A stretch of 64,000 bases of DNA from Mobula hypostoma (lineage: Eukaryota), in the NCBI RefSeq assembly GCF_963921235.1, contig NC_086097.1:91266001-91330000 (forward strand), written 5' to 3'. The position numbers and the translations under genes are program-made. Positions 1-64,000 of this stretch are shown here, piece by piece (within the stretch, counting starts at the first letter, position 1; every line of letters starts with the position of its first letter). The notes under the pieces were generated by a model. The model made no database searches and was not told where the DNA came from. It saw only the letters and a list, made by a program, of their open reading frames with translations.

Positions 1-387
1 TTGTTCAGCGGGAGATGAAGAGAGGAGACACCGGAGAGAGCCGGTTGTAGGATTCGACCCAGCGGGGGACCGTGATTCGATGGAGCAAGGTGCTGTGCTT
101 ACTGAAGATCGGTGAATATGTGTGACTTTTTGAGCTCCACTTGTGCACACTTGACTGTTTAATTATGAACACTTTAGTTAAGTTAAGGGTCATAAATATA
201 ATTCCTTTAATCAATGCACTGTGCTGTCTGTTGTTTCTTGGCACTGTGTTGTAACAGGGTAACAAATTACCCAGCATCCACACAAACCGCGTTTGGGGTG
301 GGAGAGCCGTCTCAATCTCACGGGTTTGGCGGGACTGGAGAATATCTTCCCAAGACATGCACAACCAAGGAAACCAGCGGGGTTTCA
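1..387 (+). mobile_element. 3' part of a Gypsy LTR related to the LTRs at 6828-7396 and 12406-13716 (cut by window edge)
   Basis: Shares ordered blocks with those LTRs (GATGAAGAGAG, GAGCTCCA..GTGCACA, GTTGTAACAGGG, CAGCATCCACA) and ends ...GGGGTTTCA, matching their GGGTTACA end. Confidence 0.7.
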
Positions 388-599
388 AATTATTTTGACA
401 GAACTCACTGGAGCAAAGAATAAAATAGATACTTAATTCAAATCCATTCCATCACCGGGGTTAACATCATGCTGGCACTGCTATCAATAGGCATTCTGAT
501 ATTTTTTCTGCTAATGACATGCTAAGCCAGAGACCATTCTCAAACCAGTAGCTATTTATTATGTAAATTGCCTGGCTTACAGAAAGAGCAGGAGGAGGC

Positions 600-1097
600 T
601 TGGTGTCTGGGTCACCTCGTTTGAATCAATCAGAAATAAAAAGAACAAAAAGCACGAGGCTAAGGGCAAAAGCCATAGAACAATGCTGGTTGTGGCCCTG
701 GACCAGAACCAATAACAAGGTGACCCAGATAGATCAGGCGACCTCAAGCCAACAAGATGGAAATGAGATATTTGAACAGATAAGAACTGATAGGGAGTTT
801 CGAATATAATGGAATTCTAACTCTCCAGAGACTGACCATCACAGATATGGAGTATTCCTCAGACTCCTGGAGATTAGATCAGGAACATGAGGAACACCTG
901 GCCATTGTAGACTCGTTTCCGGGTATTACCTTTCTATTCTTTGACTGTTCATAGAGGGCCTGGGGAATTTAGTAGGTGTGCACACAGGGATTTGGTTGTG
1001 TGTATTTAGTTGAGACAATAAAGGTTACTTGTCAGTAAATACAGATTTTCTCAGTGTCTAACTGATCATTATCATTAAGGGATAAACCCTTGTAACA
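600..1097 (+). mobile_element. Possible solo LTR remnant (5' boundary uncertain)
   Basis: AATAAA at 1017-1022 followed about 70 nt later by a TGTAACA terminus; no TSD identified. Confidence 0.3.
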
Positions 1098-2024
1098 AGC
1101 CCCTGCAACATGAAAAGATCCAATTAAATTATTTTAAATAAGATTTTCTGAACTGGAAGATATAAATCCCATCCTTGATCACAGGAAGCATGTTATAATT
1201 CTTGAGCGGTTCCAGGAGAAATCAGTGAAGATGATATGAAGTACCAGGAATCCTAAAATGTCACAATGAAGGAATAAGCCATTTGTCCTATTGAGCCTTA
1301 CTGATCTTTCTCCAATTTGACCCAGTGTTCTGTTGCCACTCCCTCTGTTACAATAATCCTAACCCTCAGACAAATATCAAAACCTTAATGAATGAAATTT
1401 ATCAACTATTTCAACAGAGTTTTGTGCCTAGCAGTTTGAAAGCCCTCCTCTAGTTTGCAACATAACACCTGCACCCAACCTTTGCCCTTGTATCAAAGCT
1501 GCAACGTAGAGAGAACATGCAGATGCAATTTGCCAATATTCCTTCAATGGTCTCTCTTAAGCCCTTTCTAATTAGAAGAAGTAGATGGTTGGCTGGGTGT
1601 GCATAGAGTGCATCCCTGTCCCCTTCCTCTCTCCAGGTCACAGATACTGCAAGTCCCTTCTTGTAATCTCTGATATTTCTTCATCATGGTGTGTAAAGAT
1701 AGATGATTATTGGATTTCACTGGCCTCACCATTATCATTATGGAATCATAGTGCCTCTTCCCCAAAAGAGTCAATAACCTTAATGACCTCATTAAGGGAA
1801 ATATTGCTCTATTACCATAACGGCGAGGCTTGTGAAATTTGATGGCCATTTATTTTTAGGAATAAGCTGCCATTAACTTATTCTGCTGTTGTTTCAAGGC
1901 CAATTGCAGAATGCTACGTAATTATACTTGGTGATGGGGCTGTCATTGGAAACGTTTCATCTTGCTGCTTTTTATGTTGGGGACTACCTGAGGATAACTG
2001 ACAGAAAGTAATTAATCACTGGCA

Positions 2025-2830
2025 ATTAGTTTATTGTTGTCACATGTACTGAAATACATTGAAAAGATTTTGTCTGCATTCCATCCAAACAGATCATTCC
2101 ATCCATATGTGCATCAAGGTAGCACAAATGGAAAATAAATGCAGAATATAATGTTACAGTCACAGAGAAAATGCAGCACAGCAGACAGATAAAGTGTAAT
2201 GCCCACAACAAGATGGATTGAGAGATCAAGAGACCATCCTTAACATACAAGAGATCTGTTTAAGAGTCTTTTAACAGTGGAATAGAAGCTGTCGTTGAGT
2301 CTGGTGATACAAGTTCTCTTGGTATTTCCTGCCTGATAGAATGGGGGAGAAAAAAAATAAACAAGGTGGTTATCATGGTTCACAGCTTTACTGAGGTACT
2401 GCGAAGTGTAGACTGGGTCAATGGAGAGGTGGCTGTTTTTTTGTTTTGTGTGTGATGGAATGGCTGGTGTTTGCAACTCTCTAATTTCTTTTGGTCCCAG
2501 GTAGAGCAGCTGCCATACCAAGGTGTAACACATCTGGGTAGGATGCTTCCTATGATGATTCAGGAAAAGTTGGTGAGAGTCTTCAAGGACACGCCGAAGT
2601 TTCTTAGCCATCTGGGGAAGTAGAGGCACTGGTGCAATTTATTGGCAGTAGCATCTACGTGGCTGGACTAAGGCAAATCTTGACGATATTTACACTTAGG
2701 AACTTGAGCTCCTAACCATCTATGCCACTGCACCATTGATAGAGACAAAGGCATGTGCTCTGCTCTGCTTCCTGAAATCAATATCCAGCTCTTTTGTTTT
2801 GCTGATATTAAGTGAGAGGTTCTAGCTGTG
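2025..2830 (-). mobile_element. Degenerate Rex1/Babar-type LINE 3' fragment
   Basis: Similar to the other copies (AGTGGAATAGAAGCTGTC..GAGTCTGGTG; KLRR motif in ORF 2240-2629); poly(A) signal read as TTTATT at the left end. Confidence 0.65.
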
Positions 2831-2959
2831 CCACTCTTCAAGATCTGGGGAAATATCTTTCCCTTTCCCTTTGACAGAGCAGCAAGGACTCCCCCATCTT
2901 CACCTTCCTGCTCTGCATCAACCACAACATAGGTATGTCACAGTCAGACAAATAACCTA

Positions 2960-3325
2960 CAATAACACACACAAAATGCTGGAGGAACTCAGCAGGTCAG
3001 GCAGCATCTATGGAAATTAATATACAGCCGATGTTTCAGGCCGAGACCCTTCATCAGGACTGTGAAGGAATGGGAGGGATGCGTATATAAAAAGGAAGGA
3101 GGCTAGCTGGAAGGTGATAGGTGAAACCAGGTGATGGGAAAGGTCAAGGGCTGGAGAGCAAGGAATCCAATAGGAGAGGAGAGTGGACCTTCGGAGCAAG
3201 GGAAGAAGGAGGAGATCCAGGGGGAATTGATAGGCAGGTGAGAAGAGGTAAAAGGTCAGAGTGGGAAATAGAGGAAATGGGGAGGGCCAAGGGAACTTAT
3301 TTTACCAGAAGGAGGAATCATTGCG
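2960..3325 (-). mobile_element. Penelope-like element 3' terminus (pLTR) with hammerhead motif
   Basis: Minus strand CAGTC-CTGATGA-AGGGTCTCGGCCT-GAAACATC-GGCTG, followed by the recurrent tail GATGCTGCCTGACCTGCTGAGTTCCTCCAGCATTTTGTG. Confidence 0.75.
3025..3062 (-). ncRNA. Minimal type I hammerhead ribozyme motif (degenerate copy)
   Basis: Stem I CAGUC/GGCUG, core CUGAUGA and GAAA, short stem II, AUC triplet. Confidence 0.65.
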
Positions 3326-4283
3326 TGGGAGGTGATGGCTCACTTTCCTTTAAATGTAACTACACTCTTTGCCTCAAGCAATCCTTTCACTTCCACTTTC
3401 CACTTTCTCAACACTCACTGGCTGAAGAAGTTTCTCCTGGATTCTTTATTGGATGTACTATTGACTACCTTATTTGTTGAGCCAGGCTTTGGACTCAGCA
3501 TGAGAAAGAGGCTTCTTTACACCTAGCCTCATAGCATTGAAGACCACAACCAAGTCACCTGTCTCTTTCCTCTGCAAAGAAAAGAATCCTAGCTTTTTAA
3601 GCTTTTCTAGCCAGTTAATTGCATTCCCTCATTTCTGGTATCTTTTCCACGAAAAACTTTAAAACACTTCAGAAGTTGTGAAATATTCCAGCATCTCCTG
3701 AAATCACGAATAGAGGCAAATAACTGCAGGTCTTTCTACTCAACACTAAGATATGCAGCATTCAGTCGTCACTGTCTCTTGCCAAAGGAACACTAGAAAG
3801 GAAAGATACTCTATTATAAATGGAATTTCGAACACAGCAAGAGAATGAAAGGGAATATTATATTCATCATGATTATGAAGTTAGTTATTTGTGTCTGCTT
3901 TGTATAAATCCGTCTCCTCCAATTACTCTTTGTATCCTTTGTATGCCTCCTTAACATCCTGTCAGTTCACAACTCATCCTCTGAGCATCTAAGGGAATAC
4001 ATTTCACGAAATGACTCAGAGTATTTGCAGAGACCTAACCACCAAATGTTTTAATAAGAAGCAAAACAAGTCCTCTGTGTAAACAGACTGCATTAGTGAT
4101 AGGAGTCGTATCTCATTAACCATATTTACTACCCACGGTCAGTAAACATTACAGAAAGAATAAGCTACAAGCAGGGCTAGTTATGGCCCATACAAGATGC
4201 ATGACCCATTAGTGCTCGGTAAGGCCATACAGCATATTGTACTTCCTGGTATTCCTCTCATTAAAAAAAAGATTTAAAAAAGC

Positions 4284-4345
4284 ATCAGCTATGATTGAAT
4301 AACGGAGAAGACTCGATGGGCCAGATGGTCTAATTCTGCTCCTAT
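4284..4345 (+). mobile_element. CR1 LINE 3' tail fragment
   Basis: GACTCGATGGGCCAGATGGTCTAATTCTGCTCCTATG followed by (TCTTATGG)n; same tail as 34440-34500 and 42090-42160. Confidence 0.75.
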
Positions 4346-5040
4346 GTCTTATGGTCTTATGGTCATATCACAGAATGATTTTGACTTCAAGATATTTTGC
4401 TTATGTCCAGGGAGTGTCCAGCAACGAAGAAACCATCAAATGGTTTTTCACACAAATGAAAATCAGTTCTGATTTGATATGTCTCATTTGAATTACAAAG
4501 GCTACTATTGACACTCCAATGGTGCTCAGTGGTATTTATCTTTGCCAAAGCCCTCTCCAACAAGATTCAAGTCAATGTCTTTGACTGGAAACAAATGAAT
4601 CAGATGTAAAAATGTTATGGATATACACTACTTGAATGCTGACTCTTTTAATGATCCCTAGTTCCTAACTCACCAATAACTCTCTGCTTGAAATAGTTTG
4701 TATGCCATTTTTCAAAGTATTGTATGACAGTTAGTGATTCCAATAGTCAATTATTTAGTCATAGTCCACTGAAGTCTGGTATTAAATAATGTATGTTCTG
4801 CTATGAATTAGGAAAGGAACAATTTCACGGAAAGATGCATAGGTGAAGAGCAAAGATAGCAATTTGACAATTCAGTATTAAATAAAGATGCAAGGACTGC
4901 ATTGTACACGTATGATCTAACCTAATTTTTACCAAGAGCAGTGTGAACCTGAACTGAAGCTTGGTATTAGTGTCTTGTTGTTCAAGCATAGCTCCGTATC
5001 TTCATTTAGTACAGTTCCAGCAAAAGAGTTTGCATTGGTT

Positions 5041-5230
5041 ACTGAAGCATCCTGACAGGGAAAGTGTAGATTTGTGTGTTGATACAGGTTTAAGGTGAAG
5101 AGTTCATATCGGTCAGTGAAGCATTATGGAAAGTGTGGAGTTGTGTGTTGATACAGGTTTAAGGTGAAGAGTTAGTATTGGTCAGTGAAGCATTGTGGAA
5201 AGTGTAGAGTTGTGTATTGATGCAGATTTA
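5041..5230. repeat. 69-bp tandem repeat, about 2.7 copies
   Basis: AGTGAAGCAT at 5115 and 5184; TTGTGTGTTGATACAGGTTTAAGGTGAAGAGTT repeated. Confidence 0.85.
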
Positions 5231-5455
5231 CGTGTTGTAAACCTTTAGAGAGGGATTTCTGAAGTGGGATAGACTACCTTAGATTTTCAAGCAAAACACT
5301 GAAGATATTTAAATCTGTAAACAGAAGTGAGTAAGGTTTTAGCTTACAAGGATATTGGAAAATATCAATAAGGCTTTTGCAGACAAATGTCAAATCAGCA
5401 GTATATTAACTAGAGCTACATATCAAAAGACACCTGGTTCTGGCAGCGTACAGCA

Positions 5456-5690
5456 TTGAACACTGCTCTATACTACTTACGTTCTCTATGTATTAACATT
5501 ATTCACTTCCTTCTCCCTCGGGATATGAACACTGTTGTATACTTCCTGCCCATCTATATGAACACTGTTGTATACTTCCTGCCCATCTATATGAACACTG
5601 TTGTATACTTCCTGCCCATCTATATGAAGACTGTTGTATACCTCCTGCTCACTCTATATGTGTTCAATACCTCCTGTATCTATATATTAA
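5456..5690 (+). repeat. 33-bp minisatellite (TATGAACACTGTTGTATACTTCCTGCCCATCTA)
   Basis: Identical units at 5524, 5557 and 5590, a variant at 5623, and degenerate flanking units. Confidence 0.9.
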
Positions 5691-5691
5691 T

Positions 5692-6320
5692 ATTGATTGA
5701 ATTGAATTGACTTTATTTCTTACATCCTTCACATACATGAGGAGTAAAAATCTTTACATTACGTCTCCATCTAAATGTGTAATGAGCAATCATAGTAATT
5801 TGTAATAATTTATAATAAATAGAACAGTTAATGTAATATAGAGTACACTCAAATCAGCATGAGTTCATCAGTCTGATGGCCTGGTTGAGGAAGTTGTCCA
5901 AGAGCCTGTTGGTCCTGGCTTTTATGCTGTTGTACTGCTTCCCAGATGGTAGTAGCTGGAATAGATTATGGTTGGGATGGCTTAGGTCCCCAGTGGTGCT
6001 ATGGCCCTTTCTACACATCTGTCTTTGTAAATGTCCTGAATCATGGGAATTTCACAATTACAGATGCGCTGGGTTGTCCACACCACTCTCTGCAGAGTGC
6101 TGAGATTAAGGGAGGTACAGTTCCCATACCAGGCAGTGATGCAGCCAGTCAGGATGCTCTCAATTGTGTCCCAATAGAAAGTTCTTAGGATTTTGGGGCC
6201 CATACCAAACTTCCTTAACCGTCTGAGGTGAAAGAGGCACTGTTGTGGCTTTTTCACCACACAGCTGGTGTGCACAGACCGCGAGGTCCTTGGTGATATG
6301 GATGCCAAGCAAATGTACAT
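5692..6320 (-). mobile_element. Rex1/Babar-type LINE 3' fragment inserted in the minisatellite
   Basis: ORF 5982-6344 has KKPQQCLFHLRRLRKFG..TIESILTGCITAWYGNC (RT C-terminal region); (TCAAT)n tail. Confidence 0.85.
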
Positions 6321-6334
6321 CCTGCTTTTTCCAT

Positions 6335-6530
6335 ATGTTAACACTTTTGAATACTTACCGCTCTCTCTATATTAATGCTGTTATATATTTCCTGCCATAT
6401 TCTGACACTGTATAACTTTCTATTCTCTCTATAAATTAACACCATTGGATACTGCCTGCTCACTTGATATATTAACATTGTGACATATGTCTTGCTCTAT
6501 AATATTAACACTGTTGTACGTATCCTGCAA
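6335..6530 (+). repeat. Degenerate continuation of the 33-bp minisatellite
   Basis: Recurrent (T)ATTAACACTG-like cores at roughly 33-bp spacing. Confidence 0.7.
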
Positions 6531-6827
6531 TGCATATGGTTCATATAGATCAAACCATTACATAGTGCATTGAGGAAGGACAAGGTAAAACAATAACAAT
6601 ACAGAATAAATGCAGTGTGGGTACTCTCCTCGTCCTGGTGAGTAAATGCAGTCACCTCAGTTGCTCGTGGCTGTGAACTCACTTTTGGGGTCTCTGCAGT
6701 TCGGTTCTTTTCTTTCACACATCTGATGGTCTTGTTGTGTGGGTTTTCCGTTTCAACGGGTTCTATGGTGTTTCTTTGTTTTGTAGCTGCCTACAAGAAG
6801 ACAAATCTCAAGGCTGTATCCTGTGTA

Positions 6828-7396
6828 TATAATGCTCGGTAAGGTTTCACTCCTGATGTAATGGTTTCTCTGTAAGGTTTCATTGGTAATATTATGATTT
6901 CTCTGTAGCAGCAGTGTTTGGGTTATGACTAGAGATAACGGGGGCTTTGGAATGTGCGCCATCCAATGAGGGGAGTGTTGTTTCTTTCTTGTGTGTATTC
7001 GTGGTCTTTTATCAGCGAGCAATGAAGAGAGAAGACATGAGAGGAGTGAGAGGATGGAGTGGACTTGGAGTGAAGGTCCGAGAGGTGATGACACTCGGAG
7101 GAAATTGACGGCGAGCTGAAGGATGGAAAACCGTGAGCTCCAACGTGCACAGCAGTCTGTTTCATTAAAATGGGCCCCTTTTCTTTTTGTTTTCTTTATT
7201 AACCCTATAGTCAAATTAAGAATTGTAAAGCTCAATTGTTTAATTGCATCTAGTGTACTGTCTGATATTTCATGGTGCTGAGTTGTAACAGGGGAACACA
7301 TCACGCAGCATCCACATAAACGAGATTTCATCAGTCTGGTGGGTCAGAGACTGTCTTCCCCTCGACTAATGCAGCCAGCCGAACCTGACGATTACA
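6828..7396 (+). repeat. 5' LTR
   Basis: TATAAT (from TGTAAC) ... GATTACA; colinear with the 3' LTR. Confidence 0.9.
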
Positions 7397-7400
7397 ATTG

Positions 7401-7420
7401 TGGGGATATCGCTCCAGGAT
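7401..7420 (+). promoter_or_regulatory. Degenerate primer-binding site, tRNA-Pro type
   Basis: TGGGGATATCGCTCCAGGAT versus the tRNA-Pro PBS TGGGGGCTCGTCCGGGAT, just downstream of the LTR. Confidence 0.65.
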
Positions 7421-7492
7421 TGATTCCATTGGATGGTGTGTGATTGCCCTGAGCATTGAACCAGTGGGTTGTGTGTTTAAGTCTGTGCTGGT

Positions 7493-8670
7493 ATGGATGT
7501 CGCCGAGGTGGAGCCGTGGTGTTTCTCCATGGGGTTACCAGTAAGTAATGCAAGCGTGTCGAGTGGGGTAGATATTCGTACTCCCAATGAATTGTTAATT
7601 CGACTTTTAAGTACTGTTAAAGTTGTTGGCAAAGTTACTATTGCAGGATGGAGGCTTGACAAAATGGCAATCACAGACCTCATTTTACTGTAGACTAGCA
7701 CTGACATAATGGCAGTAGCACTGCCTGCTACTGTTGGTGCCACAGGGGAGTCGGGGCCATGGACTGTCCATACTGCCAGAGAGGAGGGGAGTGTAGCGGA
7801 GCGGGCCAAATCAGAAGTCGAATTTCCCGTAACTGGGGGTGGAAACTTCAAAGACAGGTTTCTATTGTTTCTGAGGAATGAGAGGAATGAGTGGTCAGAT
7901 TTGGAATGTCTAATTAGTCCCCGTCCCCCAGTGAAGAGCGAGAGTTCTGAGTTGACATCAGCCCTTATGTCTCTGGTGAATAAGTTGCCCAGTTCACAGG
8001 CAGAGGGTCCCCACTGGAAGCTAAGAATATTCTCTGGAATTACGCCCACCCCCGAGGGGGAAGAGGAGCATGAGACTTGGGTGGAGCAGACCTCTCAGTT
8101 GCTAGATGGGTGGCAGTGCTCGGATGATATAAAGCGACAGAGGTTGGTTGAGAGTTTGAGGGGGCAGGCTGCTGAAGTGGTGAAAGCTGTGAAGTCCTGG
8201 TACCCACTAGCCAAAGCTGCCGATTACATAGAGCATTGGAGAATGCATTTGGCACGAAAGGGAGCCCAATAGAGCTCATGGCAGGGTTTCAGAACATGTG
8301 GCAGGAAAAGGGGGAGAAGCTTTCTGCTTACATTTTTCAACGAGAGAGGCAGCTAGGTTGCTTGCGATGCAGAGGGGTCATTCAAGCAGCTGAAGTGGAT
8401 CAGTTAAGAATAGACCAGATAGCGAAGGGTGCCCAGTCCCAGGACCTGATTGCTTGGGGCCTCCGACTGTCTTGTAAGACACACCCCCATCTCTCTTTTG
8501 TTGAACTGATCAGAGAGGTATGGGAGGAGGAGAACACATTGGAGGCACAGGAAGGCTCTGTCATCAGGGTACAGTCCTTGGTAGTAGCCCCTTGTGGTGA
8601 AGTGACCACAGCTATCCCAACCCGGGGGTGGGGGTGGTAAAGGAGATTGTGGCAGAGTTGAGAACTGAGA
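7493..8670 (+). pseudogene. PNMA-like (paraneoplastic Ma-type) Gypsy gag, with stops and frameshifts
   Basis: KLRIFSGITPTPEGEEEHETWVEQT..KRQRLVESLRGQA and QEKGEKLSAYI motifs split over ORFs 7493, 7709 and 8236. Confidence 0.85.
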
Positions 8671-8869
8671 TGTCCCGGATCTTATCAGTAGGCGAGCAAG
8701 CAAGCAGGATGGCAGTGATTTTCAGGAACGCTGCGAAGAGGGAGGTCACTTTCAGGCAGGGGATGCCCCTGGTGCATCGGTTCCTGGTGACAGTAATGTC
8801 TAGCGTCCTGGTGAGACAAGCCAAGGAGAACCCCTCTGTAAAGAGGAACAAGTTGACCACTGAGTTGTT

Positions 8870-11780
8870 CAACTTCAGGGACTCCCCGGTTCCTGCGTAT
8901 TGGAAGAGGAGGTTGATAGAGAAGATGTTGAAGCTGGAAGGTGTCTTTTCCACTGACGAGTTTGATGTTGGTTGTTCCAAAAAGTACTCGTCACACTATC
9001 CTGGTGACAGAGAACACCCCATTCAGAGAGAGGTCGCAGCGACTGGCCCCTGCAGAGGTGGAGGATGTTCGGCAGCATTTGTGCAAGTTGAAGGAAGCTG
9101 GGATCATCACCAAGTCCTGAAGCCCCTATGCATCTACAATAGTAGTGGCCTGAAAGAAGAAAGGGAAGGTACAGATGTGTGTGGACTATGGGACTCTGAA
9201 CAGGTGTACTGTCCCCGACCAGTATACGATCCTGAGGATTGAAGACACTCTGGTCAGTCTGAATGGTGCTAAGTGGTTCCGTGTGCTGGACTTGAGGAGT
9301 GGGTATTACTGGATCCCCATGAGTGAGGCTGACAAAAAGAAGACCACATTTATATGTCCACTGGGTTTCTTCCAGTTCGAAAGGATGCCCCGGGGCATAT
9401 CGGGAGCCCCTGCAACCTGTCCAGCAGGTCATGGACAAAGCGGCGGGGGATATGAACTTGCCTGAGGTATTGGTGTATCTGGATGACCTCATAGTATTTT
9501 GGTTCACCTTGGAAGTACATGAAACGAGGCTACTGAATGTGCTGGGCCACCTGACAGCTGAAGGGTTAAAACTTTCCCTGGACAACTGCTAGATCTGCAA
9601 GACATCTGTTAGCTATATTGGCACATAGGCTCACGGATGGAGTAGTTACAGATCCATCTAAGATAGAGGTGGTGATCACCTGGAGAAGACACCAGACTGT
9701 GAGAGCTTCCCGCTCGTTCCTCGGGTTCTGTGGTTACTGAGGGGCTACGCAAAAGTGAGTCACCAGCTGAATCAGCTTCTGTGTGGTTACCCTCCCTTGG
9801 GGAAGAAAGGGAGGACCACAAAAGGAGAGGAGTGTAAAGAATATCTTAGCCCTTCAGAGCCTCTTGGACTGAGGTGGGATGCAAAGTGTGAAAAGGCCTT
9901 TCAGTCACTGAGGGAGATGCTGACCCAGGCGCCTGTGCTGGCTTTTTCAGACTCCTAATTGCCGTATGTACTGCATATGGATGCCAGCAGGGAGGGCTTA
10001 AGGGGTGCCCTGTATGAGGATCAGAGCACTGGGTTGAGACCTGTTGTGTTTGTCAGCTGGAGTCTGTCGCCCTCTGAGGAAAACTATCCCACGCACAAGC
10101 TGGAGTTTCTGTTGTTGAAATGGGCGGTGGTGGACAAACTGAGTGACTACTTCTATGGTGCCAAGTTTGAGGTGAGGACGGATAGCAATCCCCTAACTTA
10201 TATTCTGACCTCAGTGAAATTGGATACCACAGGCCATTGGTAGTTGGCAGCGTTGTCTGCCTATGATTTCAGCCTGAAGTACCGGCCAGGAAGCAGGAAC
10301 TTTGATGCTGATGCTTTGTCCTGACTTGAGCATGAGGGACTGGACAGGGACGAGGAGTGAGAGAGCATTCCTGCCCCAGGGGTGAAGGCCATGTGTCAGT
10401 TTTCCATCACAGTGAAGCCAAACAGAAAGCAGGGGTAGGATCAAGCAGTAGATCAATTGGGAGCTTCAAATGGCACCATTCCACAAGTGTACCCTGATGA
10501 CTCCTCTGAAGACAAACCAGTTACTGGAATTGAGTCCTGGGGAAGTGGCAGCTGCTCAGCGAGATGACCCAGGTTTCAGTACCGTTTAGTCAGCGGTCGA
10601 AAAGGGAAACATGGCTCAGGCAGAGAAGTCGAAACAGATGCAGTTCCTCCATTACTAAGAAAATGGCCCTGGTTGCAGTTGAGGAACCAGATTCTATACC
10701 AGGTCACGTCACCTCCAGGCCGAACTCGGCGTTCCCAGTTGGTTCTGCCAGAGAAGTATTGGAGGATTGTGTTGAAGTCACTTCATGATGATTCTGGACA
10801 TTTGGGGGTTGAAAAGACCGATGGATTGCTCAGAGACTGGTTTTACTGGCCCTGAATGAAGCCCAAGGTCGAAGAACACTGCAAGACGTGCATTCGATGC
10901 ATACAGAGGAAGACACTGCCTATGCGGGCAGCTCCCTTGACCCACTTGCAGAGTGTGGGGCCCCTGGACCGGGTGTGTATGGATTTCCTGTCAATAGAGC
11001 CAGATGCCAGCAACATGGCGAATGTCTTAGTCATCACAGACCACGACACCAGATATGCACAGGCTTTCCCTACCAAGGACCAGAGGATGTCCACTGTGGC
11101 AAAAGTGTTATGGGAGAAGTATTTCATTTATTATGGCCTCCCCAGTTGGATACATAGTGATCAGAGATGGGATTTCGAGAGCAGGGTCATCCATGAGTTC
11201 CTGAGCATGCTTGGAGTTGAGAAGTCGAGGACTACTCCCTATCATCCACACGGTGATCCCAGCCCGAGATGTTTAATCGGACCTTGCTAGACATGCTCAG
11301 GACCCTGGATATCAGCAGGAATAGCAGGTAGAGTCAACATATTGGACATCTAGTCCACTAATACAACTGTACCCGAAATGAAGCTACTGGGTACTCGCCA
11401 TATTATCTGATGTTTGGGCGCGAGGCGAGGTTGCCCATTGACCTTTGTTTTGGGACTGACAAGGTCAATCTGTCACTGAAGACTCATCTGTATTATGTGT
11501 CTGATATGAGAATGAGCTGAAAAAGGCTTATAAACTAGCTGGGGCCGCAGCTACCAAGCAGGGTCAAGGAAATAAAAGGAGGTATGATCAAAAGGTGAGG
11601 CACTCCCAACTCCTGCCGGAAGACAGAGTCCTCATAAGAAACTTGGGGCTAACTGGAAAGTGTAAGTTGGCCGACTGCTGGGCAGCCACACCCTATGTGG
11701 TGGAGAGTCTGTTGCCAAACATACCAGTTTCCCGGGTGAAACAAAAGGATGAGAATGGGCCTGTCAAGATTCTCCATTGG
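8870..11780 (+). pseudogene. Gypsy pol (RT, RNase H, integrase), multiply disrupted
   Basis: MCVDY..LDLRSGY..FERMP; YLDD at 9476-9487; RNase H LHMDASREGL and NYPTHKLEFL; integrase LHDDSGHLG, CKTCIRC, CMDF, HSDQ, TTPYHP. Confidence 0.92.
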
Positions 11781-12395
11781 AACCACCCTCAGCCTCTGGG
11801 ACCCAGAGCCCGAGCTGGAGCCTACACCTAGTAAGAGGACTCTGCGGTGGCGGGGGGGAGGGTGGGAACTGAAGGACCAACAGCAGGGGAGACTAAGCTG
11901 GGCCTCGCCCCCGAGAGGGATAGTGATTCGGAGGATGAGGACATGGAGGTGTGGTATAGGCTGCCTTTTGCTAACTCTCCACTGATTGAGGAAGAGACTC
12001 CCAGCACTTCTCACGCTGAGTCAGGTGAAATCAGAGGGCTTTTGGTGGACAGCCCAGGTTGCAGCGGGACCCTGCAAGTGATGAAGCAGGGCTTAGCCAG
12101 GGGACAGAGTGGTCAGAGTTGCAGGTAGGCACGAGTGATAGGCCAGGGGTGACATCGCCAAGTAGACCAGAAGTATCCCCAGTAGTGCTGGAACATGAAG
12201 AGGTAGATGAAGGGGAATGGAGGTCACAGAGACCACCGGATAGGCTGGCCTATGTAGCACTGGGGGAACTGTGTGTGGCTCCTACCATTTTGGGGAGCTC
12301 TGTCACTGTCTTTGATACCTGGGTTGAACTTTGTGCTTTGCAGGAAGGGTTGGCGAATTATCTCAAAGTCATGAGAGCATGACTAAAGTTTGGTT

Positions 12396-12405
12396 GGGGG
12401 GAGAG
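12396..12405 (+). promoter_or_regulatory. Polypurine tract
   Basis: GGGGGGAGAG directly before the TGTAAC that starts the 3' LTR. Confidence 0.85.
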
Positions 12406-12836
12406 TGTAACACACTGTAAGGTTTCACTGCTAATGTAATGGTTTCTCTGTAACAACAGTGTTTGGGTTATGACTAGAGATAATGGGGGCTTTGGAATGT
12501 GCACCACCCAATCAGGGGAGTGTTGTTTCTATCTTGTGTGTATTTGCGGTCTCTTTGTCAGCAAGAGATGAAGAGAGAAGACATGAGAGGAGTGAGCTGG
12601 CAGACCGCAGGATAGAGTAGATTTGGAGTAAGGGTCTGGGAGTCGACGACACTAAGAGGAAATTGACGAGGAGCTAAGGGACGGAAAACCATGAGCTCCA
12701 ACGTGCACAATAGACTGATTCATTAAAATGGGCTGTTACATGACCACGGGTTTCGTTTACTGTGGGCGTCACTTTAAGCACCTGAACGAGGCAGGAGTAT
12801 GACGTCAGTGTAACAAAATGCAGACAGAGTGTTGGA

Positions 12837-12875
<39 letters not shown>

Positions 12876-13716
12876 GAAAGAGAGACTACAAGCTGGAGCT
12901 CGCTACAGTAATGGGTGAAGTTTGATACTTTCCCCATGCACAAAGGATTGGGTGAATGAACGGCACACAGTGCATATTGGATATGTGACTGTCACTTCTT
13001 ATGACCCATACCTGGATTTTTGGAGTATTCTGTGGCGACCACTTTCATTAACCCTTACCTGGATTTGGGTGTGTTATGTGGTGTCCACTTGTGCTAAGGA
13101 ATATTCCTTGACTGTCACCTTGTAACGTCTCTACATGGATTTCAGAATGCAACTCAATGGCTGAGATCTTCTGTTACTGTTACTTCGTTTTCCCAGCGTG
13201 GAACCTGTGGAATTCTTCGTGATCATCTCCTCGTTGCATTTTAATGTGGATTTACAAGTTTCTCCCCTCACCTATTCCGTGGATAGCTGAAACTTTTCAG
13301 CTTGCCATCTTAAAGCCTTAAGAACTGTTCCTAAGCTTGACGGTTTGGAACCAGAAACGCATAACACTGTTATCTTCTGTTTAGAAGAGTAGTTGTTTAA
13401 TTTTCTATATTTTGAGTAGATACTAATAAATATAGTGGATTAACATTAAACCCTGACTCAGTTTGTGGTCTATTGCTGCTGGTACATAACAGGGCCCCTT
13501 TTCTTGTTGTTTTCTTTACTAACCCTAAGTTAAATTAAGAATTATAAAGCTCAATTGTTTAATTGCATCTGGTGTACTGTCTGATATATTGTGGTACTGA
13601 GTTGTAACAGGGGATCACATCACGTAGCATCCACTCAAACGAGATTTCACCAGGTTGGCCAGGGCGAAGACTGTCTCCCCCTGGACTAACACAGCCGGCT
13701 GAACCTGAGGGTTACA
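12406..13716 (+). repeat. 3' LTR, interrupted by a solo LTR at 12734-13491
   Basis: TGTAAC...GTTACA; 12406-12733 plus 13496-13716 align with the 5' LTR. Confidence 0.9.
12734..13491 (+). mobile_element. Solo LTR of a second family, containing a (GA)n tract
   Basis: TGTTAC...ATAACA termini; exact 4-bp TSD GGGC (12730-12733 and 13492-13495); the empty site AAAATGGGCCCCTTT is present in the 5' LTR. Confidence 0.93.
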
Positions 13717-13764
13717 TATACATACTTAGAAGATAAATATACTTGAACCTTGAACAATGAAGTT

Positions 13765-14115
13765 CAAGGTCAAAATGAGGTAGACTGTGAGGTCAAGAGC
13801 ACATCTTATTGTACAAGAAGTTTTTTCAATGTCTGATAACAGTGGGATAGAAGTTGTTCTTGAGCCTGATGGTACGTGCTTTCAAGATTTTGCAATTTCT
13901 GCCCAATGGGAGGAGGAAGAAGAGAGAATGTCTATGGTGGTTGGGGGTCTTTAATTCTGCTGGTTGCTCTACTACAGCAACAAGAAGTGTAGGCAGAGTC
14001 CATAGAGGGGAGGTTGACGTCTGTGGTGTACAGAGCTGTATCCACAACTCTCTGCAATTTCTTATAGTCATGTGCAGTTGCCATAGCAAGTCATTATTCA
14101 CGCTCAGGCAAGACG
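13765..14115 (-). mobile_element. Rex1/Babar-type LINE 3' fragment
   Basis: ORF 13826-14128 has HRHSLFFLLPLGR..KARTIRLKNNFYPTVIR. Confidence 0.75.
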
Positions 14116-14119
14116 TACC

Positions 14120-14975
14120 AGATTCCATACGCCCAATAGGTGAAGGAACTCTTTCTCAGACCCCTCTAAATCTTATTCCTTACCTTAAATCTAAAGCCCT
14201 CTGTTTTTATTCACCACTGTTACGAAGAAAAAAAAACCCTCTGTCCTTCAGTACTTCTAGAATCTTATAATTCATTTTATACCCTCACCTATTTGACCTT
14301 GCAGTGTGATTATTGCACTTCATAAGGGTGAAATTCCATTTGCCTTTGCTCTGCCCATCTTATCAATATCAATCTGTAACCTGACTACTCTCTTCAACTT
14401 CAACAATACCACTATGTCATCAGCAAACTTATCAATAGACACGATTACTTATCAAAAACCTCAGCCTCATTGGTTAGAAAGGATCTCCAGACAACAGAGT
14501 CATGATGACTATCTTTCATAAACCCCAAGTACAGATTGACCCTGCCTCTCAGATTACTTTTCCAATAATTTCTCTGCAACTGTCAATAGTCTATAATTAC
14601 CTGACTTATTTCTGCTGCCCTTCTTAAATAAAGGTACCAAACTTTGCTCTCTATATTCATCTGACCCCTCACACATGTTATCTGAGATTCAAAGATCTGC
14701 ATCAAGAGCCTAGCAATCTCCTCCCTTCCTCTGACAGCAGCCCAAGATATATCTTTACAGGCACTGGGGATTTATCCACTTTTAAACCCACTAACCTGTG
14801 ATAAATGTTGCTTCTTAATAATGATATGCTTTAGAAATTCACTGTCCCTTGCCTGAATTTTCCATGTACAACATTCTTCTCCTTCGTGAATGCAAATGAG
14901 AAACAGTCATTTAAAATCTCACCTTCATTCTCCGTCTCCATATGCAGATCGCCGTTTTGGTTGCTAAAGGACACT
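14120..14975 (-). mobile_element. Old CR1 LINE fragments
   Basis: Degenerate similarity to the CR1 RT regions elsewhere in the window (e.g. GGGATTTATCCAC, TCATCAGCAAACTT). Confidence 0.5.
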
Positions 14976-14979
14976 AAAT

Positions 14980-16520
14980 CCTCTGCATTTAATACTTCAG
15001 TAATATTTGAGTAATCTTATACATATATTGGCTGATTAAACATTCTTGTTCATTTAAATAATTAATTACCAGTTATATAAATATATAGGTGAATTGTATA
15101 CATCATAAGTGTGTGCATCACTTCATGTAAATACAAACTAAGACTTGCATCTTTTGGCCTTTGAATTAGTTTTATGATTTGAAGCTACTAAACATAACAG
15201 GGGTGATGAGGCATTTTTAAAACAAACCCAAGATGGTTACTGACCTGTACAGTGAGAAATCAGAAATAGCTGGCTATATCAGAAAGATAGATGTGTTCAA
15301 TTGATCAACAGATAGCTGGCTCATGTGTACTGAGCTAATTGTACAGAATTTTGAAGCAAATGAAATAGCCGATGAGAAACCACTACCAATTTTACTGAGT
15401 GCATTGGATTTAAAGGCATACAGTTTGCCGTGAGGTTTAACTGCTCCAATCAAACCAGCAGAAATGAGCTTTGCTGATATTGTGAAGGTAATGCAGAAAC
15501 ATTTAGAATCAAAACTACTGTTGATTGCAGAATGCTTTAAGTTTCATAAGTGAAATCAAAAGGATGAAGAGTCCATTTCAGCATAAGTGGCTGAATTAAT
15601 GAGATTATTTGAGCATTGGCAGTTCAATAATGGGCTTAATGATGCACTGAGAGATCACTTAGTTTGTGGAATCTTACATGAAAGAATTCAAAATGGCTCC
15701 CAACTGAAGCACATCTTATACTTAAAAGAATAGTTGAAATTGCTGTATCAATGGAATCAGCAAACATAAACACAATTGAGATGCAGTCAGGAAAAAAAGT
15801 GAGCATGAAAAAAATAAACAGAAACTGGCCTGGCTGAACAAATTTTGTTACCGTTGTGGCAGGGGCTCACATTTACCAGACCAATGCAGATTTAAAGGCA
15901 AAACTTGCAGAAAATGTAAGAAAGTAGGACACATAGAGAGATCATGTTGGGCAGACAAAATAAATGGACTGCTCAGGAACGTGAAAAGGATAAAAGGTCA
16001 AGTTGTAGTTTCATAAAGAGCACTAATCTACATGCTGTGGATGAAAGATCTGATAATGCAGAGATTATCCTTGAGATCTAGCTTTGAGATTTAACACGTG
16101 AAAACTAACAAAAGCCAAACTATATGGCTTTCATCAGTAGTGAATGGCAAATTGATTAAAATGGAATTGGACACTGGCTTGGCTGCTTCAGTCATTCCAC
16201 AAAATGAGTTTGAATGGCATTTCAAAGATACTGAACTGAAGCCTGCAGATACCCAACCAAGAACTTTTACTGGAGAAAAGATCATTCCTGTGGGAATGAC
16301 ATTTGTAACAGAGAAATATAACCGCCAACAAGCCACATTGAGCTTGTATGTGGTAAAAATAGGAGGACCAGCTTTTCTAGGGTGTGATTGGCTGAGATAA
16401 TTACAACTTGATTGAAGATCCATCCACGTTTTTAATGCCACATCCCCTGCAATTAAGCCAACTGAAAGCAAATTAAGAAAGGTACTGGATGATCCCAAAA
16501 CTGTCTCCATGCTGTATATT
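14980..16520 (+). mobile_element. Gypsy (K02A2.6-like) remnant: 5' LTR, PBS, gag with two CCHC knuckles, protease; 3' truncated
   Basis: LTR ends ACATAACA at 15199; PBS-like GGGTGATGAGG; CYRCGRGSHLPDQC and CRKCKKVGHIERSC at 15847-15948; MELDTG protease motif; homologous to 61201-64000. Confidence 0.85.
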
Positions 16521-16705
16521 ATGAACCGTGGCCCAACAGAGGGCAACAGGTGATGGTGCCAACCTCTCTGCCTCTGGTTGGGAAACACCATACAGTCAGG
16601 AAACAGGCCCCTGTACCATTATCTGTATACTGACCATCAAGCGCCAATTTACAGCAAATCCTATGCTTTTCCTATTTTCTTCTCCCAACATTTCCTTCAA
16701 CTTGC

Positions 16706-17227
16706 TGCTACTGTGTGGTAACTGGAATCTCTAGAGCAGAAGGCCCTGAAATGCTCAGCTTTGCTTGTTTCAGTGGCCGGGGCGAGGTCGAAGGCGCTCA
16801 GCAGAGGATGGCGCTCGGGAGGCTGTATCGGAGGGCTGGTCGGAGGATCGAAGTTTTCAGACAGATGGACTCGGTGTTGGCTGTGGTCGGCTGCTTCCAA
16901 GCCATCGGCAAGTTGATGGTGCCTGGAGGTTTATGGCAGGGAGTTTCTCCCTTTTGCTGCCTGCTATCGGGGACTCGGAAGTCAATCGACTCGGGGACTT
17001 TTGAGACTTTATTTACCGTGCCCGTGGTTTGTTCTTCATCAAATTATAGTATTGCTTTGCACTGCTGTAACTATATATTATAATTATGTGGTTCTGTCAG
17101 TGTTAGTCTTTGGTTTGTCCTGTTTTCTGTGATATCACTCCGGAGAAACATTGTATCATTTCTTAATCCATGTATGCATTTCTAAATGACAATAAAAGAG
17201 GACTGAGTGTTCTCATAATCTAAAAAA
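16706..17227 (+). mobile_element. Non-autonomous non-LTR element (about 690-bp family), 5'-truncated copy
   Basis: Homologous to the copies at 25995, 27899 and 62358; tail AATAAAAGAGGACTGAGTGTTCTCATAATCT; AACTTGC repeated at both flanks. Confidence 0.85.
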
Positions 17228-17234
17228 AACTTGC

Positions 17235-17450
17235 CCCAGATTTTAGCACTCTACTAAATACCAGGGCCACTACCCTACTAACCTATGTGTACTTGGAGAA
17301 AGGGAGCACACAGAGAACCCATAAAAATCCTATGAAGTCAAAGAGAGACAGTGAAAACTCTACACTGACAGCAGTGGAAGTCAAGATTGAATCTAGGCTG
17401 CTGGAGCTATGACACAGCAGCTCCACTACATGTGTCAATGTGTAGCCCAA
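17235..17450 (-). mobile_element. HE1-like V-SINE (degenerate)
   Basis: Reverse complement of the V-domain seen at 53148-53200, plus a tRNA-like head remnant. Confidence 0.55.
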
Positions 17451-18167
17451 CTCTCTGTGTTCAAAACAGCACCATATTCCTTGTTGCTAATTAATACTGA
17501 GTTCACCCACCATACTAGTTAGACTACTTACATTAAAATAATGTATTCTCCCTCTGTGAACGTTTATTTGCATTGCGTACTGCCTCCGCATTCTGTCATT
17601 TCCCCATAGTCTTTGATGTCTTTGTGCATTAGTACTGTTCTATACTGTCAATTGTCTGAATCTAATAGTATTGCTCAGAGAGCTTGGTATCACTGTATAC
17701 TAACACTACTCTGTACTGCCTGCAGTGCCCACACCTTAACATTTCTCTATCCTGCCCTGCACTTCTGAGGAAACACAAGAGATTACAGATCCTGGAATCT
17801 GGGGCAACAAAAAAATCTGCTAGAGGAACTCAATGAGTCAAGCAGTATCTGTGAGGGAAACAAAAAATCAAATTTTTGGATCAAAACCTTAATACAGTAT
17901 ATCACTTATTCTTTGAATTTCTGTGTATTGACTCTGCCTGCTGTATTCTTATATTAACACAGATCTCCCTTGGTTGTCCATCCTGTATCTTAGCACTGCC
18001 CTTTTCTTTTTTCATCTTTTATAATGGCTCATTATTTTCTGATATGTCTGTGTATTAACCATGGTCTGTATAGTCTCCTGTCTTGTATATTAATGTTGTC
18101 CCATGCTGCCTAGCCATCCTGAACTACTTGCTCTTCCAGTATATTAATATTACTCTATATTGTAGGC

Positions 18168-18820
18168 TGTCACAATGTGCGCTGGCAATATTGGAACCCA
18201 AGTGTGGAGGAATGACAGACTCTGATGTAGAGACTGCGATGAGAGTTTATTCGTAATAATTCCAAAAGAATATCGTTGGCTTGGCCGAGCGATACCGTGA
18301 GAAGTAACATTCTCAAAAGTACGACCCTGTGATTAGCACTTATTGGGCATCCACTTAAACAATACAAGCAACGTGGTATCCCTGAGCCTATCAAAATAAA
18401 CTTAACAAACTTAAACAGAAAGCACCAGAAGACAGCATTACAAAGAGTGAGCTGCATGAGAGTAAAACACAAGGAACACTGAACAATTAACAACTGTCAT
18501 TAAACAACAATAAACCAATTCAGATTCTCTAAAACCTTGGAGCAACACTGTGGTAAACCATGTATATATGTTGTAACTCGGTTGCCTGTCTGGACACACC
18601 CCTCTGCTGACTGCCCCTGTGGCTCCTCCCACAGAGTCCTGTATAAAGGCGTTCGCCTTGCCCCTCCCCCTCAGTCCGGGGTCAGACACTCACTGTGGAG
18701 GTCGTATTGTACAGCGAATAAAAGCCTTTCAGTATTTTACCAAACCTCAGTCTTCTGGAGTAATTGAAGGTGCTTCAAACACCCACCGGCACTGCACACG
18801 GGCCCGAAGAACAAATCACA
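18168..18820 (-). mobile_element. Solo LTR hosting a nested solo LTR
   Basis: TGTCACA...ATCACA termini; flanks GTAGGC/GCAGGC; minus-strand AATAAA near 18246. Confidence 0.65.
18549..18777 (+). mobile_element. 229-bp solo LTR
   Basis: TGTGG...CTTCA termini, exact 5-bp TSD AACAC, internal TATAAA and AATAAA. Confidence 0.9.
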
Positions 18821-19114
18821 GCAGGCATCTCGAGCATGTTAATGTTATACTGCACTCTCTGCCATCTCAAACATTAACACTGCCTCTCACTGCCCAGCCA
18901 CATTTAATGTCGATTACTGCCCTGCACTCTCTGCTGCCATAATGTAACATTGATTCATTTTGTCATGCATCACTGTGCATTAATACAGTCCTGTGCAGTC
19001 TGCGTGTACTAGCAATGTTCTGCTTTGGGGTTTCTGGTTATTAACGCTCTTGCTCCTGGAATCATTATGCACTGTTCACTGCTTTGATATGATAGTGTTG
19101 TTCTATACTGTCTG

Positions 19115-20035
19115 CTATTCATACAGCTTGCAAACAGGCCCTTTGGTTCAAATGATCCATGGCCATCTATGCAGGTCCCATTTACAGCATCTGGCCCAAA
19201 ACCTCTCTGTTCTTTGCTATCCAATTGCCTTTTAAAATTTCTTATTGTACCTGCCTCAACCACTTTCTCTGGAAGATCATTCCTCAAATATACCACACTC
19301 TACCTAAAAAAAAAGTCTTCGCTCAGGTTGCTATTAAATCCTTACTCTTCGACCTTTAACCTTTTGTTTGAGATTTAAAATTGTTTAATGTCATTTCCAC
19401 TACACAAGTGTAAAGAAGAATGAAATAATTGTTACTCTGGATCTGATACAGCACAAAACAAATCCCAATAAGGTGAAGAGCACAATAAATATAAATGCAT
19501 GAGTTAGCCTATATACAGTAGATGGATTGACATGGTATGTCCATAAATTAACGCTGGACACACAGGGGTGTCTGTACTTATGGTGACTCTGACAGGAAAT
19601 GATAAGGTAGTGGTGGTGGTGGGGTGGGTAGAGGTGTCGATCAGTTTTACTGCTTGGGGAAAAATACCTGATTTTAAGCCTGGTGGTCCTGACATGCCCT
19701 ATAGTTCTTGATTTCCCAACCCTGGGAAAAAGATTGAGTGCATTCCCATCTATGCCCTTCATGATTCTATAGCTCCTTCCTTGTAACTTAGCCCCTCAAT
19801 TCCTGGCTACATCCTTGTAAATTTTTTTCTGTGCTCCTACCAGCTTAATAACTTATTTCCTGTAGTAGGGTGACCAAATCTGAAAGCAACATTCCAAGTG
19901 TGACCTCACTAGAGTCTTGTACAACCACACAATGACCTCCCAGCTTCTGTCCTCAGTGCCCTGATTGAGGGCCAGGATGTCACAATGTTTCTTTACCACC
20001 CTGTCTACCTTTGACCCTACTTTCAGATATACGTT
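19115..20035 (-). mobile_element. CR1 3' fragment interrupted by a Rex1-type tail (19365-19695)
   Basis: ORFs read LYKTLVRSHLECCFQIWSPYYRK and NDLPEKVVEAGTIRNFKRQLD; the insert reads TTRLKIRYF followed by a 3' UTR. Confidence 0.8.
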
Positions 20036-20199
20036 AGTTCCAGATTTTTGATATCTGGAAACTGACTGTTGGATTATACTGTATGTCAACCAGTGTATGC
20101 TTGTTCAAGAATTACCACATCTGGATTTGTGGTTCAGCCAACTCGTGGTGCATCAATGCATCTCTGAACCTGGATGGTACAGAAGTACCCTGAGTACAG

Positions 20200-20850
20200 G
20201 ACAATCCTAATATGCAAAGACACCATGAACAGGCACAACAGGCACTGCAGAGAAGTGTTAATACAGAAGCTGCTGATTGCACAAGGTAACGTTAATATAA
20301 ATGATACCAACTGTACACGGAATAGTGTTAATCAAACACAGAGAACACACACAAAACTGACAAAACTAGGCAATATTAACATCCAGATATGCCTTGTAGC
20401 ATAAATCTGTGTTGATATACTGTATAAAGGTACTGCTGAGAATGTTAATATACTGGTACACCAAGCTATATAAAAAGCAATGCTAATATGAGATAACGGA
20501 CAGTAAAAAGCAGTGTTAATATGCACAGCTGTCAGGTACTGTGGAAAGATATTGATATATAGAGGCAGCAGACAGTTCAATGCTAATAGAAACAGGCCAG
20601 GGAGCATAACGTAGTATTAATATGCAGAAATAGCAGACCGTACAGGCCACTATTAATAAATAAATACTGAACCTGGAAACATAGATCAATGTTAATGTTC
20701 AGAGGTTTCAAGAAGTTCTGAATTGTACCAAAACAGAGAAACACACCTGACAGTATAGAGCAACATTAGTATATTTTGACATTAGGCATTACCGAGCAGT
20801 GCTAATGTAAAAGACACTAGGCATTAAAGTAAAGACTGGTGTTAATACAT
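20200..20850 (-). repeat. Degenerate 33-36-bp minisatellite in reverse orientation
   Basis: TGTTAAT-like cores at 20256, 20290, 20326, 20409, 20443, 20481, 20514, 20550, 20581, 20615, 20651 and 20690. Confidence 0.7.
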
Positions 20851-20892
20851 TGAGATGTAAAAAGGTTCAAAGGTTCATTTATTATCAAAGTC

Positions 20893-21510
20893 CGAGGGGT
20901 GATTGATAAGTTCCTGGCCTAAGGTAGAAGGAGTCAATTTTAGAAAACCTAGCACATTTATTTTTCCTACATTTATACACTTAGTCCAGTGGTTGTGGAG
21001 CATACGGATCCCTTCTTTGTAGAAGTCGGCGTCCTGAACCTCCAGAAAATGGTCCACAGCGGGCGTAATTGATAAGTTTGTGGCCTACAGTAGAAGGATA
21101 TGAGTTATTAACTTCAAACTTTCTGCATTTTCACTCAGAGTTGAACTGCACATGCATGTCACGAGAGCTGTATAACTCATCTCCTTCTACCCGAGGCCAC
21201 AAACTTATAAATCACCCCTGCTTTGGACCGCTTGGAGGTCCAAGATGCTTTCATTATATGCACATGCAGTTCAACTCTTTGAGTGATAATGCAGAAAGTT
21301 TGAAGTTAATAACTCATCTCCTTCTACCTTAGGCCACGAACTTATTAATCACCCCTGCTGATGATCACTTCTACAAAGAAGGGATCCGTATACTCCACGA
21401 CCGCTGGACTAAGTGTGTACAGGAGGGGGCTATGTTGAAAAATAAATGTGCTAGGTTTTCTAAAATTGACTCCTTCTACCTTAGGCCACGAACTTATCAA
21501 TCACCCGTTG
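20893..21510. mobile_element. Mariner-derived MITE built from inverted copies of the transposon 3' end
   Basis: TIR CGAGGGGTGATTGATAAGTTC.TGGCCTAAGGTAGAAGGA; both arms encode the mariner C-terminus (DFYKEGIRMLH..WTKC; GGYVEK-stop in the right arm). Confidence 0.88.
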
Positions 21511-22399
21511 TCTATATGCAGCATACAACTCTGACATTCATCCTCTCCAAATAGTCATGAAACAAAGAAAAGTATGGAAGTCATTCAAAGAAAAACAGCA
21601 AACCTCCCCCCGCACAAATATAAACAAATCTTGCACACCTCAAACCCACAACCTCCTCTTTTGCAAACAAACATCTTACAAACTGCGCTAATGGCAACAA
21701 AAAATAACGGACAAAACGTACAGTGCAGATCAGTGCTAATAAACAGAAGCCACGAAAATAATGTATGGTCATGATTAAACAGGTACAGAGTCAAGAGGTT
21801 ATTTCAATCACCCTACGCTTGCTACTTTCAGGTCCACACAAGTACGTTTGTAACTCAACACTCTGGAGCAACACTTAAGATGCTGGAGGAACTCAGTGGG
21901 TCAGGCAGCATCTGCAAAGAGAAATGTACAGTCAATGTTTTGGGTCGAGATGTATCACCTGCATTGTGTCTCCAGTTCAGCACTCTGGTTTGCCAGGCTC
22001 CATCTATTGCATGCAACCATTCAGTGGACAGTAAGAATGCTTCAAGTAATCTAATTGATCTGAGCTCCTAATTACCCCACAGGATGTCAATGCAAAGAGT
22101 GCAGAGTACTAATACTGGGGGTGTCCAACTATCTCAATGCTAACTGAGATAATCTTAAAGGAAGAAGCAAAGAAAGGGAGTGCATCAAAGCAACATCCTT
22201 GGTTGGTACGTTGGAGACCCAGAGAGGAAGGGTTCACTGTTGGATCTATTTTGGTGAATGAGGTGGGCAAGAGAACCAAGTATCAATGGACAGCATATGC
22301 GACCATAAGGTTTAGTGATGAAAAATAAGGAGAAAATTGGTTGCAGAGCTTTTTAACTGATAAAGTGCCAACTTAAAGGGATTGGCATGATTCTAGCTT

Positions 22400-23640
22400 G
22401 GATGTTGTAGAGCCAAATATAGTTAGGTAATACATAAAATGATGGAGAAACTCAGCAGGATTCTGACGGTTCCTTCTTCAGAATAAAGGCACTGCAAGAA
22501 AACTGAGCAATTATTGCCTATTTCTATGTGTCCTGGTGAAATTGATGGTGCACTGTCTTTTGAACCATTTCTGTGCCTCTGACCAAGGAGCTCCAGGATG
22601 CAGATCCAGCAACAATGATACATTTGCAAGTCAGGAAGGTGTGGGGTGGAAGGGAGCTCATGTATGCCTGATGTCCTTGTCCTTCCTGATGCAAAAGGTT
22701 GGGTGTTTGGGACATGGTGTAACCCTTGTGTACCTCAATGAAATTACTCCTGACAAAGCCTTCTGTAATCAGAGTTGGTCCGCAGTATTGAGAGTAATAC
22801 TGGAATGATGGGTATGCGTGTCATGCCGTTCTACATTTCTGCTGCTGCTGATGGTCCACAGTCCACTTCGTCAATGCTCACTTATGAGCTATCAAATCTA
22901 TTCAGAGTCATTTGTCACACTTGTGAAGTCCTTCAATGCCAAGATGGGACTTTGCCTCCACAGGGACTGTGTGATGGCCACACCCATCAATACTGGCATA
23001 ACAACTGCATCACCAACACCCGGGATAAAGTCACATAGGTTTGTACCATGCGTGGGTCTCTCACTAAGTACAACAGATGTAGTCAGACAGCTGTGTTGTA
23101 AACAGCCTAGGCAGCTTGGTTTGAGGTAGCCACTAGGCCACTCTTGGTGAAAAACATTAAAATTCCTGATAGAGAGCACTCTATGCCCTTGCTGCTTTCA
23201 GTGTGTATTCCAAATGTTGGTCAACATGGAGGAGTATGGATTCATCAAGAGACTGAATGTGGGATCTGGTACTCAGGAGGAGGTTATCTTGCCTATGTGT
23301 GATCAGAAGACATGACGCCTTCGACAGTTTACAGTCAACTGTACATCATTGCCTAGCCTCATGCAGAAAGCCAACTCTTATTGTAGAACAGGATATACCA
23401 CAGAGGATTCTACCGGATTGTCTATGAGGTATGATCATTTGTCGGTCTTTTGCACCACTGTGCTGTTTTAGGCCCCATTCTCCTGATGTTTGTGACAAAG
23501 GCATTACAAGGTCAACTGAGGTTTAAGTGAGTCCATAGTGTCTGAATGCCAGGTCAGTCTAATTTCATCCTTTTCCTGCATAATTCTGGGACTACCAACA
23601 GAGAGACCTTAGGACACTGGAAATGTTAAATCTGCAACAT
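22400..23640 (-). mobile_element. Very old non-LTR retrotransposon fragment (APE endonuclease region)
   Basis: ORF 22898-23179 has NFNVFHQEW..ERPTHGTNLCD, resembling the GDFN..PTRG..LD motifs. Confidence 0.55.
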
Positions 23641-23674
23641 CCTCCCAAGTAACAGGAAGGGGAAGAAAGTCAAT

Positions 23675-23810
23675 GGTAAGAGATTCTGCAGATGTTGAAA
23701 ATCCAGAGCAATACACACAAAATGCTGGAGGAGCTCAGCAAGTCAGACAGCATCAATGAAGAGAAATAACAAGCTGACATTTCAGGCTGAGAGCCTTCAT
23801 CAGGACTTGA
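23675..23810 (-). mobile_element. Penelope-like terminus with hammerhead motif (23772-23807)
   Basis: AGUC CUGAUGA AGGCUCUCAGCCU GAAA UGUC AGCU. Confidence 0.75.
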
Positions 23811-24249
23811 CGCCAGTTTCTTCTCCCAGGACAACATCCCCAGCAATGAGGCTCTAATTACATTTGGTTGACTCCATTGGGCAGGCCACAGCATGCACAT
23901 TTTATTGTCTGAGTTATTGCTGTCTGAATTTTGCAGAAAGCAGACTCATTGCTTTTTCAGCAACATTTCCCCTTTTAACTAAGTTTTAACTGATGGCTAC
24001 TGCTGAACTGCATTTTGTTCTTTAAAGGAATATACATTATTTGTAAACTGTCTATTAATTATTTAAGGATTAGCCATTGAATGGTTACTGCATACCTTTT
24101 AATGTAATTTCTCAAGGTACTGCATCTAAATCATATCTCATTCTCTTTTATTCAGATTTAAGACCTTAGTTCCAGTTTGAACTAAATCATTTTTATGAAT
24201 TATGCTCACTGTTTGCTACCGATTCCATAACTACTAAATCATTAATTAA

Positions 24250-24565
24250 CTCTTTCTCGTCACACACAATACAAGATCTAAAACAGAGCCACTAATTTCT
24301 TGCTGAACATCAGGCACCCACTTACACCAATCCTGCACATTTAAATGTCCCCACTTTCCCAGATCCCCTAACATTTCGTGACACTCCAGGGGAAATTTAC
24401 AGTGGCCAATTAATCTGCACCAAACCATACTTCTTTAGAATGTATGAGGAAACCACAGCACCTAAAGGAAATCCATGCAGTCATTAAGAAAACATGAAAA
24501 CTCTGCACGAGCAACACTGGAAGCCAAGACTGAATCCACGGCCAAAGCTTTACCACTGTGCCATT
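24250..24565 (-). mobile_element. HE1-like V-SINE
   Basis: Reverse complement of the V-domain and of TTAATTGGCCACTGTAAATT. Confidence 0.65.
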
Positions 24566-25196
24566 AGTCGAATATCTTCACTTACTGGTTCATCCACATA
24601 CTGATCTAGAAAACCACCACCTTCCCTATTCCATAAATCCGACCTCCATACCATTACCATTCACTTAGTTTGCTCAGTCCATATATAGATTGTAGTCACC
24701 TATAGTTAGAATTCAATTTCTTCATTGATACTTTGTTCTGCATTACCACAACTGTTTGGGGGTCTACATACAACAACCGTTAATTTTCTTTTCCATCTAC
24801 ACCCAAACTTAACTAATACCCTTCTTCAATACTATCTTTCTCCCATTCATTAATCTGAGAGCTGCCCCAACTACTCTCTCTTTTATTTCATTTGGAGGTA
24901 ATGTAAAATATGCCACGGTCATGTTCCAACTCTCTCTCTGTTATGGCTATTAGATTGCACCCACTTACTCAGGCCATCAGTCCACCCAACTTGTTGCATG
25001 CATTCAGGAAAAGAGCGCTAGTTTTGCTGTTCTTTTACCTGCTCTCATTCCACTTCAAGATGTACTGCAATGTCCCTGTGGACTGACTCTGGCCATTTTG
25101 CTGCTCTATACCAATCAGAATTTAGTGATTTTTTTTCCTCTTTAAATCACTAAATCACAATATTGTGCAAAAGTCTTAGGCCCACATATATAGCCC

Positions 25197-25498
25197 ACCC
25201 TAAGGTAGAAGGAGATGAGTTATACAGCTCTCGTTACATGCACGTGCAGTTCAGCTCTTTGAGTGATTATGTTTGAAGTTTGAAGTTTCTTCTCATCTTC
25301 TTCTACCTTAGGCCATGAACTTATCAATCATCTGTGGACCACTTTCTGGAGGTCCAAGATGCCAACTTCTGCAAAGAAGGGATCCGTATGCTCCACGACC
25401 GCTGGACTAAGTGTGTAAATGTAGGAAAAATAAATGTGCTAGGATTTCTAAAACTGACTCCTTCTACCTTAGGCCACGAGCTTATCAATCACCCCTCG
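25197..25498. mobile_element. Partial copy of the mariner MITE
   Basis: Same right arm as 21250-21510, ending ATCACCCCTCG followed by TA. Confidence 0.85.
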
Positions 25499-25500
25499 TA

Positions 25501-26700
25501 TATATAGCACTGGAGCTGTGCCTAGCCACACATCATAAGTGTAAAGTGAGTAGAGCAGGGGGCTAAGCACACAGCCCTGTGGTGCATCTGTGCTGATAGA
25601 GATTGTGGAGGAGATGTTGTTGCCAATCTGTATTAACTCCAATCTGCAAATGAGGAAATTGTGGATCCAATTGCACAAGAAGGTATTGAAGCAAAGGTCT
25701 TGAAACCTCATGATTGGTTTGAGGGTATGATAGTAGTGAACATCGAGCTGTTGTCCTAAATTAGAATCCTGAATTATGCACCTTTACTGTCAAGATGCTC
25801 CAGTGATGAGGAAGAGCCAATGAACTTGCATCTGCTATAGACCTGTTGTGCCAGTAGGTAAATTGGAGTGGATCAAGTAAGTCACTTCTCAGGCAGGAGT
25901 TGATATGTTTCATCACCAATCTCTCAAAGCACTTACACTTTGGATGTAAGTGCTACAGGATGACAGTCTGAGACAGGTTACCGGTTTCTTCTTTTTAGAT
26001 TATGAGAACACTCAGTCCTGTTTTATTGTCATTTAGAAATGCATACATGCTTTAAGAAATGAGACAATGTTTCTCTGGAGTGATATCACAGAAAACAGGA
26101 CAAACCAAAGATTAACACTGACAGAACCACATCATTATAACATATAGTTACAGCAGTGCAAAGCAATACCATAGTTTGATGAAGAACAAACCATGGGCAC
26201 GGTAAATAAAGTCTCAAAAGTCCCCAGTCGATCGACTCTCGAGTCCCCGATAACGGCGGCAAAAGGGAGAAACTCCCTGCCATAAACCTCCAGGCACTGT
26301 CAACTTGCCGCTGCCTTGGAAGCAGTCGACCACAGCCGACACTGAGTCCATCCGTCCGAAAACTTCGAGCTTCCGACCAGCCTCTCCGATACAGCCTCCT
26401 GAGCGCAGTTCTCTGCTGAGCGCCTTTGACTTCGCCCTGGCCGCTGAAACTCAGAAAGATGAGGATTTCGGGGCCTTCTGCTCCAGGGATTCCAGTTACC
26501 ACACAGTAGCAGCGGCAGCAACGCGGGCATTTCAGAAGTTTTCCAGATGTTCCTCCGTACTCTCATGTCTGTCTCTATCAAATCAGAATTGTGCATGGTC
26601 CCCTACTTAGGCACTGGTATAATTGAAGCCTACTTAAAGCAGGTGGGTACCTAAGACAGCTGAAGTGAGAGGTTAATGATCTCAGTGAACACTCCAATCA
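25501..26700 (-). mobile_element. Rex1/Babar-type LINE RT fragment, interrupted at 25995-26606
   Basis: ORF 25469-25711 has LCNWIHNFL..APQGCVLSPLLYSLYTYD. Confidence 0.8.
25995..26606 (-). mobile_element. Non-autonomous ~690-bp family copy
   Basis: Reverse-complement homology to 16706-17227. Confidence 0.88.
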
Positions 26701-29700
26701 GTGAACACTCCATTCCATTTGCCATTTCTTTGTCCATTCTCCTAGTCTGTCTAAGTCCTTCTGTAGCCTCTTTACTTCCTCAAAACTACCTGCTCCTCCA
26801 GCTATCTTCATATCATCTGCAAACCTTGCAGCAAAGCGATCAATTCCATCATCCAAATCATTGACATATAATATAAATAGAATCAGTCTCAACACAGACC
26901 CCTGGGGAACACCACCAGTCACTGGCAGCCAGTTAGAGAAGGCTCCCTTTATTCCCACACTGCCTTCTGTCAATCAACCTCTGCTTATCCATGCTAGAAT
27001 CTTTCCTGTAATACCATGATGAGCTCATAGCTTGTTAAGCAGCCTCATGTGTAGCACCTTGTCAAAGGCCTTCTGAAAATCCAAGTACACAACATCAACC
27101 AATTCTCCTTTGTCTATCCTGCTTGTTCAAAGAATTCCAACAGATTTGCCAGGCAAGATTTTCTCTTGAGGAAGCCATGCTGACTATGAACTATTTTATC
27201 ATGTGCCTCCAAGTACACTGAGACTTCATTGATAATAATCGACTTCAACACCTTCCCAAGCACCAAGGTCAGACTAACTATTCTATAGTTTCCATTCTTC
27301 TGCCTTTCTCCCTTCTTGAAGAGTGGAGTGATATTTGCAATTTTCCAGTCCTCCAGAACTATTCCAGATCTCGTGATTCTTGAAAGATCATTACTAATGC
27401 CTCCACAATCTCTTCAGCCACCTCTTTCAGAACCCTGGGGAGTACACCATCTGGTCCAGGTGACTTATCTACCTTCATATCTTTCAGTTTCCCAAGAACC
27501 TTCTCTCTAGTAATGGTAGCTTCACACATTTCATGCCCCCTGACATCTGGAACTTCCACCATACTGCTAGTGTCTTCCACAGTGAAGACTGAAGCAAAAT
27601 ACTTATTCAGTTCGCCCACCATTTCATTGTCCCCCATTACTCCCTCTCTAGCATCATTTTCCAGTGGTCCAATGTCCACTCTTGCCTCTCTTTTACAATA
27701 CATGTATCTGAAGAAACTTTTGGTATACTCTTAATATTATTGGCTAGTTTACTTTCGTATTCCATCTTTACCTTCTTAATGACTTTTTAGTTGCCTTCTG
27801 TTGGTTTTTAAAAGCTTCCTAATCCTCTAAATTTCCACTAACCTTTGCTCTATTATATTCCCCCTCTTTGGCTTTTATGTTGGCTTTGATCTCTCTTGGG
27901 GCGGAATGGAGGGGAGGAGAAGATGGCAGCGTGACGCAGCGAGCACGGCCATTCCAAATGATATCGTATGTGTTAATTAGGATGCCGTGCACAATCCTGA
28001 TTTGATGGAGACAGCCGTGAGAAGCACAGAGGAACACCTGGAGAAACTTCTGAAATGCCTGCTTTGCTGCCGCTGCTACTGCGCAATCGAGAATCTCCAG
28101 AGGGGAAGGCCCCAAATCCTCGGCTTTGCCTATTGCCTGTTGCTGGGGCCCCGGGGTCAAAGCGCTCAGCGGAGATGGTGCTCGGTGCTCGGTGTCAGAG
28201 GGCTGGTTGGAGGCTCGGAGTTTTCGGACGGACTCAAGAGTCAGCTGTGGTCGGGGTGCTTCCAGAGTGCTGCATCGGTAAGTTTGCGACGCTGGAAGGT
28301 CATGGCAGGAAGAGCTGTTTTTTTTAATTCCTTCCACCATCTGCATGATTTGATGGGACTTTCGAGAGACTTTGAGACTTTTTACCATGCCCATAGTTTG
28401 TTCTTCATCAAATTACGGTATTGCTTTGCATTGTTGTAACTATGTTACAATTATGTGGTTTTTGTCAGTTTTTCAGTCAGTTTGTCTTGTGTTTCTGCGC
28501 TATCATTCTGGAGAAACATTGTATCATTTCTTAATGCATGCATTACTAAATGACAATAAAAGAGGACTGTGTGTCCTCATAATCTAATCTTGCTAGCCAG
28601 GGTTGTGTCATCTTTCCTTCAGAATACTTCTTCCTCTTTAAATTGTATATATCCTGTGCGTCCTGAATTGTTTCCAGAAATTCCAGCCACTGCTGCTCGG
28701 CCGTCATCCCTGCCATTGTTCTATTCCAATCAATTCTCTCCACTCCTCTCTTACGCTGCTGTAATTCCCTTTACTCAACTGTAATACTGATAGACCTGAC
28801 TTTAGCTTCTCCTCAAATTTCACGGTGAATTTGATCATATTATGATCACTTTCCCTGAGGATTCTTCTACCTTAAGCTCTCTGATGAATTCTGGTTCACT
28901 GCACAACAACTAATCCAGAATAGCTAATCTTCTAGTGGGCTCAACCATGAACTGCTCTAAAAAGCCATCTCGCAGACACTCTAGAAATTCCCCCTCCTGT
29001 AATCCAGCACAACCTGATTTCCCAATGTACCTGCATGTTGAAGTCTCCTATGACTATTGTAACATTGCCCTTTTTGCATGTATTTTCTATCTCCTGTTGT
29101 AATTTCTAGGCTATCTCTTTACTACTGTTTGGGGGTCTGTACACAACTCCCATCAGGGTGTTTTTATCCTTGCAGTTCCTTAGCTCTAACCACAATGATT
29201 CAATACTTTCTGACCTTATGTCACCTCTTTCTAACAGTTTGATTTCATTTTTTACCAACAGAGCAATACACCCCTTCTGCCTTCCTGCATCTGCTTTTGA
29301 TACAACGTTTATCTGCGGACAGCTATAATCTTGCAGCCATGGTTCCATGATGCCTACAACATCATACCTTCCAACCTGTGCTTCAAGTCCACCTACCTTA
29401 TTCCGAGTACTGCGCGCATTCAGATAAAACACCTTTAGTCCTGTATTCAACCTTTTCAGTCTTGTCGCACCATGCTCAACCTTTTGTTTCCTGACTTTGT
29501 CTGAGGTTTTACCAACATCTGCCTCCACAGTCACTCCATTAACTGTTCGGGCACTCTGGTTCCCATCCCCTTGCAACTCTAGTTTAAAACCCACCTTGCA
29601 GCATTAGCAAACCTTCCCACTAGGATATTAGTCCCTCTCCTGTTCGGGTGCAAACTGTCCCTTCCGTACACATCCCACTTTCCCTAGAAGAGAGCCCAAT

Positions 29701-30214
29701 GATCCAAACATCTTATGCCTCCTTCCTACACCTACGCCTGTGTAATCTTCCTGGTTCTGGCCTCACTAGTACGTGGCACAGGTAGCAATCCTGAGATCAC
29801 AAACCTGGACCTCCTGCCCTTTAACTTGGCATCTAACACACTGAAGTCTCTATGCAGAGCCTTGTCACTCATCCTAGCCATGTCATAGGTACCAACATTA
29901 CCACTACTTCTGGCTGTTCACCCTCCTGCTTAAGAATGCTGAGGACTCAATCCAAGGTATCCCGGACCCAGTACCCGAAAGGCAACGTACCATCTGGGAA
30001 TCTCGTTCTCGTCCTCAGAGCCTACTGCCTGTTCCCCTGACTAAAGAATCCCCTATCACCACAGCTTGCCGCTTCTTCCCTCTTGCTGTCTCAGTCGCAG
30101 AGGCCCGACCAATGTGAATTTCCTCTTTCAAGTCATTCCATCTATTCCCCCCCACCCGCCACTAGACAGTATCCAAAGGGGCATACCTGTTGTTGAGGGG
30201 GATGGCCACAGGGA
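26700..30214 (-). mobile_element. CR1 LINE (ORF1 part, endonuclease, RT), degenerate
   Basis: VFYLNARS..GVVYRPPNS (endonuclease), KSPGPDG, VPQGSVL..FADD. Confidence 0.92.
27899..28587 (+). mobile_element. Non-autonomous ~690-bp family, full-length copy inserted in CR1
   Basis: 5' GGAGGAGAAGATGGCAGCG, 3' (AATCT)n tail, TCTTG at both flanks. Confidence 0.88.
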
Positions 30215-30570
30215 AGGGGAGGGAAGAGAGAAACGTCAGATAGTGGAGAGCACCCTCTGTGACCATCCCCCTCAGCAATAAGTACTCCATTTTGAGTACT
30301 GTTGGGGGGAATGACCTACCTGGGGGAAGCAACAGCCCCTGTGCCTCTGGCACTGGGTCTAGCTGTGTGGCTCAGAAGGGTAGGGAACTGAAGAAGACGG
30401 CAGCAGCAATAGGGGACACTATAGTCGGGGGACAGATAAGTGATTCTGTAGAGGCAAAAAGGAAACACGGATGGTAGTTTGTCTCCCAGGTGCCAGGGTT
30501 CATGATGTCTCTGGAGGCATCCACAATATCCTGAAAAGGGAGGATAAGCAGCCAGAAGTTCTGGTACATA

Positions 30571-30802
30571 ATAAAGTCTGTCATGAGCCTTGTGGCCCAT
30601 CAGGCCGGTGCTTATGCCGGTTTCCGTGGCGTGAAGCCACTGAGAATACGGGACTACCACTCCCAGATAGGAGGCCAGTCCATTGTGAGGTTAACCCCCA
30701 GCATTTGCCGGTACCCATTCTCAGCTGGGTAGACTGGAGCAGTGTGTGGTTAAGTGCCTTGCTCAAAGACACAACATGCTGCCCTGGCTGGGGCCGAACC
30801 CA
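30571..30802 (-). mobile_element. CORE-type tRNA SINE, 5'-truncated
   Basis: Exact 10-bp TSD CTGGTACATA; minus strand shows B-box GGTTCGGCCC and GTGTCTTTGAGCAAGGCACTTAACC. Confidence 0.85.
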
Positions 30803-31937
30803 CTGGTACATATTGATACCAATGATATCGGCAGAAAAAGGGAAGAGGTCCTGAAAAAAGAATATAGGGAGTTAGGAAGAAAGCTGTGAAGCAGGACCTC
30901 AAGGGTAGTAATCTCAGGATTACTGCCTATGCCAATCGACAGTGAGGATAGGAATAGAATGAGGAGGCAGGTAAATGTGTGGCTGAAGAGTTGGAGCAGG
31001 GGCAGGGATGCAGATTTCTGGATAATTGGGACCTCTTCTGGGGCTGGTGAGACCAGTACAAAATGGAAGGGTTGCACTTGAATCCAAGGAGGACCAATAT
31101 TCTTGTGGGCAGATTTACTGGAACGGTTGGAATGGCATAAACTATTATGGCAGGGGGATGGGAACCAGCATGATAGAGCTGAGGATGAGCCAGCAGGTTT
31201 ACAGGTAGATGATGGGTGTAACATGAATGCAAGGAAGAACAAGCATTGGGTACAAATGCAGACCGAGCAAAGGGTTAAATTGTGCAATAGAAGCAAAATT
31301 CAAAAGGGCGAAGAAAGTAAGACTGAAGGTGCTGTATTTAAAAGCGCGTAACATTTGGAATAAGGAGGACAAATTCATGGCGCAATTAGAGATTGCTTGG
31401 TATGACTTGTGGGCATCACTGACTCGTGGTTGAAAGAAGGCCATAGTTGGGAGCATAACATCAAAGGATATACTTTGTATCGAAAGGACAAGCAGGAGGG
31501 CATAGGCGGTGGTGTGGCTCTGTTAGTAAGAGATGAAATTACATATTTAGAAGGAGTGACAAAGGGTCAGAGAATGTTGAATCTTTGTGATGGAGTTAAG
31601 AAACCCCAAAGGGAAAAAAAACATTATGGGAATCATGTATAAGCCTCCAAATAGTAGCCAAGATATGGGGTTGAGATTGCAAAGGGAGCTGGAAAAGGCA
31701 TGTAATAAGGGTAATGACACAATTGTAATGGAGGACTTCAATATGCAAAGGGATTGGGAAAATCAGGTTGGTGTCAGAACACAAAGAGGGAATTTGTTGA
31801 ATGCCTAAGAGATGGCTTTTTAGAGCAGCTTGTGCTTGAGCCCACTAGGGGAAAGGTTATCTTAGACTGGGTGTTGTGTAATAACCCAGATCTTATTAGA
31901 GAGTTTAATGTAAAGGAACCCTTAGGAGGCAGTGATC

Positions 31938-32396
31938 CAGAGACTTTTGGAGAAGAGGAGTTCAGTGGGTAATACCGTTCCGGCTGACCGGAAGGGCACT
32001 GAGAGCGGTAAGCGTGAAGGAGTTCGGTGCTTACTGTTCTGGCTAACAACGGATGGTGCAATCCAGGGTATATTACAATCGAGGAACGTGTTTGCTGACT
32101 GGATATTGAACTTTTTACTGTTGGACTTCGCCCACATTCCACCGTGATACAACACTTGGCGGCACAGGAGGTCGTTCCTGCCTGTGGCCATCGAACGTGC
32201 AGCTCCTCCCGTGGAGGGTCAGACACCCTGAGCCAATAGACTGGTCCTGGACTTATTTTCCATCTGGCATAGTTTGCATTTTCGTGTTTGATTGTTGGGG
32301 TTTTTTGTATTGCTATATTTACGCTCTATTCTTGGTTGGTGCGGCTGTAACAAAACCAAATTTCCCTCGGGATTAATAAAGTATATCTATCTATCT
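31938..32396 (+). mobile_element. Non-LTR element 3' fragment with (TATC)n tail inserted in CR1
   Basis: CpG-rich insert ending AATTTCCCTCGGGATTAATAAAGTATATCTATCTATCT. Confidence 0.7.
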
Positions 32397-32597
32397 GTAT
32401 GCCTCACAGAGGAATAAGTTCTCAAATGGCAAGAGTAGGCAACCGTTGCTGACAAAGTAAGTTAATGACTGCATAAAAGCCAAGGTAAGGGCATTTAAGG
32501 TAGCAAAAGTGAGTGGGTAGTTGAATAATTGGGAATCTTTTAATATCTATCAAAAGGCATTTGGAAAATCTATAAGAAGGGAAAAGATGAAATATAC

Positions 32598-32915
32598 ATA
32601 ACCATATAACAATTACAGCACGGAAACAGGCCATCTCGGCCCTTCTAATCCGTGCCGAACTCTTACCTTATCCTATTCCCACTGACCTGCATTCAGCCCA
32701 TAACCCTCCATCCCTTTCCTGTCCATATATCTATCCAATTTAACTTTAAATGACAGCATAGAACCTGCCTTAACCACTTCTGCTGAAAGCTCGTTCCACA
32801 CAGCTACGACTCTCTGAGTAAAGAAGTTCCCCCTCATGTTACTCCTAAACTTTTGTCCTCTAATTCTCAACCCATGCCCCCTTGTTTGAATCTTCCCCAC
32901 TCTCAATGGAAAAAG
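32598..32915 (-). mobile_element. CR1 3' fragment of a different subfamily
   Basis: ORF 32673-32906 has TRGHGLRI..NFFTQRVVAVWNELS; same tail as 50290-50490. Confidence 0.85.
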
Positions 32916-34846
32916 TCTAACTCAAAGGACTTAACTTGCTTAAGTCACCTAGGCCAGATGATCTATATCCCGGAGTCCTGAGAGAGGTTGCTGAAGAGAT
33001 AACGAATGCATTGGTCATGATCTTTCCAGAATCACTTGACTCTGGCATGGTCCTGGAGGACTGCAAGATTACAAATGTCACTCCATTCTTTAAGAAGAGA
33101 GGAACGCTAAAGAAAGGAAATTATAGGACAGTTAGCCTAATCTCAAGGGTTGGGAAATTGTTGGAGTCTATTATTAAGTATGAGGTTTTGGGGTACTTGG
33201 AGACTAATGATAAAATAAGTTAAAGTCAGCATGGTTTCTATGAAGAAAGATCTTACCTGATAAATCTGTTAGAGTTCTTTGAAGAAGTAACAAGCTGGGT
33301 GGACAAAGCAAAGGCAGTGGATGTCATTTTCTTGGATTTTTAGAAGGCACTTGATAAGGTGCCACATATGAGGCTCCTTAACAAGATAAAATTCTATGGC
33401 GTTACAGGAAAAATACTGACACAGATAGTGGAATGGCTGACAGGCAGGAGGCAGTGAGTGGGAATAAAGGGGGCTGTTTCTAGTTGGCTGCCGGTGACTA
33501 GTGGTATTCCTCAGGGGTCAGTATTGGGACTGCTGCTTTTCACATTGTTTATCAATAATTTAGGTAATGGAATTGATGGTTTTGTAACAAAGTTTGCAGA
33601 TGATACAAAGATAGGTGGAGGGGTAGGTAGTGCTGAGGAAGCAATGCAATTGCAGTAGGACTTGGACAAATTGGAAAAATGGGCAAAAATGTGGTAGATA
33701 GAATACAGTGTTGGGAAATGTATGATAATGCCTTTTGGTAAAAGGAAAAATAGTGCAGACTATTATCTAAATGAGGAGAAGGTTAAAACATCAGAGGTGC
33801 AGAGGGACTTAAGAGACCTCATGCAGGACTTCCAGAAGGTTAATTTACAGATTGAGTCTGTGGTAAAGAAGGCAAATGCAATGTTGCCATTTATTTCAAG
33901 GGGATTATGAAAGCAAGGAGATAATGCTGAGGCTTTTTAAGACATTAGTCAGGCTGCACTTGGAGTAATGTCAACAGTTTTGGGCCCCACATTTCAGAAA
34001 GGATGTGCTGTCATTGGAGAGAATTCAGAGGCAGTTCACAAGAATGATTCCAGGAATGAAGGGGTTAAATATGAAGAGCATTTGGTAATTTTGTACTCAC
34101 TGAAATTTAGAAGAATGCGGGGGATCTCATTGAAACCGACTGAATGTTGAAAGCACTAGTTAGGGTGGATGTGAAGAGGTTGTTTCAAATGGTGGGGGTA
34201 TCCAGAACTAGAGGGCACAGCCTCAAAATTGAGGGATGACCCTTTAGAACAGGGGTAAGGAGGAATTTTTGTAGCCAGCGAGTAGTAAATCTGTGGAATG
34301 CTCTGCCACTGACTGCGGTGGAGGCCATGTCTGTGCATATACTTAAGGTGGAAGTTGAGTATTTCCTGATTGGTCAGGGCATCAAAGTATATGGTGGGAA
34401 TGCAGGTGTATGGGGTTGAGTGGGATACAAGATTGGCCATGAAGGAATGCCGGAGCAGACTCGATGGGTTGAATGGCGTAATTCTGCTCTTATGTCTTAT
34501 GGGTACTCTGCACTGGCTCCTTAATCCCTTTCCCCTTCCTGACTCTCACCAAGTCTCCTGTATCCTGCACCTTGGGTATAACTACCTCTCTATATGCCCT
34601 ATCTATCACTCCGTCAACCTCCCGAATGATCCAGAGTTCATCCAGTTCCAGCTCCAACTCCTTTAACGCAATTTGTTAGAAGCTGCAGCTGGATGCACTT
34701 CTCGCAATTGTAGTGGTCAGGGATTTCAGAGGTCTTCGATTATGATTTAAATGAATTGGTGTGGACTGTTTCTTGTTTGTTGACAGCATCTTGCAGTATT
34801 TCAAGTGCCTGAATACATTCAGCTGATGTTGATGTGTAAAATTAGG

Positions 34847-34872
34847 CTCCCTAAATATATATATTTAGGGAG
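34847..34872. repeat. Perfect 26-bp palindrome
   Basis: CTCCCTAAATATA/TATATTTAGGGAG. Confidence 0.95.
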
Positions 34873-35463
34873 GTTAAGACTTTTGTAAAGTACTATACAT
34901 GGTGACGTATATGTACTTTGATAAGAAATTTACTTTGAACTTTGAAATATTCAATTTTATGGGACACTGGCCTCAGCCCAAGTCAGTGACGCCAATCCCA
35001 CACCAATCTTTGAGTCACAAACTGAACACCCTGACTTTATTGACCTTAAACTACAAACGTTTGTAAATCACACTTAATTCAGGTACTAATCCATAGATTA
35101 TTACCTTTGTGATTCTGCTTTCTAGTTTGGACTCAAGTTCTCCTTTGGCAAAACTTCATTCTTTATTCTATCATTGGCTTCCATTAGGATCTTGACAAGA
35201 ATTCTCAGGCAGGACTAATGAAGGAGAGGGGAACAGGAACATTCGAAGATATTTCTGGCAAAGGTGTACTTGGAAAGTAGGAGGACCTCAAAAGTGATAT
35301 TTTGAGAGTACAGAGTTTGTATGTTCTGTCAGACTAAAAGGCAAGGGAAACAGCTTCAGGAAAACTTGGTTTTTGAGAGATTCTGAGGCCCTGTTTAAGA
35401 AGAAGGAGGTATATAGCAGGACGGGAAAATGAGGTACTTGAGGAGTATAAGAAATGCAAGATA

Positions 35464-36480
35464 TGTTACTTTACGCACCCAAAGGTGCCAGCTTCCGGAA
35501 TTCCGGCACTCTAACTCTCTGGAGTATGGCTAGCTGGCGTGGCCACTTTAAGGGTTCAGAACCGTCCCGCTAATTGGCTGTCTTCTTTTGGGGTCAGGAT
35601 TTCGGTACTTAAGGAACACTTGAATGGAGGTTCAGTGTTCAATCGTAAATTCGTTTGGATTATCATTTGTTTTGTTCTAGGTTCTAGTTTCAGCCTCCAA
35701 TCGTGTCTCGATCCTAGTCTCGGATACTCTGGCGCTGGGGTCGAACTACCCTTGTCCATATCTCTTGTCACAGTACAACTGAGTTGAACATAGGTCCAGT
35801 GGGGTATCGGAGTCTCTCAGCCTCTGTGGCCAGCCATAATGAGAGGATTTCTAGACAGAACCTGGAGATACACGACGTCTAGGTCGCCATGTACCAGCTG
35901 TCTTAGGGAGGAAGCCAGAGTCGCTCGGGTGAAGCTGCGGCTTCCTCACCGTATGCTCATTAGCGTTCAATCTCCAGCTGTCCTGGCTCCCTTTGGAGCG
36001 TGGAAAAGTGGCCTTCATGATCTCCCTCCTGACTGGGAGAGCCCTCACCTAGGCCATTGTGCATTGTCAGAGACTTGCTCAGATTCGGAGGAATTCATGG
36101 CCGCCATAAGAAAGGTACTCCATCATTCCACCGGACCAAATAGAATCTCGGACAGTCTAATGAAGGTGCATCAGGGCAGTCGGTTAGTGGCCAACCACGT
36201 TACCGAGTACCGGACTTTGGCCCAAGAGTGCAACAGACTCCTCGCCTTCGGAGAGCCAGCGACGGACTTGGAGGTCTTTATCCAACAGTCCATCCGCCTT
36301 GATAATCGGGGGGAGTATAAATGGGACCACCTCAAGAAGTTGATCCTGCTGCCTCCGTGCATCGCAGTTCCACTCCTCCCCACCACCAACCGCCCCCCCC
36401 TCCAAATCTTAAACCATGACCTGCCCATCTCCTGTTCAGGACTCGGTCAAACCCATGTAGATCAGTTACACAGGCTCTTT
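35464..36480 (+). mobile_element. Sushi-type Gypsy remnant: probable LTR (35464-35772) plus PEG10/RTL-like gag fragment
   Basis: TGTTAC...TCACA; ORF 35839-36483 has SEEFMAAIRKV..LMKVHQGSRLVANHVTEYRTLA..DLEVFIQQSIRLDNR. Confidence 0.75.
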
Positions 36481-36564
36481 TGAAGATCTTTAAGCTCTCT
36501 TTAAGAAGGAAAACTTAGGTCTATAGGAGTGAGGCAACACAGCAGTGGGGTCACAGACCATATA

Positions 36565-38165
36565 CATAGAAACATAGAAACATGGAAAATAGGTGCAGGA
36601 GTAGGCCATTCGGCCCTTCGAGCCTGCACCACCATTTATTATGATCATGGCTGATCCTCCAACTCAGAACCCCGCCCCAGCCTTCCCTTCATACCCCCTG
36701 ACCCCCGTAGCCACAAGGGCCATATCTAACTCCCTCTTAAATATAGCCAATGAACTGGCCTCAACTGTTTCCTGTCCACAGATTCACCACTCTCTGTGTG
36801 AAGAAGTTTTTCCTAATCTCGGTCCTAAAAGGCTTCCCCTCTATCCTCAAACTGTGGCCCCTCGTTCTGGACTTCACCAACATCGGGAACAATCTTCCTG
36901 CATCTAGCCTGTCCAATCCCTTTAGGATCTTATACGTTTCAATCAGATCCCCCCTCAATCTTCTAAATTCCAACGAGTACAAGCCCAGTTCATCCAGTCT
37001 TTCTTCATATGAAAGTCCTGCCATCCCAAGAATCAATCTGGTGAACCTTCTTTGTACTCCCTCTATGGCAAGGATGTCTTTCCTCAGATTAGGGGACCAA
37101 AACTGCACACAATACTCCAGGTGTGGTCTCACCAAGGCCTTGTACAACTGCAATAGTACCTCCCTGCTCCTGTACTCGAATCCTCTCGCTATAAATGCCA
37201 GCATACCATTCGCCTTTTTCACCGCCTGCTGTACCTGCATGCCCACTTTTAATGACTGGTGTATAATGACACCCAGGTCTCGTTGCACCTCCCCCTTTCC
37301 TAATCGGCCACCATTCAGATAATAATCTGTTTTCCTATTTTTGCCACCAAAGTGGATAACTTCACATTTATCCACATTAAATTGGATCTGCCATGAATTT
37401 GCCCACTCACCCAACCTATCCAAGTCACCCTGCATCCTCTTAGCATCCTCCTCACAGCTAACACTGCCACCCAGCTTCGTGTCATCCGCAAACTTGGAGT
37501 TGCTGCATTTAATTCCCTCATCCAAGTCATTAATATATATTGTAAACAACTGGGGTCCCAGCACTGAGCCTTGCGGTGCCCCACTAGTCACCGCCTGCCA
37601 TTCTGAAAAGGTCCTGTTTATTCCCACTCTTTGCTTCCTGTCTGCTAACCAATTCTCCACCCACACCAATACCTTACCCCCAATACCGTGTGCTTTAAGT
37701 TTGCACACTAATCTCCTGTGTGGGACCTTGTCAAAAGCCTTTTGAAAATCCAAATATACCACATCCACTGGTTCTCCCCTATCCACTCTACTAGTTACAT
37801 CCTCAAAAAATTCTATGAGATTCGTCAGACATGATTTTCCTTTCACAAATCCATGCTGACTTTGTCCGATCATTTCACCGCTTTCCAAATGTGCTGTTAT
37901 CACATCCTTGATAACTGACTCCAGCAGTTTCCCCACCACCGACATTAGGCTAACCGGTCTATAATTCCCCGGTTTCTCTCTCCCTCCTTTTTTAAAAAGT
38001 GGAGTTACATTAGCCACCCTTCAATCCTCAGGAACTAGTCCAGAATCTAACGAGTTTTGAAAAATTATCACCAACGCATCCACCACCTCCCGGGCTACCT
38101 CCCCAAGCACTCTAGGATGCAGACCATCTGACCCTGGGAATTTATCTGCCTTCAATCCCTTCAAT
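36565..38165 (-). mobile_element. Young 5'-truncated CR1 LINE
   Basis: (TTTCTATG)n tail; uninterrupted 418-aa RT frame. Confidence 0.95.
36761..38017 (-). pseudogene. CR1 ORF2 reverse transcriptase fragment (418 aa open; no endonuclease or promoter)
   Basis: NYRPVSL, QHGF, YLDFQKAFDKV, PQGSVLGP, FADD. The frame continues upstream past a TGA at 38021-38023. Confidence 0.9.
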
Positions 38166-40236
38166 TGGCATTGGTGGAGGTATTTTCTGCCTTGAAGCAA
38201 ATCATGGTGAATAAATCTCTTGCAGATATCCCACCCTGCAAAAACTCATTTCAGGTAGGTAGCACCACCACCCCATCCCCCGCAACCCCATATCACCCCC
38301 CCATAGACGTCCAAGGGTGTATGTATACAGGACATTTGATTATGAAGGAACACAACAATTTATTTGATCACATATTGAAACTATTTACACGCACACACAT
38401 ATATTCCTTGTTGAGTATTTTGTTGGCAGTCTCAAAGCTAATAGCTAAATGCTAGTACAAATACAGTAGCTTTTCTATTTCTTTTGCAAACTTTTCTTGT
38501 ATTGTGATATGGCTTGCTTGGCAGATTTAAGCATTTTGCCGGAAGTCTCAACCTCATAGCAGTCTGTGTCAATGAATTTGTTAATTTTGCGAGACATCAG
38601 ATTCACAAGATTCACAATTATATTATATTATCATGGAGTAGTTTTCTCCCTCTCCCTCTCCATTGTATATAATTTGTGGGCATCAGGGAGCTGCATCAGT
38701 ATGTGGGAGACTTCTGGGAGAAGTGGAATGTCTGCTTTTGGATCTGACGAGGTGTTCCCTCTGACCCTGTTGGAGGCTAGTGCAGAAATTGCAAGGGCCC
38801 TAGCAGAGATAATTAAAATGTCCTTAGCCATGAGTGAAGAGCCAGAGGACTGGAGGATATCTAACATTTTTCCTTTAAGAAAGGTTAAACTGGGAAATTA
38901 TAAAATGATGAACCTGACATCAGTTATGGGAAAGTTATTGGAGGGTTTTCTAAGGGACCAGATGTATAAGTACTTGGATGGACAAGGACTGATTAGGGAT
39001 GGTCAGCATGGCTTCGTGCATGGTAGGTCATGTCTAATTAATCTTGTAGAGTTTTTTGAGGAAGCTACCACGAAAATTGATAGAAGGCAAGGCAGTGGAT
39101 GTTGTCAACATTGATTTTAGTAAATCTTTTGATAAGGTCACATGGAGGAGTCTAGTCAAGAAGGTTCAGTTGGTTACCATTCAGGATGAGGTAGTAAATT
39201 GGATGAGATATTGACTTCACAGGAGAAGGCAGAGTACAGTTGTATATGTTTGCCTCTCCGACGGGAGGCCTGTGCCCAGTGGTGTTCTGCAGGGATCATT
39301 GCTGGGTCTATTTCTCATCACAATCAATGACCTGGATGATAACGTAGTAAATTGGATTAGCATATATGTGGATGGCACCAATGTTGGGATAGTGAACAGC
39401 AAGGAAGGCTATCAAAGCTTGATGTGGATCTGGACCAGCTGGAAAATGAGCTGAAAAAATTGGCAGATGAAATTTAATGCAGGCAAGTGTGAGGTTTGCA
39501 CTTTGGAAGGACAAATCAGGGTAGGACTTGCACAGTGAATGGTAGGGCAATGAGGAGTGGGGTAGGACAGAGGGATCTGAAAATAGAGATTCATCATTCC
39601 TTGAAGGTGGCATCATAGGTAGATAGGATAGTAAAGAAAGCTTTTGTCACATTTTGGTTTCCTTAAGGGAAAATCTTGCCTGACGATATTGTTGGAATTC
39701 CTTGAGGAGATTACACATAGGATAGATAAAGAGGATGCAGTGGATGTTGTACATTTGGACTTTCAGAAGGCCTTTGGTAAGCAGCCTCATGCGTGGCACC
39801 TTGTCAACTTAAGAGCCCATGGTATTACAGAAAAGTTATTAACATGGTTAGAGCATTGGCTGATTGGTAGGAGGCGGTGAGTGGGAATAAAGGGATCCTT
39901 GTCTGGTTGGCTGACAGTGACTGGTAGTATACCACAGGAGTCAGTGTTGGGCCTGCATTTTATACCGTATATCAATGATTTAGATGATGGAATAGATGGC
40001 TTTGCTGTCAAGTTTGCAAATGATATGAAGATTAGTGGAGGGGCAGGTTGAGGAAGGACTTGGACAGATTAGGAGAATAGGCAAGAAAGTGGCAATTGAA
40101 ATACAATGTTGCAAAATACATCGTCATGCACTTTGGAAGTAGAAATAAATGTGCAGACTATTTTCTAAACAGGGAGAAAATCCAAGAATATGAGATACAG
40201 AGGGACTTGGGAGTCCTTGTGCAGAATACCCTAAAG

Positions 40237-41365
40237 CAGGGGTGGCCAAACTTTTACATTCCATGCGTCAAGTTTTCACGCACTAGTTCAGATGCGCCAT
40301 ACAACTCTTGTACCCCCATTCAATTCTTGTAAATATATGTTAATATAGACATATTTAGCATTTTTACATGATATATTGATTTAATATAAAAACAAGATAA
40401 ACATTACTTAAACACGAGGAATTCTGCAGATGCTGGAAATTCAAGCAATACACATCAAAGTTGCTGGTGAACGCAGCAGGCCAGGCAGCATCTCTAGGAA
40501 GAGGCACAGTCGACATTTCAGGCGGAGACCCTTCGTCAGGACTAATTGAAGGAGGAGCTAGTAAGAGATTTAAAAGTGGGAGGGGGAGGGGGAGATCCAA
40601 AATGATAGGAGAAGACAGGAGGGGGAGGGATGGAGCCAAGAGCTGGACAGGTGATAGGCAAAAGGGATATGAGAGGATCATGGGACAGGAGGCCCAGGGA
40701 GAAGGAAAAGGGGGAGGGGGGAAAACCCAGAGGATGGGCAAGGGGTATAGTCAGAGGGACAGAGGGAGAAAAAGGAGAGAGAGAGAAAGAATGTGTGTAT
40801 ATAAATAAATAACGGATGGGGTACGAGGGGGAGGTGGGGCATTAGCGGAAGTTAAAGAAGTCAATGTTCATGCCATCAGGTTGGAGGCTACCCAGACAGA
40901 ATATAAGGTATTGTTCCTCCAACCTGAGTGTGGCTTCATCTTTACGGTAGAGGAGGCCGTGGATAGACATGTCAGAATGGGAATGGGATGTGGAATTAAA
41001 ATGTGTGGCCACTGGGAGATCCTGCTCCCAAAGTCCTTCTTTCCTAGTTTAACTCATTGAACATTTTTTTAAATTGAAAACAGATTAATGTGAAAGAAGA
41101 TAACATTCGCCAAAAGATGTGCACGAAATAATAAAATCGCTAAAAATAATTACTAAGTTTTAGATTTATTCTCTGTAAAACCCATTTCTATCTCTAATCT
41201 ACTTGAATTCCTGTTATAGATTTTTTTTCTACAAATCGGTTTTTGGTTAATACTTTTTGCACGAGTGGGCTTACCTTTTTATTATTATCACTGGGGTGCA
41301 ATGCACCACTTCTAATCATCCAATGTGCCACTTTTGCCGCATGCGCTGTAGGTTGGCCATCCCTG
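40237..41365. mobile_element. Non-autonomous hAT element
   Basis: TIRs CAGGGGTGGCCAAACT / AGGTTGGCCATCCCTG; exact 8-bp TSD CCCTAAAG. Confidence 0.93.
40410..41026 (-). mobile_element. Penelope-like 3' fragment with hammerhead motif (40508-40543), nested in the hAT element
   Basis: AGUC CUGACGA AGGGUCUCCGCCU GAAA UGUC GACU; upstream sequence reads like a GIY-YIG C-terminus (RLEEQYLIFCLGSLQPDGMNIDF). Confidence 0.85.
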
Positions 41366-42754
41366 CCCTAAAGGTTAACTTGCAGGTGGAATCGGTGGTG
41401 AAGAAGGCAAATGCCATGTTAGCATTCATTTCAAGAGGTCTTGAATACAAGAGCAGGGATGTGATGTTGAAGTTTTATAAGGCGTTAGTGAGGCCTCACC
41501 TTGAGAATTGTGAACAGTTTTGGGCTCCTCATCTAAGAAATGATGTGATGGCATTGGAGAGGATCCAGAGGCAGTTCACAAGGTTGCTTCCAGGAATGAA
41601 AGGGTTACCATACAAGGAACGTTTGATGGCTCTGGGTCTGTACTTACTGGAATTCAGAAGGATGAAGAGGGTATCTCATTGAAACCATTTGAATGTTGAA
41701 AGGCCTAGACAGTAGAAGCGTAAAGGATATTTCCCCTGGTGGGGGAGTCTAGGATAAGAGGGCACAGCTTCAGGATAGAAGAAGGACTTGAATTGATTAG
41801 GAGAATAAGCAAGAAAGTGGCAATTAAAATACAATGTTGGAAAATGCATGGTCATGCAATTTGGAAGTAGAAATAAATGTGCAGACTATTTTCAAAACGA
41901 AGATGTGCAGAAATTTCTTTAGCCAGAAGATGATGCATTTATGGAATTTGTTACCACATGCAGCTGTGGAGGCCTGGTCATTAGGTGTATTTAAGACAGA
42001 GATTGATAGGTTCTTGATTGGAAGACAGCATCAAAGGTTTCTGGGAGAAGGCCGAGGAATGGGGTTGAGGAGAGGGAAAAGGGATCAGTTATGACTGAAT
42101 GGCGGAGCAGACTCAATGGCCAAATGGTCTAATTCTGCTCCTATGTCTTAGTGTCTTATTTGTCTCCATAATTCGAAGTATTGAGTACAGGAGTTGTGGT
42201 GTTAAGTTGAAATTGTATAAGACATTGACAAGGCCTAATTTGGAGTATTGTGTGCAGTTTTGGTCACCGAGCCCCAGGAAAGATGTCAATAAGATTGAAA
42301 GACCACAGAGCAAATTTTCAAGCATGTTGCCTGGACTCGAGTTGTAAGGAAAGGTGAAATAGGTTTGGACTTTATTCTCTAGAGTGTAGGAGATTGAGGC
42401 GAGATTTAATAGAGGTATACAAAACTATGAGGGGTATAGATGGGGTAAAAGTAAGCACATTTTTTTCCATTGAGGTTGGGTGAGACTTGAGCTAGAGGTC
42501 ATGGGTTAAGGGTTAAAAGTGAAAATTTTTACAATGAAACATGAAGGGAAACTTCCTCATTCAGGTGGTGGTGAGAATGTGCTAGTGTAAGTGATGGATG
42601 CAAATTTGATTTAGTAGAAATTTGGACCGGTACATGGATGGGAGGGATATGGTCCGGGTGCAGATCAATGGGACTAGACAGATTAGTAGTTCGGCATTGT
42701 CTAGATGAGCCAAAAGTCCTTTTTATGTGTGGTATTGTTCTATGGCTCTATAGT

Positions 42755-43490
42755 GGGGACAATGGAATTGGAAAATAGTGGGAGCAGAAATATTGGGAGA
42801 ATATGGAAAATGCAACATAATAAGGGAGTGAGAGCATTAGAAATGGAAGAAAGTGGAAATGAGAATCTGGGGGCTCCAGAATTGGAAATATTGGGGGAGA
42901 TTAGGGAGAGAATGGAAAAAGTGACTTTGGTAAAGTGTGGGAACAGGAATAATGGGAGAAATTGAGAGCAGGAACAAGGGGGGAGAGTATGAACAGAAAC
43001 TTTGGGGGAAAAATTGAAGCAAGGGAAATTAAAGAAGAATGGAAGAAAAATGTAGAGAGAGGCTACCAAAAGATTGAAAATAAATGGGAGTTTGAACATT
43101 GAGTGAGTGTTGGAGCAGAAACTTTGTTAAAGAGTTGAATAAGGAAATTCCAGAAAGAGTATGAGTAGGAACATTGGGAGAGAGTGAGTAGGAATTTTAG
43201 GAAAGAGTGAATCCAAGAGCAATGGGTGAGACTGGACACTACTATATTGGGAGTGTTTGAAAGTGGAAAGAGAATAGGAATTAGAGTATAATGAATGATT
43301 AGAAGCATGGTCATTGAGATAGTTTGGAAACAGTTACATTGCAGAATCATGGAACTGGGAACTTTAGGCAAGACTGGAACCAGGAATATTGGGAAAGATT
43401 AGAAATAATAACATCAGACAAAGTGGTGAAAGTTACATTAAGGAAGGCTGACACAAACAATTGAGGGATTATGGCATAGAGTGGGAGCAG
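42755..43490. repeat. Purine-rich low-complexity degenerate repeat
   Basis: Recurrent GGAA(C/T)ATTGGGAGA-like units with a strong G+A strand skew. Confidence 0.7.
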
Positions 43491-43744
43491 TTTGTTTTAT
43501 TAATTTTCAGGGTGTGAACATAATCATCATCATCACTCATGTTGTTATTACCATTTCCCAACTGCCTTAAGAAGGTGAGATCTTCCAGTGCACTCATCCT
43601 GGTAAAGTATTTCTTCAGTAAAGTTATAAGAAATTGCAGGGTTTAAATGCAACAACAGTGAAGGAATTAGGTGTATATTTCCAAGTCAGGATGGTGTGTG
43701 ACTTGGAGACCAATCTGATGCCCTTGGTTTAGGGTCATAGTCCG

Positions 43745-44450
43745 TGTCATAGGATTGTTCAGTGTAGAATTCGGCTCTCTTCATCCATACCAGTCATGCT
43801 GCCAATTCATGCTAATCACATTTGCCTACATTGGATCTGAATCTTTCTACTCATTTCCTATCAACTACCTATCCAAATGCCTTTTAGACACTAATTTATG
43901 ACCTGTACCTTCTGTGTGGAAAACCTGCCCTATAGATTGCTTTTACATTACTCCCCTCTCAACTTAGATTAAGCACCCCTTTTGTTTTAGACTGGTTCAT
44001 TCTTGGGAAAGACACTGTCTATGTTCTTCATAATTTTATAAACCTCTAAAAAGTCACCCCTCAGCTGCCTACATTCTAGTTAGAATAAATCCAGCTCTTT
44101 ATTCCAGCAACATCCTGGCAAATCTCTCCTGCACTCTTTCTAAAGCTACCATGTCCTTCCTGTCAAGTGGTGACCAGAACCGTACACAGCCCACGATGAC
44201 CAGTGTTCTGTAAAGCTACAATATGGCGTCAAAACTCAATTGCTCAGCCTATGAAAGCAAGCATTCCAAATGCTTTCTTGACTCTCCTATTTATATGTTA
44301 CAATTTTTCAGGGAGCTATAGGCTTGCAGTCCAATGCCCTTCAGTATTGGCATAGAAAGAGTTTACAGCCATTGCCTTTTTCCCTTAGCAGCAATGACTA
44401 ATATAATAGGGCACAATTTTAAGGTGATTGGAGGAAAGTATAGGGACGAT
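43745..44450 (-). mobile_element. Old CR1 3' fragments
   Basis: Degenerate similarity to the CR1 3' regions at 19700-20035 and 36600-37250. Confidence 0.6.
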
Positions 44451-44524
44451 AATATTCTACAATATTGTTTTTGCAATAACGTTCTGGGGCTGGAATGATT
44501 GATGGGGAATAACCACAAACATGC

Positions 44525-44715
44525 AAGTAGTTTGGAAAATCTGTAGCTTGGGTGGTCAATGGTTGAGTTGTTCTCCGATCTTGGCAATTTGCTTGCAATT
44601 GTTTTGCCACAATTCAAGGAGACATCATCACCAGTTAACAGCATGCTGATGATGTCTCCTCGTATGGGATGAGACATATGCAAGTAAATTGCCAAGATCG
44701 GAGAACAACTCAACC
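44525..44715. mobile_element. Inverted (head-to-head) Penelope-like terminus of a second family
   Basis: Inverted arms 44561-44630 and 44647-44715; CTGATGA at 44646; flanks TAACCACAAACATGC / TAACCACAAGTATGC. Confidence 0.7.
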
Positions 44716-45624
44716 TAACCACAAGTATGCGTAGAGAATGATCCTTGCAATTGCGGAGTTATCATCTTGATTCACATTTCGATTCTACTGATGTTCCTTA
44801 ATGCCACACTCAATAACTGATAGCTTGATGTCAAGAGCAGTCATGCTGATTTTGCATCTTGGAATTCAGCACTTGTGTTTGGGCCAAAACTGGAATTAGC
44901 ACTGATAAGGAGTTTGTTGTTGATTAAATGCTATTGGAGGGAATTGTTGACAAGCCCTACCATGACTTTCCCGATAATTGGTTGAAGTTAATAAATTTCA
45001 CGACATATGCCATAATAAACCTGATTCTGAAACTGAAGAAGCGATGATAAGGCATATTTGGGAATGCCCTGCTTTTTGTTGACAGTACATAACAGGGCAA
45101 TTCTCCACATTGAGGTAGATGCCAGTGTTTGTTTAGCTATTCTGGAGTACAGTTCTCTAGCATCTGAGACAGGTGATTATATAGTTGCTCAACCTCTGCC
45201 CTGTCCAATTCTCAGTCATTTTTCACCTCGGGTATTCAACAGTTAATTTCAAAAGCTGCTGCACCACATTAAACTATTTGGTCTCGCCATATCAGAGATA
45301 TTGCCTTTGATCAACCCATCACCCCCCCCCCCACAAGTCATACCTCCTTTCCCGCCCAACCTCACCAAGCCCCCAGATGAACAGTGGAGTACAACTGAAA
45401 GCAACCATTTCTGTCACTGGTTCTGTTGAGCTGCTGACGCAGCAAAAGCAGGAAATGAGGAGAACACCCTGGAATATTTTCACAACAACATTACATCCTG
45501 TAGTGTCACCATCTCCAAACATGTCAATTATAAAAATGAACTGTGTGGTGAGATCAGCTTGGAAAATGTCGACATCTGGATGATACACTGCAGTTCAATA
45601 CCCTACCCATTTCATAGCTTATCT

Positions 45625-46070
45625 TGACACAGAAGAAGGCCATTCATCCCTTGTTGACTCTTAGCAAAGCAATTTCATCAATGTTATCCTGTCTCTCCTT
45701 ATTCCCCTGTACCCATGCAAATTACTCTCTCCCACATACCCGTCAATTCCCTTTTGTTTCTTCTGTGATCTTTACTAATTTGCAGTGGTCCATTAATTTA
45801 CCAGCATACAACAGGAATTCTGCAGATGCTGGAAATTCAAGCAACACACGTCAAAGTTGTTGGTGAACGCAGCAGGCCAGGCAGCATTTCTAGGAAGAGG
45901 TACAGTCGATGTTTCAGGCCGAGACCCTTCGTCCTGATGATATCTGAGTTGTGGAGGGAGCTGAAAACGCACAGGGCAAGCCCATGCAGTCACAGGGAGA
46001 ATACATAACCTTCATGCAGACAATACACAACACCAGGAAAGAACTCGCGTCACTGAAGCTCCACACCATG
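45625..46070 (-). mobile_element. HE1-like SINE interrupted by a Penelope-like terminus (45808-45935)
   Basis: V-domain remnant split by the AACAGGAATTCTGCAGATGCTGG...GAGACCCTTCGTC block. Confidence 0.65.
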
Positions 46071-46348
46071 CTCTCATAGCAACATAAGCCTAAAGGGAAA
46101 ATGCAGGAGCAAGCCGCTTAATCCTTGAGTCTGTTCGAGCTTTCAGTGAGATCATGGCTCATCTTGGCCTCAGCTCCACTCCCAGCCTGCTCACTGTCAC
46201 CCTTGATTTCTCTGCACACCAAACAACCGCCTGATTACAACAACTCTGCTTCAACAGCTCCCTGGAGCAGGTCTTTCCAAATATTTACAACCTTTAGAGA
46301 AGACCCCCTCTTCCCTATTGCCAGCACAAACAAGCTTCTCTTTAATGC

Positions 46349-46573
46349 AAACAACAGGAATTCTGCAGATGCTGGAAATTCAAGCAACACACATCAAAGT
46401 TGCTGGTGAACGCAGCAGGCCAAGCAGCATCTATAGGAAGAGGCGCAGTCGACGTTTCAGGCCGAGACCCTTCGTCAAGACAAAGGGTCTCGGCCCGAAG
46501 CGTCGACTGCGCCTCTTCCTATAGATGCTGCTTGGCCTGCTGCGTTCACCAGCAACTTTGATGTGTGTTGCTT
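46349..46573. mobile_element. Inverted (hairpin) Penelope-like terminus insertion
   Basis: 95-bp inverted arms 46382-46476 and 46479-46573 (3 mismatches); 15-bp direct repeat GCTTCTCTTTAATGC at both flanks. Confidence 0.92.
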
Positions 46574-48364
46574 CTCTTTAATGCTCTGTTTTTGCATTCT
46601 CTTCCAGCACTAATGGTATCAGTTTTTTACTTGAGCTTTCTTTGCCTTTCAGAGCATATAAATAAGCATCAGCTGTCCAGTGATCCCTGCCCCCCAAACA
46701 CAGGAATTATCCCTTAAAGTCTCAGCTGCATTAATGGAAACACGTTTGTATGAGTTTGCCTTCATTCCTGCAGTGTAAGTGGAACATCGGGAATAGTATG
46801 CTTGTACTGGAGATTTGAGCAGATTATAGAGTTACTGGTTAAATTCATTATATGACTGTTCCCCCCCCCCACCCCCCACATAACACACTGGAGCTAACTG
46901 CTTTATTTAATTAGGGGTTTCTGTAATGTTGAAACAATTGATGAAACATGGATTAATTGCCTGTCTGTCAATGCAAATACAAGGTGTTAAGTTTAACCTT
47001 CATCCATTAACTTTAATAAGGTTAGTAAGGAATAGCTTAGTCAGCAATTGAGCTCAGAAAGTGATGACATATGTCACAAAAATGAGTTCTCTACCATGGT
47101 GCAAGATGACACAGTTCCTACAGCAGGGAGATAGAGAAGATACAGAGACCAATATAAAAATAGTACGATTCTGCCAGTCATTCATACCCTTTAACTCTAC
47201 TTCCTACCCAGTTCCCAAGCAAATGATCAGGCTGGCCAGCAGGCACACTGACTGTAGAACCCTCCAGGGCAGCCTCTGGACAAAATCCAGCAATCAGGAG
47301 AGGGGAGAGAGGTACTGATCAGGAAAGGGTTACAAGACCTCAGCAGGATGTTCGAGAAAGTTCAAGGGTGAATTGAGGTGAGTGGTTGGTATGTGAGGGA
47401 GGGGCAAATGGTCTGTGGAGAGCAGATCAGAGGCTGAAGTGTTCCTGGAGGGTACTTCCCTCCTCCTGACCAGTAGCGAGAGATGGAACGGACCTTGAAC
47501 CACAAGGCATAGGATAGTCTTAATGTAGGCAAAGGAGCAAAAAAAGGTTGGTATGCATGTGGAGGACCAAAGAGCATGTTTCTGTGCTGGACAAATCTAT
47601 GGTTCTATCAGACAAGTGATACCCTCCTCCCTCTTCCTACCTGCTATCTGGATGTAGCTGTAGCCAATTTTAAACCTAGCTCCCCACACACCCACCATGG
47701 AGATGATTATCATTGAATTAAGTGAGTTTGTTCCCTTATTTACTGTAGTGTAAATTAACATAGGTAAATTGAGCTAGATGTGGCTGAACTGTTCCTTTGC
47801 ATTCTGTCTATATGGAACTTGCAATAGAGCCGGCACTGAGCCATACATGAGTTGTACATCCTGACCCAGCTGTGCAATATCATAACCCAAATGTAAATTT
47901 CCAGAAGCTGACATTCACTTCTCAGTAAGTCCTCCTACAGTTTTGCTCAGACTAGAAACACCTTTGTTCTCTGTCACACTTTCCCTGTCAGCATAGATGT
48001 GTCATTTAGTTTTTTTTAAAAGCTTTATAGTGGGAGATCTGTAATTATTCATGTCTTAATATTTTCAAATTACATCAAAAGTCACTAAGCACATAGATTG
48101 TGACATCCACAATCACAAACTATTTTAATTTAAGGAGCTTCCTCAGGAGACACAGTGGTTCTGGATGTTCATCCTTGTAAGGAAGTAAGACATTTCACTA
48201 ACTCCTGACTTCTGCTGGTACTATAAGAGGAATGTTAAGTGGCTGTCCATTCTCATGCTATCAGCCATGATCTTATTAAATGGTGGAGCAGGATTGATGG
48301 GCCGGACCAACACATCACAGGCGAATGAAGTTAATCGTTGATCTTCAGTTCTTATTACAGAAGA

Positions 48365-49300
48365 TCAAGGATTAACTTTATTCGCCATGTACATTTACGT
48401 GCATCAGGAATTTGCTGTAATGTGTTGGTCAGGGTGTGACATGCAACAAAAACACAACATTCAACAATAGTACTAAATAAAATTCTGGCAGATGGGGCTC
48501 ATCAGCCATGGTTGCCAGCTCACCCAGGAGAAGAAAAGTGCTGATCTCAAACCTGCCCTGCCTTGTGGTTATACCAACTCAGGGGGAAGGCTTCGAGAGT
48601 AAGCCCCAAGGGCGAAATTCGGAGCTGGACTCCCTCAGACAGTCCTACTTGGAACTCAATGCTGACTGGCAACTCCTGCAATGCCACTGGTGCCAAACAG
48701 CATTGGTCTCTGCTCTTCCTTTGGATCCATCAGCTGCATAGAGAGGGGGAGCCTGATGCATAGCCAACAGCTGGCTCTTCATATCGTACTGCCCTGGCTT
48801 GCGTATCATGTAAACAGCTGGGATGCAATATCCCTGGCCGACCTCGACCAACGGAGGGAGAATAAAGAATTATATAAAAATAAAGTTATGGTAAAGTACG
48901 GATGTGGAATAAAATGAGCATAGATACATAAATACCAACATGCATTTACAATGCAAGCAACATTATAAAAAGAGATTTAAAGTATCTACAGTTTATGCAG
49001 TGATGGGAGTAATAGGCAGAGGAGGTGGGGGTAAACTAGAATGGTTGATCAGATTAACTGATCTGAAGGATGAAACTGTTAAGATGGTATGAAGTTTTTG
49101 TTTTAATATCCCTGCAGTGCTTTCCTGAAGAGAGCTTTTAGAAAAGGCAGTTTGCAGGTTAGGCGGTGTCCACACTGATATTTTTTCTGCCTGCTTCTCT
49201 GTACTAGCCACATACAAGTCCTGTAGTGATGGTGGATTGCAGTATTAGCATGGAAGTTGTAATCAGTCAGAATGTTACAGTGAATAAAAATTTTAAAAAA
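48365..49300 (-). mobile_element. Rex1-type LINE 3' fragment interrupted by an RTE-like element (48486-48858)
   Basis: TTTATTCGCCATGTACATTTAC tail; the 3' UTR resumes at about 48860. Confidence 0.6.
48486..48858 (+). mobile_element. RTE-like non-autonomous element, 5'-truncated
   Basis: Homologous to 60200-60583 (GGCAGATGGGGCTCATCAGCC...ATCGTACTGCCCTGGCTTGCGTA). The RTE assignment is an inference. Confidence 0.75.
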
Positions 49301-49527
49301 AACAACTGCAGACACTGGAAACCTAAAACAAGCACCATTTCTGCTGACCTGAAAATTTGCTGCAGGTTTTGTATATTATAAGAGGATACTGCGCCAAACC
49401 AGACAGTAATGGCTGGTGTGAGATTGCTCTCTATGCTGGCATAGTTGAATTACACCAGCATATTCTGGGGAAGCACATCCTCTGCCGACCTTTTTGTTAA
49501 TGAAGGAGATAAGGTTCTCCCGCATGA

Positions 49528-51270
49528 GTGAGGCCTCAGTTGGTCAGGGCTGACCATGGACATTGCATTGTAGCTGTCTGGATACACAGGCCTGGGCAGT
49601 ACGATACGGAGAACAAACTGTTGCCCACCTGGCAAGCTCCCCCTCTCCATGCATCTGAAGAACCCAAAGGAACGACAGAGACTGATACAGTCTGGCACCA
49701 GCAGGAGTTACCAGTCAGCATTGAACTCAACGTAGGACTGCCTTAGAACTCCAGGTCCAGTTTTTTCCCTCAGGGTTTTTTCCCAAAGCCTTCCCCATGT
49801 GGGGGGATAGCGAAGGTTTGAGATCAGAATTTTCCTTCTCCTTGATCGGGGGTCCCCAACCTTTTTTGCATTGCAGACCGGTTTAATATTGACAATATTC
49901 TTGCGGACCGGCCAACCGGGGGGGGGGGGGGGCGCGCGGAGTGGTGGAAAGGGTTGCCAACAGACAAGTGTAGCAGTCAGATACGTTGTGTTTACCCCGA
50001 GAAAGACTACCGTAACCATGAAGCCTTGCATGGGCACCAGTGTGCATGTATGTACGTGCCAATTTTTCTTTAAATGATAATATCGAATCGTTTTTGGCGA
50101 TTCTGTTCGGCGGGGGGTTGTTAATCACGACCGGAATATAGGTGATAAGTGCCTAATACACGCAATTTCATTTCTAAAAGGGTTTATCTAACGAATTTAA
50201 TATTAAACACACAGCGCATATTTTCCTCGCATGAATATAGTGATAAGTCAATTATCAGGGGAGGACAGGGGAGCATGAAGTAAGTGTTGAATGAACTTCC
50301 AGTAGAAATGGTAGAGGCAGGTTCGATATTATCATTTGAAGAAAAATTGGATATGTATATGGACAGGAAATAAATGGAGGGTTATGGGCTGAGTGCAGGT
50401 CGGTGGGACTAGGCGAGAGTAGCGTTCAGCACGGACTAGAAGGGCAGAGATGGCCTGTTTCCGTGCTGTAATTGTTATATGGTTATATAAGTCACTTATA
50501 GGTCAATAACATCATAACATTTTAAGTAATGTTTGGATATTAAACACACAGCGCATATTTTCCCCGTATGAACATATAAAATCATTGCAACGCTCCAATA
50601 TCGCTGAATCAGTGGGAGCCCTGGGCTTATTTCCCTTCAACAAGACGGTGCCATCGAGGGGTGATGGGAGACAGCGATACTCGAACGGGGTTCCTTATGT
50701 CCAGTCTATTCTGCAATTTTGTTGCATTCATTGCAGAAATACGTTGGAAATGGAAGCAATGTTTTCATGGCTATCTCAAGATATTTAGCCTTGACTTTGG
50801 TCCAGAATGCCGGCAGAGATGTTATGTCAAACATACTTTTCAGCCCGCCGTCATTTGCAAGCTCCAGGAGTTGATCCTTTTCCCGCGCTGACATGGATGA
50901 CGCGCGGGTAATGACCTCGCGTGTGTTCAAGCTCAACAGTGGCGGGACAGGGAATGAGGAAAAGTGCAGCTGACTCATATCGCCAAATCATATCGTTTCC
51001 TCGTGGCCCGGTAGCACATGCTTTGCGGCCTGGTGGTTGGGGACCGCTGTCCTAGATGAGCTGCCAATCATGACTGGTTTTAACGTGCCAGTATCCCACC
51101 GTTGTCCCTTCCCCTGTCAGTAGAAGAGGTGCCACTAGACTTAGTACTAAGCCACAGGTGAAGGCCAGGAGTTGGTTTGGCTATCAGAGGCGATTTGAGG
51201 CACACAACATTGGGAGCATTTAATAGGCAGTGGGAGTTTTTCCCCACTACCACCGCCCGGCTATAACAAC
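49528..51270 (-). mobile_element. RTE-like non-autonomous element split by a hAT insertion
   Basis: 49528-49846 plus 51058-51270 are the reverse complement of 59995-60583. Confidence 0.78.
49847..51049 (-). mobile_element. Non-autonomous hAT (Charlie/Buster-like) with a transposase C-terminal remnant
   Basis: TIRs CGGGGGTCCCCAACC / GGTTGGGGACCGCTG; TSD TCCTTGAT/TCCTAGAT; ORF 50706-50978 has DQLLELANDGGLKSMF..FW..LLPFPTY. Confidence 0.9.
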
Positions 51271-51789
51271 TTCCCACATGAGGTCCTGTGAAATAATGAT
51301 GCCCAAAGATCTGAATGTTGAAGTGGTGCTAACAGTAGAGTTGCTGATGATGAGTGGGTGGAGAGCAGCTAACATCCATGTTTTAAGCCAAAGTTACCAC
51401 ACTGGTTCATCATTAAATTTGTGCTGCTCTTTTTCCTGTCAGCAGTGAATAAATACCCAGGTGGTGTATGCAGAGCCTTGATCATCACCTGAATCCCAGC
51501 AACTTCCTCTACTAAATTGAAGGGAAGCTGTTTGTTTCCGAAGCATTTCTATAATTAAGCAACTTAGTATATTTCTAAGTGAGCCTCAGAAGCAAAGAGC
51601 CACTCAGCCCATCTTTGAAAAGGCAATCCAATCATTCCCATTCCACCTCCACACACTGTGTCATCCACCTGTCACATCCTTACTTTTTCAACTATATCCA
51701 CAATTAGCAAAATGAGTGAAGCTGCACAGTGTTTGCAATAATTTAACATGTACGTACAACAGTTAGAATGCACTGTTGCCTTCTGACTA

Positions 51790-51955
51790 TCACCTGCCAC
51801 CTTGTACTTCTTTCCCCCCTCCCCCCATCTTCTCAGTCTGACTCCTTTCCCCTTCCTTTCCAGTCCTGATGAAAGGTCTCAGCCAGGAACGTCGACTGTT
51901 TACTCTCTTCTATAGATGCTGCCTGACCTGTTGAGTTCCTCCAGCATTTTGTGTC
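51790..51955 (+). mobile_element. Penelope-like terminus with degenerate hammerhead (51861-51898)
   Basis: CAGUC CUGAUGA ... GGAAC GUC GACUG. Confidence 0.75.
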
Positions 51956-52161
51956 CGGTGGTTATTTCTCTGCCGTTTTTCTCAAGCCGTGCATTGCACT
52001 TCACAGAGTGAGATAAGCAAATTCTGCTCATCACACCCCCACCACACTCTGGTCTGATGCCAGTTACCTTAACCCTGTGGCTTCAAGTCCCTGCACCTGA
52101 AACAGTTTCTTCTTTTATTTTATCATCAAAACCTCAACATTATGACCACCTTAATTAAAAA

Positions 52162-52407
52162 TTGTGTTGGGCACGTGGCCAAGTGGTTAAGGAGTTCGTC
52201 TAGTGATCTGAAGGTTGCTAGTTCGAGCCTCAGCCGTGACAGTGTGTTTGTGTCCTTGAGCAAGGCACTTAACCACACATTGCTCTAGTGTCTGTGCGAG
52301 GAATGGCGCCCCACACAGACTTCCAATCTGCGCCTTGTAAGGCATGAAAATGCCCGACACAGACCTCTCATGGTCTGAGTCGACGTTCCCTCCCTCCTTC
52401 CCCTCCC
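52162..52407 (+). mobile_element. Full-length tRNA-derived CORE-type SINE
   Basis: A box TGGCCAAGTGG (52176), B box GTTCGAGCC (52221), CORE-like GTGTCCTTGAGCAAGGCACTTAACC, (CCCT)n tail, exact 10-bp TSD TAATTAAAAA. Confidence 0.92.
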
Positions 52408-53094
52408 TAATTAAAAACTATGTAAAACTAACCCAACTGCAGTTTCTATGGTTTAGAACTCACAAGATATAAATTTGAGTAACGTGTTATTGATGATATG
52501 TTTACACTGAGACAAAATAGAATTAAACACAATTAATTTGTTTTCCAGTCTCTGAGTCTCCAAACCTTGCAGAGAGGCTATAGGAAATTATCACCAGGCA
52601 TAATCAATTTATTATGGAAATCCTTTCAATGATTAATTGGTGCTCAGGATGAATTTGATCACCTTATGCCTTTTAGATTTGCTTAGATGAGTCTATTAAG
52701 AAACTAATGAGCTAGAGTGCTGTCTTCTGAGACCATGGAAAAATTAGTTGTACTGCACTTTGTTCAAGATAATTTAATAAGTATCGCTGTTAGAAACCAG
52801 GTTGTCTGTACTGTAATATCAATGGCCTTTCACCTCTTGAACCAGTGCTCCAATTCTTCAGAGATGGATGGGGCAGGGAAGTCTGTATTTCCTGTGGGCT
52901 CCAAGAATACTGTGAATGCTATCAAAAATATTATTTCAAGGCAGAACCATCATAAACATCAGATATCAATTGTCACTTTTCAAATCAAAGAGGAAGTCAG
53001 GAGTATTAAGTCACTCTGCTCTCTGTACTTCCTACCTATCTTTTAAGATTTAACATGGAGGGCAGCTGTGCCACCAAATAGAGAGATCCAACTA

Positions 53095-53350
53095 TGTAAT
53101 TGGCTACAGGGTGAGATTCCCACCACTGTCTGTAAGGAGCTTCTACGTTCTCCCCTGGACTGTGTGGGTTTCCTCTAGGTGCTCTGGTTTCCTTCCACAG
53201 TCCAGAGATGTACTGGTCAGTAGGTTAATTGGTTACTGTAAATTGTCTTGTGATTAGGCTAGGGTTAAATTGGGAGTTGCACGGCGGCATGCCTTGATAC
53301 AGTGGAACAGCCTCTTCCGCACTGTAGCTCAAAAAATAAATAAACAAACA
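53095..53350 (+). mobile_element. HE1-like V-SINE
   Basis: V-domain GTTCTCCCC..GTGGGTTTCCTCTAGGTGCTCTGGTTTCCTTCCACA; A-rich tail. Confidence 0.8.
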
Positions 53351-54319
53351 ACTTTACGTCTGAGGGTCAAAAGTCAAAAACAATTAATTATTTTTCAGCA
53401 AATCTCTTTGTTACTGTTACCAAAGGGGCTAATCATAAATTAGTGTTTAATTCTGTAATGCATAGCAGCTGCATTACAGGGTGACTTTGATGCAGAGAAA
53501 CATAGACATGCAGTAAAGTCACAATATTAGGATATTAGGACAGTTGACTGAAAACTTTGTCAGGGAGTGAGATTTAAAGAAGGATGATAACCAGGGGTGA
53601 AAACAATGCTTTTATTTACCATTGAAGCTTTACCGGAAAGCATAGCCTAGTTAAGACCGTAAGGCATAGGGGCAGAATTAGCTTATTTGGCCCATTGAAT
53701 CAGTGCCACCATTACATCAGGCTGACTTACTATCCCTCTCAACCCCAATCTCCTTGCCTTCTCCCTGGAACCTTTGATACCATAACTACTCAAGTACCTA
53801 TCAATGTCAGCTTTAAAAATACCCACTGATGTCCTTCACAGCCTTCTGTGACAATGAAGTCCACACATTCACCACTCTCTGGCTAAAGAAATTCCTCCTT
53901 ATCTCTGTTCGCTCAATTCTCAGACTGTGCTCTCTGGTCCTCGACTCCCCCATGACAGCAAACATTCTCTTCACATCCACTCTGTCTAGCCAGACTTTCT
54001 CAACCTTTTTGCCATGGAGGAACCTTTGAAATAATTTTCAGGTCTCAGGAAAACTCTGCATAATAATATTTTCTCTAGAGTTCACAGTACGTTAGTGTGA
54101 TCAGTAAGTTGTAGATATAAAAATCCAAAAATAATTGTCAATGCTCTTTTGAGTAGAGAATGAATTTGTAGCCAACCTTTCTTCAAAAAAACAATAGGTA
54201 AGCTTAGCTTACCTTTCTTGAAATTACTCTTTCTTTCTTTCTCTTTCGTAAATGTTAAAAACTCAAAAGGCAAAAATAATAAATTACTCAATTCTGGGTC
54301 AAATTTGAGATAAGCACAC

Positions 54320-55380
54320 ATGGATTTCGCCTTCAGCTGAAATGAGACAATCTCTATCCTTGCTCTTGATGCTTGTTAAACAAGAAAAAGCTTGCTCACA
54401 CGTTAGAAATTGAAAACTGCAACAAAATGTTCATTGCTTTCTATGAATGGCAAGATACTCTTCTTTCACAGAAATCCAGAACTTATCCAGGGGCAGGTCA
54501 GTAAATCTCATCTTGATTGCATGATCAGAGTGCAAATTCTTCCTCTTTTCTCAAAGTCAAGTTCTCAGACAGAGCAGTAGATTCAGAGAAAGGATCCTCC
54601 TCCCAGTCATACACTTGTGTTGAAAGGGAGGAAAAATACTGTTCAGTTTTGTTCTGCAGTTCTTCCAGGTGGTTTTCAATAAGACTCAAGACTTTCTGAT
54701 ATCCTTCCTCACTCTCAAGCCCAAGCAGCAGTGGAAACATTTCCAAGATTTTCTTTTGCAGCATGATTTTTCCAAAGATTAATTTTCCTTTTAAATTCAA
54801 GAATCTTGTCATTTGAAGCTAAAACATTTTCTCCAGGACCTTGCAGAGTTTTGTTCAATTGGTTCATATGATGAAAAATGTCTGCCAAGTAGGCTAGATC
54901 CTGCAGCCATTCTTCATCTTCAAAGCACTTGGCAAAATCTGGCCTATTATCTCCTTGAAAGTACTTCTGCAATTCACCTTTCAGCTCAAACACTCTGTTG
55001 AGAACTTTTCCTTTGCCAAGCCGCCATATTTCTGTATGTAGCAGGAAATGAGATGCTCTTTGTCCAGGTTTTCACACAGTTTTTTAAACATTCTCGAGTG
55101 AACTGGTCTTACAGCGACTAAATAACTTGCTTCCCGATCCTATTACTGACTGTGACTTTATTTTCAAAAGCTTTAATCGGTTTGTTTTGAGATTCCAATA
55201 GTCGTTTAAAATAATCAGCTTTTTTATGTGTCGTATGGCTGTGATTTGTAGTTAAGTGTCTTTTTAATTTTGCGGGAGCCATTGTTACATTTGTAAGTTG
55301 TTTGCCACAGACTAGGCACAATGGCATAGGACAACTTGGGTCACCAGTCCATGTAAAACCCATTGATAAGTAGCTTTCAT
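54320..55380 (-). pseudogene. Buster-type hAT transposase remnant with an internal deletion
   Basis: YLSMGFTWTG..PLCLVCG..MAPAKLKRHLTTNH; LAYLADIFHHMNQLNKTLQG; C-terminal dimerisation-region remnant. Confidence 0.88.
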
Positions 55381-56442
55381 TGTAAAGATATGGGACCGGT
55401 TGATTACTTTAGTCCCACCCACTGTTTTTGTCTCCAGACCCAGAAGAGGCTGGTGGACTTCTTGTGGGGCAACAGGAGACATTGGGTCTTTGCCTGGGTC
55501 CTGAGTCTTTCAATCGCGGAGGGCAGTCAGTCATTGGTGAGTGTGCACACCCAGCTGGTGGCTCTCTGCCTCAGGACCTGTAGAGATACCTGTATAGCGA
55601 CCACTCTCCGCGATGGCATTCGCTGGTGATCACTTTCTCTGCTGGAGACACTGCCTGCAGGAGGACATGTGGCTTCTAGCGGGCAGCATCAGCTGCTGCC
55701 GCTTTGAGGGAACCGAGAGCTGTTGAGGGATTGGGGTCTAGTCTCATCCAGACAGGGTGCTCCTGTGCCAGTGGGGAGACGGTACTCTAACTGCGAGGAG
55801 GACTGTTCCACATCCTATCATGATGAGGGAGCTTGGGGAAGTGGAGAGTTTCCAGCAGCACCACCACCTGATGAGCTGGGAGTTCATCAATGTTATATCA
55901 GGCAATACCGTATAACAAATCTTTAAGCAAGTTCACTGGCACCCTGTCCACCTGTCCATTCTGTGGCTGGGAGGAGTCAGTGTATTATGTTTATATGGAG
56001 TGTGAGAGGTTGCAGCCCCTGTTTGAGTATCTAACGGGGCTGTTGCTCAGGTCCTGGTTGCACTGCAGCCCCGCGCTCCTTATATACGGGCACCCAGTAT
56101 GGAAGGGGGTGGATCACGAGGAGGTTCTACTGCTGGGCTTGCTCTTGGGCCTGGCCAAGATGGCCATTCACGGGTCTAGGCAGTCGAAAGACAAGGGTTC
56201 TGCCAGGGCTGACTGCCCACCCCTCTTCCGAGGATACGTTCATGCGCGGCTGTTCTTGGAGAGGGAGCATGCGGTCACAATGGGGGACTTCCGAGAGCGG
56301 TGGGCCCACTGGGGAATTGACTGTTTTATAGACAGTAAGAATCATATTAAAATTTGAATTTATTCACTGTCTTGTAAATACTTATTGTTTCTACTTCGTC
56401 TATTCGTTGTGTAAATAAACTTCTATAGTTTTGTAAAAAAAA
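55381..56442 (+). mobile_element. Tx1/L1-clade LINE 3' fragment
   Basis: ORF 55890-56357 has CPFCGWEESVYYVYMECERLQPLF..LLGLAKMAI..FRERW; AATAAA and an A-run. Confidence 0.8.
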
Positions 56443-56485
56443 GATGGACAGTGTTTGTGTCCATTGTTGCACTAGTTCTGTGAAA

Positions 56486-56749
56486 TGACTCAGAAGGTTA
56501 TTCACACAGAGAGTGGTGAATCTGTGGAATTCTCTGCCACAGGAAACTGTTGAGGCCAGTTCATTGGCTATATTTAAGAGGGAGTTAGATATGGCCCTTG
56601 TGGCTACGGGGGTCAGGGGGTATGGAGGGAAGGCTGGGGCGGGGTTCTGAGTTGGATGATCAGCCATGATCATAATAAATGGCGGTGCAGGCTCGAAGGG
56701 CCGAATGGCCTATTCCTGCACCTATTTTCTATGTTTCTATGTTTCTATG
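56486..56749 (+). mobile_element. Young CR1 3' tail, same subfamily as 36565-38165
   Basis: Near-identical reverse complement of 36570-36800; (TTTCTATG)n tail. Confidence 0.92.
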
Positions 56750-56960
56750 TTATAATTCTTCATCACTAACCTCACCAGAATTGTCCGCAGGCCTAGGCCT
56801 AGAATTGTTCTCTTCCATTTCACACCCTCTCTTCAAAAATCACCACAATGGACCTTTAGAATGAACATTTCCCTCCAATTTTCTGCCACACCGGTAGTTT
56901 GTTTGCTCCAGTAAGTCAGTCGGCAGCATGTCAGGGCAAGTTGGGAGGCAGGGGGCGGTA

Positions 56961-57555
56961 CTTTACTTTTCTTTACTTTATTGTCGCCAAACAATTGATA
57001 CCAGAGCGTACAATCATCACAGTGATATTTGATTCTGCGCTTCGCGCTCCCTGGAGTACAAATCGATAGTAAATATTAAAAATTTAAATTATAAATCATA
57101 AATAGAAAATAGAAAAGGGAAAGTAAGGTAGTGCAAAAAAAAACCGAGAGGCAGGTCCGGATATTTGGAGGGTACGGCCCAGATCCGGGTCAGGATCCGT
57201 TCAGCAGTCTTATCACAGTTGGAAGGAAGCTGTTCCCAAATCTGGCCGTACGAGTCTTCAAGCTCCTGAGCCTTCTCCTGGAGGGAAGAAAGATGAAAAG
57301 TGTGTTGGCTGGGTGGGTCGTGTCCTTGATTATCCTGGCAGCACTGCACCGACAGCGTGCGGTGTAAAGTGAGTCCACGGACGGAAGATTAGTTTGTATG
57401 ATGTGCTGCGCTGTGTTCACGATCTTCTGCAGCTTCTTCCGGTCTTGGACAGGACAACTTCCATACCAGGTTGTGATGCACCCTAGAAGAATGCTTTCTA
57501 CGGTGATTCTATAAAAATTAGTGAGGGTTTTAGGGGACAGATCAAATTTCTTTAG
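56961..57555 (-). mobile_element. Young Rex1/Babar-type LINE 3' fragment
   Basis: ORF 57190-57420 has HPANTLFIFLPSRRRLRSLKTRTARFGNSFLPTVIRLLN. Confidence 0.88.
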
Positions 57556-58145
57556 CCTTAGCTAAATTCGGGAGGGAGAGGCTGATGCCACTACCCAAGT
57601 TAAGTGAGCCCATTCAATACTTGGAAAACGCACTTCAAGCTCAATGTCAGCTTTCTGACCACCCCTCCGTGCAATACAGTGTTCACAAATTATCAATGGC
57701 CTCCCCTGCCTTGCATTAAAAACAGAATAAACATGATCCAAGTGTGCACTGCCATACTGGGCTGAGAATGCTAATAGGACTGCTCAGTCACTGCCCCCCA
57801 GTACGTGCGCGAGCATCACATGTTGCGCGAAGTTCAAAAAGCTATGTTTTTTTTAAATCACGATCTCTCACAGAACCCCTAGCAACCTCTCACGGAAGCT
57901 CTGTTGAGAAACCCTGGTTTAGGTCCATTATTCAATAGATTTTAAGGAGATCCCCCTCATTCTTCTAAATTCCAGTGAGTACAGACCCAGTGCCATCAAA
58001 CGTTCCTCATAGGATAACCTGTTCATTCCCTGAATCATCCTTGTAAACCTCCTCTGAATTCTAACCAATGTCAGCACATCCTTTCTTAGATAAGGGGCCC
58101 AAAACTGCTCCCAAGCGAAACCTCACCAGTGCCTTATAAAGCATC

Positions 58146-58280
58146 ACATGAGGAAATCTGCAGATGCTGGAAATTCAAGCAACACACTTCAAAGTTGCTG
58201 GTGAATGCAGCAGGCCAGGCGGCATCTCTAGGAAGAGGTACAGTTGATGGTTCGGGCCGAGACCCTTCGTCAGGACTTGA
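58146..58280 (-). mobile_element. Penelope-like terminus with degenerate hammerhead (58242-58277), inserted in CR1
   Basis: AGUC CUGACGA AGGGUCUCGGCCC GAAC CAUC. Confidence 0.75.
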
Positions 58281-59994
58281 AAGCCTGTGACTTGTGTGGC
58301 TTGAAAGCATTATATCTTTTCTTTTATATTCTAGTCCTCTCAAAGTAAATGCTAACATTTCATTTTTGTTCCTCACCACCAACTCAAGCTGCAAGTTATC
58401 CTGAAGGGACTGCTGCGTGAGGACTTGCAAGTCCCTTGGCACATTGGATTTCTGAATTTTCTGTGTGTTTAAAAGATACTCTATGCTTTTGCTCCTTCTA
58501 CTAAAGTGCATGACCATACACTTCCCAACGCTGTATTCTACCTGCTACTTCTTTGCCCATTCTCCTAATCTGACCAACTCCTTCTGCAGCCTCTCTGCTT
58601 CCTCATCTACTTGCCCCTCCACTTATCTTCGTATTGTCCGCAAACTTGATGACTTCAATGTCTTCAATTCTGTCTTCCAAATCATTGACATAAAACGTAA
58701 AAACAGATGGTCCCAACACCAACCCCTATGGAACACCACTACTCAAACAGCAGCCAACCAGAAAAGGCTTCCTTGATTCACCCTCTTTGCCTTCTGCCAG
58801 TCAGCCAATTGTCTATGCTGCTAGTATCTTCCCTGTAATACCATGGGCTCTTATCTTGTTAAGCAGCATCCTCTGTGGTACCTTGTTAAAGGCCTTATGA
58901 AAATCTAAGTACACAACATCACTGATTTTTCTTTATCTATCCTGCTTGTTATTTTCTTAAAGAACTCTAACAAATTCGTCAGGCAATATTTTCCATTAAG
59001 GAAACCATGCTGAGTTTGGCCTATTTAGTCACATGCCTCCAAGTACCCTGAGACCTCACCTTTAACAATCAACTCCATACCTTCCCATCCACTGAGGTCA
59101 GGCTAACTGGTCTATAATTTCCTTTCTTCTGCTTCACTCACTTCTTGAAGAGTGCAATGACATTTGCAATTTCCCAGTCCTTCAGAACAATGCCAGAACC
59201 TAGTGATTCTTGAGAGATAATTACCAAACCTCCATAATCTCCCAGGCCAACTCCTTCATAACCCTGGGGTGTAGTCCATTGGGTCCATGTGAATTATCTA
59301 CAATCAGACCTTTCAGTTTGCCAGCATTTTTCCTATATGATTAGCAATTGCACTCACTTCCTGCCCCTGACACTTGAATTTCCAGTCTACTCATAGTATC
59401 TTCCACAATGAAGGTGGATGCAAATTAGTTATTCAGTTCATCCATCATTTCCTTGTCCCCATTACAACCTCTCAACTGTCATTTCCCTGACGTCCATTAG
59501 GTTCTTTGTGTGTGTTACTCAGGATTTGCAGCATTTGCAGAATCACTTGTGTTGAAGACCTGATGAATTCTGGGAAGTGCACAATGTTCTCCCCCTTTCC
59601 CATTTGAGCTATAGCACCAGATTCAACCAACTGGTAAGTTGTCCCCTCAAAAGTATTCAAAGTGGCATTGAGGGGAACATCCATGGGGGTATTCTGCACT
59701 GGCTTCCCATTTTCTTCCCCTCTCCTGACAGTCACCTATGTACCTGCCTCCTGTAACTTAGGGGTGACTACCTCCCTGTAGCTCCTATCTATCACCCTTT
59801 AATTTCTTGTATGGGCTGAAGACCACCAAGCAGCAGCTCCAGTCCTTAACATGTTCTCTGTGCACCTGCAGCTCGGTGCACCTGGTGCGGATGTGGCTGG
59901 TGGTCTCCCGGAATTCCCACATCTCACACACAGAACAAAACACAGCCCCTGGAGCCATTCTCACTGCACAAACTGACAAACCTGGTTCCATAAG

Positions 59995-60583
59995 GTTGTT
60001 ATAGCTGGGGGCAGTAATGGAGATAAACTCCCACTACCTATTAAATGCTCCCAATGGTGTGCACCTCAGATAGCTTCTGACAACCAAGTCCACTTTCTGG
60101 GCTTCACGTGTGGCTAGCTACTAAGCTGGCAGAACTGATTCTACTGAAAGGAGAAGGGGAAAAAGCGGCTTACTGGCACCTTAAAACCAACCACTTCGGG
60201 CAGATGGGGCTCATCAGCCGTAGTTGGCAGATCATCCAGGAGAAGGAAAACTTTAATATCAAATCTCTGCTGCATGTAGCTATACTTACTCACGGGGAAG
60301 GCTTTGGGAGTAAACCCCAGGGAAATATCTGGAGGTGGTCTCTAAGGGCAGTCCTACATTGAGTTCCATGCTGGCTGGCAACTCCTGTGATGCTGCTGGT
60401 GCTAAACTGTATCGGTCTCTGCCGCTCCTTTAGATTCGTCATCTGCATGGAGATGGGGGAGCTGCTGCATGGACAACAGCTTGCTCTCCACATCGTACTG
60501 CCCTGGCTTGCGTACTTGCTTGAGTATCACACAGACAGCTGGGACGCCACATCCGTGGTCGACTCCAACTAATGGAGGGCCTC
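59995..60583 (+). mobile_element. RTE-like non-autonomous element, apparently full length
   Basis: Starts GTTGTTATAGC, as does the 51270 copy; no long ORF; three copies in the window. Confidence 0.78.
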
Positions 60584-61200
60584 GACTGATGAAGAATGCA
60601 GAAGAAACTCACCAAAAACTTACCTCACCCAAACCTGTTGAGCCAAAGCCTCCACACTTTAACAATGGCCACTCCATTTGTCCCTACCCTATTTTTATTG
60701 GCCCTTGCTACTGGATCATGATTTGATCAGGCCACCAGTAAAAGCTGAAAGTCCGCAAACACTCCTTTTTAAACCTCTTGCCCCGATCAGTGTGTAGCTT
60801 CCTCTCTTGATTCGAATGGGCCACTGAGAAAAGCCGGAGATATATAATTCACATAGTTATAGATACTGTAATGCCATCTACCACCTGCAAATCACAAGTC
60901 TGTAATATGATGGAATACTCTTCACTTGCCCAAGGGCATGCAGTTCCAAAAACTCTCAAGCAGTTCAATACTTTGAAGGACAGGTTGACTGATACCCTAA
61001 CACCATCCAATACATTCATTCCCTCCACCACCAGTGCACAGTGGCTGTAATGTGTACCATCTACAAAATGCAGTTCAGTTACCCATCCAGGCTTCTCTGA
61101 CCGCTCCTCCCAAACCTGTGACCACCAAGGTCAAGGACAGCTAATATATTGGAATACCTTACCTTTGGGCTCTTCTTAAATTCTACCCTGAGTTGGTAAT

Positions 61201-64000
61201 TGTAGTGTATTTAATATTTCAGTAATATTGTAAATGTGTCATTTGATTAAGCATTTTATTTGTTTACATAATTCATCATCAGTTATATGTAAGAAGTACG
61301 TGAATAGCGTATGTCATTATGCCACTACGTCACGGGTGAGCGCCTCACTAAACTAAAAACTCAGTAGACAAATATCCCAGCTCCCGTGCTTTTCTTTTGA
61401 TTAGTACCTGAGAGACAAAACATAAGAGTGGTGATGAGGAAATTTTAAAGCAAACCCTAGACAACTACCAACCTGTTGAAGTGCAGCACGTTTTTCTTCA
61501 GAAGCGTAGAGAGAAGCTCAAGTTTTTTAAAAAGGCAGAAAATTAACAAGCAACAAGTACAGCCATGTGTGTACACAGACAGTACCAGGTGATAATAATA
61601 ATAAATTTAAAAAAACAGAAATGGTTGATAGATGTGGTCTATTGCACAACAAGTAACTGGGTGATGTATACAAAATGAATTGAGCAGTATTTTGAAGCAA
61701 GTGAAACAGCTAACGAAAAATGAATGCCAGTGTTGCTGAATGCAAAGGGTGGAAAAGCATTCTTTGCTTAGAAGCTTAACTGCTCCAACCAAACCAGCCA
61801 AAATGAACTTTGTTAATATTGTCAATGTAATGCAGGAATATTTAGAACCAAAGCCATTGCTGATTGCAGAATGCTTTAGGTTTCATATTAAAGGGAAGGG
61901 GAGTCCATTTCACCCTACTTGGCTGAATTGAACAAATTATCCAAGCATTGTCAGTTAAGTGAAGGGCTTAATGATGCATTGAAAGATCACTTAATTGTGG
62001 AATCTTACATGAAAGCATCCAAAATGGCTCCTAACTGAAGCACAACTCACATTTTAAAGAGCAGTTGAAATCACTAATTAATTAAAATGGAATTGGACAC
62101 TGGACACTGGCTTGGCTGTTTCTGTCATTCCATAAAAAGAGCATTTCAAAGATACTGAATTGAAGCTTGCAGATATCCAACTAAGAAATTATACTGGAAG
62201 GTAGTGGAGATTCCTGTGGGAATGACATTCGTAACAGTGAGATACAACAACCAACAAGCCATATTGGACTTGTATGTGGTAAGAACAGGAGGACCAGCAT
62301 TGTGGGGACATGATTGGCTGAGGCAACTACAACTTGATTGGCTATCCATCCACCATTTTAGATTATGAGAACACTCAGTCCTCTTTTATTGTCATTTAGA
62401 AATGCATACATGCATTAAGAAATGATACAATGTTTCTCCAGATTGATATCACAGAAAACATGACAAACCAAAGACCAACACTGACAGAACCACATAATAT
62501 TAACATATAGTTACAGCAGTGCAAAGCAATACCATAATTTGATGAAGAACAAACCATGGGCACGGTAAATAAAGTCTCAAAAGTCCCCGAGTCAATCAAC
62601 TCCCGAGTCCCCGATAGCGGTGTCAAAAGGGTGAAACTCCCTGCCATAAACCTCCAGGCACCGTCAACTTGCCGATGCCTTGGAAGTAGCCAACCACAGC
62701 CGACGCTGAGTCCATCCGTCCGAAAACTTCGAGCTTCCAACCAGCCTCTCCGATACAGCCTCTCAAATGCCATTCTCTGCCAAGCACCTTCGACCTCGCC
62801 CCAGCCGCTGAAACACACAAAGCCGAGGATTACGGGGCCTTCTGCTCCAGAGATTCTGGTTACCACACAGTAGCAGCGGTAATGAAGCGGGCATTTCAGA
62901 AGTTTTCCAGATGGTCCTCTGTACTCTTACATCTGTCTCCATCAAATCAGAATTGTGCACGGTCCTCTACTTGACAGACAACAGACATCATCACCGAAGT
63001 GGCTGCGTGCACTGCCATCACGCCGCCATCTTCTCCTCCTCCATCTTCTTAAAATTTGCTTGCCATATTCCCCGTAATAGAGTCAACTGAAAGTGAATTA
63101 AGAAAGGTACTGGATGATACCGTAGCTTCTCCATGCTGTACATTGGAAAGCTCAAACATATCAAGGATAAAAGAGTGTTAAATGAAAATGCCACACCCAA
63201 GTTTTACAAGGCCCGTCTGGTTCCTTATACTATCCGTGATAAAGTAGCCAGTGGGCTAGTTCATATGGTGGCTGAAGGAATTCCCTCCAAGGTCGAGTGG
63301 TGCCCATGGGCAACACCAGCCAGGATCTGTGGTGATTTTAAGGTCACCATCAACCCAGTACCCAGAGGGATCAAGGATCAGATCCCTCTGCCCAGGATAG
63401 AGGATATCTTTGCAAACCTCTCAGGAAAGAAATACTTCGGCAAATTGAGGCCTATATACAGATGGAGATGAAAGAAGAGTCCAGAATGTTTCTCACCATA
63501 AGCACTCACAAAGGTCTTTATTGCTATAATAGGCATATTCTTGGAGAAGCATCTGCACCTGCACTCTGGCAGAAAGCTATTGTCCAGGTGCTGCAAGGCT
63601 GCCCGGGCACTCAGTGTCACCTGGATGATATCATTGTTACTGGTAAGGATGACAAGAAAAATCTACAAAATCTCAAAACACTGTTAAAAGGATTAGAAGA
63701 TTATGGGCTCAGAACACAATGCAACTGTGTGGAATCTTTAAACCATTCATCACCTACTGTGATCACACCATCAACACACAAATGTGCTGAGAAAATTCAA
63801 GCAGTGGTGGATGCCCCAAGGCCAAGGGACATGTCACAGTTGCAGTTCTTTTTAGGATTTGTCAATTACTATACCAGGTTCCTGCCAAACTCGGCTTCTG
63901 TGCTCCACCTCTTGAACTCATTTCTACAGATCAGGAAGAAATGGCAATGGACAAAGCAGTGTGAGGTGGTTTTCCAGATGGCAAAGGAAATAATGAGGCC
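61201..64000 (+). mobile_element. Gypsy (K02A2.6-like) element: LTR 61201-61427, PBS, gag (internally deleted), PR, RT; runs off the window
   Basis: PBS TGGTGATGAGG at 61429-61439 (CpG-decayed tRNA-Ser type TGGCGACGAGG); LLRSLTAPTKP; RICGDFKVTINP; HLDD at 63618-63629. Confidence 0.88.
62358..63053 (-). mobile_element. Non-autonomous ~690-bp family, full-length copy inserted in the Gypsy element
   Basis: Minus-strand 5' GGAGGAGAAGATGGCGGCG and the same 3' tail; ATTT at both flanks. Confidence 0.88.

Follow-up and report, generated by a model that had tools for sequence, protein, structure and literature searches.

How a young LINE copy in the genome of Mobula hypostoma came to carry a dense patch of A-to-G (A>G) changes is the question raised by this locus. 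The window, i.e., the whole stretch of DNA that was analysed, is 64,000 nt long, and its features are listed in Table 1. A preliminary description of this DNA proposed that the patch is fossilised ADAR hyper-editing of LINE RNA, which was written into the germ line by retrotransposition and was perhaps linked to truncation of the copy.

Table 1 Features of the window (position 1 is its first base).
Feature	Position	Strand	Remarks
A>G patch	38072..38104	-	10/14 A's altered relative to the family majority; K>G, Q>R and I>V in ORF2, remaining codons silent
Young CR1-type LINE copy, 5'-truncated	36564..38166	-	Holds the 3' part of ORF2, the 3' UTR and the tail
5' truncation junction	38160..38172	-	Last element base 38166
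3' tail, short TTTCTATG-type repeats	36564..36590	-	Found in most of the 16 copies
Premature stop, TGG>TGA	38021..38023	-	Private to the window copy, outside the shared set
Older CR1 fragment	27359..27730	-	Comparator in the preliminary description; K retained at the site
Older CR1 fragment	32921..33223	+	Comparator in the preliminary description; R at the site
Decayed gag-pol-like frames	7600-12400	+	Presumably an LTR-type element (from motifs)
Fragments like DNA-transposon transposase	50700-51000 and 54500-55400	-	Likeness assumed from motifs
Two similar frames	15274-15543 and 61607-61882	-	Separated by 46 kb; probably two copies of a single repeat

The minus strand at 38107-38072 matches the sequence quoted in the preliminary description, and both older CR1 motifs cited there as comparators are present in the ORF list of the window. 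A degenerate patch motif has 11,171 matches genome-wide, and the first 100 listed comprise 96 pure A forms and four with one G; the A-rich source sequence that had been reconstructed without this information is exactly the family majority. Compared with this majority, the window patch contains 10 sense-strand A>G changes among its 14 A's in 33 nt (38104, 38103, 38099, 38091, 38090, 38087, 38086, 38084, 38075, and 38072), in agreement with the earlier estimate of up to about 10. No other change is present, so the mismatches are not of mixed types, and all 19 non-A positions equal the family majority. An APOBEC-type change does not fit, as had been argued, because the difference is A>G against an A majority, not G>A on the sense strand. 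At the family background A>G rate of 0.84% (755/89,995 A positions), the probability of at least 10 changes among 14 A's is 1.7e-18.

The neighbouring bases of the altered sites are also biased. Three of the four A's kept in the patch (38100, 38096, 38088, and 38079) follow a G, as had been noted from the letters alone, compared with 0/10 edited A's (Fisher p=0.011). A or T is found immediately 5' of 8/10 edited sites, and a G follows 5/10 edited versus 1/4 kept A's. One TAG, the triplet most favoured by ADAR, is left unedited in the patch. In PMC4365171, hyper-edited sites are described as depleted of G upstream and enriched for G downstream. As a sequence pattern, the dense A>G cluster with depleted 5' G and enriched 3' G agrees with the signature predicted for ADAR hyper-editing.

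The same G form is present at other loci. An exact 35-mer gave 12 matches, and 16 were obtained when up to three mismatches (<=3) were allowed, on 11 contigs; these 16 copies represent approximately 0.14% of the motif matches. Among 30 fetched loci, the G form and the A form were found in 15 each. Within the lineage, G is present in 16/16 copies at eight of the ten sites, in 15 at one, and in 14 at one, which is a new CpG. Probes forcing two G's with the other A's left free returned 13, 12, and 11 hits, all of which were full-set copies save one with the doublet alone and mixed changes elsewhere; intermediates with a partial G set did not turn up with these probes. The doublet-only hits L157 and L158 were rejected as edited copies because their changes are mixed. 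The G-rich version is therefore the consensus of a 16-copy sub-lineage but not of the family, and this status shifts the editing event back to a founder without removing it.

An assembly error, which the preliminary description had also considered, is contradicted by the 16 loci on 11 contigs and by an independent short-read contig carrying the G form. In the public run X1, a 79-nt contig matches 38054-38130 without any difference at a depth of 133.5, which does not equal copy number (6.9 is listed for a 697-nt contig of this run), and 8/16 copies are identical over the 77 bases matched by this contig. It supports the G form as such, the insertion junction of the window copy lying outside X1 coverage. 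Runs X3 and X17 are without coverage of the patch and X12 barely covers it, and such a coverage hole proves nothing.

The 16 copies have 16 different 5' ends, situated upstream of the patch at distances of 59 to 2770 nt, as well as distinct flanks and mostly a short-repeat tail. Numbered from the patch start, the alleles 104T (14/16 lineage copies vs 24/116 sampled family copies), 1250C (14/16 vs 27/113), and 1461G (11/16 vs 4/113, p=2e-9) mark the lineage. The window copy carries all three and differs by 1.0% from the majority of the lineage, in which 15 copies diverge 0.9-1.6% from their own majority. Diagnostic changes, flanks, and 5' ends all fit a subfamily retrotransposed from one source, with the exception of L043, described below. 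Because the same set is found in 16 copies that differ in 5' end and flanks but have a rare background haplotype in common, the editing likely happened once, in a source element. The window copy is a dead daughter with a premature stop, and the view that it is itself the edited molecule is not supported. Segmental duplication was rejected as the origin of the 16 copies because their flanks differ, and gene conversion alone was rejected as the mode of spread because they have a common rare background over about 3 kb.

L043, the 16th copy, is an older full-length element that lies 4.6% from the lineage majority. Its tract over the patch has the rare alleles 46C, 137A, and 293T in common with L044, located on the same contig at a distance of 727 kb, and this allele sharing points to gene conversion, with L044 as the probable donor of the patch in L043. 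L043 and L044 lie at G000:C12, 42.94 and 43.67 Mb, and L043 is without about 550 nt directly after the tract. At sites that are polymorphic in the family, the 16 copies show partial mosaicism. A patchwork of subfamily haplotypes extends throughout the family (L016-L030, L056-L155), with short mosaic tracts common in edited and unedited copies alike, which suggests frequent conversion or template switching. In another lineage copy, L051 (G000:C5:21075700-21085600), 9/26 rare changes outside the patch are A>G versus a background of 13.6%, possibly reflecting light further editing.

The proposed connection with truncation did not hold. All 39 other matches (39/39) in a search that scored the best 40 of 2194 candidates start at query base 35, which places the 5' truncation, and the patch lies 62-94 nt from this junction (38166), close to the 60-95 nt given originally. 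The 5' ends of edited and unedited copies are alike, with 2/16 and 6/100, respectively, falling within 100 nt of the patch (Mann-Whitney p=0.36), and the link therefore fails.

Four further copies carry A>G clusters of their own. L156 (G000:C5:70405978-70406870, +) is a stronger single example than the window patch, with 56 A>G among 60 rare changes over about 490 nt from its 5' junction. It was found by one of two sense A>G probes placed elsewhere in the element, the other of which gave 0 finds, and it is single-copy among the best 40 of 6567 candidates scored. It sits inside an older antisense CR1. Of its 145 A's, 56 are edited, and the edited fraction depends on the 5' neighbour (T 18/26, A 22/39, C 8/32, G 8/48; p=1.2e-4), whereas background A>G is flat at 0.43-0.56% across 5' neighbours. 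A or T thus lies 5' of 40/56 edited sites, and A's followed by G were edited more often than the others (21/46 vs 35/99). The background of L156, 1250C+1461G, is that of the 16 copies and is found in 3/113 sampled copies.

When L156 was used as a probe, 3/29 further copies were A>G-dominated and 26/29 were ordinary. These three, L164 (G000:C45, 71.265 Mb), L166 (G000:C52, 64.524 Mb), and L178 (G000:C55, 42.100 Mb), have A>G at 20/26, 35/39, and 23/32 of their rare changes, respectively, and their backgrounds differ from the 1250C+1461G of L156. They were selected for G's in common with the probe; outside the probe stretch, A>G accounts for 17/20 changes in L166 and 15/24 in L178 but for only 2/7 in L164. 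At probe-unshared sites, pooled over the three copies, A's after G were less often edited (9/161 vs 37/281, p=0.014) and A's before G more often (20/134 vs 26/308), and T was not the most favoured 5' neighbour (8/64 vs 19/119 for A). The tract of L156 begins at its own 5' junction, and the main clusters of the other three lie hundreds of bases inside the element. In L164, the edits form three clusters of about 30 nt (745-777, 953-983, and 1028-1059), the length of the window patch. L178 spans the patch, where its sole change is at the TAG site kept unedited by the 16 copies, which indicates that distinct events left distinct sets of changes. Sense A>G is the type of all five events, but the probes were designed for it, three having sought sense A>G and one T>C; the single antisense T>C control probe, a weak test of strand asymmetry, gave one hit, with mixed changes.

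Dense clusters of either A>G or T>C were present in 0/116 sampled copies of the unedited type over 290,723 aligned bases. For this sample, the 100 matches listed first on contig C1 were combined with 15 copies that resemble the window copy and with one neighbour. The A>G runs in these copies reached at most three changes per 40 nt and four per 100 nt, not above the G>A runs, and the strongest A>G excess in any single copy (p=0.009 among the 116) was not significant. The process is therefore rare, and, to judge from the sequences of the five events, it recurs in the family. The four further copies, which avoid 5' G, strengthen the supported part of the reading given in the preliminary description.

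The element has an open ORF2 frame of 1017 codons in the daughter copy L050, patch included, and therefore the source RNA had an open ORF2. In L044, which is near full length, ORF2 is broken into three pieces. L050 encodes Exo_endo_phos (102-288) and RVT_1 (578-792) domains, i.e., an APE-type endonuclease followed by a reverse transcriptase, as in CR1-type elements, and the closest solved relatives of its ORF2 are L1 ORF2p and R2. ORF1 of the element has a GDSL lipase/esterase domain. An esterase ORF1, a short-repeat 3' tail, and variable 5' truncation, which are CR1-type features, are all present, and the CR1 label denotes the assignment in the preliminary description together with these features. 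The patch is located just past the SPGPDG motif and ahead of the Pfam RT domain. By a hand count on the alignment with human L1 ORF2p, the residues opposite the K>G, Q>R, and I>V changes are Q482, E486, and L488, respectively, and none of the three recoded positions is therefore invariant between the element and the human protein. Because A>G cannot make a stop from a sense codon under the genetic code, ORF2 stays open with three substitutions. That ADAR recoded an autonomous vertebrate LINE, changing three ORF2 residues at once in an element that then gave rise to a subfamily through the activity of its own protein, is a tentative proposal, which we regard as possible rather than probable; unedited copies may instead have helped to mobilise the recoded RNA.

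RNA folding, suggested earlier as a way of finding a duplex partner, did not reveal one within the element. No intramolecular hairpin over the patch was found there, and the pairing of the patch with the rest of the element (-26.1 kcal/mol vs -33.5 +/- 5.0 for 40 random windows) was worse than that of 39/40 windows. Among the 16 copies, L054 alone has its patch covered by an antisense copy within about 10 kb, and its patch copy is a truncated daughter; four further 9.9-kb flanks of L044 and L050 contained no antisense partner. At L054 (G000:C55:4822100-4832000), an unedited near full-length copy stands head to head with the G-patch copy, about 1.1 kb apart, and its 5' end contains a tandem repeat with a unit of about 173 nt. 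ADAR-family deaminase-domain exons are present at six spliced loci of the genome; the same Pfam deaminase family also covers ADAT1 and ADAD. An intronless adenosine-deaminase-domain sequence with stops at G000:C22:101644608-101645562 is likely a processed pseudogene. Action of ADAR on the cDNA of a hybrid, a possibility raised in PMC12925331, predicts sense-strand T>C and does not fit.

We consider it probable that the shared patch goes back to one ADAR editing event on a LINE RNA, whose reverse-transcribed copy entered the germ line and likely served as a source element. The preliminary description is partly supported: the exclusive A>G changes, the sense strand, the ADAR-like neighbour bias, and the retrotransposed origin agree with it, while its view of the window copy as the edited molecule and the role of truncation are not supported. 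That the enzyme was ADAR, that the transcript formed a duplex with antisense CR1 RNA, and that one founder gave rise to the lineage and was later active are inferred. In the proposed pathway, a transcript of the 104T/1250C/1461G sub-lineage would pair locally with antisense CR1 RNA, which could be supplied by a family of over 11,000 near-identical copies. ADAR would then convert 10/14 adenosines to inosine, and reverse transcription would read the inosines as G and insert a long copy. This founder would be transcribed and give rise to at least 15 daughters via ordinary 5'-truncating retrotransposition, and the older element L043 would later acquire the patch by gene conversion, probably from L044.

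Several other explanations of the patch can be weighed against a single edit in the source RNA. ADAR may have made the edits in another copy or cDNA that was edited more widely, from which the patch passed into an existing source element as a short tract by gene conversion or template switching, so that the source itself would not derive from edited RNA; mosaicism extends throughout the family, L043 is itself an older element with a converted tract bearing the 46C, 137A, and 293T of L044, and the patch edges are sharp, with no shared A>G nearby. Nevertheless, no donor with a longer edited tract is present among the 16 hits, and the separate clusters of about 30 nt in L164 indicate that short patches arise without conversion, so this route is unlikely. 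A polymerase without any deaminase, misinserting G opposite T in second-strand synthesis during dATP shortage or through an error-prone enzyme, would likewise yield sense-strand A>G. Pol eta, for example, is an error-prone polymerase favouring WA sites, and A or T precedes 8/10 sites in the patch and 40/56 in L156; that a duplex partner was not found by folding of the element or, except at L054, in the flanks also agrees with such an origin. The density (10/14 in the patch, 56/145 in L156) and purity (56/60) are, however, far too high, as such polymerases give changes of far lower density and purity, both strands would need fixing from a heteroduplex, and the graded T>A>C>G preference of L156 and the pooled 3' G excess of the other three copies (20/134 vs 26/308) fit the published ADAR motif. 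We therefore regard a polymerase origin as very unlikely.

The same ten sites could also have been edited repeatedly in one source RNA, each of the 16 copies then being a separate event. Differences among the copies at some family polymorphisms would agree with this, as would the rare 1250C+1461G background of L156, which implies that RNA of this lineage may be edited more than once. Such mosaicism is family-wide, however, partial sets are absent both from the two-G probe hits and from the first 100 listed of the 11,171 matches, and each of the four other edited copies carries a set of its own, L178 differing at the patch itself; repeated editing is accordingly highly improbable. Least credible, to the point of being nearly negligible, is an assembly or sequencing artefact or ordinary subfamily divergence. 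The window junction does lie beyond X1 coverage and X3 and X17 miss the patch, but the 16 loci have private changes each, including CpG decay of the new G's, the independent run X1 matches exactly over 77 nt, and the identity of 19/19 non-A patch positions with the family majority speaks against ordinary divergence.

RNA editing is normally transient. Here, the edit set is fixed in DNA, the unedited source sequence is known from over 11,000 copies, and 16 later insertions are marked by it. If the tentative proposal of an autonomous recoded element is true, RNA editing would act again and again as a heritable source of mutation in LINE evolution while leaving reading frames open, a mirror of APOBEC editing. 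Counts could now address the frequency with which edited LINE RNA enters the germ line, the further jumping of edited copies, and the site preference of ADAR in the germ line. Scans of retroelement editing that use A>G merely as a control would miss a real class.

A search by title and start of abstract, with subscription papers mostly uncovered, found no paper describing fixed A>G clusters in LINE copies or a subfamily founded by an edited LINE. In a 2016 review (PMC4982230), a role of ADAR in retrotransposon subfamily evolution is called logical but undetermined, and its role in Alu subfamily evolution likewise undetermined. Genomic scans for edited retroelements have centred on G>A (PMC2873906 and PMC4866542), and the filter in PMC4866542 selects G-to-A over A-to-G.

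Published work offers several known systems for comparison with the patch. For chicken CR1 RNA, over 35,000 edited sites are reported, and elephant-shark brain RNA is hyper-edited (PMC5625713); the repeat class and the kind of cluster are the same as here, but at the RNA level, as RNA-versus-genome differences, with no write-back into DNA described in the excerpt. ADAR1 restriction of human LINE-1 (PMC5224506) likewise shows ADAR acting on LINE retrotransposition, but in an editing-independent manner, a cell assay having detected no edits across 2.5 kb of L1 RNA. A>G hypermutation in two avian retroviruses, covered in a review (PMC12925331), is similar in that clustered A>G changes in a retroelement are ascribed to ADAR and carried through reverse transcription; those were exogenous retroviruses in culture, whereas the present element is an endogenous non-LTR LINE whose changes are germ-line-fixed, lie in ORF2, and were later amplified. 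APOBEC editing of endogenous retrotransposons (PMC4866542 and PMC2873906) shares the one-directional, strand-biased deaminase cluster in an otherwise progenitor-like copy, but consists of G>A on the cDNA, often creating stops, in contrast to A>G on the RNA strand with the frame open. By analogy, the patch would work like retroviral ADAR hypermutation and mirror the APOBEC editing of retroelements.
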